Shown here: positions 1 through 63,715 of the stretch, in pieces
How the letters are laid out: each line of letters begins with the position of its first letter
Numbering within the stretch: position 1 is the first letter of the stretch
Assembly: GCA_013239625.1 (NCBI GenBank)
Contig: MU057343.1
Coordinates: 10,396,825-10,460,539, forward strand
Direction of reading: 5' to 3'
Source of the DNA: Lama guanicoe
Taxonomy: Eukaryota
Length of the DNA: 63,715 nt
Notes under the pieces: generated by a model
Databases searched by the model: none
What the model saw: the letters and a program-made list of their open reading frames with translations, nothing else
What the model was told of the DNA's origin: nothing
Program-made: the position numbers and the translations under genes

Positions 1-393
1 CTCTAGTAGTTTTTGTGTGGACCTTTTAGGGTTTTCTATATATAGTAACATGTCATCAGCATATGGTGNNNNNNNNNNNNNNNNNNNNNNNNNNNNNNNN
101 NNNNNNNNNNNNNNNNNNNNNNNNNNNNNNNNNNNNNNNNNNNNNNNNNNNNNNNNNNNNNNNNNNNNNNNNNNNNNNNNNNNNNNNNNNNNNNNNNNNN
201 TTAGTGGGAAGCTTTTGAGTTTTTCACAGTTGAGTACTATGCTAGCTGTAGGTTTGTCATATATAGCTTTTATGATGTTGAGATATGTTCCCTCTCTACC
301 CACTTTGGTGAGAATTTTTACCATGAATGGGTGTTGAATTTTATCAAATGCTTTTTCTACATCTGTTGAGATGATCATGTGGTTTTTGTCCTT
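1..393 (-). mobile_element. LINE-1 ORF2 (RT region) fragment, relatively young, continues off the left edge; contains an N gap
   Basis: Antisense L1 RT-region sequence (gggtgttgaattttatcaaatgctttttct...gagatgatcatgtggtttttgtcctt). Confidence 0.85.
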
Positions 394-530
394 AAAAAGA
401 ACTTATACAACTTAATATTAAAAAAATGATTAAAAACAGGCAGAGGAGCTAAACAGACATTTTTTCAAAGAAAACGTACAGACACATGAGAAGATGCTTA
501 ACATCTCTGATCAACATGGAGATGAAAATT
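394..530 (+). mobile_element. Short LINE-1 ORF2 3' fragment in the opposite orientation
   Basis: aaagaacttatacaact...ctaaacagacattttttcaaagaaaacgtacagacacatgagaagatgc is L1 sense sequence. Confidence 0.7.
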
Positions 531-1380
531 GTCTTTTTATTCTTGAGTTGTAAGAGTTCTTTATATATTTGGATACAAGTCCCTTACATACATGGTTTGC
601 AAATATTTTCTCCCATTATATGGATTTTTCACTTATTTGATAGTCTTCTGAAGGAGAAACATTTTTAATTTTGATTAAGCTTAATTTACCTACTTTTTTC
701 TTTTGTCACATTCTTTTGATGTCATATCTAAGAAATTATTGCCTAAACCAAGTTTACAAAGATTTACTCTCTGTTTTCTTCTAAGAGTTTTGGAGTTTGG
801 GCTCTTATATTTAGGTCAGTGAATGATTTCTGTTTATAGAGTGAGGTTGGGGTTCAACTTTATCCATATGGACACTTAGTTGTCCCAGCACCATTTGTTT
901 GCTTTTTGTTTTTTGTTTTTTGTTTTTTTCCATCTCCATTCATTAAAAGACTCTTCTTTCTCCATTGAGTTGTCTTGACACTCTGTTCAAAAATCATTTG
1001 ACAGTAAGTATAAGGGTTTATTTCTGGATTCTCATTTCTGTTCGATTGATTTATATGTCTCTATTCTTAGCCAGTACCACACTGGCTTGATTATCATAGC
1101 TCTGAAGTTAAGTTTTGAAACTGGGACAAAAAGACTTATGAGTCCTCCAACTTTACTTTTCTTTTCAAGATTGTTTTGGCTAGTCTGTATCCCTTGCATT
1201 TCTTTCTGGATTTTAGGGTCAGCTTTTGTCAAATGGGTTTTTCTGCATCTATTGAGGTGATCATTTGGTTTTTGACCTTTATTCTATTAATAGGATGTGT
1301 TCCATTGATTGAATTTCACATGCCAAACCAACCTTACATCCCTGGGATAAATCTCACTTGGTCATGATGTGGTGTATAAA
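531..1380 (-). mobile_element. Older L1M-type ORF2 fragment with an internal deletion near 1230
   Basis: ORF 1032..1232(-) NLEKKSKVGGL...KPVWYW resembles L1 ORF2p [31 protein letters not shown]. Confidence 0.8.
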
Positions 1381-1381
1381 C

Positions 1382-2575
1382 TTTTTTTTAGTCTTCTTGT
1401 TTGTTTGTTTATATATATATTTAATTGAAGTGTAGTCAGTTTCCAGTGCTGTGTCAATTTCTGGTTTACAACATAATGTTTCAGACATACATATACATGC
1501 ATATATTCATTTCCATATTCTTTTTCATTATAGGTTCACTGCTATACAGAAGAAACTTGTTGTATATCTATTTTACATATCTGCAAATCTTGAACTCACA
1601 ATTCATTTTATAAGTTCATTTGTGTCTTTTTTTATTTTTTTAGATTCCACATTGAGTGATATCATATGATATTTTTCTTTCTCTTTCTGGCTTACTTCAC
1701 ATAGAATAACAATCTCCAGGTCCATCCACGTTGCTGCAAGTGGCATTTTATTCTTTTTTATGGCCTAGTAGTATTCCATTGTATAAATATACCACAATTT
1801 CTTTATCCAGTCATTTATTGATGGACTTTTAGGTTGCTTCCATGTCTTGGCTATTGTAAATAGTGCTGCTGTGAACATTGGGGTGCATGTGTCTTTTCAA
1901 ATTAGAGTTCTCTATGAATATATGCCCAGGAGTGGGATTGCTGGATCATATATGGTAACTCTGTTTTTAGTTTTTTGAGGAATCTCCATACTGTTTTCCA
2001 TGATGGTTGTACCAAAGTACATTTCCACCAACAGTGTAGGAGGGTTCCCTTTTCTCCACACCCTCTCCAGCATTTATTGTTTGTAGACTTTTGATGATGA
2101 CCATTCTTACTGGTGTGAGGTGATACCTCATTATAGTTTTGATTTGCGTTTCTCTGATATTTAGTGATATTGAGCATTTTTTCATGTGCCTATTGGCCAT
2201 TTGTATGTCTTCATTGAAGAATTGCTTGTTTAGGTCTTCTGACCATTTTTGAATTAGGTTTTGTTTTTTTTGTATTAAGTTGTATGAGCTCTTTATATAT
2301 TCTGGAAATTAAACCCTTGTCAGTCACATCATTTGAAAATATTTTCTCCCAGTCCATAGGTTGTTGTTTTGTTTTATGAGTTTCATTTTCTGTGCAAAAC
2401 TTGTAAGTTTAATTACATTCCATTTGTTTATTTGTGCTTTTATTTCTGTTGCCTGGATAGACTGCTAGAAGAACATTGCTGAGATTTCTGTCAGAAAATG
2501 TTTTTGACTATGTTTTCTTCTAGGAAAGTTACAGTGTCTCATCTTAGTTTAGGTCTTTAAGCCATTTGAGTTTAG
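1382..2575 (-). mobile_element. 5'-truncated camelid-type LINE-1 (ORF2 C-terminus, 3'UTR and T-rich tail)
   Basis: ORFs 1967..2200(-) and 1902..2177(-) give [10 protein letters not shown]...[10 protein letters not shown] and [19 protein letters not shown]...[12 protein letters not shown], the ORF2p Cys-rich domain, frameshifted; T-rich tail at about 1382-1420. Confidence 0.92.
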
Positions 2576-2660
2576 TGGGAGTATATATGGGAGCAGCCAC
2601 TATGGAAAATAGTATGGGAATTCCTCAAAAAGTAAAAGCTATCATTGTATCTACCCATAC
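2576..2660 (+). mobile_element. Small sense L1 ORF2 3' fragment
   Basis: gcagccactatggaaaatagtatgggaattcctcaaaaa. Confidence 0.6.
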
Positions 2661-3410
2661 AGTGAGTCCTGGAAAGAGTAGGCAAAGTAATCTCACCTTA
2701 CCTTCCAGCCTACTTCCTAGCCACAGTCTGCTAACAGACAACTGCACACACAATAGAGTTTTGGATATAATTATACAAAGCAGTTAATGCTTTCTGGAAA
2801 TCTTGTATTTCAAATTAGGATCTTGGCTTTATTTTTGTAGAACCAAAAGTTCTATTAAAGAGGTTTTCCAAAAACATGAATAATTATACCCCAAAAGTGA
2901 ATTCAAGCAACAACTGAATTTCTGAAACTCCATGTTATATTCAAGATTTCAAAGGTTCCAGGATCAATTTTTAAACTGGACTCAAGTCACAGTTCTTAAA
3001 CTTCCCCCAGTGCCAGTTGTCTCCTCAGCACAGGGCCCAGAGAGGGGGCACACTTGCCGATCTTACCCTCTCAGCACCCTCAGCATCTAGATTCTGTTTC
3101 TGGGACAGTGGCCTACACAGAAGGCCTCTGCTCTGCCCTGCCCCTGTTTTCCAGTTTGAATTTTCTCTCAATGAAGACCTACTAAAGCTATTTTCTTAGA
3201 AGTAATTTCTCATGGTTATGGATGCCTAAAACCATCTTTGAAGATCTTTTCTCCAACCTTCTGAAAGTATAGAAGCTCCTTGCCATTAGTTTAAAGTTTC
3301 TCACCTACTTGTGTCCCATTATAATATCATGGCTGATATTCTGAGGTGTTGCTCACATATTTTTTTTTCCTTTTAATAGTTCAAAAGTTTCTTTTAATAG
3401 TTTAGTATTC

Positions 3411-3782
3411 TGCTATGAATTGAATTGTGTCTCCTCAAAATTCACATGTTGAAACCCTAGACTGCAGTTTTATCTTTTGGAGGTGGGGCCTTGGGGAGGT
3501 AATTAGGGTTAGATAGGGTCATGAGGGTGGGCACCCATGATGGGATTAGCAGCTTTATAAGAAAAAGAAGATGAAGAGAGAGAGAGATCATTTTCTTTCC
3601 ATCATGTGAGCACAATGAGAAGTGTCTCCTGTCTGCAAACAGGAATTGGTTCCTCATTGAGAACTGGATTGGATGGCACCTGGATCTTGGTTTTCTCAGC
3701 CTCCAGAACTGTGGTAAATGTATGTTGTTTAAGCTATTCAATCTACAGTGTTTTGTTAAAGCAGCCTGAGCTGACTGAGATA
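3411..3782 (+). mobile_element. Solo ERVL-MaLR LTR, MLT1A-like
   Basis: Starts tgctatgaattgaattgtgtctcctcaaaattcacatgttgaa; ends gcagcctgagctgactgagata; internal cagcctccagaactgtg. Confidence 0.88.
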
Positions 3783-4554
3783 GCCTCCTAACTTTGAGTG
3801 AAAGTGTCTAGTTAATGTCAGTGGTCCTGATTTATGTGTGATGAGGATGGCAAATAGGTGGAAAGATTTGTTTGGAGGAAACAAGTAGAAGATTTTTAAG
3901 TTGTAGTGACCTAAACAATGTTAGATGTTCTTTGTGGATAGAAATACCCAGCTCATTTTAAAGTAGGCCAGAACAAGTGGGAAATTCTACCTACTTCAGA
4001 AACAATGTCTTACCTTTTCTTCTTCCTTCTCTCCCCTTCCCCACCCCCCCTCCTGACTATGTCTGTCTTTTTTCCATATACTCTCAGCATGACTTCCTAA
4101 AGGTACATTTTAAATGGTTGGGGTTATTTGAAAAAGTGTCTGAAGTTGTCCTCCCAGCTAAAGGAATTGTACTAGAAAGTAGAATAATTTGAAAGGGAGG
4201 AGTTTGTCTTTTTCATGCACCATAAAAAGCTTTCAGTTCTTTTAATAACTGAAAAGGATTATACTGCTGTTCGCATCTCTAAGAACTTCTGATAAAGTTC
4301 ATGTCGTAGTTGTAGTTTATTTCATGAACCGAGAGAACACAAACTTCTTTTTTTGAAGCTTCTGTCTCTCTCTGACACACTTCCTCTCTCATGGAGCATA
4401 CCGAATGCTGATGCATGGGTAATGCAAATTAACGTCTTCCGTTTATAACTTAATATAAAGGAAGAAATAAGAGCACAGACAGAGCCTGTACGCACTTCTG
4501 AGGACTTCTCGATCAGCAGTAATTGAGCTTCTGTCGTGTTTATGGCCCAGAGTA

Positions 4555-4735
4555 GTGGTATGAGAATTTAGAACCGAACTCACTCAGCAGCTGTGTGACC
4601 TTAGGCACGTTATTTAACCTCATGAACTTCAGATTCCTCTCAGGGAAAGGGAGCATAATGACACCTATTTTGCTGGGCTCTTGTGAGCATCCTGTGAGAG
4701 GATATTTAGCACACAGCTACATGGCATGGAGTAAT
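4555..4735 (+). mobile_element. MIR SINE
   Basis: MIR core gctgtgtgaccttaggcacgttatttaacctc...cttcagattcctc. Confidence 0.75.
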
Positions 4736-5329
4736 CCCTGTCTCCAGTAGCGGTAATTTGATTATGAGGCACCAAATCCCAGTCAAAATCACTGAAAGGC
4801 AAGTGGGATAATTCGTGGAACCGCAGGGGAGAAGTGCAGCCCAGACTCCAGAGGAGGCAGAGTCCTGCTCTCCCACCTGTTTCCGAGGCTCCCTGCTCTC
4901 GCACCGCTGTTGCTGTCTGCACTTCTGCTTCCCCTCCCCTCCCTCTGCTGGCAGGCCCTCTCAGCTCAGTTTCCACGTGGCCCAGACGTGGCCACCGTAG
5001 CTCCGGTTCACAGCATTCTCCAGGTGAAGAACCAGACAGAGCTTAGCTTGAAACCCTTGAATCTCTGCGGTCCACCTCCTGCAGTCATCTGTGCCCAGAG
5101 GGAGGGCCCTCTGGGCTGTTACCTGCTCAGCAGGGACAACAGGAAGAGAAGGAGGGGGACACATGGCAGATTCTGTGAGAAAATGGCTTGGGGTGAGGAG
5201 GAGATAATGGGAACCCCCAGGAAAGTCATTCAAGAAGCTTGAACTTTTATTCTCTTTGGAAGCTTACCTCCCAAGCATAAATCCCAGTTATGTCAGTTTT
5301 TGTCCTTGACTTGTGCGGTGTTTAACTGT

Positions 5330-5540
5330 AGACTTCTCCCTGCTTCTTGAAGCTCCTGTTTCATTCAGTTTCCACATAAATGCATGATCTTGGTTATTCT
5401 CCTACCTTTTTGATAGCTGCTGCTTCTTTTCTGGCCCCTCTTTCTCTTCCCCCTTAAATAATGAATACTTTCTGAGGTCATGTCATTGTGTCTGCTCTCT
5501 TTTCCCTAGTTGTCTGTCCCTTGGTGAACTCAACCACAGC
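5330..5540 (+). mobile_element. L2 fragment (RT region)
   Basis: Pyrimidine-rich L2-like ctccctgcttcttgaagc...ttctcctacct...ccttaaat...cccttggtgaactcaacc. Confidence 0.55.
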
Positions 5541-6074
5541 ATACTTGGAACACAGTTTTTGCCAAGTAAACTGGAGTCCACTTCATTTCTCTACTTTCTT
5601 ATATCTTTAATTTCGAAGTAGCAGCTGGCTTTTATTTCTTAAGAAATGACGTTATTACTATTTTTCTTACTTTACAGACTCTCTTTTTAATATTTGAGAC
5701 CTGGCAATATGCAATATTTTTTATATTTTATGTAGTTTGTATTTTATGGATTTTGTGAGAAGTTTTGAGGTGTGTGTGTTTGTGTGTGAGTCTCTGAAGT
5801 ATATAAAGAATATCTAGGAAAGCAGTGATTTGGTGTTTAGCACCTTGTGAGGGATCCTCAGTGCTGCTCCCAAAGTCCCTCAGGCAATTGTTCTCAGATA
5901 AACAGTTGTGTTGAATACTGTTTGGGAAACCTCTTTGACTGGTGCTGGATAATTATGTAAGGAGTTATAATAATCTGCTCATTGAGATAGATGTGATTGC
6001 TTGACATGAGAAGAGTTTGTAGTAATCACTCCATTTATGTGTATTTACCCCTAGGTAGGAAGACAAGTAGTAAA

Positions 6075-6076
<2 letters not shown>

Positions 6077-6109
<33 letters not shown>
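6077..6109. repeat. (TG)n microsatellite, about 16 units
   Basis: Direct reading. Confidence 0.97.
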
Positions 6110-6110
<1 letters not shown>

Positions 6111-6594
6111 GGTCTTTGGAAACTAAGCACTGCTGTGACAACTTTACCTCCAACTGTGTCGAAGGAGCAAATTTGGAGTAGGGACACGAGAAACTCGGCT
6201 CAGAAACCATCTTCCCATCCAGAACCACTGAGGCAACATAAACAGCCCTTTCCAGTCTGTGGCAGAGCAGAGACCAGGGGAGTCTGTAGCCCTTGGTGTC
6301 GGAAGAGACGGCTGTGTGGTCTCACAGCAAGCAAAGCCAGTCAGTGTGGCTCTGAAACGGCAGAGCCCACGGGGGGCGGCAAACAGGTAAGAAGGCAGCG
6401 CCGTGAGTCCCTGGCGCTGGAATAGCCGTGAGTTACTGCAGGGAGCTTGGAGCCCTAGTGCCTGCGAGGGCTAAAGGAAGTGTAGACCCCTAGAGCCCAG
6501 AAAGCGCGTACCACGGTGGGTGGGAGGGAATACATCTTCACACCCACCTGACCAGGGGGATTTTTAAAATAGTAACTTTGTGGCAGTGATAGTG

Positions 6595-7310
6595 CCAGTG
6601 TGGATAGTGTGTAAATCAGTACAATCGTGCAGGAAAGCGTTTGGCCATCTGTATCATAATCCTTATCTGATTCCATTACCTCTGATCCAGCTTCTAGGAA
6701 TCTATCCTAAGGAAATAACCAGAGATGTACACTAAGATCTCTCTGTCTGAAATGTATCACAGGTTTATCTGTAAAAGCAAAATAAGGAATTGTCAAGTAA
6801 ATTTTGTAGTCGTACAACAATTGATAATGCAATATTGAGAATCACAGTTTCATAGAATACTTACTGCATTGTTCTCATGCAGAGTTCTCATGATTTGGTG
6901 TTTGATCCAAAAGGTAGGGCATAAAACTGTATATAGAAGCTGTTCTTTTTATAGGCTTTCTGCTGAGTCTTTTGAGGATGTGAACTAAGCTACACAACAG
7001 GACAAAATGGTCTGACTTTACCCAACAACAACAGATGTTGTGCTAAGGAGTTTTGAACAAATGGATTTACATTTGAGAACCAAGCCTATTTTTAAGTAGA
7101 ATTGCTTCTATATGCAGAATGATTTTGATCTGTCTCTGCATGTATGCATAATGTATATAGCTACACTGGTATATATGTGAGAAAAAACAAACCAAAATAC
7201 TACCAGAAGTAGAATTACAAATAATTCTTGTTTTCTTTATAATTGTTATTTTCTTCATTATACTTTCCTAGATTTTTATATTTTTACAACAAACGTATAA
7301 TTTTATGTTT
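6595..7310 (+). mobile_element. Ancient L1ME-type 3' fragments
   Basis: cttctaggaatctatcctaaggaaataaccagagatgtac plus an AT-rich L1ME 3'UTR-like end at 7150-7310. Confidence 0.6.
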
Positions 7311-7604
7311 AGAATTAAATAAACTCTATAAAAATAGCAAAGGAATTGTGTATACGAAGAGCAGTACAAGAAGGGAGGCGCCATAATGTGGCCAATGGAA
7401 ACAGTCTTGCTTGAAATAGTGCCGTACACCAAGTAAAAAGACTGTTTGTTCGCTGGATCATGCAAATTCCTTTTCTACCTAAGTCGAGTAAGAGATGCAT
7501 TCACAGGTGGGAATACAGCTGGCCATTTAGTAAGAGTCCTCATGTCCACTCAGTTAGTAACCCTTTATTTAGTCAAGAAGACACCAGTGATACCAACACT
7601 GTTA

Positions 7605-7790
7605 ACAGGAACAGTCCATTAATAGGATGTGTTACGGTATCCAGACTCTGTGCAAAATACATTATTTGTATTATCTCATAATTTCCAAAAATTTTCTCTT
7701 ATGATCCCATTTTATGGATGAGGATATTTAGATCCACAGAGATTAAGTGATGTGCCCGAATTAAGCAGTGAGGAAATGGCAAGTTCTCCC
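7605..7790 (-). mobile_element. MIR SINE
   Basis: atcccattttatggatgagga...cacagagattaagtgatgtgccc. Confidence 0.75.
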
Positions 7791-8979
7791 AATGTCCCAA
7801 CCTTTGATATACTGGAAAATACTGACAATTTGGGAAGAAAGATGTTACATTGTGATATGTGGAATAATTGGCCACCCAAAGAGGATAGTTCAGTACTGGT
7901 TTAAAGAAAGAGAAAAAGAATATGAGTCCTCTGCTCTTTGGCAGACACACCTGGGGCCTTGGAAGTACTTGACAGCATCCATCAAGAAGTGGCCAGAGTA
8001 CTTCTTGAGTTTTGTGTGTAACTGTTGCTGAAGGCAGATAGACTGGTTAATCAATGGAGAATTACAGGGCGTTCTTTTTCTTCCCATTATTGGCAAACTC
8101 TGTACTTGGTTGAAAGACACTGCAGAACCAAGTGGTGAACAAGAAGGGATAACTTAGTTGAGGAATGAAAGCAGGATTTTAAGAAACTGCTGACGTTTAG
8201 GAAATGAAAGGGGCTGATAATAGCAATTAATGATTGTGAAATCTGGGCCTCTGCTGTGAGTCTTAAAACCAGTTCTAAAACAGAAGAGATTAAAATACCT
8301 ATTGATCTGCTGATGGGCCAAAGGTAAAGTTTAAAAGCAAAGCATTGACCAATATGTATTACTCTAATTAAACCCTTCTCTGCGAAGTGAATAAACACCA
8401 GCTGATAACTAGTATCTGTGAGTTCCTGAATTGATTCTGCAGTGAGCATACTTCAAAGATCCGGGCCATGTCCATCTGCAATCACCTTCAGAAAGGCTGT
8501 CTTGCTGCTGAGGGAGGCCGTAAGACGCTCAGAGTTCTCATGTGCAACTGATCCCCCTACTTACTTTACTAATGCAGCGGCTGTAATAGCAACAGGCTTT
8601 GAAGTGAAAGCTTTGCTTGAGTTCTGCGTTCATTAAAAACTACCACGCTTTCATAAAACCCAAGGACTCTAATGAGAAGGATTTCACATTAAGAAGGCAA
8701 CAAGAGCCCAGAATGCCCCGGCCTGTGCCCTCTTGCTTGCTTGCCTGGCACCGACTGAAGATGTGGACCATTTCTTTCAACTTTAAAGGTAGCACTCTGT
8801 AGAAGTGATAAGGACCTTGGAGAACTCTCCTGTTGACTTACATTTAGGTCAGTGTTTCCATTCTGCTGTTTATCTCATTTGTTTTTTCACATATGGCCGA
8901 TTAACACAGGTTTTGCAAGGATCCTAGGGGGCTGGGGAGCATAGTAATTAAGAACTACCATGGGAATTTAGAGTGTTGT

Positions 8980-10740
8980 AAAGGTGGTATTTCAAATTCG
9001 TGGGGAAAGATGAATTGTTTAATACATGACATTAGAATTACTGGCAGCCTTTTGGGAAAAAATAAAACTAGGTCACTTATACAGAAATAAATTCCATAAA
9101 ATAAAGGATTAAAATATTTAAAATGAAAACTAGAAATGTACTAGAAATATACATAGATGATTTATTTTTCATAATAGTGGTATAGAAATAGTGGTTCTAG
9201 GCACAACTCTAAACCTAAAATCTGTAACAAAGAATACTCATTAATTTGACTATGTATACACTTTAAATTTTATAGAGAAAAACATACCAGAAGCAATGTC
9301 AAAAGATAAACAGCAAACCACAGAAAAATATTTGTAACACGTATCAGAAAATAAGCTAATTTCTTTAACATTTAAAGAACTCTTTTTTCTTTCTATTTAT
9401 TTATTTTATTTTACAATATCATAGTTTTAAAATTGAAGTATAGTTGATGTACAGTATTACATGTTACAGGCATACAATATAATGACTCACAAATTTTAAA
9501 GGTTATACTCCATTTATAGTTTTTATAAAATATTGGCTATATTCCTCATGTTGTACAACACATACCTATAGCTTATTTTATACCTGATAGTTTGTACCTC
9601 GTAATCCTCCCACCTCCATCTTGCCCCTCCCCTCTCTCTATCCCCACTGGTACCACTAGTTCCTTCTCTACATCTGTGAGTCTGTTTCTTTTCTGTTATA
9701 TTCACTAGTTAGTTGTATTTTTTAAGATTCCACATGTAAGTGACATCTTACAGTATTTGTCTTTCTTTGACTTATTTCACTTAGCACAGTGCCCTCCAAG
9801 TCCATCGATACTGTACACCAGAAACTAATATGACATGTTTTTACTGCACATATTTTAAAAAAATTTACATATATGTACTGTTCATTGTTTCTGAGAATGT
9901 TTAGAGCTTTAGCTTTTTAAGCTTACATAGTTAAAGGAATAAAGCCAACCACACAATAAGAATTAATTCAAAAAGGTACATATACCCTGCTATTAATAGC
10001 AACATTATTTGTAATTGCCAAGACATGGAAGCATCCCAAGTGCTCATCAACAGATGAATAGATAAAGAAGATGCAGCAAATATATATGTACCGAAATACA
10101 ACTCACCCATAAGAAAGAAGGATATTTTGCCATTTGTGGCCCTTCATTCACTTTTTTTTTTCACTTCAAAAACCAGAACTTTATAACTGGCATAAACACT
10201 TCCATTGCATCAGAAACAACAAAATACCTAGAAATAAACTTAGCCAAGGAGGTTACCTATACTCTGAAAACCAACATTTAAAGAACTCTTACAAATCAGT
10301 ATGAAGAAGGTAAACACTCCAATAAAAAATGGACAGACATGGAGCATCAGTTCCCAGAAATAAATACAAGATTCACTGCAGCCTTATTTATAGCAGCCAA
10401 ATCCTAGAAATACAAGTTTTTCCATGACAGACTCATTAACTAAATATGATAACAGCTATTAGAAAGAATGAAGTGGAGTTACATATATTGATAATGGAAA
10501 GATGTTCATATGTTCAAAATAATAGTTTTAGGTTAAAAATAACCAGCAGGTTGCATAAGAATGTTTAGTATAATCGTGTTTATATGCAGAAATATAAGTC
10601 AGTCTGGAAGAATGTGCAAGTTATTGGTTAACTCTGAGGATTAGGACTGGAATATAAAAGGATAACTTTAGTTCTGTATTGTTTGAATTCTACATTGTAT
10701 TTTTTAAAATAATTTTAAGCACAATTAAGTAAATAAATAT
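8980..10740 (+). mobile_element. Ancient L1 (L1MC/ME-like) 3' part, split by a younger insertion at 9385-10272
   Basis: L1-like sequence either side (ggggaaagatgaattgtttaata...; aaagaactcttacaaatcagt...aaaaaatggacag) is continuous across the duplicated target. Confidence 0.7.
9385..10272 (-). mobile_element. Composite artiodactyl-type L1 insertion with T-rich tail and 18-bp TSD
   Basis: TSD aacatttaaagaactctt at 9367-9384 and 10273-10290; L1 3'UTR antisense at about 9430-9806; inverted L1 pieces at 9960-10140 and about 10203-10270. Confidence 0.85.
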
Positions 10741-10902
10741 GAAAGCAAATTGTAGTGAAGGCTCAAACAGATAACGAAAATGGGACATAAGGATGGATAC
10801 ATCATTCATTGAAAAAGAATAATCAACAAAGCTTAGTCCTGAATTGGTATAGGGTGAGGGGATTGTCCACTTGCATCCTGGGTCTCATATCATTCAACCA
10901 TC

Positions 10903-11372
10903 TGTGTCATTTTGGGCCATTTGGGAAGCAAGCACTGAGACAGAGTTGAGAGTACAAGAGGTGTATTGAGGAGTAGTGTGAGTAATGCCTGTGAAAGATC
11001 AAGGGAGAGGGAGTGGAACTGGGGAGGAAGCCTTCAGACGGTGGAGCTGATCTGACACCTATAGAAGGCGAAGAAGGGAAGAATTAGGCAGGGAGAGATT
11101 CAAAGCTCATGCAGACCAGACAGCGCCAATCCAACAAGGAGCTCTAGAGCAAAGACAGCGTTTAGAGGAGACCTGTTTCAGGCAGAGATGGCCAGATCCT
11201 TGTAGCCCCACCATGTTTAGCAGTTGGCTGGGGACTGCCCAGAGGAGCATGACACTGTTGAAGATCCCAAAGGTGCTACAGCCAGAGGCTCTTAGATCCA
11301 GCACTCCTTGCATCAGAACAGCAAGTTCTTTCTTGAAGGGAGAGCAGGTCCCCACCTCCTTGGCTGCCAGAG
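10903..11372 (-). mobile_element. ERVL LTR16-family LTR
   Basis: gggaagcaagcactgagacagagttgagagtacaagaggtgtattgagg...gcctgtgaaaga...ggagctctagagc matches the LTR16 antisense pattern. Confidence 0.7.
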
Positions 11373-11815
11373 TCCAGACCCACTTCATAGATGTTCAGGG
11401 AGTGCTCTTCCAGGTTGCCAGGGGGCCTCTCTTTTGGAGGGGAAACGTAGAAGGGGGAGGTTGGAAGGACAAACTACAGCCACTGTTGCTGCATTTGGTC
11501 TCAGAGCTGCCAGTGATACTCCCTTCTCCGCTGTCTATCCAAAATCCTCCTTGTCCTCAGCTATCACCTTAGCTGGTCCCAGTGATTTACCTGGTGACAT
11601 TACCCAAATTGTCATTCCTGAGGGGTTTGAGGCCCTGACAACCATACCTTTCTCAGGCCCTTGTGTATTCACTATCAGAACTGAGGAGGGAAGTGCCAGG
11701 ATGGGGATGCTGTTGGCCATGGGGGCAGGAGAATTTCACATTGCACGTGCCCCGTGCCCTCACAGCCCCCATCACTGTGAAATCATGTACATGCGTTGCC
11801 ACATGTCTTCTGGCT
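11373..11815 (-). mobile_element. ERVL internal fragment (ERV3-16A3/HERV16-like), 3' end of pol
   Basis: ORF 11535..11720(-) NPSGMTIWVMSPGKSLGPAKVIAEDK resembles the ERVL pol C-terminus DPSGMKVWVTPPGKxPRPAEVLAEGK; abuts the LTR16-type LTR. Confidence 0.78.
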
Positions 11816-12384
11816 AAGATCTATAAAACTCAAAAAGTTTGTAAACTTACAAACCCAAAGCCTTTTCTTTCGAGATTATTGACTATAAAATAACTGTGAA
11901 AAACAAAAAAATTGACTTTTCTGCTTGCAGTAACCCTCCTTCAGGCAATGCGCATCTCCAGAATTGCCTAAATGAGACGTTTCTCTGTGACAAGGAGGTG
12001 TTGGTGAAAAACGTACTATTTAATACTTCAAAAAGTTTGGAAAAAATTTTTAAAAATCGTTTTTAATGCTCTCGATTTTCCAATAAAGTTGAAGTCAGGC
12101 CGTTAGCAGACTGAGGGTGGGGAGAGAGTCTGGAGACTTGAGGAGAGGAGAGAAGACGTGGAATACTCATCTCAGAGGGGGAAGAATGCTTCTTAGACAG
12201 AGCCCGTCAGCTCAGCTGCGTGATTTTCTCCAGTGGTTGTTTAGGTGAAGACATGAGAATCGGTGGGTTCATTCTGGAATGAGGTGTCCCCTCCCAGATG
12301 CTAGGGAGACAGGAAAGGAAGTTGATGGTGCTTGTGAGGAGGTGTTTGTAATGAGGGGCCATAGCACCTGGTCTGGATAAGGAC

Positions 12385-13075
12385 TGTTATCTCACTCCTC
12401 TCAATACTGGCTCAAGCCACTCTTGTCTTAGAAATAACCTTTCTTGGCCTCATTCATATCCCCTTCTGGCCTCCACTCTGTCTTTTGCCTCTCCTTCACA
12501 GCCAGGTTTCTCAAAAGGTTTGTCTATACTGTGGTCTCCATTTCTTCACTGCTCATCACTCAACCCACTCCAAATGGAATTCCATCTTGGTTACAAATGT
12601 GTACAGTTTCACAAAAGTCATCCATGACTTGTAGGCCACTAAGTCCAATGGACAGTTAGGAACGCTTTTTAGTGTTACTGTATTTTATCTCTCAGGAGCT
12701 TTGGGCACTTTCGACCAATCACTCCTTCATGGGATACTTTTGTCCCCATGGCTTCTGTGACATTCTCTTAGTTTTCCTTCCTACCTCAACAACTGCTCCT
12801 TAATTTTCTTCATTCTTGACTAATCTTTTTTTGCCTTACTTTTCCAGTTAGGATTGAGTTTGGATGCACTTAACAGAAAACAAAAACTCATAGTAACTGA
12901 AATAAGATAGAGTAAATTCTCTTTGAAATGAAGGAAGCCCAAAGGTAGGCCATTACAGGAATTCAGGACCTATCTTTCTGGGGCCTTATTCTGAAGCCCT
13001 GTCTTTCTCATCCTATACTCTTTTTAGTCAAACTCATCCGTGTCCATGGCTTTCAATACCATGCCATACCACTGA
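12385..13075 (+). mobile_element. L2 RT-region fragment, interrupted by a short MLT1-like piece at about 12845-12955
   Basis: ctccttcacagccaggtttctcaaaaggtttgtctatact...aacccactccaa...tccaatggaca...catggcttctgtgaca. Confidence 0.75.
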
Positions 13076-14408
13076 TTACGAACCCATGTTTTTTCAGTGC
13101 TTCATGCCCCTTTGAGCAGAGCTTTTTTGGCAGAACGTTGGCCTTAGAATTTTGAAGGAACACTATATTGTGAGCTTGCACTTGGTTCTGGGTGTGCCCA
13201 TCATGTAGTACAGAGCCGAGGTTCGGGAAATACCAGTTGAAGGTAAATAATGTCAGGACTAGGGAAACCAAAGGAGCCTGGGAAGGAAAAGAGCCAAAGG
13301 AGCCATTTTATGATGCAGCTCCCGTGATGGGTGGGGGGATCTTTGAGGTCACTGAGGAGGAGTGAGAAGGCCGAACTGCCCTGCTTTCACCTCCACTGAT
13401 CCCAGGGAGAGGCCCTTTGCTGCCTCCACAGGCTTTGCTGCCTGCTTGTTCATTCCTCAGTGACACTGTCTGCATGGATATCCCTGCAAAATCCTCGCCA
13501 GCCTGGAGTATCTTGCAAGCAGTCTGGGTATTAAAAATATTCAGTCCAAGAAGTTTTCATTTTCATTACACATTACAGAATTATTGTATAAAGTTTGGGT
13601 AATGAAGATCATTCACATAAAATCCACCTCACAGGAAGTGGTGAAGGCCTGCTCTGTAGAGGAGCCGGGCTAGATGCTCGGGGGAGGAGACGCCTCACGT
13701 CCACAAAGCACACACACAGGCAGACTTGAGAACATTCACATTTCCACTTTATTTAAATCACCAATTTCTTGTTTAGGTTTCTACCCTATGCTGGATGCTC
13801 TATGAAAGGCATTTTGGGCACAAGAATATAAGTTACTCAGAATAAGAATTAGTTCTATTTTTTTCTGATTTTTTATAATGAAGAATTAAGGAGTATCAAT
13901 CCTTGTTTTGGAGCAAAAAGAACAGAGTTGTCAACATTCAATTTGCCTGTAAAGCATTTTTTAGATCTAAGAGATTATTACCATTAACTGTCTACTTTCA
14001 AGATTTTTTTTCCTCAAATTTATTTTTATAGCAGCCCAGGTAAAATGTTTTGTTAAAAAATTAGTTCCATTTCCCTTCCAAATAATATTGGACTAAATAA
14101 CTCAGAAGTTTATCTGGATTAAAAAACCACACAGTCTGCATGTCATTTATAGTCACATGATTCTTGTTAAAGGCGTTTAGGTTTTCTCAGTTTTCTATCA
14201 ATTTGACTATTGATATATGTGGTCACCTTTTTGCTTTATTAGGATAATACTAGAACTACTATGTGAGTCTCATTTTCTTACCAAAAAGAGCCATAAGGGA
14301 AATGATCAAAAACCTTAAAGACAGCATATCAGAGGTAAGAGTATATTTTCTTAAAGTCCAAATTGGAAATAAGACATAACTCTTCTCTTTTAAAGAAATT
14401 ACTGAGTT

Positions 14409-14490
14409 GGGGTGGGTATATTGCTCAGTGGCAGAGTGCGTGCTGGGTTCAGTCCCCAGTAGCTCCATTAAAAAAAGAAAAAAGAAAAAA
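14409..14490 (+). mobile_element. Camelid-type tRNA-derived SINE, internally deleted
   Basis: ggggtgggtatattgctcagtggcagagtgcgtgctgggttcagtccccagtagctccatt followed by an A tail; homologous to the copy at 61523. Confidence 0.8.
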
Positions 14491-15669
14491 TTCTTTAAGA
14501 ATATTTCTAATTGAAGAATCAACAATAGAGCTAAGGAAAAGCTATTGTGGTGCACCAGGTTCAGTAACAGAGTTCCCAGAGATTGTACCCCAGAACCTGG
14601 TGGCCTGTTTAATGGCAAGAATAGGGATAGGAGGGTGAGTATCTGTGATTTCAGTGTGGCCAGAAGTTTCCGTTTCAGCTAGAAGTAGACACTGACTTTC
14701 CACCTTAGTGCACACAGCTCTTTTGTTTTGGGAACGACAGTTCTGTGAGCTCCTTTGTTCTGCAAAGTTAAAGCTGGATCTTTTTCTGGGATGGAGTACT
14801 TAAGATGAAGAGGACATAAGCTATTCTCCATAATATTTTAAAAAATCCTTGCTATGAGCAGAGTTACATCTTTGCAAGATTATAATGATGGTAACTTGGA
14901 AAAAGAAAAGATTTTCTTCTCCTTCAGCCAAAAGGAGAGTGGATGTAGGGCAGGTGAAGGACACATTTATCTGGGGAAGTTCTGCTGATACTGGCCCTGG
15001 GGTGATACTGGCCCGGAGGACTAAGGTGGGAGATATACAGTGGTTGCTTCGTGGACAGCAAAGTGGAACCTGGGACAGCAATCCCCTACATCCAACTGTA
15101 TGATATTGTCCCCTGTGTTGTAATTTCTTTCTGCATCATACCCTAGGCCTTCAGTAAAATTGTGTTAGATGTTGCTACATTTTCTTAGCTGTGCTCTGGC
15201 AATTAAGAGGGAGGCTTGTGACCATGCTTGGGGCCCAGGAATCCAAGGAGAGTCAGAAGCCATGGCAAAATGGCAAGCACTGGGGGCCAGAGAGAGAGGT
15301 GGCTGCATTTTAAGACAAATGGCCATTAGGACAGAACCATGGGACACCTAAGTGTGTCCTGGGGGCTCTCAGGAAGACTTAGACTTGGGGAAAACCTGAC
15401 TTTAAACATGACATTTCTGCACTCATGAAAGGTAGGAATTCTGGCTATATTAAATAAGATTAAAGGGAGGGATGGCTTTTGAAGGTTAAGACTGTAAGAA
15501 AGTCTGTGTCAGACTTGGAAGAGATCTTNNNNNNNNNNNNNNNNNNNNNNNNNNNNNNNNNNNNNNNNNNNNNNNNNNNNNNNNNNNNNNNNNNNNNNNN
15601 NNNNNNNNNNNNNNNNNNNNNNNNNNNNNNNNNNNNNNNNNNNNNNNNNNNNNNNNNNNNNNNNNNNNN

Positions 15670-16812
15670 TTAATTCAGAATAGATCAAAGCTCTAAATTT
15701 CAGAACTATAAACTTTTAAACTCTTAGAAAGCCTGAGGTCAATCTTTGTAATCTCAGATTTGGCAATGAAACATTAAATATGACACCAAGACACAAGCAA
15801 GGAAAGAAAAAGAAAAGATAGATAAATTGAATGTCTTCAATATTAAAAACTTTTGTGTGTCAAAAGATACTATCAAGATATGAAAAGATAATCCATAGAG
15901 TGAAAGAAACACTTGCCAATTATATTTGCAGTAAGGAGCTTGTATCCAAAATATATAAGAACTCTTACAATTTAATAATAGGAAGACATATAAAAAATGG
16001 ACAAAGGATCTGCACAGACATTTCTCCAAAGAAGATATATAAAGAGCCAGTAAACACATGAAAAGATGCTCCACATGTTGCCAAAAGCCACGCTGAGATA
16101 CCACTTCACACGTACTAGTATGAGTATAATAAAGAAGTCTGGTACTAACGAGCATAGGGGAGAGTGAAGGGAAGTTGGAAGCCTCATACATTGCTAGTGG
16201 GAATGTAGAATGGTGCAACCACTTTGGAAAGCAGTCTGGCAGTTTCTCAAATGGTTACAGATAGAATTATCATCTGACTGAGCAATTCCACTCCTCAATA
16301 TTACTTAAATGAAACCACAATATATGCCACAGAAAAACTTATACAGGAATGTTGATAGCAGCATTATTCATAATAGCAAAAAAAAAACTTGGAAACAGCC
16401 CAAATGTTCATTAACTGATGAATAAATTAATAAAATCCAGTATATCCACAATATAAGATATTATTTGGCCATAAAAAGAATGAAGTACTGATTGATGCTA
16501 CAGCATGGAAGAACTTTGAAGATAGTATGCTAAATGAAAGAAGCCAGCCACAAAGTATCACATGTGATTCTGTTTGTATGAAATGTCCAGAATAAGCAGA
16601 CCTACAGAGACAGAGTGTACATTAATTGTTGCCTGGGCTGGGCAGAGGGATAGTGACTGCTGGAAGGTAGAGGATTTCTCTTTTAGTTGATGAGAAAGTT
16701 CTAAAATTGACTGTGGTGATGGTTGCACGTATCTGTGAATATACTAAAACCCACTGACTTCTATACCCTAATGGGAAATTTTATGATATATGAATTATCT
16801 CTCACTTAAACT
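15670..16812 (+). mobile_element. L1MB-type 3' fragment (end of ORF2 plus 3'UTR)
   Basis: gagataccacttcacac...ggtgcaaccactttggaaagcagtctggcagtttctcaa...gttctaaaattgactgtggtgatggttgcac. Confidence 0.88.
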
Positions 16813-16813
16813 G

Positions 16814-16846
16814 GTGTGTGTGTGTGTGTGTGCGTGTGTGTGTGTG
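16814..16846. repeat. (TG)n microsatellite, interrupted
   Basis: Direct reading. Confidence 0.93.
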
Positions 16847-18489
16847 AGAATACATCTAGATTGGCTTCCACTTTAGACACAGTTGGACAACTCATCCATC
16901 CAAAGCCAGGCTCTTCCAGGGAAAGGAAATCTAACCCCTCCTCCAGCTCCTAGCTTCAAACAACCCTCAGGGGCAGAACATGTCATTCTCTAGGCCATAG
17001 GCCCTTTCCTAGCTTTCCTCAGAAATCTTGGTGTTCTACATCTTGGTGTCAAATTTGGACAATTTAGACACCTGTAGGGAAGCCAGGTAGCAGAAATGTG
17101 GTTCAGGGGAAGGGAGCCGTGGGGCATTTGGTGAATGGGGAAGCACTTAGGATCTACCACACTGGGATGTATACCTGGCGTCTCACAACGTGCAGCCCTG
17201 AAAACTCACCAATGACTTTTGAAATTAAAACAAAACAGAACAAAACACAACACAAAGCCAGGTCAAGCAAGGAAAGCACAGTGTTGGGCAAGATTTCTCC
17301 AGTGGGTCCTGGTTTCTTGATCTTTGCTCTATGAGAGATGAGTGGTAGCTCTAAGTGTGACACTTTGCCTTTTCCTGGCTGAATTTTTCAACATTCTCAA
17401 GGGCATATAGTATCAGAAAATCATCTTTCTTTTCCTTATTTGTTATTTCTGGTGCTGGTTGTGTCCTGGGCTGACGAGTTAGTTAAGACCCCCATTCAAC
17501 CAGGAAAGCAGCCTGTATCTAAACCTCTGCTTTAGGCCTTTAATACTGGCTCATATTACCCAGTTTTGAGTTTGCAGCATCCAAAGGTGAAGTGGACGGA
17601 CGTGGCGGTCACTGTTTCTTGTGCTTCCGTTGTGTCTGCAGACAGCCTACAACGTCACCTGCCAGCTCCCACTTGCTCCTCTCTGTTCCCAGCTGGAGCC
17701 CTCATTAGTTGAATTGATTTCTGGGGCTGCAGCACCCGGTCAATGGCAGACACTCCCCACCCTCCCTCCCCCCAGTGAGAGGTAAAAGGCTCCAGTCCCC
17801 GTGGGGCGGTTGTGCTTACTGTAAACCCATCCAGACTCCCCACCGTGTGTTTGCACACAGCCCTCACCTCCTCAGCAGCCTTCTACAAGGACCCCACTCC
17901 ATAGTAAACATTTTAGCAAAGTGCATTTTGTGTGGGGGAGTGAAGTGTGAGCTCCAAAGGGACACTTTGTAGTTGAAGGAAAAGAGGACACCCCAGTTCT
18001 CATACATATAACACTTATTAACGGTTAACACTGAATACCTGGATTTTGTCTGAGCGTGGAATTCTGTTTCTAAACTCCCCCGTTATCGAGAGATCATCAG
18101 GATTAGTTTCACTGGCAAATAATGAGACAGAAAAGGGCCAATTAGAGTATTTAGTCCTCATATGGTACATTTCATCCAAGTGTTTCAAAACCCTTTTTGA
18201 TAGTTATAAAATTTACCCCTCTACCCTCCACCCCAATAGCTTGTCAGATAGGTAAATATTCTTGGCTTGGAACCTAAGTAAGACACGCAGTTGAACCCAG
18301 GAACTTTTCCCCTCAGAAAGCTCTTGACACTTACGCATCATCTCATTGCTCTTTTTCTAATTTCTCCAATCAGTTTCAGTGCAAATTTCCATTTGCTGTG
18401 TGCCCAGGACAAATGAGGGGGCCTTTGTCTTATGTGGTCATTTGATTTTTTTAAGAGCAGGACACTGATCTCAGGCATAAAATCCTTGA

Positions 18490-18548
18490 ATTATAGAGCT
18501 GGAAGGGACCTTTGAAATCACTTGGTCCCATCTCCTTCAATGTAGATT
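18490..18548 (-). mobile_element. MIR3/MIR fragment
   Basis: agagctggaagggacctttgaaatcacttggtcc. Confidence 0.55.
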
Positions 18549-20244
18549 TTTATTCAGGAGACACACAGAGGATGTGGAAATTGGGAGGTTTTTTTTTGTT
18601 TTTTGTTTTTGTCAACCACTAACAGAGATGCAGAGATTACGCCAGTGGTTCTAAACATGGTGAATATTCAGTATGGACATTATAATAGTGAAATACAAAC
18701 ACATCAGCCAACTTCTGAATTTAGATGATTGAATGGAAGATCGCTCTCGTCTACCCACCACACACACATACATAAAAGAAAAAAACAGCCCTGTAAGAAT
18801 TCAATTTGCTGAATTAATCATCATGTTGGTGATATGGGCAGAGTATTGAAAAGACTGAGTTGGGCAGCCTGAGTTGAAGTGTACTGTCTAGTTTTCTTCA
18901 AGGGAGAAAGACTCTGTGTTTAATGGACTCATGTCATCTAGCCATTGATCAGATGAGCTTTTTTAGAAAGGCAGGAATAATCCATCAGGCCTTTCAGAAA
19001 TTGGACAAAATGTTCCACAAGATTGTTCAACTGCTTTCACTCTGATTACATACTCTTCTATCAACTATCTGATTCCTACCTTGGTACTCTAGGCAACTGG
19101 GTCCTGGAAAGGTGGGTTCCTCAAAAGTAGATACAACCTTTGAGTCACTAGTAAGTTCTATCTGCTATAACAAAACTGATGCACTGACTTTCTGATTTAT
19201 ACATCAGTCCCTTATAAGTTTGGTTACTGTGAACCAGCCAGTCATTTCTGGATGAGTCATTCCCTCCCCACCTCCTTCACCAAATGTTGTAACTCTATGA
19301 GACCCAACCGGAGATGGCCTCCTTGTCTCATTATATGTTGCTAAAATCATATGTAAGAATATGTGGGTTTTAACAGGGAAGAGAAACTGGGAAAGGTAAC
19401 ATTTAGTGTAACATAGAGACAGTTGTTGTGGCAGGTTCATCCACAGAGTAGGGGAAGCAAGGAAGAGTCCCTTCTTAAAACTGAGGAGGTGATCTTGAGC
19501 AACACTCCAGGGATCATGGGCACTAGGGGTGCATATGAGAAACAGCAACTGTGGTCTGAAATACTTCAGTCTGGAGCCACGTGTAGAAAAAGAGGGAGTG
19601 AGGAGAGGAGACTTAAGCTCCTGCCGGAGGCCAGTAATGTGAATCATGCGAGGTAAATATTTGCCTGTGGGTTGAAGGGCGCTTGCCTTCTGTGTACACA
19701 ATGCCCTTTAGCGGACAGTTCAGAGACAGCATTTAGCCTTTAAAGGAGGAAGAGGAGTGGGATTGTAGGATCCCTGGGAAACAATGATGGAAGTGAATTA
19801 GTCAGAGGTGTCCCCACATGGGGCTTCACAGCAGGGATACAGATCGTGCATCTGAGCAGAGGCCTCACAGTGAGCGTCAATGGAGTAAGCCACAGGCAAA
19901 GAAGGCAGTTTTAGTAAAGACATTGAGGAACAGCACAGAAAGACAGTTCTGGAAGCAGGAGTGAAAGACACCGTCGGAGGAAGAGTAGCGGTGTGAAAAA
20001 TGCTGTGTTTTAAATATTTTGCAGTGTAGTTCTCTTAGAGGTGAAGTTTCAATAATCCATATGAACTTATTATTCACAATTTTTCTGAAGAATGACAGGC
20101 AAAATGGTCTTCTCTGTTGTTAGGAGTGACAACGGAGCCCAATTATGCAGAATTTCTTTTAATAATGGAGCAGAACGTGCATACTTTCCAGAGGCACGGC
20201 CAGCCAGAAGCCACTGTCACCTTTTCTGTGGAACAAAGGGATAA

Positions 20245-20415
20245 ATTCATCCATTCCTGCCTCTGTCCAGACAGCCACTCAGCATTTACTGAATTGTACA
20301 CCAGGACGGGTAAGTGCAGGATAAAAAATGCTAAATAAGACCCTGCTTTCCCAAAGCTCACGGTGAGTACAGGAGACAGATGGACAGGAAATGACAGTGG
20401 TGTGAGGAGCTCAGC
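20245..20415 (-). mobile_element. L2 3' end
   Basis: attcatccattc...agcatttactga...aataagaccctgctttcccaaagctcac...ggagacaga. Confidence 0.6.
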
Positions 20416-20874
20416 TGAGACCCAAGGGTTTCCCTTCCCAGAGGGGGTTCTCCCCTTCCCACCTACCAGTCAGAAGGTTGTCTCGGTTCCTCATCCTCTC
20501 AAGGGTTGCTGGCCTTGTCACAGACACTGTGACACCCTAGTGACTCAGAGCCTCATCCCCACTGAGCCAGCAGTGCCCGTTCCTTCTCTGTGGAGCCTGA
20601 GGAGGTGAAGAGAGGACAGACTCTCTTTCATTCCCTGACCACTCTGTCCTGCTCATGGCGTCAGACCCACGTGGACTGCTCGCCAAATAGAAAGTTCTCT
20701 CCTGAAAGTTAGGGCAAGCAAACACGGAAGGGAATTAAATTCTGGCTCACTGGAACTTTCCTCTGTGCTGCCCAAGGCAGGCCTTCAAGACTGAAGCATT
20801 CACAGGGTGGATGTCCCACGTGTGATTCCCCACTGCCCTCTTTGCCCCTATGCCCACAGCATCCGTGAAGATGA

Positions 20875-21445
20875 ACTGTCTTTTTAGCTCTAGAAGATTT
20901 TAGGATCTCTGTGTTGTTGGTGTGGAGGTTTTACAAGGGTGTGTGGTTCTTTTATTCCTTGTGCTGAGAACTCATGGACTCCTTTGATATGTAGACTCCT
21001 GAGCTTTTGTTCTTGTATTATGTCTTTGATTGGTCAGAGGTTGGTCCTCCTGGACGGGTAATCTGGGTCTCTTTCCTCTTACTGTGTTTTAGGCTTTGTT
21101 AACTACTTGGTCAGCTTTTCCTTGTCCAGGGCTGTTTCCTTGATTTTATTTCCAAATGTTCTGTTGCAATTTTGTTACTATGACACTGATAATTTTTATT
21201 TTGAAGAATTCTTTATGGGTTTCTGGTTGTTCTTTTATCATAGCAACATGATCTCATTTCACGGATACAGTTTTATCTCAGATGTCTTGCAGAACACCAG
21301 TGAAAGTGATTTTGGTTCACTGAATGATCTCCAGTTCCTCTGGGGTCATGTGTTTGTGTTTATTCATCTCGGTCTTCCTTATTCATGTTTGTGATCTCCT
21401 CAAGTGTCTGATATTCTTTGGTTTTCCATTCATGGGTGATTGATG
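20875..21445 (-). mobile_element. Ancient L1/HAL1 ORF1-region fragment
   Basis: T-rich antisense pattern tagaagattttaggatct...ttttattccttgtgctgagaactcatggactcctttga. Confidence 0.5.
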
Positions 21446-22119
21446 GGATTGGTGTGCAAGCATAGAGGGTGTAGAGTGGCAGGGTGAGCGGGCAGGGAGC
21501 CAGCCAGCATCTTGAGGACTCCTAAATGCTTCAGTGTGAAGGTTTTAGCCGTGTGGTCCCAACCCTCACACTGGCTGCCATGGTTTTCCTGACTGAGTGC
21601 TCAAACTTCTTAAACTAACGTCTGACACTTCCACTTTCCAACAGTCTGAGGAACGTCTTCACCCATCAGATCTACTGGTGTTCTCAACTCCAAATGCCCC
21701 CAGTATATTCTCTTCCTTCACAGACGTGTTTCCTTCCCTGGACTTCCTATTTCTGATAGCTACACAATCTTCCCGGTGTTAAAAACCACAGAATAATTAT
21801 CAGAATGATCTTATCCTCCATACTTAGTCTGTGTCTGAGCCCTTGACGAGACCACCATGCCCATCCTTCCTCTTCCCATCACAGCCTCTCAAGCCAGATT
21901 GTCATCATTTATTCTTTAGAAAACTTCCAGGTTTCCCTTTAGCCTCCTGTCTCGCACTGTCAGATTACTACGCCCTAAATGTAGTTCTCTTTGCATTATT
22001 CTGCTGCTCAAAATTCTTTCCTCTGTCCCTTCTGTTTACTCATTACTGCCCAACTCCTTAATCCAGGGCTTCAGGGGTCCAACCCATTTCTCCCACATCA
22101 CCTGCAGGAGGCAAAAACA

Positions 22120-22350
22120 TGCAGGGTGGGCTCTGAGGACAGGTAGACACAGTCAGGACCTGACTCTGATGCTCACAGGGCAAATTATTTGCCGTTAGTC
22201 GCAGATTTCTCAGCTCTAACTTTGAGATAATAAAAATACAGATTATTGAGAAGATTTAATGAGATAATGTAGCAAAAGAGGTTGTACAGCGCCTGGGGCA
22301 TAAAAATAAATACTATTTAAAGGTTATACTTATGGTTACTTCTTTTGTTA
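22120..22350 (+). mobile_element. MIR SINE
   Basis: gattattgagaagatttaatgagataatgtagcaaaagag...cagcgcctggggcata. Confidence 0.65.
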
Positions 22351-22467
22351 TTATTGTTGTTTACTTCTTGCATCCAGTATCTTTCAGCCAAATTGGTCTC
22401 CTTGTCCCTCTCTGTGCTCTGGCTCAAGTGTCCTTCCTCTCTCTACACTGTCAAACTTTGTTAACAC

Positions 22468-23065
22468 TTTTAAAATTTGTGGTAACATTAAATCATCCAT
22501 TTTAACTATTTTTAAGTGTCCAGTTCAGTGGCATTAAGTGCATTCTCATTGTTGTGCAACCATCACCACCATCCACATCCAGAACTTTTTCATCTTGCCT
22601 GACTGAAAGAAGAATCCCTCACTCCCTCTCCCCCCAGCTTCTGCCAGCCACTGTTCTACTTTCTGGCTCTATGAATTGTGCTCTTCCAGTACACAAAATT
22701 AGTGGAACCATGTAACACTTATCCTTTTGTATCTGGCTTATTTCAGTTAATGTGATACTTCAAGGTTCATCCATGTTATAGCATGTATCAGAATTTCACT
22801 TCTTTTTAAGGCTGAAACATTCCATCATATGGATCTATCACATTAATTATCCATTCGTTCACCATCGGACACTGGGTTGTTTCTGCATTTTGATTATGGT
22901 GAATAATGCTGCTGTGAACATGGATGTGCATGAACGTGGGTATCTGAGTCCATGCTTTCCCTGCTTTTGGTTATATACCCAGAAGTGGAGTTGCTGGATC
23001 ACATTGTTACTCTGTGCTTAGCTTTCTGATGAACTGCCACACTGACTGCCACAGCAGCTATGTAC
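22468..23065 (-). mobile_element. L1MB-type 3' end
   Basis: ccattttaactatttttaagtgtccagttcagtggcattaagtgcattctcattgttgtgcaaccatcaccaccatcc...cccagaagtggagttgctggatcac. Confidence 0.9.
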
Positions 23066-24019
23066 ACTGTCAATTTTAATTGTCCTTTAAGGCCCGGTTC
23101 CTTTGCCACGCCCTCCCTGAAGCTTTTCGGATCCCTTTCTAGACAGAGCTCTGTCTAGAAGGTGTTAGAAGCACTGGGACTGGGCTCTGATTGTGCCACT
23201 GGGGAGGTACATTCCACCACCTTGGGCTATGGTGTTTTGCTTGTAGATCACCTTCCCACAGCCCTCTTCAGGAGCGGCTTGTTTCTCATGCTGCCTCACT
23301 CAGAGCAGGTGCTCGATCTGTACTTTCTGAATGAAAGAAAGAGCAAACGAATGAATGAATGGAGTAATGACCAGCCTTGCTCTGAATTACCAGGAGATGC
23401 TGACACCTCGCAGGGAGGATGCAAGTGGTTAGCCCCCCCTCAATGCTTTCATACAGAGTGAAAGTGGTGAGCCGTTCCTGCAGCATCCTCACAAACCAGC
23501 ATCACGCTCCTCAGTGCTGCTTCCTGGGCTCAGCTGCCTCAGTCGCATTAAGAAGCAGCGTGTGCTGCCGGTGCCTGTCGAATTTCCCTAATAAGGAAAA
23601 CAGGTTGCCACCTGGGTCTGCGGAGACATTTTGAATGCATTGTATTTAAATTTTGTTTTCATTGAGAATTTATAGCCACCCCCTTCTACTCTAATGTAAT
23701 GAATAATTAGAAGCAATTACAGGGAAATTTAGCAAATTACCAAGTCATCTAGGAGTAAAAATTAGTGTTTATGGTGTTTCTCCTTTGCTGTCTGGCAATC
23801 CAAAGTGATATATTATGTGCATGCAGACACCATGCGCAGATACCTTTCTATGCACCTAGCAGTTTTCCAGTAAGATCATAAAAATCAATGCGTGGCAGTA
23901 GAGTCTTGTGACATTAAAGGGCCTGCTTAATAAATATTGGATGATGGGGGCAGGGGAAGAATGGATTTGAGCAGTAGAAACTTAACCACAAAAGATTTTA
24001 TGCTGGTACATTAGAGATA

Positions 24020-24645
24020 ACTTTTTTAAAGTTTATTTTTCAATTTAAAAATGTACATTTTAATTAAAGAAATTAAGGGAGAAAAAACAGAAAAGTGAAA
24101 GAAATTTCACCAAGGCTGCCCAGACTCTCCACCCAGAGATTATTTTTCCATTTTGGTATATTGACTTTATATTTTCTATGCATGTTTGCATGTTTTACTG
24201 TCATAGTTTTTTTTTATCACACTGCACAAAGCATTGCTATTTTGATTTTAAAACTTAATGGAGTCACTTAAGCATACTCTCATGTTGCTATGACCAAGCC
24301 ACATAGATAACACATGATTATTTTACATTCCCTATGACCGTAGTTTTAGCTTGTTTCCACTTTCAAAGTATTATAAATAATACTGCAGGGGACTTCGTAG
24401 TACATACAGCTTTTTTCCTATATTTTAAAATTAGGATTCTTAAAAAGGATTCCTGAGATGTAGGCTTTTTAAAATTCTTGATTCTTTTTTACCTAATTGC
24501 TTTCCTAAGAGCTTGTAGTTATTTGCTTCTTAACCTGTGACGTTGAGAGTACCTGTTTGGCGCCACCAGTACAAGCGCCAAAGAGAACTGTTGAAGCATT
24601 TTCCTACTTTAAGAGGTAGTTTTTATTTCTCTGGTTATAACTGAG
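24020..24645 (-). mobile_element. Ancient L1ME-type fragment
   Basis: ttgtttccactttc...tattataaataatactgcagggga...cctaattgctttcctaagagcttgtag...gagagtacctgttt. Confidence 0.6.
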
Positions 24646-24659
24646 GTTGGGTGAAGTTG

Positions 24660-25090
24660 GAATGAGTCAGATTCAGTAGCTGGGAATAGAATTCACCTGC
24701 TCTAGTTTATGGAGATTTATTTCATTACATGCTTTGCAAAAGAAACAGGACTGGGCTGAGCTCTAAGATAGGACTTTGAGGGCCACATCACAGAACTGGG
24801 TCACAGCAAGAACCGCTTCTGCCCTGTGAAGCTACCACAGCTGGGGGAGGAGGGAATCTGTACAGGAAAACCAGAGAGCCCACCGCAGTGTTTACCAATG
24901 GAAATGGAGAAAGGAACACAAAACACAGCCTTACCTCATTTCTGCCTTGCAGTTTAAATCCCATCTGTCACTGTGGTGGCCAGGGAGTCCTATAAATAAA
25001 GATTTGAGATTTCCAGCTTCTGCAGTACAGGAAGACCCATTAGGAGGAGGGCCAGATGGATGTCAGGTGCTGATCTCCCATGTCCACCAC
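24660..25090 (-). mobile_element. Ancient MaLR/ERVL-like LTR remnant
   Basis: MLT1-like terminal motifs (gccagggagtcc...ccagcttctgcagt...atgtccaccac); family uncertain. Confidence 0.4.
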
Positions 25091-25585
25091 GACATTGTTC
25101 AAAATGTCTGGAATGTTTGCTAACCTGGTGTCTCACCTCTTAAATGAATTATCATTTTCTAAGCTTTTCTAGGCTATCTGGTAAAAGAAGCTGCTAGTGA
25201 CTAGAAGGACATGATGGCATTATTTCTGAGGAGCTTATAGCCTTGCCTTTGGTAGAATTGAAGGTGAGGAGAAAGTGAGACAGGGCGAGAGATGACTCCA
25301 CTGGCTCCCAAACTGCAGGGCCGGGGTGGGGGTGGGGTCCAAAATTTTAAAGTGGATTTCTTCGCGCATATATCAAGATTTAAACGTCACAAAGAGATAA
25401 ATTAACTCTATTAACAACAGTGTAGTCATTCAAACATTATTTTCTCTTCCTGCTAATACTTGGGTCTTATTCATTTATTAACTTCTTAAGCAACTTGTTT
25501 CCTTATTGAATAAATTATGATCATTTACGCATAATCAGTAATCAAAGTAATAAATCAAACTCCATCATAGCCTCGGCTTACGTCC

Positions 25586-25674
25586 TAGGGCTGTGCAGCA
25601 CCAGGGATCACTGTTCACACAGAAGAGAATCTGAATGGCACCCTGTGGAGCTGTGCTCAGTCGCAGAGGCCCTG
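25586..25674. mobile_element. MER91-like hAT-Tip100 MITE
   Basis: Termini tagggc...gccctg; internal aatctgaatggcaccctgtggagctgtgc. Confidence 0.6.
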
Positions 25675-26465
25675 TCAACTCCTCACTTCACTGGAGGGTT
25701 CGTTCTGTTTTCTCCTTACTGAGCTTTTCAGAAAGCTGCTGATACCCAGGACAGCTACAGAGGGTTATGGGGAACTGAGCCTTTAGCAAGCCCAGAATAG
25801 CCTTTTTTCAGAGATGGTGTGAACTCAGAAGACATCACCCAGGGCCACCATCATTCCTCCCCAGAGATATCCCTTTCTAGTCTGGCCTTTTGGTCATTTG
25901 ACTTAGCGTCCAGGATTGAGCAATTTTGCCCATGGATAATAGGCTTTTAGCTTCAGGGCTCTTTGGAAGACTGAGTCTAAAGAAGTGGTGGATTAATTTA
26001 AGAAAGTGGGAACAAGCCTGTTGCAAAGGCAAAACATTAACAGTTTCCTTTCAAAGTCCCTCTCCAAAGCCTTTGATTTGGGAGTTGACCTCTAACCCAT
26101 GATTTTTGGGATCACACCACATGGCCCTGCCTGCCTAGGGGAGGAGTCTGAGCTCTCACCTCTTCTCTTTGGCTTCCTAAGAACCAGAGGCGAGTCCCTA
26201 GAAAGAACATCTTTCAGATGTTGGTGAGTTGATGGTTCCCATCCAATGCCCACTGATAGTAAATTGGGCGATATCTGTGGGTGGTTAAATGAAGGACCCA
26301 TTCCACACAGAGCCTAATTCCCTATGGAAGGGACTCCAAATTCTGTTGTAAGAAGACAGAAGGCCACCAGATTTTTTTAGTCATTATTTCTGGTTTTCCC
26401 ACAGGCAAGGGCAAGAGTTGAACTGCAAGGACAATCTGGCTTTAGGTAAGGGTTGGAAGGGATGA

Positions 26466-26499
26466 GAGAAAGAAAAAGAAAGAAAGAAAGAAAGAAAGA
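26466..26499. repeat. (AAAG)n simple repeat
   Basis: Direct reading. Confidence 0.9.
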
Positions 26500-27309
26500 C
26501 ATGGTTAGAGCAATTTCACTTGTGGGAAGAGGAATAACCCTCTACCCAGTCAATGCTAAGTCCGTTGATTAGTTGATATATACCAGCATGAAGATATAAA
26601 TACCAGGAGGAGGAAATTCCTTTTTTTTTTAACTATTATTGGTGGTTTTGGAATAGCTACAACCTATAATTGCCATATATTCTGTATTTTCCAGAACAGT
26701 CTGGATTTTAAATATTTGCTTTCATTATCTCTATAAAACATCAAAAATATCCTGGAAATGCAAATATTTTGACAAGTTGTTAATGAATGAATCAAATCAT
26801 TAAGCATTACGAATGGGTGAATTCATTCTGTTGGTTTGAGCATGAGTTCAAGGAGCTCAAATGGAAAGCTCAGTGTTGCTGACTAGCAGCTTCTGGGCAG
26901 GGGAGAAGTCAGTCAATGGACTTTGGCACTGAAAAGTCTCTTAAAATGTAAATTATTCAGAGACTTGTCAAGAGATGTTTCGGAGGGGAAGAAAGGAAAA
27001 TAGTTACTGAAGAAATAAAGTTCTTCAAGTGTGAGTAGGGAAATATACTAGCAACTTTAGCAGCAGATGAATAGCAAAGATGAATGTAAATATTACACTA
27101 ATTATGTGCTTTTGGCTATGTTTTACATTTTTACTTAAATTTTCCCAGTTCAGTAAGACAATTCTTTAAATATATAATTGTGATTTAATTGTTACATTTT
27201 TGTAATATTTTTCACATACATAAGAAATAAATATAAGAAATAAGAAATAAATAGAAGTAAATAGATAAGAAATCAGAGAAATTTCTCTAGTGAAGAAGGC
27301 AAGTTAGGT

Positions 27310-27525
27310 AAAAGCAGGAGATTGGGAGCTAGCTGGACGACAAATCAAAGCCAGTTTCTGCCAGTTGCTAGATTTGCAATTTATTACTTAATCTCTCTAA
27401 GACTCAGGTCCCTTATTTTTAAAATGGAGGAAATAAATATCTCATAAGTTTATTGTGCTTGGGATTAAATGATTATAAAGTGTTTGATTCAGAGTAAATA
27501 TTCCATAAGTGATAGCTGCTATGAA
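27310..27525 (+). mobile_element. MIR SINE
   Basis: ttacttaatctctctaagactcaggtcccttatttttaaaatggagg...gggattaaatga. Confidence 0.7.
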
Positions 27526-27589
27526 AATACTAATGAAATGTGAGCAAAGTCTTTGAGGGTCAGTACAAGATTACCATTCTCCTCCCTTC

Positions 27590-27785
27590 TATGCAGCTAG
27601 CTATGCTCTAGATGGTGCAGGATCTGTTAGCCTGAGACCCTGAGTGAGGCCAGTGTTGAGCAGAGCCCCCCTGCTGCTGAGAGATGAACTTGTGAAATGC
27701 GTGAGCAATACACTTTTGCTTTAAGCCACTGAAACATGGGCTTGCTTGTTACTGCCGCCTAAGCAGCCTCTCCTGACTGATGCAG
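27590..27785 (+). mobile_element. MLT1 (H/I/J-type) LTR 3' portion
   Basis: gagcagagcccc...tttaagccactgaaacatggg...ttgttactgccgc...tcctgactgatgca. Confidence 0.75.
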
Positions 27786-29293
27786 GAGGGAACCCAGAAG
27801 TTACCACTGCTAGCCTGTCTAGGACCCGGGGAGGGAGAGATGATTAGGATGTTGACCTGGACCAGGGGCAAGTAGGCAGAGTGGCTATGATTGGAGGGAG
27901 GTGATGGGCACTCTAGCTGTGAGCAGTTGAGTACATATGGAACCTCATATCCTAACAGACACTGAAGCAAGGAAAATACAGCTCATTTGGGATGGTATAG
28001 AATTTACTGGCTTGGTTCCAGGAAAGTCTCAAGGGAGGTAAATGGGTCTGGAGACCTCCCACATGTATTTATAGTCACCTTCTGTCTTACCTGTCAGAAC
28101 CGACGGGATGGAAATGTCATGCTAATATCTACAGTGGGGGGAGCCCTAGGCTGGGTGACTGTGGCTGTGAGGCCCGCTGCCCAGCAGTAGGATGCGCCAC
28201 CCTTGCCTGCTAGGCTGTGGAGCGGAGAGTGGTCAGTGGAACCTGCCTCACCCCTTTACCATATCTGTCCTTCAGAGTCACCTAGGGGTCCTCCTAAGGA
28301 AAAATACTCTGTCCACCAGGAAGTATTTTCAGACACAAAAAATAATTTTTTACCTAGGTAGGTATACTTCATTGCTGAACCTGAAATTGACATCATTTGC
28401 ACATAAAAAGGCATGAATTTATGGTAAAGCTTCTTCAGGCCCTGTATGTCTTTCTAGGCCCCTGTATTCTCTGTGAAGAAGAAAGATGCCAGCATACTAA
28501 GGTATTCTGTTTCTGATAGGATGTGCTTTCCTCCTCAGGCCCACTAGCTGAGTCATTTGCCTGCTCCTGCAGCACAGGTCTTTGTAGAGCAAAACCCTGG
28601 GGTGATGGCATTTCATCCACATCCAGGAATCTGATGAGTGATAAACAACCTTCCATACACTGAATAATCAGTACCCGGATCAAACCCTGGACAGAGCATC
28701 ATCATCACCTAAATAGTTAGTATTTGAACACAGTGTTTCTCCAGTTCTGTTCCACAGAGCCCAAATTCTCTAAGACATAAACAGGTGCCCTGCTCTAAGG
28801 GGTTCTGAGGTCAAAATATTTAGGGGTATGTTCTATTCTGTGTTCCCCTTCAGTGGTTTCAGCTGCTTGTTAGCGTATTAAAGGCTCTGACAGGTCCTCA
28901 AATTTCAAAAAAAAATCTCTTTGACTCAGATAGATGTAATTAGGTTGGAATTTAACTATGTTTTTCTCAAATGTGTTTGAATTTGACCATGAGCCGTCTT
29001 TAGTACAGCAAAATGATTAACATTCTGAGAAACAGTGAACTTTGACACCCTGACTTAAGAGTTACTGCCCTAATTTATCCCTCATGAATTGGGGCAGCAC
29101 AACCTATGGTCTTGTCCAAAGACATAAATTTGTGAAACTAGAGTTGAAATTCATGGACCATGTTCAATCCAGGCAGGTTGTTTGCATGAAGTTCCCCAAG
29201 GAGTCAGCCCTTTCCAGCTGGGAGACCTCCAAAACAGGCAAAAATGTTTGTGAATTTCCAGGGTTCACTGGACATTACCACCTGCTTATTCAA

Positions 29294-29322
29294 TATTTAT
29301 TTATTTATTTATTTATTTATTT
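29294..29322. repeat. (TTTA)n simple repeat
   Basis: Direct reading. Confidence 0.9.
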
Positions 29323-29415
29323 CACTCTGTGTGTCCTAGTAGCTGATCATCTGAAGATCAGTAAGGAATTCACCGGGTCAGTCACAACCAAGGCTTCCTG
29401 GTGTTCAAATACATG

Positions 29416-29932
29416 TGTGGTAGACAGAATAATGTTCTCCCTCCCACCCCCAGCAAGATGTCCACATTCTAATCCCTGAAACCTAGGAATATATCAACCT
29501 TACCTGGCAAAAGGGACCTTGCAGATGTGGTTAAGTTAAGGATCTTGAGATGGGGATATGTTCTGTATTATCTGGGTGTACCCATTTTAATCACAAGGGT
29601 CCTTTCAAGAGTGAGACAAGAAGGTCAAAGATAGTAAAATGTAACAAAAAAAGTTAACAAAGATAGGAAATAATGAGGGAAGCAGAGGATGGAATAATAC
29701 ATTTTGAAGAAAGAAGATGGGACTATGAGCCAAGATCTGCAGGCAGCCTCTAGACACTTGAAAAGGCAAGAAAAAGCATTCTCCCCTAGAGTTTCCAGAA
29801 GGAAAGCAACCCTATCCATACCTTTATTTTAGCTTGATAAGACTTATTTTGGACTTCTGACCTCCAGAACGATAAGTATAATTTTACGTTGTTTGTGGTT
29901 ATTTGTTACAGCAACAATAGGAAACTAATACA
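29416..29932 (+). mobile_element. Solo MLT1D-like LTR
   Basis: tgtggtagacagaataatg...aagatgtccacattctaatccctgaaacct...ggacttctgacctccagaac...gttacagcaacaataggaaactaataca (TG...CA termini). Confidence 0.92.
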
Positions 29933-31462
29933 ATGCCTTGATCCTGTCCTATCTCAAACTGGCCCACACCTGCATAATCAAAGCTAGAGCGCCCACTCTA
30001 AAAGGAGAATATTTTGAACTACAAGGGGCTATCTCCTAAAATCACATCCTTTCTGCCTACCTCCCGGAAGCTGGGGACCCTATGAGAGTCCTTACCGTAT
30101 ATGGGAGGAAGAGTTATCAGTTGTTATCATGGCTGCCTCAGGGTATAGAGGAACTGCCTCCAAGGGCATGCTCAGACCACCAGAAGCAGGGGCAGTTGAG
30201 ACAGACTTAGGAGCACAGTTCCAGAACAGGGATTATGAGACACTGTCTTTCATGAGTTTGGTATTATATTCTGCTGTATACCTTACAGCCAGTACCCTAA
30301 ACAATTCCCCCATCCTGGAAACCAAAACGCATATAAAGAGGTAGCTCCATTCCAAGAAGTCACATGACCAAAAAGAGTTCTGGCTATGCATCTTGAACAC
30401 AACAATCAGAAACAACAGGCAAGAGCATGTATGGGAGAGGACTGTTTACAAATACGGGGCCTGAGATTTAGGACCACTCAGAAATAGCCCTGGGAGGCCC
30501 AGCAGATTGGGACGTCTTGTCCTTTAGAATCTAGCACTCCGTAGCACTCATTTATGAAAATGATCATTTTTGTGCCCTGAGCAGGATCTCCATTGCATCA
30601 GCTAGACTCTTAAAAAAACAAAAAGGATCTTCCACCTCCATGGATTTCCAGGTCACTTCTTTTATTCTTTCTTTTTCTTTGTTGGTTTGGAAGGGAGAGC
30701 ATTGTTTGCTTTTTCATTTCATCCCTTGGTGGGCATCCTGATTTTAGAAGATATTTTCAAGGGCTTTCATCACAATGCTTGCCTAGCCACCCTTGTCTTC
30801 CCATAAATTATGGCCAGATGGAGATTATTGACCAGGTCCCAGAGTCATATCTTTCCTGCAGTGACTCCTAAGACAGTGTGATTAATTCCCTCAGAGGATT
30901 GGATATGGTAACCCCTCTCTCCCTTCACAGGGGAGCCTAATGGTTTTAGTCTTCTACTTGGTAGATCTGAGGACACCCAAACCCTGTCCCATCAGAACCA
31001 GGATGAGCCAGTCAGTTGTTAGCAGTTCCTCCAACACGTGTGCTCATTTGATCACATCTCTTGCAGGCTCTCTAAGAATCCAGATTCTCCTTCCCTGGAA
31101 CCTGCGCGATTGCAGTAGGAGATTCTTAGGAAGCTGCTCTGGGCATCTGGATTCCAGCCAGTGACTTCTCCAGCCCTTGCTCCTTCACTGCCCAGGGTCT
31201 CCTCCCATTTGACTTCCTGGGCCTCCATTTCTCTTTCTGTTTAACCTACTCTTGGACTCTGATCGTCTTCAATTTGCAGCTTGTGCGTTTGGCTCATCAG
31301 CTGATAAGGGGAGAAGCATTTCCTTCTTGTTTCTGGGTGCCCACAAAACTGGGCAGGGATATTCCCTGGCCCCAACTGCCAGGGGAGGAAGATAAGACAG
31401 GGGTGACAGTGATGGGGGTTAGGGATATTAGGAACATCACTGAAACTGGAGACCTAACTAGG

Positions 31463-31825
31463 TGGTGTGGTCTGAGTATATGTGACCCCTACAAATCCCT
31501 ATGATGAAATCCTAGCCTCTAAGGTGGTGGCATTATTAAGAGGAGAGGCATTTAGGACGTGATTACGTCAGGAGGGCAGAACCTTCCTGAATCGGATTAG
31601 CACTCCCGTGAAAGAGGCTCTAGAGACATCTCTTGCCCCTCTTCTACCGCGTGAGGACACAGCAGGAAGTTGGCAGTCTGCAGGCCAGAGGAGAGCCTTC
31701 ACCTGGCCATGCTGGTGCCCTCATCCTGGACTCCAGTCTCCAGAACAGTGAGAGATAGCTTTCTGTTGTTTATAAGCTACCCCGTCTGTGGTATTTTATC
31801 ATAGTAGCCCAAACAGACTAAGACA
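31463..31825 (+). mobile_element. Solo MLT1A0-like LTR
   Basis: tggtgtggtctgagt...gtgaggacacagc...ccagtctccagaacagtgaga...agcccaaacagactaagaca; flanks ctagg/ctggg resemble a decayed 5-bp TSD. Confidence 0.9.
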
Positions 31826-33089
31826 CTGGGTGAAAAGGAAAAAGCTAGAAATGTGGTTTCACTGGGTAAAAAGCAATAATAACTGAAGCATTCATGAAAA
31901 TGTTTATCATCTATGTTTAATTGCTCTGTAGCATCAAACGATTATGTATATTGGTAAATATGTATTGTATTAACATATTGTCACTCCTGATTTCTCCAAT
32001 TAACCCTCTACAAGCTTACTCAGCCTTTGTAATTTATTGCTCATTTGGCATGGTCATATGTTTCCGGCCTAGAAAATTAGTGGGCATATTCCTTGGCCTC
32101 ATGAGCTGTCAGTTCTGTGCCTTGACATCATGCCCGAAGATGCAGGGCAGAGGTAGTTTGGTNNNNNNNNNNNNNNNNNNNNNNNNNNNNNNNNNNNNNN
32201 NNNNNNNNNNNNNNNNNNNNNNNNNNNNNNNNNNNNNNNNNNNNNNNNNNNNNNNNNNNNNNNNNNNNNNNNNNNNNNNNNNNNNNNNNNNNNNNNNNNN
32301 NNNNNNNNNNNNNNNNNNNNNNNNNNGTGTGAATGATATTTTATTTAAAGGTTTTCATTTCATCATCTGATTTCCTCCCCTTTTCTAAAGAGGGAGAGAG
32401 AAAGGCACTGAATGAATGAATACTTTGCCATCCACAAAAAGCAGGCACACCCAGGCTCACGACTGCGGAGAGGCCGTGACACGGCTGGGTAGAGGGCATT
32501 TTCACCGCTCAAGTCAACCTCAAAACTATGCTGAAGTCAGAATAATTTACTATTTTATATTCAGTTGCTGCTAACTTCCTTCCCCCAAATCAAAGTTGGG
32601 AGGAAGAAAAGGGAGTTAAAGAAAGGTTTGACACACAGAAAATGGAAAGACAGTTGCGTATGAAATGAGGTTTGAGTTTTCAGGACTGAATGTTGCAGTC
32701 CAGGCTGGCTCACTAATGAAGGACCTGCTCCCCTAACCTGGTGCACAGCACAAAACATTAATCAGGACATTGTTTGCATTAAAGGGCTGAGTTTTCCGGT
32801 GGGTAATCATCAGGGAAACCCAGTCAAGGGCGAACAAGGACGACGGCCCTGATTAATTAAACATCTGCACCAGGGCTAAAAGCAAGACTTACCCTGTTGG
32901 TTGTACAGGAGCTATCGATATTAATGCCACCCGTGGAACTGGGAAACATTGTTTGCTAAAATCCACTCTGTACAGAAAGCTTGATGTTCAGGGCATATCA
33001 GGTTTCGTATTTCTATGTTATTTTGGCTTCTTCCTGTGTCACTAGATGTAAATGATTCTGGGCAGGGTGATGATGAACATAGCTTATCT

Positions 33090-33490
33090 CTTCAAGGAGA
33101 AAGCAGCCCTTGAACTAGCCTTGAAGCACAGGTCAAAGTTGGAAATGTGGAGATTTGGGGGAAGGCTGTTCTGGGAAGGGCATTCTAGGGAGAGGGACTA
33201 GAAGGAGCAAAGGCAGAATACCTAGAACTGTGTAAGAGTGTGTCTTGACAACTGCACGATCTGGTCTCATTGGAGCCCAGGGGTACAAAGGCCAGTGGGA
33301 ACCAGTGCTGCAAACTCAGGCTGAATAGCAGCCTGAAGAGTTTAAGGTTCATTCTGAAAGCCATGGGAGCTATTGGAAGTTTCTTGGGTGGGGGCTGGTA
33401 TGACCAAAATGGTGCTTCCAGAAGACGATACAGAGTAGTGAAGAGGATAGATGACTGGGCAGGAGAGAGAGTGACGGGGGAGGGACCTAT
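33090..33490 (-). mobile_element. L2 fragment
   Basis: gggcattctagggagagggactagaaggagcaaaggc...gagtttaaggttcattctgaaagccatgggagctattggaag. Confidence 0.7.
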
Positions 33491-33527
33491 TAGGATTGTG
33501 CCAAATTACAGATCCAGTTCTAAAAAT

Positions 33528-34025
33528 AAGGATTGTCACAGATACAGCCTAATGCAAGTAAACTACCGGACATCCACAGTTGGCACATACTTAGACTAAA
33601 AATTGTTTGTTGTTTATCTGAAATCCAAATGTAACTTGGTGTCCTGGATTTTTTCCCAGCTTTATTGAGATATAATTCACATATAACATTGTGTAATTTT
33701 AAGGTATATGACTGTTGATTTGATACATTTATAACAAAATGACTTTACCACCACAGTATTAGCTTCCATCTCCATCTGGTCACATGGTTACCATTTCTTT
33801 TTTGTAATGAGAACACTTAAAATCCACTCTCAGCACCATTCAAGTATATGATACAGTGTATTTTATGATTATCTACAATCATCATGCTGTGCATTAGATC
33901 CCCCAATTGTTAATCTTATAACTGGAAGTTGATACCCACTGACCAATATTTCCCCATTTCCCCCACTCCTCCAGTCCCTGGTAATCGGTGGCCTGTATGT
34001 TTATTTGTTAAATCCAACAGTCCTA
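33528..34025. mobile_element. MER53-like hAT element split by an L1 insertion
   Basis: tgttgtttatctgaaatccaaatgtaacttggtgtcctg; resumes cctgtatgtttatttgttaaatcc after the L1. Confidence 0.65.
33650..33986 (-). mobile_element. L1MA9/L1_Art-like 3' end
   Basis: cagctttattgagatataattcacatataacattgtgtaattttaagg...atcttataactggaagt...ccagtccctggtaa. Confidence 0.85.
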
Positions 34026-34043
34026 GCCTCTGTCAGTTACCTG

Positions 34044-34430
34044 GTATGGCAGCTCTGAGAAGGCACCTCCCAGAGCTCCAAATGCGGGGAGTCACTAGTT
34101 GACCGAGGCCTTGGCTACTGCACTCTGAAGCTGCTGCATTTGTGCTGAAGCCATGCTGTCCATGGTCTGCTCCAGTCAATGACTGAGCATGGCAGGGATG
34201 CCAAAACACTGGACTCTTCTGATGGGTGACTTTGACTCCAGGAATTCCTGAACTTGCCTTAGTGCTGCACTGCAGCCCAAGATGATTGTACCCATCTCTC
34301 TCTCTCCTTTTCAAGGGGTCAGAGCTGCACTGCAGTCTGACAACTCTCCCAGCCTCTTTTGGCTCCGGGCACATTTCTCATAGTAAAGCTTTGCACATCC
34401 AATCCCATCCTGACATCTGCTCCTTGTAGG
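34044..34430 (+). mobile_element. LTR16-family ERVL LTR
   Basis: gctccagtcaatgactgagcatggcaggga...ctgatgggtgactttgactccagg...aaagctttgcacatccaatcccatcctgacatctgc. Confidence 0.72.
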
Positions 34431-35210
34431 GTATACTTGTCCTGTTATTAGTCCTGCACTAATATAGCTGGTATCCAAATAGAAGTTGTCAGGAGCTGGC
34501 TAGGAAAAGTTCAAGATTCATAGTTGTGGAACAGGAACCAGTGAAGATTATAAGGCAGCATGTAGCAAAGGAGAGGTGAGAGAGGACTTGGAGCGGGCAG
34601 ACCTTTCTGGTTTGGAGTCATTTTACTTAGTCATTAATGAAGTCTGCACATCGAAAGTCATGCACGGTGCATTTTACGATGCCCATGTTCATGCCTGCAG
34701 ATCCCGTTTTAGATCTTAGGTGCTATTCAGGCACCTGTGATGCTGATGATCAGTCCTGGCTGAAGAACCTTGTTTTAAAGGCCTTAGATCAAGGGTGGTG
34801 AATAGATTCTGTTTCCAAGATAACTCTGATAAACTGGTAGTGACCATGGAGTGATATGTGGGCAAGAGCTGTGCAGCCGTGTCTGGGCTCAAGGGAAAGA
34901 GCTCTGGGATTGATTAGCATGGTCTGTTATGGTTGAGGGAGTCAGGGTAGCAAGATGAGTGCTATGCCTTTGTCAGCCCTGCACCCATTGGTGGACTCTT
35001 ACAGGCAACATCCTATGCCTGAGAGGGGGCTAGTGCTGTCATCTGGGAAAAAAGCAAGAGGGCCTGAAATCAAGTTGAGGCAGCCAGGGTTGGAGAGGAA
35101 AAGATAGGAAGGTAGATATGAGATTTATGGAGCCAGAATGAGAAAGACCTGGGAAGCAAGTTGGTTTACAAAGTAAAGGCGCGGGCTGAATCAGATAAGA
35201 AGTGACTGAA

Positions 35211-35256
35211 GTGTGTGTGCGTGTGCATGTGCGTGTGTGTGTGTGCGCGTGCACAC
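35211..35256. repeat. Mixed (TG/CG/CA) alternating purine-pyrimidine tract
   Basis: gtgtgtgtgcgtgtgcatgtgcgtgtgtgtgtgtgcgcgtgcacac. Confidence 0.9.
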
Positions 35257-38200
35257 TTAATCAGACAATATGCTTCTTCCAGCTGGGACTGGGACAGGTA
35301 ATTTGAGTCACTCCAGGTACCTCATAGTAGTCGGGGTTATAATGCCATCATCGTCATCAGCATGACTTTCTACAGCCATTGTACTTATCTGTGTTTTTAT
35401 ATGGATGGAGTGTTTGGTTGAATAGACCCATTCAGTTCAGTTTATTCAATTGCGTTCATTCAAGTGCACAAATTCATATTTCGTTATATACATGGTTTTA
35501 AAAATGTGCATATGTATACAGTAATTTCATCTGTTCTGAAGTCACTTCGAAAAAAAACCAAAACCCTGATTTTAGAGTCTACTGTAGACGTGTATTATTC
35601 AGTTTCTCTTTACTGGAAAGAGAATGTGTTTTGAAAGTGAATTTAGATTAAGAATATGAGCAACACTTGATATTCGAGAGCAGCATTTTGCATGGTTAAG
35701 GGCAAAAGGACAACTGTCTGGCCCTGCCTTACACCAGGCGGCTTCAGCTTGGTCAGCATGTGCCCACAGGGAGGGAAGAGGGTGATAGAGGCTCTGGGTT
35801 CATCACCACAGAATTCAGAGGACTGACTCACTTCCCTTCTATGGTATGTGGTGGTGGCTCACCACACTGGTCAGGTCCTCACCTCTCCTGCCATCCCTGT
35901 TCCATGTGATCGCATCCTCAGGTGCCAGCTCCTAGCTTTCCAACTTGGGGACGCACACATATTTTTCAGGAGGGTGGAGGGAAAACCAACATTAGACTTA
36001 ATGGACTTCAAAGCAGGGAAGGAATAAAAGCACTGGAAACTTCTGCCCATGATTCAACTTTCAGGGGCACAAGGGTACACTAGAGATGAAGTTGAGAAAC
36101 AAATCTAGTTTTGAGGCCAGAACCTTGAATTTAAGAGATCATTTAGAGAACTCGCCTAATGCAACATGGCTAGGAAAGGAGTTGTTGAATTCTGCCCGCA
36201 TTCTCTCTCTCTCTCTCCTTCTCTTAATGGTGGTGGCAGCTTAGCTTTAAAATAAATTTTAAGTTTAAGAGAAGTCATTTAAAAATAAGTTCTTCAGCCT
36301 GCATTTATAAAAATAATTTCTCCCAACTGAGCACAAACACATGTTTCACATATGCGGTCATTCTGTCGTACAACATGCTACTTCTGAATCCCACACAGAA
36401 GTAAATTACTAATCTAATTTTCAGTAGCATGTGAAGTTTCTAGTGAAAAGAAAATTCAATATTTCACACTAGAAAAACTCTTTAAAATGTTCAGGACAAA
36501 TCTAATAATAGGTGTTAGGTCGTACAGACAGAAATCAGCATACACACTTTTCATTATGTACGTTGGCAGAAATCTAGCCTAGCTCAAGTCAGTGTTTATT
36601 GTGATGTGCTAAATTACTTGAATCTGTTACACCTTGATTTCTCCCTTAAAAACTCAAGTTGTTCATTGCCAGAGAGCTGCTCTCTCAACTGGATCTGTAC
36701 AAGGCTTTAGGGAAATGGGACGGCCAGTTAAGTTAATCACAGGTGTGAATTCCGTATAGGCCCCTAGAGGACGGTCTATAGAATGTGTTTCCCAGCTGCA
36801 AGAGGTACCCTGAATTCTAATATGTAACCACTTCCTGAGGGGCGGGTACGATCCCTGGCTGCCAAACAGGGCCATTTTTGTAGAGGCTCAATTAGGAGAA
36901 ACATGTTTAGGTGGAATAGATACCATGGACGATGATCATGCCCTCAACCCCCGGGTTGGGTGAGGATGTGGCAGTGCACAGGGCTCAGCTGTAGAGGCAG
37001 CCCAGAGACCTGGGCAGGGATTGAACTTGCCCTTCATCAGTTCCCACTGCTCACTCTCCAGCAAGGGGAACTTGGCCAAAGCCCCTCAGTTCGCAAAATG
37101 GCGCCAAACAGGCCCCCAGAGAAACATTATCAAAGGCCTTTTTGTCTCAGAATACACCAGTGCCGAGGAAGGGAATGTTATGTGTGGCATGCATGGATGG
37201 GCTTTCAACCCACCCAAGTCCAAACCTCATTTTCTCTCTGGGAGAGAGGAAGGTGGCAGGAGAGGGAGCCAAAAGGCCGGGATGTTGCCAGCCCTCCTCT
37301 GGAATGAGCACGTTGGCAGAGGAATGGGGCAGAGGAATGAATTTTAGAAATGTGGTGGTGAACGAGACACCGAGATTTATTTTAAAATGAAAGATTTATG
37401 AAAATAGACCGGTACCAAAGGAAAAAGAGACTTGAGAGTTGAAAGAGATCTGGTTTGCGAGCTGGGGTGACGTGGAACGGGAGAGAGTGATGTGGCAGAC
37501 AGGGGAAGGCAAGAGGCTGAGAGGAGAGTCCCTGGAGGGTGCAGTGGAGGGCGCACAGGCTGCCAGCTTGGAGGCTGGCGTCTCATTCCCCTCGCCTTGT
37601 TAGTTCCTGGAAGCTGGTAATTGCTTTCTTCATCTGTGCAAGGAAGGGGATACTGAGACACACTGTTGCAAGGCGTGGAAGTCCACACTGGCTCCAAGAA
37701 GCAGACAGGGAATCTACTGTAAGGATGGATAGTAGCTCCAAGAACCTGAGGAGGGAATGAGGATCAGGGCAGCTGAAGGGATGTGGTAAAACAGGGACTG
37801 ATGGACAGGCTCTTTAGGGTCTCGATCCCAGCTTTAAGTAGCTCTGAAAGTTTTCTGTCCAGGGGCCAACCTGCTCCGACCCACATTCCCAGAAGGGCAA
37901 TTCCGGTTGGTCTAGTGTGGGTCACGCTCTCAGCCATTGGCCAGAGGAGGGCACCCAAACCATCGGCATCAGCAGAGAGGTCCTCCAGGACAAAACTGAG
38001 GTGCTGTTAGTAGAGCAAGAGGGAATTGGAGCTGGACAAGCAAGAACACAAGTGCCCACCTGCTGCACAGGCTAGGACAAAGCCCACAAATGATCTTGGG
38101 TACCATGGCATCGTGGAATAGAAGAGGTTAGTATGCCTCTGACATTGTTACCTCATTTATTTCTCACAAGGACCCTGAGAGAGGTGAAACCAGGTGAGGA

Positions 38201-40959
38201 CTCAGGAAATGTCCTGGGACTTACAACACCCTGGGCTGACATCTAGTCGGGGCTCCCCAGCAAGGGTGCCTTCTGGTTCTCAGTGGTGCCCACGTAGGGA
38301 GCTTTAGAGAGGGGCAGGGTGCAATGGTTATTTCCCACTCAGAAGCTGCCCAGAGTTCTGAATGCTCGTCTATGCAAAATAGAGTCTTTTCACCTGAGCT
38401 GCTTAGTATAAATTTGAAGTCTGAGTGCTTATCTTATATCATAAATATTTGCAGGAATGCTGGAAGAGGGGGGAGCTGCCACCCAGCAGTGTTTCTGGAA
38501 AGAATTCCCTGGGGGAAGGAGGGTGAGATATGCCAGGCCCAGGCACCCGCTCTGGGCCACGGCAGAGCACCTCGTTTCTGCAGTGACATGCTTGGTTCCA
38601 GTTGTTATGCCGCTGGGTTCCCACCGCCGGCCTGTCTACGAACCCCTGCTACGATGAGATGCAAAGATTTAACGGTTTCAAGAGGAAGGCTACCTAATTT
38701 GACACACATTTGACACACACATTTGACACATTCCCCGCATTCCTGTGCTGGAATAACGCCACCTGTAAGCTGGTGAGATGGTGTTTTCCATGGGTGGTAA
38801 CCCAGGAAGCTGCCCTTTTCACCCCGGTGTGGGAAGGGAGGTCTCACACATTTTTTCCACAGTAATTTGATTTCATTGAGAACAACTGCAGGAGCTTCTG
38901 TTGGGAATGCTGCCCTAGGTTCAGTGTTGAGGTCATTATTGGTATTAGATCTTCCAGGTCTGTGACAGAGTTAAGTTCTATTGAATTCATCCAGGAAGAC
39001 TGTCATGAGTTCTGTGCTTCAGAACAGGCAGGGAGCGAGCATGTCACCGTCGTGATGAAGATTACCCCTAGTCTGGGGGACAGGTGGTTTGAGTGTTTTG
39101 AAAAGCCAAAACAGCCTGCAACTTTAACTAACAAAGCTTCCCTGGATCCTGGGTTGGCACTACAATCATCTTTTTTCTTGCTGTGGGTTTTAATCGTCAG
39201 AGTTTTTATATGTGGGGTCCTCCATTCAGTTTCAGAGTTCTGACGGACCAAAGGTTAGCTTGGGGAATGAGGTCTAACCTCCCTCCTCCCCCAAGCCAAC
39301 CTTAATAAAACCACAATTTGAGGAGAAGTATAGCATACTTGGTACACAAATATAGTTTCAAATCAAGTCTGAGAGCCCCATCTTTCAACCATGTGGCCAC
39401 CCCTAAGACTCTCTCTAAAGAAATTTTGGAGACTCCATTAGTAGACCGAATCTAAGAAGTATTACACTTAGAAAAAATCCTGGGTAAGGCAGCATTCTGT
39501 AAGGAGAACTGCTTTCTTAGCTCCCCAGCTTTGACTGCAGCTCTCATTTAATCCAAATATCTATTTATAAGAGCATTTGGAGAGATCCTTTAACTTGGGT
39601 GTTAAAAACAAAAACTAAAAAGAACATATTAAGAAGGAACCCACAGGATGATTTGAGCTACATGTATTTTAATACATAATTAACATGGGTATTGTTATAT
39701 ACAGAAATACTAACCCAGTGTGTCCCTTTAAACATTTCTCAGTTCCTTCCCCTTAAGTCCTTTATGCAGGTGTGTGTAAGAGAATTGCCTTCGGTTTTGG
39801 TGGGGTGTGCTTTATCTTAATGTAATACCCAAGTTCACAGTGACCCCTCTGCGGGAAGGGTCTGTGTGGCCTGTGATGGTGCTCTTATTTATGAACTGAA
39901 GAATATTCTCCATGTTGGCATATGTTCTAATTCAAAATCTACTCCAAATTCTGAGCCTCTAAAGATGTAACTTTCCTCCAGCATTCTTTGCTCACTGCCT
40001 GCCTTGATTTACTTATTTCCCTGGGCTTGGCCTTGTAGCTTTCTGTCTCTCTTTGAATACTTTCTGCCTGCTACCTCTGTGCACTGCATTATCTCCTCAC
40101 TGAAGGGCGAAGGAAATGTTTGATATTTTATTCCAACAAATATTGAATATCTACCATGTCAGGCATTGGGCTAGGTGCTGTATGGAAGAGCAACTTCCAA
40201 ATTTAATCTGAGTTGAAAACAGATTCCACTGCGCTGCAGAACATGCTCACCTTGATCTTTCCTGAGAGGCACTATCAGTGCCCACTCTGGTTACAATAGC
40301 TCAGATTCTCACACTTAACAATGTTATGCCCCCCATGGAGGCTACACAATCAATGACAGCAGAGCTTACACAAGAGAAGTTTTGGAGAAACGTTATTGGT
40401 TACAGAGATGCTAATTATTTCCTTCAACGATTATTTCCTACTTTCCTCTAGGTGTTCGTGCTAGGGAAGTTCTCTCTCCAAACACAGCCCCAAAGGGAGT
40501 TCCTTAAGTGCTATGAGACCTTGTCTACAGCTGATTGCATTGGATATGGATGCCTGACCCAAGATGAGCCAGCCACATTTAAACCAAAGACATAGAGACC
40601 ACATTCGTTGTCTTGGAAACTTGAACTAGAAAGGCAAGTAGTCGTGAATGCTGAGACCTGCACTGTGTGGCCTCCACGATGGGCCAAACACAGGCATTGG
40701 TGCAAGCTGTCAGCACAGGAAGACAACAAGGGGACTCCTCTGTCTTAACCAGAGATCTGAGTACAAAGAAATGTCTCTCAGTTATGAATCAAGAATTCTG
40801 AATCAAGAACCTATGCCTTCCTTGAGTTTGAGTTTTGAATTTATGCTGAATTTGTGGTCTAAGAATGTTTGAGATGAGCTAGTAACAAGAAAATGTGATT
40901 CTAGACCACGATGCCGCACAACTGTGAACCAAATGCAGAAATCTCTACTGACTTACCCT

Positions 40960-42705
40960 CAGTGGAGGCCACACACACGGGATTCCCATAAAGAAGGCAA
41001 CAGTGAAGACAAGCTTACCCTCCAAAATTACAAAACGTGTTAGCAAACGATCCCCTGATGGTGAACCAACAGATAGAACACACTTAGGATCAGATTGCCA
41101 GTAACTTCAGATAGCAGATCTGTTGTTTCAGGACTGTAAGTGTGTTTAAAATGTTAGAGACATAAAATAAGGAATTAGAAACTTAATAAATGTGCAAGGT
41201 TCATGTAAAAAGAAAATACAGGTTTGAAAAAGAAAAATTCTAGAAGCAATAACTACAGTCATTAATTTGAATAGATTAGATATGGCTAAAGAGAAAATTA
41301 ATATGCTGGAAGAGACATCTGATTCCAATTCAGAATATATCACAAAGACAAAAACGTATGAGAGAGTAATTAAAGATATGGGTGATAAAATGAGAAATAA
41401 TAAGAATCTCAAGAAAGTAGAGAATGAGGAAAAGAAATACTCAAAGACAAAAAAGGCTGAGGATTTTCTATAATGGTTAAAAGATAGGATCACAAGATTC
41501 AGAACGCTACAGCAAGCCATGAGCTGAATAAATAAGAGCAAATCCAAACCTTGAGTCCACTATCATGAAAATGCAGAACACCAAAGCCAAAGAGTTCTCA
41601 AAGCAACTGCAGAGAGAAGGCATATTTCCTTTGTAGGAAATTGATTAGATAGGCAACAGGTTCTCAACAGCAATAACAGAAACCAAAAGTCAGTAAGATA
41701 ATATATCCAAAATGCTAAGAGAAAATAACTGTCACTTCTTCATCCACTTAAATTATTATTAAACAACAGAGATGAAATTATTTGTTTTTAATTATCAAAG
41801 ACTCTCATGAAGAAGCTCCTAAAGAATTTACTTCAAGTAGAAGAAAACTGAACCAGAAGAGAATGAATGAAATCCAAGAAGGGATACTAAATTTAGACAA
41901 GTATCATCTGTGGAAAATAACAATAATATTGACAAAAAATATATATTGACAAATTTTAAGGGTACCAAATAAAGTGGAACTGAAGTATTGAACAATATGT
42001 AAAAAGAGTGGGAGATGTTTGGATCTCTGAAGACTGGGAGGTAAGTAGAGATGCTTACTTATTTTATACTTCTTAAAGGCAAGTATGTGTGATAAAAATG
42101 TAAAGATCACACCTAACGTGGTTGTATGTGTATACAAGCATAAAAATGAGATGAATAACTACCAAAACAGTACAATAGGAAAAGAGGGGAAAGGAAACTT
42201 GATCAATCCATTAAAAGGCAGGAAAAAAGAAAAGCAAAGATTATATATAGCAAAGTAAATGTAAAACCCCAAATAAAATTACAGACATAAATCCTAAATA
42301 AATGTAAATAGACTAAATGTGTCAATTAAAACACAGAGATTGTTAACTTGGAGGAAAAAAAAATCTGTGGTTTATAAGAGATTCATCTAAACTATTAGGG
42401 CAGAGGAAAAAAACAAAGGCAAAGAATGGGGAAAGAGCTATCAGGCCAAAAAAGGAAGTTAATAGAATTACCAGAATTTTATCAGACTTTAGGGCAAACT
42501 TCATGATTAGGGATAAAGATTGTTATAAAAATAGAACAATTCTAATATCTACCCAGTAGCCTCAAATAAAAGGCAAAAACGGAATTCCCAGTATGAACTG
42601 TCAAACATACAATCATAACGAGAGGAGATGTTTTAACACATCTCTTTAGATAGGTAAAAAAAAATTCTTTTAAATTAGCAAGGAAGATTTGAATAAATCA
42701 ATTTT
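40960..42705 (+). mobile_element. Ancient L1 5' half: ORF1 remnant, inter-ORF region and start of the ORF2 endonuclease
   Basis: ORF 41267..41473 NRLDMAKEKINMLEE resembles the ORF1p coiled coil; aaatgtaaatagactaaatgtgtcaattaaaacacagagattg resembles the ORF2p start (LNVNGLNxPIKRxRL); strongly A-rich. Confidence 0.8.
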
Positions 42706-43056
42706 GGAATGATAGTGGCAATTATCTACATAGTGCTTCTGATTCCCGCTCAAAAAGGCTTAGGGTCCTTCTTTCTGAAATTCATTTGGGAAGGCGAACT
42801 TTCCTCAGGACACTCTTTTATGGGGGGGGGTAGGAATCTGGATTTTCTGACCTTTAACCTGTGCAGGACAGGACTTCCTTGCATAGATGAGGCCCTTTCC
42901 AGCCTTGCCTCAGGGAGGGGGTGATTTTTGGCACATGAATACTGCTGACCGTTATGCTAACTTGGCAATGATTTTTTTCCTTCTGCTTTTTAAATTAGTG
43001 CAGGCTAGTATGTCCTCAAGATTCTTTGCACACAGCTGAGGCAGCAGAAAGTCACA

Positions 43057-43502
43057 CGCGTTAGTTAAGGTGCAGGCTAAACTGCTGTCACAAAGACACT
43101 GAAGAATAAATACTGCGGCTCACATGAGATTGTTCATTTCTCTCTCACAGAGCAGCCCAGATGTAGGTGGCAGCGCGGAGCAGGTAGATGGCGCTGCTCC
43201 TTAGGTCGTCCAGCTTCCTTCTATTTTCTTGTCCTCGCGTTCATTCCCACCTCTGCGTTGCAGCCCACGGGCAGGGCCCGCGGCCCCAGAGTTCGCGCGC
43301 GTCGGTGCCGCGGGCGGGCCTCGCGCGGGAGCTCGGTCACGTGACCGCCCGGGCCGCGCGGGAGCTTGGGAAACCTTGTCGCTAGCTGCGCCGCCATCTT
43401 CTTTGCTCCGCGATACCTGTGTACGTCTTGGGGAGTCAGCCTATTCCTAGAAGGAGGAAGACCAGACTGGACTGCAGGAAAAAATGAGCAGTGTCAGCCA
43501 CA
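43057..43502 (-). mobile_element. Full-length ancient solo MLT1 (I/J/K-type) LTR hosting the CpG island
   Basis: Left end ttagttaaggtgcaggctaaactgctgtcacaaag...catttctctctcaca and right end gaaggaggaag...agcagtgtcagccaca match MLT1 antisense termini; the central block aligns to the MLT1 motif gtcacatgg...gggaggctgggaaatgtagtc.ctagctg. Confidence 0.75.
43170..43425. promoter_or_regulatory. CpG island / candidate promoter
   Basis: About 34 CpG in about 255 bp by hand count, in an otherwise CpG-depleted window; GC box gggcggg near 43312-43318; E-box GTCACGTGAC at 43336-43345; YY1-type GCCGCCATCTT at 43390-43400 and AGATGGCG at 43186-43193. Confidence 0.8.
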
Positions 43503-43519
43503 CCGTAAGACTATTTCTA

Positions 43520-43660
43520 ATCATAGCCCCACTCATTTCATTACCCGGGAGGGACATGGAGCCTCTCAGAACCCCCGTTTTACCGTCTAGAAAACTGCAT
43601 CTCACACAGTTATTAATAGCCATTAAGATGACGAGAGTGAAAGTCAGGGCTCCCAGGGCT
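43520..43660 (-). mobile_element. MIR fragment
   Basis: cccccgttttaccgtctagaaaactgcatctcacacagtta resembles the MIR core cccattttacagatgaggaaactgaggctcagagaggtta. Confidence 0.55.
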
Positions 43661-44524
43661 CTCTGTGGGTCTCTGGCCCTGTATTCCCTCCTCTGCCCAC
43701 AGCAGAGGCCCCGCGAGGCCACGGGCACTGCGTGTGGGGACGGGTGTCACAGTCGACCAGCCCCTGCCTCTGCCTGCTCTTCCTGAAGTTCTTTCTTCTT
43801 TTCTCTGAGCCCCTGTCTCCCTCCCCCACCTCCCCAATGGGAGGATTCTGCAGATTGATGGACTATCACCTAGAAGGTGGGGGCAGACCCCAGATCCCTG
43901 TGTTCTTGAAGGAAAGAATTAATGAGTCCCTCAGAGTTGTCTCTGGGCTGGCCCTCATCTCGGTGCCTGCTCTGCTGCGGCTGGGACGGCCCAGTGCGGA
44001 GAGAAAGGCAGGCGGCTACAAAGCGTTGGTTGTGCTGCCCTGTGCGTGATCGGTCAGGTTTTGTTTGCCATCCTTTGTGCCCAGTGGTGCCGGTCACACG
44101 CTGAGTTCCTCCCAGAAATCTGATTGTTTGCAGTTGTAAAGTGCTGGAGCTTGGGTCTGTCCGAGCAGAGGGTTAAATCATGGAGTGTTTTACAAGGGCA
44201 GCNNNNNNNNNNNNNNNNNNNNNNNNNNNNNNNNNNNNNNNNNNNNNNNNNNNNNNNNNNNNNNNNNNNNNNNNNNNNNNNNNNNNNNNNNNNNNNNNNN
44301 NNNNNNNNNNNNNNNNNNNNNNNNNNNNNNNNNNNNNNNNNNNNNNNNNNCTTCTGAACCCCAAACACATTCCCATGCACGGTTTCCGTTGAGACGGTGG
44401 AAAGATACTCTTTCCTTCTTAGCCAAAAATATTTAACGGGGTGGATTTCTACAATTCCATCGCTTTATGCATGAGAAATATTTCTTTTGATCAGACTAGT
44501 TTGCAAGCATGTGGGTCAAATTTA

Positions 44525-45065
44525 AGCCTCAAGTTTTTAATGAGTGGCTACTCTGTGTGAAGTGCTACATTAGTTCACTGTGGGATAGACAGGCAAGGCG
44601 GGGCACCAAACGTTAAAATATGAAAAGGAATGATGTTTAATGATGTTCAAGATGACACTGGGAGAAGCATCAGAAGGCAGCACATGGTGAGGAAGAGGAT
44701 GAGCTTGCCACAGGTGCTTAGGGGAAGGAGAATTCTGTTCAGGCTGGCGTGGTAAGAACAGGGTTTGTAGATGGAAGTGGAGGTTTGAACTAGATGGATT
44801 TGGTTATGTCAAGGGGCTTTAGGGAGGCATTCTGGGTTGGGGGAGGTCTGAAGGAAAATGCAGAGGAAGGAAAATGAAAGGGTTTTTGAAAGAAGAGCAA
44901 ATAATCCAGAGCGGCTCCAGCAAATGGTTCATGTAGGAAAAAAGGAACTTCAAGTGGGAAAGGCAGATTGAGGCTGGAAGTGGATTGGGAAGTCGGGCTC
45001 AGGAGCTGGAATTTTTACTGCATGGTGAAGAGGAGGCATGGGAGGCTCTTGGGATTTGTTTTGAT
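44525..45065 (-). mobile_element. L2 3' fragment
   Basis: ttaatgagtggctactctgtgtgaagtgct...ggaggcattctggg...caggagctggaatttttactgcatgg. Confidence 0.65.
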
Positions 45066-45999
45066 CTGAACCAGTCTGGGTACCAGGATTCTCAATTTAT
45101 GCCTCCAAAACTTTTGTTTGTTTGTTTGTTTGTTTTTCTTTTTGGGCACCTCAGCGAAAATGACTTAATCTCGAAAATTAAGGTTGGATTAATTAAATAT
45201 GATTCATAGGTATTAAAAATAAGACTCCTTATTGAAATTTCCTTATTGGTGATTTCACAAATGAGAAATGCTAAGTTTATTACTGAGTAAAATTCTTGGC
45301 CACACCTTCTGGACCACAAACTGTGAACACAGGTTTTGCAGGGAAGAATTGTTGACCAACTTTCATTCTTTGTGGGCAGAGGAGGAAATTGTGGAGGAAA
45401 AAAACCAGCATTGGATTCATATTCAGAAACACCACATTTTGAGCAAATTTGGCTGAAAATTTGCATTTCAGGGCTACTTTGGAGACAAAATCTGGCATGG
45501 GAATTATGCCCCCAAAAGGCCACTTTCTGAGTCTCATGTGATCATCAGTTGAGTTCTCTTCCAAAGATAGAGCTGGGATTATGGTGTCTACTGTAAGTGT
45601 GAAGAAACTGTCAAAAAGTTGTAATGACTTTCCCAGACTCACACGGCTAGTTAGTTCATGGTGGAGGAAGAGTCTTAGGAGCACCGAGGGGTGCAAGCAG
45701 TGTCCTTGGAATAGTGAGTCAGCAGTGCACAGGCTCCAGGGTAGCAGCAGTGTGGATATGTAGTCAGGGAGGCAACCCAGTTGGCCAGAGAGGCTGACCC
45801 AGCCAGGCGGGTGGGAGATGATTACAAGATGACTCAGGGTGAGACAAAAAAGAGACAACATGAGGATTCTGGTCTGAGGGAAGAGTGACACCATCAACTC
45901 AAACGACAGCCCCCATAGGCCAGGTGGCATGGCACTGACAGAGAATGGCTCCCAGGCAGGGCCAGTCCCAGGAAAGATGCTGAGGGGTTGAAGGCAACT

Positions 46000-46150
46000 G
46001 ACTCTCAAGGACCTTGGGCAAGTCACTTGATTTTTCTGAGCCTCAACTTCTCCTGTGCAAAATGAAGTGAATTATAACCCCAAGGGCAAGGTGTCAGGAG
46101 GATTAGATGAGAATATGGGGGCAAAGCATCTGGCTCAGTCCCTGGGAGAT
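46000..46150 (+). mobile_element. MIR SINE
   Basis: gaccttgggcaagtcacttgattttttctgagcctcaacttctcctgtgcaaaatg. Confidence 0.8.
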
Positions 46151-48879
46151 GGCTGTTTTCATTACAGATATTTTGAATGTGTGCCATTAAGAACTATCAG
46201 GCTGGTGAGCTAGAAGTCGTATGGAGATGTGCAGTTTGTCTAGGGATGAGGATGGTGTTGGGGTTTACATCTAAGAACAAAAGAGAGGCTCGAAGGGACA
46301 GAAGCTCTTTTTTTGTTATCGTTTCTAATAGATCATTGAAGATGATCAGGCAGAAGAAACACACACATGCGTGCACACACCAACACGCACACACGAATTG
46401 GGTAAAATTGAGTGGTTGCCTCCTGTTCAAGACATGTTGTAAGTGAGCAAAGTGGACCATGGCAAAGGCTTGCACTGGGGTTTATCAAGCAATATTTGAT
46501 GATGCTTTTTCTCAGTTTTGAAACCTCTTTCTAAAATATTTAGTGCTTGCAAGGGGGAGTGCCAGGCTTCCAGGTGACTTGCACAGGTATTAGGTGGGCA
46601 TTAAGTCAGGGAAGTGTGATAATCCCAGGTCATCTCTCACACAAGATCGGCATTGAAATGCCTGAAGTCATAAGATGGTGAAGCCAGAGAGGTTGGGGAG
46701 AAAAATCAGGATATAGATATGTTCTATATAATTGTTCATTGTCAAAATAGCTATTATTTGCAAATGTTTATTGCATAATCCATTGCATAGTACAGCTGAT
46801 TCTTGCATCTGGAGAGCAAAACCATTATTATATATTGCCACATGGTTATTAATGCCATCAGTGTACCCTTATTCATTTATATCTTGGATGATTCTGCTGT
46901 TTATTTGTTATGACTGTCTGGTTCATGTTGGTAGGCTGCATTACCAACAGTTGTTTAGGATGTTGAAGAGCAGTAGATGCATTGGTTAGCAAGACCGTAG
47001 AATCATGAGGATGAGTACTGACATATGTAGGACCCGGCCAGTTACAAAGATGATAACAGATTTAATAAAATTATTTTTAATTGCCCTGTTTTCTTGAGCT
47101 CTTTAGGAATCACATTCTTGCTAACTTTTTCCTTCATGAATTTTTGAACCAAGTTTCTAATAAGGATTTGATGTTAGAAATTCCCACCACGTTATTTGTT
47201 TTGCATTGTTCTTTTAAACACGTGTTAAGGGGACACAGCACAAAGAGGACCACGTTTACTTGGGCCACTTCAAAAATGGAATCCTTTTGAGGAGACACTA
47301 GCAGATACAGTGGAAGAGGGAATCTTTGGATGTTCAATGTGGCTTTGTTCCTTACTTCTCCCTTCTTGGATCTTTTTCCTCAGTAGAACCTAAGCTATCT
47401 ATCCGTCTCTTGTGGTGCATTTGAAAGACATTTCAAGAAGCCAAAATACTGAATCTTAATACAAGGGCTGTTCTACAAGTTCCACATTACGAAGAGTCAA
47501 AGTCTTGCTTGAGTTTCAAAGAACAATACGATGTCCCGGCATCACTCAGATGTGTCCATCTTAGTTACACTCACTCTTGCTTTCAGAGCTGGGGTGCACA
47601 GCTAGCGTAGGCGAGCCCAGCTGCGGAGAGAACACTCCCTGCTCCCCAGGGAAAACGGTGTCATTTATTCTGAGAATGTGCAGAAACAGCATTTGATTGG
47701 GAAGAGGCCTTAGGTCATTTGTCTCCCACTTTTAAGATGATGAGATCGATGCGTCTCCCCAGTGGGCTGTCTCCCTTCTATTCGGCAACAATACACTACT
47801 TCTTTTCAAAGAGAAATATGCTTCCAATAAGGGGGGAGGGAGGCAGGGGGNNNNNNNNNNNNNNNNNNNNNNNNNNNNNNNNNNNNNNNNNNNNNNNNNN
47901 NNNNNNNNNNNNNNNNNNNNNNNNNNNNNNNNNNNNNNNNNNNNNNNNNNNNNNNNNNNNNNNNNNNNNNNNNNNNNNNNNNNNNNNNNNNNNNNNNNNN
48001 NNNNNNNNNNNNNNNNNNNNNNNNNNNNNNNNNNNNNNNNNNNNNNNNNNNNNNGTTTTTTTTTTCTCCTTAAATCTATTGCTCATGTACATAGAGTTTT
48101 CTTTTAATGGCATGTCAAAATGGAGTTTGGTGAAAAACCACAGGAGGAAAAAAAAATGAAAAATATAGNNNNNNNNNNNNNNNNNNNNNNNNNNNNNNNN
48201 NNNNNNNNNNNNNNNNNNNNNNNNNNNNNNNNNNNNNNNNNNNNNNNNNNNNNNNNNNNNNNNNNNNNNNNNNNNNNNNNNNNNNNNNNNNNNNNNNNNN
48301 NNNNNNNNNNNNNNNNNNNNNNNNNNNNNNNNNNNNNNNNNNNNNNNCACAAAGAGGAAATGCACTGGGAGGAGATGTTCTGGGCCCAGTGCACTCCCTG
48401 TAACGTTCCACAGTTGTGTTTCCAATTCCCAGGGCACCCCGTGAACTGGCCTTGAAAGGGAAGGAAACCCAGGGGATTGCAACCTGGGGTTAGAATCTGG
48501 GGAAGCACCACAGGCCACTTTTTCTCCTTAGAAACCCCATTCTCTTTCTTGTTGCCAATTTGCCCTACTTATTGCTTTGAGTCTCCTTCAGACTCACCTC
48601 AACCAGGACACACATGGGAGTGGACTCTGCCTACATCCAGTCTCTGTTCTTTTCAGTGCTCTCTCGAGTGTGTCCTAAGAGGTCGCCATTTGTTTTCTAT
48701 TCATTTGGTCTTTTTTCTTTTCTCTGTAAAGATGTTAAAAACATAAAAAAACAAAGATGTTAAAAACATATTTTTCCTCTTTGTGGAGAGTGGTTTTTTT
48801 TAGTAGGGGAGAGGAGATAGTTTCCACCTGCTTAACAAAACCAGAAACAGCTTGAGGCCTTTCCTGTTTGGGAACCCTC

Positions 48880-49042
48880 AGAAGCACATCTTAAGATGGT
48901 AATTTTGGTGGAAATGGCTCATTGGGAGAGGATCCTAGGAGATCTCAGTAAAGCAGCAGAGGAGAGGCAGAAAGGAAGGAGGTCACTGACGGGGCCTTAT
49001 CAAGCTAGTGGCCACTGTGAGCAATGGAGTCTTAATCCTGCA
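48880..49042 (-). mobile_element. LTR33-like ERVL LTR fragment
   Basis: ttgggagaggatcctaggaga...ggaaggaggtcactg...gccactgtgagcaatggagtcttaatcctgc. Confidence 0.55.
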
Positions 49043-49265
49043 GGGAAGATTTCTCAACCTCGGCACTATTGACATTTTGAACCGCAAATATGTTGCTGTG
49101 GGAGCTGTCCTGGGAAATTTTAGGAGGTTTAGCAGCATTCCCGGCCTCTACCCACTAGATACCAGTAGTAACCCTCCCCTCTACCAGGCGTGACAATCCA
49201 AAATGTCTCCAGGCAGTGTCAAATGCCCACCAGGTTGGGGCACAGGCCCCTGGTTTAGAACTACG
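49043..49265. mobile_element. MER20 hAT-Charlie element
   Basis: ttctcaacctcggcactattgacattttg...tttagcagcattcccggcctctacccactagatacc...aaaatgtctccaggcagtgtcaaatg. Confidence 0.92.
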
Positions 49266-49669
49266 GGAGCCCTGGGGAACCCCAGGCAAGGTGCCGGGGA
49301 GGCTGTTGGAAGTCCAGCTGAAATGGTAAAGCCTAGGGGACGTGCCAGGGAAGGCACTGGAGGATCTGCTGCACTCTTCTCCTAGAGGCGAGGGGTGAGC
49401 TGACCTCCAGCATCTCCTAGATCTGCCTCCTCTTCCCTACCTCCTGCCATTGCTTCAGTGCAGGTGGCCTTTATTATTCATCCATCCAACATCATGATAG
49501 CTGCATGCTGACCTCCCTGTCTCCAAAAAGGGCAAATATGACCATAATATATTTTATTTGAAATTTAAAAAATTCCCACCACTTTCTACTTTCCAGACGA
49601 ACTCCAACAGTTCATTTATAGTTTATCCAGGCATACCAAACCCTTTGTTACCTGCGGAGGGAGGATATC

Positions 49670-49862
49670 AGAGTATTTAGAGTCACTACTCCCTGGATTC
49701 AAATCCTGGCACTTCAGGTAAATTACATGTCCTCTCTCAACCTCAGTTTCCTCAAATGTCAAATGGGGATCAACAGTACCTGTGTAAGTAATCCATAAAA
49801 AGCACTTATCAGAACCTGGCCCCTATTAAGAGATCAATAAATGTTCTCCATCATTATTATTG
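49670..49862 (+). mobile_element. MIR SINE
   Basis: cctggattcaaatcctggc...cctcagtttcctcaaatgtcaaatggggatcaacagtacct. Confidence 0.8.
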
Positions 49863-50659
49863 CCTGACTTCCAAGGTTGTCATGAAAGGGAGGTAAGGAG
49901 ACACTTGTGGAAGAGCTCTGCCCACCACACATTGCCTGATTACTGCATCCTGTTCCTTACCTGTGACATAGAATCCTTGGCCCTGGGCTGGGTAGGGAGT
50001 GGGGATGCAGAAGGATTAGCATTCTGCCAGCATTGGCACATCAATCAGGAGGCAAGGCCCCCAGTGGAAAAGGGCATGTGGAGGGTGCCTGGGTGAGGAA
50101 GTCTGTGCTGCATCCAGCAATGAGCTCTTGTGATTTGGGCAAAGCACCAGTTGACTCATCAAATTTTGACACTGGGCTGAACTTGAGCTGCCTCCTGTCT
50201 AAGAATCCATCGCTCTGTCCTGTGAACCTTCTGGGGAACACAATTAAGGGGCCTAGAGTGGGCGCAGGACACACTGCCTGATGAACTGAACTGGTGGAGA
50301 CCGTGTGGAGCCCTTATTGTACACAGATGGCACTCTGCATCATAGCTGGGCTGGCCAGAGCAGGTGCAGACTGAAGGGCAGGCCTGGGCCCTCCAGGAGT
50401 CCTCATATGCTGCTCCATGCCCCCGCCAGACCTCTCTAGGAGAGAGCTGGCCAGGGAGGAAGGATAGGAGGTCCCCTTGGAAGGGCCTTAGAGAGTGAGC
50501 TGGGGGCACTGGGCAGTGAATGCCACATTTCAGCAAATAAGTGGTTACCTCAAGTCCTGATACCTCAGTGACAGTGATGGTCCCTCCTGCTTATTTATGG
50601 GTCTCCTTCTGACAGTTCTCCATTAGAGGTTCGGATCACAGATTTGGGGTGAAGTTCTT

Positions 50660-50852
50660 ATGGTTCCAGCCTGAGTTCTGCCACTGACTAGGCAATGTGA
50701 CCTTAGGTAAGTGGCTTTACCTTTCTAGGCCTCAGTTTTCCCATCTGTAAAGTGGAGGTAATAATCATATCCACCTAATGGAGATGCTCTGAGGATTTAA
50801 GTAAGGTATGTAAGGTACTCAGAACAATGCCTGGCATGTGTTAAGTGCCATG
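50660..50852 (+). mobile_element. MIR (MIRb-like) SINE
   Basis: tctgccactgactaggcaatgtgaccttaggtaagtggctttacctttctaggcctcagttttcccatctgtaaagtggagg. Confidence 0.88.
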
Positions 50853-51699
50853 GGATGGGAGTACTAGCAGTGGTTTCAAAGAGGCATTTAGGCTACAAGG
50901 CCAGACTGAGGGACGGAAGTGCTGGATTCTGGTTTCATCTGTGTCTCTGATTATCCACATCACCTAGCCCCTCTCACCTCAGTTTCCTTATCTACAAATA
51001 GTTTTGGGACAATGTATGTCTGCAGCCAGCAAGCCCCAGGCCTCTATTTGTTCCCTGTCCCAGGAGGGTCCTGGGCTATCCTCTTTCTCCTTGCCCTCCA
51101 CACTTTCCTTTTTCCTCAGGGGCCTGAACAGGCTTGCTCTGGTTTCCCATCTCTAGGGAGCTGTCTCTCAGGGTTCTACTGATCAGGCCCTGCTTGACCT
51201 TTGGGGCCCTTTAGTGATAACAGCTCTCTGCAGGTACCACTTACCTCATCCTTTGCTGTATTTTCCTAAACCCAGCCCACACTACAGTTACCCATCTTGA
51301 GTGTGCCATGACAGATCTGAAATCCAACCCCAGCAATTCAAACCCAGAGTTCTCAACCACTTACACTATCCTCATCGTCTTGGGGTATAAATGGTATTAC
51401 ATCTCTTTCATCTTCTAACTAAACCTGACTTGAGTTCCCTCCATCTTGGAGTGGTGGAAAGCCGCATGTCCTGTTGGGGCCTGTCCATCCCTCTAAGTGG
51501 CCCGTCTCTGTCTAAAGGGGCCAGCGGACAGAGGTAGAGAGGCTCCAAGGAGGCCACCCTTGGTCCCAGTCCCAATTTCCTTCTGCGGTTTCTCTAGCAC
51601 GTGGCCAGGGGGCTCTCACTGGGGAAGCTGGCCTTGCATGGTCTTAGCATCCTTGTTCGCTGTTGCCATGAGCTGTTTCTTGTCACTGAATGAGTAACA

Positions 51700-51835
51700 G
51701 CACTTTCAGGTTAAACGCATTGCTGGCTTATGCATTTGCTGCCTCATTTTATGCTCACAAAATTTTTATGAGGTACGAACTCTTCTTCCCATCAGAAGTG
51801 AGGAAACAAGCCTGAAGAGGGTAACTAACTGACCT
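51700..51835 (-). mobile_element. MIR fragment
   Basis: cctcattttatgctcacaaaat...gaggaaacaagcctgaagaggg. Confidence 0.6.
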
Positions 51836-52399
51836 GCCCTGTATACATTAGAGCTTCCCAATTTTTAAAATGAAATGTCTGTTTTTCAAACCTAATTTCT
51901 GGCATTAAAATATTCTTGAGAGCCAACTGTGGGCCTTCCTACCCAGGGGCCAGCTTGTTTGTAGACCCTGCCCTCTGCTTGATAGGCTGAATTTGTCCTA
52001 TTTTTATCACTTTCTCTTACTTCCTCTCTGTTCACTCCACAAACCCTCTTCCTTAACTCTCCTTTCTCCGAGTTACACTTTGAGAGATTGTTAAAATCCA
52101 GAGTGAGTGAGCACGTCTCATTAAAACCCTTTTTCTTTTCAAACAGACCGTGAGCCTTTCCAGATTCCCTCCTCCCATCACCTCTCTTGCCATTCAGCTC
52201 ATTTAAGCCCACTGCTGACAGATGGACTTCCGTTCTTCCCGAATATTCCTCCCCAGCCAAGAATATTCTATGCACACATTGTTGCTGGAACGGTAACATT
52301 TGCAAAGCCTTAACATTCTGAGTCTCATAACTGCAGGAATAATTTTTCTCAGAGTTGTAGCTGGACAAATCCTCACTGATGGGTGTAAGTTCTGAAGAT

Positions 52400-52530
52400 C
52401 ATAGAATTTCAGAGCTGGGCGGCCTCTCGGAGATCTCCAGGCAGGTCCGCTTGGGATAGATGGGGAACCTGAGGTTGTAGAACTAAGGATAACTGCCCAA
52501 AGTCACCCACCAACTGAGCCTGGATCACAG
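52400..52530 (-). mobile_element. MIR3-like fragment
   Basis: atcatagaatttcagagctgg...agatggggaacctgagg...actgcccaaagtcaccc. Confidence 0.65.
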
Positions 52531-53479
52531 CCCAGGCCTGCTTAGCCTCGGAGTGGGGAATGGGGATGAGTAAGGGCTCCCATCTCAGCTCCACCACTGA
52601 CACTGTGCCCTACGGCGAGTTACTACACCCACCCGAGTCTCAGTTTCCTGTCCTCGTAGACTTGTCTTGAGGATGTAAATAACTCAGCAGGATGCAAGGC
52701 TCAGATACAGATCAAGGAATGACTGCCTCTCTTCTCTCTCCCCCGCTCTCCTTTGCCTCTCCGAAAAGCAATCTGCCGGTCAGCCTGCCTCTTGAGTGTG
52801 GTCTCTCACCATCAACGGTGACAGCAGCTGCTATTTGTCATGAAGGCTGAAACCCCAAATTCCGCACTGTTTGGCCAGAGAGAGCTCCTGATGTGAATCT
52901 GGCACCTGCTGCAGCCTTCAAGATGCTGGCTGCCTCCCCATGGCTGCACTTCTTCATTTTGTGAGCTTTTTAGAGTGATGAGTTTCAAGGCACAGTTTCA
53001 GAGAGTTATTCTTATTCCACCAGAAGATTTTTTGGATCCACAGATGAGTGTAAATCTAGACATCCCTTCCCTGGGCATGTTTCCTCTCAGTTGTCATTGA
53101 TGCATTCATTTCTTGCCCCTGTTAGCACTCATCTTAGTTCCAGGGCTGAGCTGGCCTTTGTCAAAGGGGAGGGGTTGGCGTTGATCCCTAGCACCTGAAG
53201 CCTGGCCTGATGATGCCCTCTCCTGCCTCCTGCAACATGCCTGCCTTTTTCTGCTGTTTTTCAAAGTTTGCTCGTGAGGCGTTCACATCTTTGGAGGGGT
53301 GTGGTTCTTCTCTGAAGCTACACTCTGAACCCTGGGTCCTGCCTGGATATTGGAGGTTGGTCCTGTTACAGCTTCAATGAGACAACAGCCAGACCATGTC
53401 TGGAAAGGACAAAGGGCTCGCTGGTAACCCACTGTCCTGCCAGGCAGAGAAACAAAGCAAAAGGGACAGATACCAAGGA

Positions 53480-54520
53480 GCTGCTGGTTCTGGGGTCTGT
53501 TAGAGATGGTGATGGTGGGAAAGGCCTTCCTAGGAGGTGACATTTGAACAAAAGCCTGAGTGCAGGAGGGAGGGGCCAGGTGGCGCTCCCCAGGCAGACA
53601 GAGCAGACAGTGTGAAAGCCCAGATCAGGGAGAGCAAGGAGCCATGTGAAGTGAGGAGAGTGAGGAGGATGGGGAGGTGAGGGTGGATCAGGGCGGTCTC
53701 CTGGGTCCTGATAAGAAACAGCTTTGTTCTGTGTGAGATGGGGAACCACGGGAGGTTTTGAACAGGGCAAAACAAAATCTGACTTTAGTTTTAGAAGGAT
53801 CTCTAGTTCAGAGCTTCTCATTGGTAGGCTCTCGACACCTGGGGAGAAAGAATGCTTAGCTGTGAGGAACCATCCTAAGCATTTAGGATACTGATCCCCA
53901 GGGGCTAACGGCGACAAGCATTGTGGTGACAGCCCCAAATGCTTCTGTGTTTCCAAGCACCCCAGGAATGGTGAGGCGGGTGGAACCACCTTGGTGGAGA
54001 AGTAATGTGGAGAGGAGGCCCTGAGGGGCATGTGTGGACTCGGAGAGACCTGTCAGGAGGGCAGCAGCTTGGTCAGGGCAGCAGAGGTTGGGGAGGTAGA
54101 ACTCATGGGATTTAATGATGAACTAGGTGTTAGAGGAAGATAAGAGCAAGGAGGACTACAGGGTTTTGAAAATTTGTTCATTTGTTTGTTCATTTGTTGG
54201 GGAGAATGGGGTAAAAGTACATTTTTATTTTGAGATGCCTGTAGAAGATGTTCAGGGGGCCTATGAGACTGAGGTTCCAAAAGAGGTCAAGAGGCTGAGA
54301 GAAACGTGGGGGTCTTTGTGGTGGTTAAAGCCTTGTGGCTGGCTGAGACCATCCAGGGGAGAATGTCATTAGGGTGAGGTCCAAAGGCAGAGTCTGGGGC
54401 CCTGGATGCTCAGAGTTCAGGACATGGAGGGAATCCTGCACAGGGGATGGAGAAGGAGCAGCCAGTGCAGAAGGAGAAGAACCAGCAGAGTGAGGCTTCT
54501 GGAAGCTAGTTGGAAAGTGT
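53480..54520 (-). mobile_element. L2 fragment interrupted by a MER20-related element at about 53809-54008
   Basis: ggaaggccttcctaggaggtgacatttgaac...ggaggttttgaacaggg...tttgagatgcctgtagaagat. Confidence 0.75.
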
Positions 54521-55024
54521 GCCAGGTGCTGTGTGGGGCCCTTTCAGGTAAATCACCTCCTCAGCCCTGGGAGGCTCACGGTGTATTGCAGAAAGAATGC
54601 TCTGCGAGAGCGTAATCCTTCTGCCTTAGGTTTGGCAAGTGAAACATGTAATTTTGTAATGATTATCCTCATTCTGCAGCGTGTTGCCCTTACTTAGCAT
54701 CTGCTGAGCACAGCCTTCAAGTCGTGGGAGATGGGTGTTCTGAGGCGTGATGGTGCCCGTGCGCCTCCCTCACTTTCAGAAGCTCAGGAGGAAAGAGGAA
54801 GCCCCCGCTGGTTCAGGTGGATTATTCCTGGATATCAGTCAGCTGATCCTGGATTTTGTGTATGTTCCAAGTAAAGTACAATTAGTTAGGAACTACCATA
54901 GAGCAAAGCAATTTCTCTGGCCCCCTTTAAGCTAGCAAATGGTGTCAAGTTTTAAAATGCACTTTTATTTTAAAAAATTTCAAGCATGTGCCCTCTCTGT
55001 GCCTAACAATAGGGTAATGACACT

Positions 55025-55316
55025 GCTACTTGATGAAATATTCTGTAGCCATTGAAAATGTTTCTGAGAAGTAGAAAATGACATGGAAGAATGTTTATAT
55101 TTTAACTTTAAAAAGGCAGACTGTAGCATCATATATTCAGTAGATCACAACCATGTAATGTCATCAAAACAAAAGAAGCAGATGTGCAGAAAAAGGAAAA
55201 CTTGGTAAAGAATCTGCCAAAATATTAACAGTGATTTTCATTGGATGGTAAGAAAACAAGAAATAGATTTCTCTTCTTTATGATTTTATGTATTTTCCAA
55301 ATTTTTGTAATGAGTA
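55025..55316 (+). mobile_element. Ancient L1ME-type 3' end
   Basis: gatgaaatattctgtagccattgaaaa...atctgccaaaatattaacagtgatttt...tattttccaaatttttgtaatgagtat. Confidence 0.65.
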
Positions 55317-55318
55317 TA

Positions 55319-55624
55319 CAGGCATACCTCATTTATTGCACTTTGCAGATATTGTGGTTTTTACAGATTTTACAGGTTTACGGCAATCCTGCANNNNNNN
55401 NNNNNNNNNNNNNNNNNNNNNNNNNNNNNNNNNNNNNNNNNNNNNNNNNNNNNNNNNNNNNNNNNNNNNNNNNNNNNNNNNNNNNNNNNNNNNNNNNNNN
55501 NNNNNNNNNNNNNNNNNNNNNNNNNNNNNNACCAAAAAAAAAATCATGGAACTTGCTTTATTTTGATAGTCACTTTATTCTGGTGGTCTGGACCCAAACC
55601 CACGATATCTCTGAGGTATGCCTG
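55319..55624. mobile_element. Tigger1-derived non-autonomous element (Tigger1a_Art-like); contains an N gap
   Basis: TIRs CAGGCATACCTC and GAGGTATGCCTG; TA at 55317-55318. Confidence 0.9.
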
Positions 55625-55638
55625 ATGATATTTTAGAA

Positions 55639-55845
55639 CAGTGTTTCCCAATGGAACTTTTTGCAGTGATGGAAATAGTCCATATTTTTACTGTCTAATC
55701 CATAACCACTAGCCACATTTGGCTATTGAGCAATTGAAATGTGATTAGTGTGACAAAGGAACTGGATTTTAAACCAAATAATTACTAAGTTAAATTTAAA
55801 TTTCAGTAGGCATTTGAGGCTCGTGACTACTGTATTTGACAGTGA
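55639..55845. mobile_element. MER3-like hAT-Charlie element
   Basis: aatggaactttttgcagtgatggaaat...ccactagccacatttggctattgagcaattgaaatgtg...gaactggattttaa. Confidence 0.85.
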
Positions 55846-55870
55846 AGTTTTAAAGTGCAAAAATATAATA

Positions 55871-56248
55871 CAGGTTTCCCCTGCTTTTTGAAAGTTCGCT
55901 TTTTGCCACTTCAGTTTTACGAAAGACCTGTGTTAGTACCCATTTCACCAACCAAAAGAAATCCGAAGAGGATTTCCACTTTTACAGAAAAGGGCAAAAA
56001 GTGAAAATAGCATTTAGGATGGGTATCTCAACAAGCCATCGTAGAGGCAGCAAGAGTGGCCCCACCATTTCAGCATCAAGCTGCCACAGTTTTGAACTGT
56101 GTCTGTGAGCATTCATGCTTTATTTCGATTTATTTCATGCATCCGTTAGCAAGATGTGTTCTAAGGTAATTGCTGCTTTGCTTTACAGCATTTTGGCTTA
56201 TGGAAGGTTTCATAGGAACACTATACTTTTGAATAGTGGGGAAACTTG
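55871..56248. mobile_element. TcMar-Tigger non-autonomous element
   Basis: TIRs CAGGTTTCCCC and GGGGAAACTTG, with TA on both sides (55869-55870, 56249-56250). Confidence 0.88.
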
Positions 56249-56599
56249 TATATAAGAAAACATATATCATATCTCAATAAAGCTATTAAAAATAATATAA
56301 GCATTTAAAATGTGTTCACGATACCAAGGTTTGAAATTTTACTGCAGTGTGGAGTGAGTCTGGACTTCATAATAGAAAATATGGACAGAGCACAGGAAAA
56401 CACTGGAGTCTTTATTTAAATAGTTTATTTTCTAGCTCAATAAAAAGTGATCCAGCCTTAAGCTTGGCCATGCCAGAGACTGATTTTAGACCAGGAAGAA
56501 ACAAATGATAACCTGGATGTTATTAGTTGTTCTGCAAAAATTTCTGCTATTGTGAATAATATTCTTTTGTGTACATGTCTAGATCTTCATGTAAATTCA

Positions 56600-56705
56600 G
56601 ACCATGTGAGTAGTATCTTTTGAGGTAGGAACAAAGCTTGTTATCCCCATTTTATAGATGAGAAAAATGAGGCTTATGAGGTTCATTTCCCAGAGTCATA
56701 AATCA
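56600..56705 (-). mobile_element. MIR fragment
   Basis: tatccccattttatagatgagaaaaatgaggctt. Confidence 0.7.
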
Positions 56706-59700
56706 AGAAGTCAAAACAAAGCTTCTTAGTTCTTGAAGCCCAGAGGATTTTATTATCTTTCGCAATATGGACCGAATAATTTCTGATAAACTGTCTTAGG
56801 AAGGGGACATCCCTAAGGAGCTGGAAAGATCTGCTGTTTTTAAGTCCTTTAAATGAAGGGTTTTTTTGGTTTTTGTTTTGGCTTTTAGAACTGTCCTAAG
56901 GTTAGTTCTTATAAGGCAGGGAACTGTGCTTCTATCAAAGGTGACCCTTTGTTTGGTCGGATCTGTGTCTTTATGCTTTCCATAGAATGCCACAGAAAAA
57001 CCCCCTTATCCTTTCATGTGAGCTTACTCTAGACCCCCCAGCCCTGCATCTCTGTCCCTCTCCCCTCCCTCCATTCACGGCCCCTCTTGCCAGGTGGAGA
57101 GTTAGCCAACTGGAGTTCTACATCTGGCAATTTAGAAAGATGCTGAGCTCTCCTGGGATCATGTTACCTGGACCACGGAGGTGCACTGGACATAGTATTT
57201 GAGAGATGACCTCAGTTGGACAGGCCACCCTGCTCCCCATGCTCCTTTCATCTGGGTGGCCCAGAGTGTTTGCTAAGAGCAGCAGGCAGCAGTGCAGTGT
57301 AACACAAATGAATACACTGTATGTTTTCAAACTGAAAGTCTTAATCCTTTTTGGTTCAAGTTCTAGGGAAAGGTTGGAGCCAGTTGTGATTTGAAAAAAA
57401 AATAATAAAAAAATTGGTTCACCCGTCTGTCAGTACCGCCAAGAAATATTCATGTGAGTAGGACTATCCAAAAAAATGAAGAGTAGCTCTTTTCCAAGAC
57501 AGATCTCTGGNNNNNNNNNNNNNNNNNNNNNNNNNNNNNNNNNNNNNNNNNNNNNNNNNNNNNNNNNNNNNNNNNNNNNNNNNNNNNNNNNNNNNNNNNN
57601 NNNNNNNNNNNNNNNNNNNNNNNNNNNNNNNNNNNNNNNNNNNNNNNNNNNNNNNNNNNNNNNNNNGTGAGAACGCTCGCCTCCCTCTTCCTCCCTTCAT
57701 TTCTCAGCCCCTTGCCTGTTACTCTACAGAGACAGCCTAGCATGTAGGGGTTCCTTGCTGGCCTGCACGAGTCACCCTCACCTGGTTCAGACATGTTTGT
57801 AAGGGTGAGGGCCTTCTTCCCATGGGTGCCTGCACTTCTCCCTGGTTCCTGGAGGAGGAGGTGGACATGGATTTCAGTGGTATTTCTGCCTAAAGAGGCA
57901 CTTTACAAGTTGTGTTTCACAGAGTCAGGAACTTGAGAAGCAGAGCACAAAAAGACCTTGTAATAGACCTGCAAAGACACCCCTCCCAGGCCTGTTTCCC
58001 TTGGTAGACTTCAGGGAAAGCCTGAAGGAGAGGTGGGAATAAAACACAGGCCGAACCAGAGCTGTTGTTTCACCTCCAGAACAGAGTTATCGTTGTCTCA
58101 GCGAGCTTCTTATTTCCCTCAAGTGATGAGGGAAGTAAATTCCTCAGCAAAGTTCTAAGGCAGAGCTGGGTCTGGGAAAACAGTCTCAGAGTTTTCAAGC
58201 CCCAGGGTTTGAGTTCTTTTTGTCAGGGTGTACACGCAGTACTTTCTGAAGAGTGTGGTTTCAGGTTGGCCTTCTGGGCGAGCTGTGGGCTTTCCCACAG
58301 TGCGTCTCTCTCCTCTTCCCAAGGTGGAGCCTCTCCTGTCTACACAGCGGCCTCGCTGCTAGCTCCGAAAGAAATGCTTCCAGAACCACGCGCGCCAGGC
58401 TTGATCTAATGAACACACACCCATTGCACTTTTGATCTAATCACAAGAATAGCAACTGCCATTTTCAAAAATCACATTATCGTGATTTGCTGTGTGAAGG
58501 ATGTAAGGCAGCTGTTGGTATTCCCATTTTACACTTAAAGGACAGACGTTGATGTGTCTTCACTAAGGTCATGGAGATGGTGAGTGGAGTTGGAATCCAT
58601 ATCAATCTTCTAGGGGATGCATGGCCCAACCACAGATATTCCCAGATGAGCACATGAACGTCCGAAGAGGGACAGTCGGGAGAGGCCTTCTACACGGTGG
58701 GTGATGCAAACGGCGCTTAGAATTGGCTTTCCAGTGGATTGTGGGGGTTTCATTTGATTTGTGGTTCACCGATCTTCTTTAACCCTGCTTGCCTCATTTA
58801 GAAATGTAAGAGTGAGTCAGTGTTACCCAACTTATCCAACAGGTGCGGAATGATGTGGCTCTGAATTATGCTTGTGGTTGAGCCAGCCTGGGATTAAGTG
58901 TGAGCAGCTAAGACTGCTGTGTGAAAAACAAATCAGGAAAAATACATTTTAAAAAAACTGGGGAAAGAAATAATACAAAAAAAATGCCCTACCTAACTTT
59001 TGAAAGATATGTGTAATAGAACTTGTATTTAATTGTGTATTGGTGTTCCTCCTTCTGGGACCTTCTTTAATATCCAGAAGTTTCTCTGAAGGTTAGTGAC
59101 TTGCCCTCCATTCAGATGGCGTGCATGTCCAGTTCGTGGCATCGTGGACAAATGTGACAGATAACTTGGGGAAGAGGATAGGGAGAGAGGGAAAGGGCTG
59201 CTAGCATGGACACTAGAACTTTGAGGGCCATTTCTGAGTGGAGGTGGGGAAAAGAGAGTCACGGCCATGAGGGTCCTTGCAGGGAGCCTTGGTGCCACAC
59301 CTGGGAACAGGATTTGAGGAGTGGCTGACACGTTTATTTGGTGTGAGGTCAGCTACACCTCAGACGGCAATAACACGAGTCCCATAAAACAGAACTCCCA
59401 GGCTGGGCCACCGGCCTGCATACTGCCAGAGAAGGGTGGTGGCCTCATAAATGAGACATTGCTGTCAAGTCTCCATAAGGGGAGGATTCATTCCCTTTGT
59501 GAATTCTAGGCTCTTCCTTGCCCACCCAGGTCTGTCCCTCTCTTGCTTTTTAACCCCTTTCTTGTTTTGTGCTGCTGCTTTCAGATAAAGAAAGGAAAAG
59601 AGATTTGATTGCCTTGCATATTCACCACTCCAACAGAAAGTTTTGTGAAGAATGAAGTTGAAGCTATTGGTAGAAATTAGAAAAAAATCTATTTATAAGA

Positions 59701-60029
59701 CCAGCAGAAAAATACCTGAACTTCAGAGGGGACCACAAATGATTATCAATTAAGAACACAGCTCTTAATTGTACTGTCAAAAGCCCGCACGACATGAGGA
59801 TGTGTTTTATGCAAAAACTATTGTTCTTGCCACTGGCCTTATGCATGTCATTGCTTCATTTGTTACAGTCAGACCTAGGAAATTCCCTGGGAAGGCCCCT
59901 CCACCACAGTGCCTGCCATTTCTCCTATGATTCTGTTGGATCTTGAGAGATTTTTTGATCTCCAGGAAGCTGTTATCACAAAATGGCTCTTTCTGTATTG
60001 AGACAACATGGTATCTGGAAAGACGAAAG

Positions 60030-60205
60030 GAGTGGACTGGGAAATGGGAATCTGGGTCCCATTTCAGTTCTACCACTACCAGCTGGTGGCTTTAGGAGGG
60101 GCCTGTGATTTCACTAGCCTCAGTGGCCTCATCTGTAAAATGGAGCAGCATGGAAATGATGGCAGTGAGAGCACCTGCCATCATGCCTGTAAGTGCTCCA
60201 GAAAT
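60030..60205 (+). mobile_element. MIR fragment
   Basis: agcctcagtggcctcatctgtaaaatggag. Confidence 0.65.
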
Positions 60206-60584
60206 GGTTCCTTCCTGCCTGCCTGCTTCAGTTCTCCATCTGAAAGGTAAGGAATTGGTCTAGATCTCTGAGGCCCTGTCAGCTCTAACACTTTGTGACT
60301 TTCTTGGCAACATCTTAAGAAATCTCCAATTAACACTCTAGTGAGCCTTAGTCTGTTAGATTCCATCCAATCATGATAGTGTTGTGATTTTGACTTGGTA
60401 TTATGATTTTTATTTTCCTTTATCCTGACTGTTAATTTATAGTTTTGATTCTATGGCTTTTTGCTTAATTGAGTTGTCACAAATCCTTTGGGGAATAAGG
60501 AAAAGAAAGTATAACAAACGATGAAAGAATACATTAACTAAAAGCCAAGGAATTACACTAATACAAATACAAATACTAATAAAT

Positions 60585-60800
60585 TGCTTTTATTGGACAC
60601 TTTCTATGTATGAGGAACTGTGCTAAGCACTTTATAAATATTTGATCACTCAAGTTGCACAATAATGCTGTCAAGCCATAATTATCGTTCCCTCTTGATA
60701 GATGAGGAAACTGAGTCTTAAAAGATACCAAGCAAGTTGTCCAAGTTCACACAATTAGTGAGTGGCAAAACTGAGCTACAAATCCAAGTCTGGCTAAATC
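60585..60800 (-). mobile_element. MIR SINE
   Basis: ctgtgctaagcactttata...agatgaggaaactgag...gtccaagttcacacaattagtgagtggca. Confidence 0.85.
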
Positions 60801-60805
60801 AGAGC

Positions 60806-61003
60806 AGTGGTGTGCTGACAAATAAGCACCCCCCCCAAAAAAAAACCAAAATCCTAAATGCCTGATGTGGAGTATTTACTGATTTCTCTCATGTAAATAC
60901 TCCCACCAAAGCCAATTTCAAGTTACTAACAGTTTAACATCAGCTAAAAAAATTCCAGAATATTTAACTATCTGCTCTTGCAAGCCAATGGGAGCCACTC
61001 CAG
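60806..61003. mobile_element. MER63-like hAT-Blackjack element
   Basis: cagtggtgtgctg terminus; tgtaaatactcccacc...aatttcaag...aaaattccagaatatttaac...ctcttgcaagcc. Confidence 0.75.
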
Positions 61004-61129
61004 AAGGAGCCTTTGTTGTCACCACTGTGATATACTGCCTCTCTGGATAATAGACTGGAGTTGGGAATAATAGGGAAAAAAAACAGAAAGGAAAGATGGT
61101 CATGAACAGAAGAAGTAAAGAGGTGACAA

Positions 61130-61350
61130 ATTCATTCATTCCACAAGGCTTACTGAGTACCAGCTAAGGACCAAGCCTTGTGCAGATTCAGGCATGAGTA
61201 AGGTGAGCAGGTACCCAAGCCAAAAAGGCCAGAGTGTGTTTAGGAGAGACAGGAATGTAAACAAATAATTGAACACTTTATGTAATAGAAATATGTATGA
61301 GTCTAAAGGTGAGAACCCAGGTGAGGGAGGAATGAATTCTGTCTGATGGG
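61130..61350 (-). mobile_element. L2 3' end
   Basis: attcattcattccacaaggcttactgagtacc...ggagagacagg...taaacaaataatt. Confidence 0.7.
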
Positions 61351-61522
61351 CCTGATGGGTGGAGTTGGGCATGTATACATGGAGGCTTTGGGGTAACACA
61401 AACTTTGCTTCCTTTCCAGTTTATGGAGAAGCGTCCCTCTCTAGAAAGGTGTGCTCAGCTTAGCACTCTGCATTTCAGACCAAACAGAGAAACTAAAGAC
61501 GGAGGTCAAGAAAGGGACAGTG

Positions 61523-61704
61523 GAGGGGTGGGGAGGATATAGCTCAGTGGTAGACTGAGTGCTTAGCATGCCCAAGGTTCTGGACTCAATCCCCAGTACC
61601 TCCATTAAAATAAATAAATAAACAAGCAGATAAATTACCTAATTACCTCTCCTCCTCCCCAAAAAACCCCCCTAAAAACAAACAAACTAAATAATTTTTT
61701 TCTA
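61523..61704 (+). mobile_element. Camelid-type tRNA-derived SINE, full length
   Basis: A-box tagctcagtgg and decayed B-box ggactcaatccc, A-rich tail; 15-bp TSD aagaaagggacagtg (61508-61522) / aagaaaggaacagtg (61705-61719). Confidence 0.92.
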
Positions 61705-61727
61705 AAGAAAGGAACAGTGATGCAGAA

Positions 61728-61855
61728 AGTAAGCTCCCTGAGTTAGGGATGTTGTCTTATTTACCCTTTTATTCCTCACACCTGGCACTATGCAGGGCAT
61801 CTGGTAGAGTACTCAATAAATACGTGTTGACTGGATGAACCATTGATGAATGATT
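61728..61855 (+). mobile_element. L2 3' terminus
   Basis: gtaagctccctgag...cacctggcac...gtactcaataaatacgtgttgactggatgaa. Confidence 0.8.
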
Positions 61856-62519
61856 TATGAGATTCAAAGAAAGAAGTTGTTTGAGGAAGGAGGACTAATA
61901 ATAGATAAGAAGTAAGCAATGTAAGTAGTGACCCCTAAGCATCTAACGGATCATGGAGAATAGAGTGAGCAGAGGGCAGAACATGGCCAGGGGCTCTAGA
62001 TGCCCAGGGTGGAGGTAAAGGACCCCAAAGGATGTGTGTCTTGCAGTGCTGCCACCTGTCGGGCTGGCTGATTTCTCTGAGGATGATCTGAAGATGGGGC
62101 AAAGCCCTGGCTTCCACTCTGAGAAGCAAGATCCTATCACGAGCCTGCAGATGTATTTGGTGCACTTAAGGATGCCAGGAATGATTCCATTGATTGTTTG
62201 GCTTCAAAGTTCGTATGGAAGAAGCTAACAAGTCATTGGTACAGTGAACTTTGGGAATTTCAATGGATTTCCTTCACATTTGTTTGCTCTTCTTCCTCTG
62301 ACTATCTGATTATCTGAGAGGAGGCTCCTGTTATGGAAAACCAGGTAGTTTGAATATTCTTTCTTGGGACCTAGGACTGGTTTTGTAAGAAGTGGGTCTG
62401 CATGTGTATTTTGTAGATTATTTTCTGCAAACATGTAAGTCATATATATTCTACATGTATATTTTACAAACAGATCTAAGTCATAATAGTGCCTTATATG
62501 TAGATGGTTCCTAATTTCA

Positions 62520-62680
62520 AAGAGCTTTCCCACAATTACTTTTGCTGCTTCCTCAAGACAGTCCCACGAGAATGTTAGAAAAGATGCAAATATCTCCATT
62601 TTACTAAAGAGAAGTCAAGTAATGCCTTCAAAGTCACACAGCTGAATTCTAGCAAAGCAAGGGCCCAAGAGCCATCATTC
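62520..62680 (-). mobile_element. MIR fragment
   Basis: tatctccattttactaaagagaag...caaagtcacacagctg. Confidence 0.55.
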
Positions 62681-63715
62681 CAAATGAAGAGAACTTTGTG
62701 TCCCCCCACCTCAGTTTCCCTTACAATAACGCCTGCCTCCTGGAGCGAGCAAGTCCCGGCTGGAACACAACAGCTAGAAATTGTCCTTCCTTTTTGGGAA
62801 CTTCTTCCTCTGTAGTGAAAAATGGAACCTCCCTGTCCCAGTTTCCCAGCCACCTCATGAGTTGACGAGCAATTGCTTTAACTCTGACAAAATTAGGCCA
62901 CCTCCAACCTAAATGGAGCCCGTTTTCTGAGTAAGACCCTGTGTAGAGACAGCTCTTTCCTGGAAGGATAACAAAAGCATGCTTTTGTGTGTATTTCACT
63001 TGATGGAAAGGAATCCCCAGTGAGGCCATTTTTTCCCCCTGAATTCTCCCAAGTCCAGAATGTATCCAAGTTTCCAAGATAATCTCAGAAGAGCCATTCA
63101 TCTATGAAGAGGGCCAAATTGTCTTCCAGCTCAGTAGACAGGGGCTGTCTGAGAGAGAATTTGAGGCGAGTGAGAACAGGGGTGTGGGAAGAGGGTGAGG
63201 GAGACAGAGCAAAGGAGTGAGACCTGCAAGGAGAAAGTTGATGTCGACAAATGCTGACGGGGAAAGGAAAGGAACCAAAGCACCAGCCCCGATTATGGGG
63301 TCCCCTCTGCCAGGGACGTTTTTAGCTGATGCTTTTAAGGACCTGTCCAGGTCTGCCTGGCGAGCTGTCACTTCTCATCACTTGGCTCTCACTGAGGGTC
63401 TTTGTGTCATCACTGTCATGAAGAGACCTGGCAACTGGCGAAGAATTTCCTGGGGCGCTACCTGATACACCATTATTTGCCTCTTATCATCTTAGCAGAG
63501 TAGTTATGCTGCTGTCAGAGGTAATGGAGACTATGCCACTAAGAAAATCGGCTGTAATTTATTTATCCGTTGTTTCTGCATACCACAAAAGCGGCCTTCT
63601 ACTTTATGGCTGGGTCTAAGGTATTTGAGAGCCCCCGAAGTTCATGGTTTTCCGGTATTCTAAGTTCTACTTATGGCCTTTCCTGTATATGACACACAAC
63701 ACCACCCTTGTGGCT

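Follow-up and report, generated by a model that had tools for sequence, protein, structure and literature searches.

A CpG island at 43170–43425 of the analysed window (the whole stretch of DNA under study, 63,715 nt) was found inside an ancient MLT1-like solo LTR of the ERVL-MaLR group, which occupies 43060–43503 on the minus strand. Comparison with paralogs suggests that this LTR probably became an orphan CpG island by germline hypomethylation followed by GC-biased gene conversion (gBGC), and it probably now acts as promoter-like open chromatin and not as the start of a coding gene. The identification as an MLT1-like solo LTR and the G/C bias of this copy appear much more secure than the account as a whole.

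The CpG island and its LTR

The island contained 34 CpG in 256 bp with a GC content of 0.68 and an O/E of 1.15, in agreement with an earlier sequence-only reading that had put it at about 34 CpG in about 255 bp. The GC content rose to 0.78–0.82 at 43251–43350, and TpG was depleted in the island (0.72). The region of 43057–43502 held 37 CpG, the whole LTR of 444 bp held 35 (GC 0.59, O/E 0.90), and the O/E of the whole window was 0.23. The island therefore fits the sequence definition of at least 200 bp, GC above 50%, and O/E of at least 0.6. A scan using 200-bp windows (GC at least 0.55, O/E at least 0.65) revealed no second island in the window, so the earlier description of it as the only one in 64 kb was borne out. 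Within 100 kb on either side of the island, the next-best 256-bp cluster had 16 CpG. A single denser 256-bp cluster (37 CpG) was found in 664 kb, located at −282.6 kb (L055:7000–7900) and 8 kb before the first coding exon of CCDC171; this cluster is likely the CCDC171 promoter. The 601-bp region around the island gave one genome match, itself. The island is narrow, and CpG returned to background at both LTR ends. Outside the LTR, a GC-raised shoulder could be seen on one side only (43504–44200; GC 0.55, 22 CpG, O/E 0.41), while the other side fell to GC 0.32–0.38 and is presumably an old LINE-like fragment.

The LTR was collinear with the genome paralogs L003–L033 from its TG start to its 3' end, with an unchanged order of the two ends, the core, and the two internal landmarks, and its length lies within the 400–550 bp or so of MLT1 LTRs. 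The antisense MLT1 LTR earlier read around the island was thus recovered as an MLT1-like element on the minus strand. Alignment across the LTR, evaluated with the first 31 paralogous copies and 200 dinucleotide shuffles, held for five of the seven internal segments, which exceeded the shuffles at p ≤ 0.01 (z 4.3, 2.5, 8.0, 6.3, and 6.9); it was marginal at 43150–43200 (z 1.7) and failed in the middle at 43240–43325 (z 1.0). No paralog similarity was detected past either LTR end in the 31 copies (outer flanks z −0.7 and 1.3), nor did the 3' flank resemble that of L003. Neither internal sequence nor a second LTR adjoined the element, and no second copy of it was present in the window, as for a solo LTR. 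One loose alignment that ran on into internal sequence was rejected, as its score of 8 compared with up to 15 in shuffles. No target-site duplication was recognisable at the LTR ends, which is expected at such age. The MLT1 label of the paralogs is our assumption, based on the motif of the earlier reading and on the MLT1J-SBS2 link of a published paper (PMC3627581), and we take the subfamily of the focal LTR to be J-like by its core.

Two LTR-like copies at 3.4 and 29.4 kb, which we take to be MLT1, contained 0 and 2 CpG, confirming the CpG loss noticed in them earlier. The focal LTR gave no useful alignment to the other LTR-like copies of the window. Further LTR pieces, presumably MLT1-like, were seen at 27560–27785 and 31475–31825 with 2 and 7 CpG, and the 31.5-kb piece aligned to the 3.4-kb copy. 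A short tandem run of approximately three 12-bp units resembling tttgacacacat was also present at 38697–38730.

Direction of change relative to paralogs

The paralog sample consisted of all 58 exact genome copies of a 24-letter core, a selection that is biased towards unconverted cores. The median in these copies was 3 CpG per 445 bp, compared to 35 in the focal copy. For the direction of change, 32 of 61 copies (the 58 and three more) aligning at z of at least 4 were used, with L101 left out. Among 360 informative sites, 15 had G/C in the focal copy and A/T in most of the paralogs, and one showed the opposite (p 5e-4), while the same weak/strong site test in the 32 control copies gave 143:138; the direction is polarised on paralogs of mixed subfamilies, not on orthologs, and is based on only 21 called sites. 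This count agrees with the earlier statement that most differences run towards G/C and CpG. Outside the 24-mer used for selecting the copies, the ratio was 12:0.

Six of the 15 G/C-ward differences were CG in the focal copy and TG or CA in the paralogs, and these look like CpGs spared from decay. The other nine were not of the deamination type (six were transversions), against one in the opposite direction, and look like fresh G/C gains. This 9:1 ratio represents a weak-to-strong excess beyond CpG deamination, of the shape produced by gBGC, although the weak/strong ratio at non-CpG sites alone, 1.7, was within the control range (maximum 1.75). In pairwise comparison, island transversions had a G/C ratio of 4.0 compared to 0.38–1.70 in controls. 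In the repeat fragment right of the LTR, the G/C bias was uninformative (2:1 at 43 sites). Since spared CpGs and non-deamination G/C gains coexist, germline hypomethylation and gBGC were likely both at work. The earlier reading had proposed an unmethylated promoter or gBGC as alternatives; each finds its marks among these sites.

One of the 58 paralogs, L101 (G000:C7321:11504415–11505838, approximately 380–1060), was also a CpG island, with 28 CpG per 445 bp and an O/E of 0.78, and hence the focal case is not unique. L101 retained an intact SBS2-type core, showed a milder G/C bias (9:4), and lies in a CpG-richer neighbourhood, which makes it the natural comparison case. Just upstream of it is a cluster of CpGs that includes a YY1-like motif. 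A search for further CpG-converted cores gave five matches, consisting of the focal copy and four others with 5–9 CpG. For orthologs in metagenome contigs, a 19-letter scan gave six chance matches, none past 22 letters. Elsewhere in the surroundings, two copies of a 560-bp repeat with 73% identity were observed at L078:7223–7783 (+211 kb) and L088 at approximately 4950–5530 (+309 kb). The L078 copy is embedded in a patch rich in CpG, with 21 CpG per 256 bp and a loosely matching YY1 site, and is possibly another repeat-built island.

The most CpG-dense part of the LTR is its middle (43240–43325), which was single-copy in the genome. These 86 nt, being unaligned to paralogs, could be explained by a separately inserted GC-rich fragment, such as the 5' end of a retrocopy or a captured promoter, an outcome that the earlier reading had itself set as a test. 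This explanation is largely refuted and very improbable. The middle was 32–73 nt shorter than the paralog middle: the distance from the core to the next landmark was 148 nt compared to 180–221 nt in the copies with that landmark (8 of 31), and to the second landmark it was 229 nt compared to 244–305 nt in 6 of 31 copies. The middle also opens with a duplicate of adjacent LTR-derived sequence (43322–43369), in which 15-nt copies at 43322–43336 and 43355–43369 were 93% alike with a period of 33. An exact 12-mer repeat such as theirs was reached in 0.85% of 2000 dinucleotide shuffles. A shorter middle that opens with a local duplicate argues that no retrocopy was inserted. Further, the CpGs run on through alignable LTR on both sides, there was no poly(A) tail, and no donor locus could be found by genome searches that skip common words. 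The two duplicate copies flank an E-box, and both are in the CpG-rich derived state; therefore, the CpG gain likely came before the duplication.

Motifs, transcripts, and neighbouring genes

YY1 motifs have a strand bias, and the YY1-type motif AAGATGGCGGC at 43390–43400 on the minus strand had no other exact match in 664 kb. The form of the motif was taken from PMC13017510, according to whose available text YY1 works chiefly a short way downstream of the TSS and activates weak promoters. The CpG at 43393 within the motif is a gain relative to the paralogs. From this downstream position and the strand bias, transcription starts are predicted just right of 43400 on the minus strand. A 14-bp perfect palindrome at 43334–43347 contains the E-box, one of two GTCACGTGAC sites in 664 kb, which we take to be of the USF/TFE type. 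It was intact in five other copies and decayed to TG/CA forms in most. The state of its CpG across the paralogs was CG in 5, TG in 10, and CA in 4, and because all three occur, the CpG is considered ancestral. The YY1 site and the palindromic E-box together suggest a promoter-like layout. The family core at 43356–43379 (minus strand) was degenerate, with the ACTACA half lost and TTCCCA kept, while the paralog core carries the ACTACAn-TTCCCA (SBS2, ZNF143/THAP11) motif. The focal LTR contains no intact SBS2 motif of the kind expected in a ZNF143/THAP11-bound MLT1J copy.

The patch may instead be the fossil of a past recombination hotspot, made by gBGC alone and methylated or inert today (a 'BGC' or 'pseudo' island), with the YY1 and E-box matches as by-products. 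The nine non-deamination differences fit such a history, as do the local duplication and the deletion, which are compatible with double-strand-break repair; only a few changes would turn the family sequence into the YY1 match, and the E-box is an inherited feature. However, an O/E of 1.15, a TpG value of 0.72, and spared ancestral-type CpGs would be hard to keep for long under methylation, and GC drops again within the same LTR. We regard a hotspot fossil as unlikely, while granting it an appreciable chance.

To the left of the window, in a gene-poor stretch, lie exons of CCDC171 with a 100% match to camelid proteins. When 120 of 531 homologs were mapped, the coding exons of this gene began at −274.5 kb, and the stop codon fell at −11.4 kb. 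At one residue, the last exon agrees with the Vicugna entry and not with the Camelus entries, which makes a South American camelid the likely source. None of the 120 mapped homologs or isoforms put an exon inside the window and the stop codon is 54 kb from the island, which is therefore intergenic. A CCDC171-like match at +243.7 kb was weak (E 0.06–1) and was taken as chance. To the right, a minus-strand basonuclin-family gene ends approximately 340 kb from the island; we assume it to be BNC2 from Atlas cluster names and synteny.

A 58-codon ORF at 43221–43397 on the minus strand has its start ATG within the YY1 motif and is probably a by-product of GC richness. Protein searches found no homologs of this ORF or of a 65-aa ORF on the plus strand, and neither Pfam nor Rfam gave a match that passed the threshold; a conserved or annotated ORF, as expected of a de novo coding gene, was absent here. 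Rfam analysis of 42400–44200 returned one match only, below threshold (E 0.093). The LTR polyadenylation signal site at 43139–43144 (minus strand) reads AATGAA here; among 26 aligned copies, it was AATAAA in 9 and changed in 17. Candidate splice donors were scored crudely at 43250 and 43123 on the minus strand and at 43184 on the plus strand. For the wider stretch of 40500–44200, 20 of 24 listed runs contained part of its words. Fourteen RNA or guessed-RNA rows from five studies (five rows from two studies are on record as RNA) held 0.26–0.48 of the words, which is a region-wide share only, and six unlabelled rows held 0.91–0.95. The lower share in RNA may reflect partial cover or a related species and was not counted as evidence.

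It is possible that the LTR was exapted to drive a real gene. As a selected promoter of a spliced gene (lncRNA, piRNA precursor, oocyte transcript, or de novo coding gene), the island would explain a promoter-like motif set that is unique in 664 kb; the candidate donors would serve splicing, the weakened poly(A) signal would permit read-through, and MLT1 solo LTRs start oocyte transcripts in pig, according to the available text of bioRxiv 10.64898/2026.01.09.698515. Such a promoter is nevertheless improbable, given two ORFs without homologs, the lack of Pfam or Rfam matches above threshold, the 0 of 120 CCDC171 isoforms with an exon in the window, and a poly(A) signal that is changed in 17 of 26 paralogs too. 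Moreover, more than 93% of TE-derived TSSs are without a CpG island in the part of PMC12963367 consulted. The candidate lncRNA, piRNA, or de novo promoter of the sequence-only reading thus goes beyond the evidence, as BGC-type islands can arise without selection and need not be unmethylated or functional (PMC4121359, available text).

Proposed origin and related systems

In the favoured account of hypomethylation followed by gBGC, factors bound to sites native to the family, namely the SBS2 core and the E-box, would have protected the focal copy from methylation and spared its ancestral CpGs. Such hypomethylated promoter-like DNA would draw PRDM9-independent recombination, and the resulting gBGC would have brought in further G/C and CpG, made the YY1 site complete, and overwritten the SBS2 site. 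With the YY1 site and E-box in place, transcription would begin at a low level over a broad zone, most likely on the minus strand from just right of 43400, and proceed in the direction of the CCDC171 3' end. Alternatively, the element may act as an enhancer of a neighbouring gene. According to the searched text of PMC11161765, hypomethylated loci are recombination hotspots also in mammals whose Prdm9 is intact, and this is offered as a cause of the GC richness of CpG islands; that text does not mention camel, alpaca, or Vicugna. The PRDM9-independent hotspots of Joseph et al. in the same paper have the same predicted substitution footprint as the focal locus, for which the history of recombination and methylation is putative.

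The available text of Kocher et al. (PMC11170920) describes orphan CpG islands that are likewise intergenic, lack an annotated coding TSS, and combine one-way weak-to-strong change with spared CpGs, and it gives TE insertion and gBGC as routes to them. The 'hypodeamination' and 'BGC' classes of Cohen et al. (via the part of PMC4121359 consulted) have the same likeness to the focal island. Unlike the islands of Kocher et al., the focal island lies wholly within one recognisable ancient LTR; because islands were called there on repeat-masked genomes, LTR-internal ones were excluded. In human, LTRs make up 1.3% of CpG island sequence and 0.2% of TSS-associated islands (PMC12582260, in part).

The ZNF143/THAP11/ICN1-bound MLT1J copies of Ngondo-Mbongo et al. 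(PMC3627581) share the family core seen in the paralogs, and promoter SBS2 sites were proposed there to derive from MLT1J. They differ from the focal copy in that its SBS2 site is broken, and the bound copies are mostly outside promoters; the accessible text of that paper does not mention CpG islands for them. Pig MLT1D elements (bioRxiv 10.64898/2026.01.09.698515) and the human TE-TSS atlas (PMC12963367) also include ancient intergenic MaLR solo LTRs with a possible TSS. In the portions consulted, those promoters are typically CpG-poor, narrow, and tissue-specific, and one pig MLT1D case is methylated in sperm, whereas the focal copy is a CpG island with YY1 and E-box sites, known from sequence alone.

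A more specific scenario is that of a nascent promoter, in which an MLT1J-type LTR, seeded and kept open by its ZNF143/THAP11 (SBS2) site, became a default hotspot, and gBGC and a local duplication exchanged the viral motifs for a housekeeping YY1/E-box CpG-island promoter. This promoter would now produce an RNA that is specific to the lineage and lies antisense to the 3' end of CCDC171, or would tune the BNC2-like gene. Approximately 1 in 60 such LTRs would belong to this class, which would be missed by repeat-masked CpG island surveys. We put this forward tentatively and consider it rather unlikely.

Literature listings named no element at this locus. CpG-island LTRs are an uncommon but known kind, and the present case is a clear example of a known process. 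As the unconverted family is available in many copies, the growth of a CpG island from a dead LTR can be traced letter by letter. The locus separates spared ancestral CpGs from new G/C gains, allows the route from hypomethylation through a default hotspot and gBGC to an orphan CpG island to be put to the test at a single site, and draws attention to islands left out by surveys on repeat-masked genomes.
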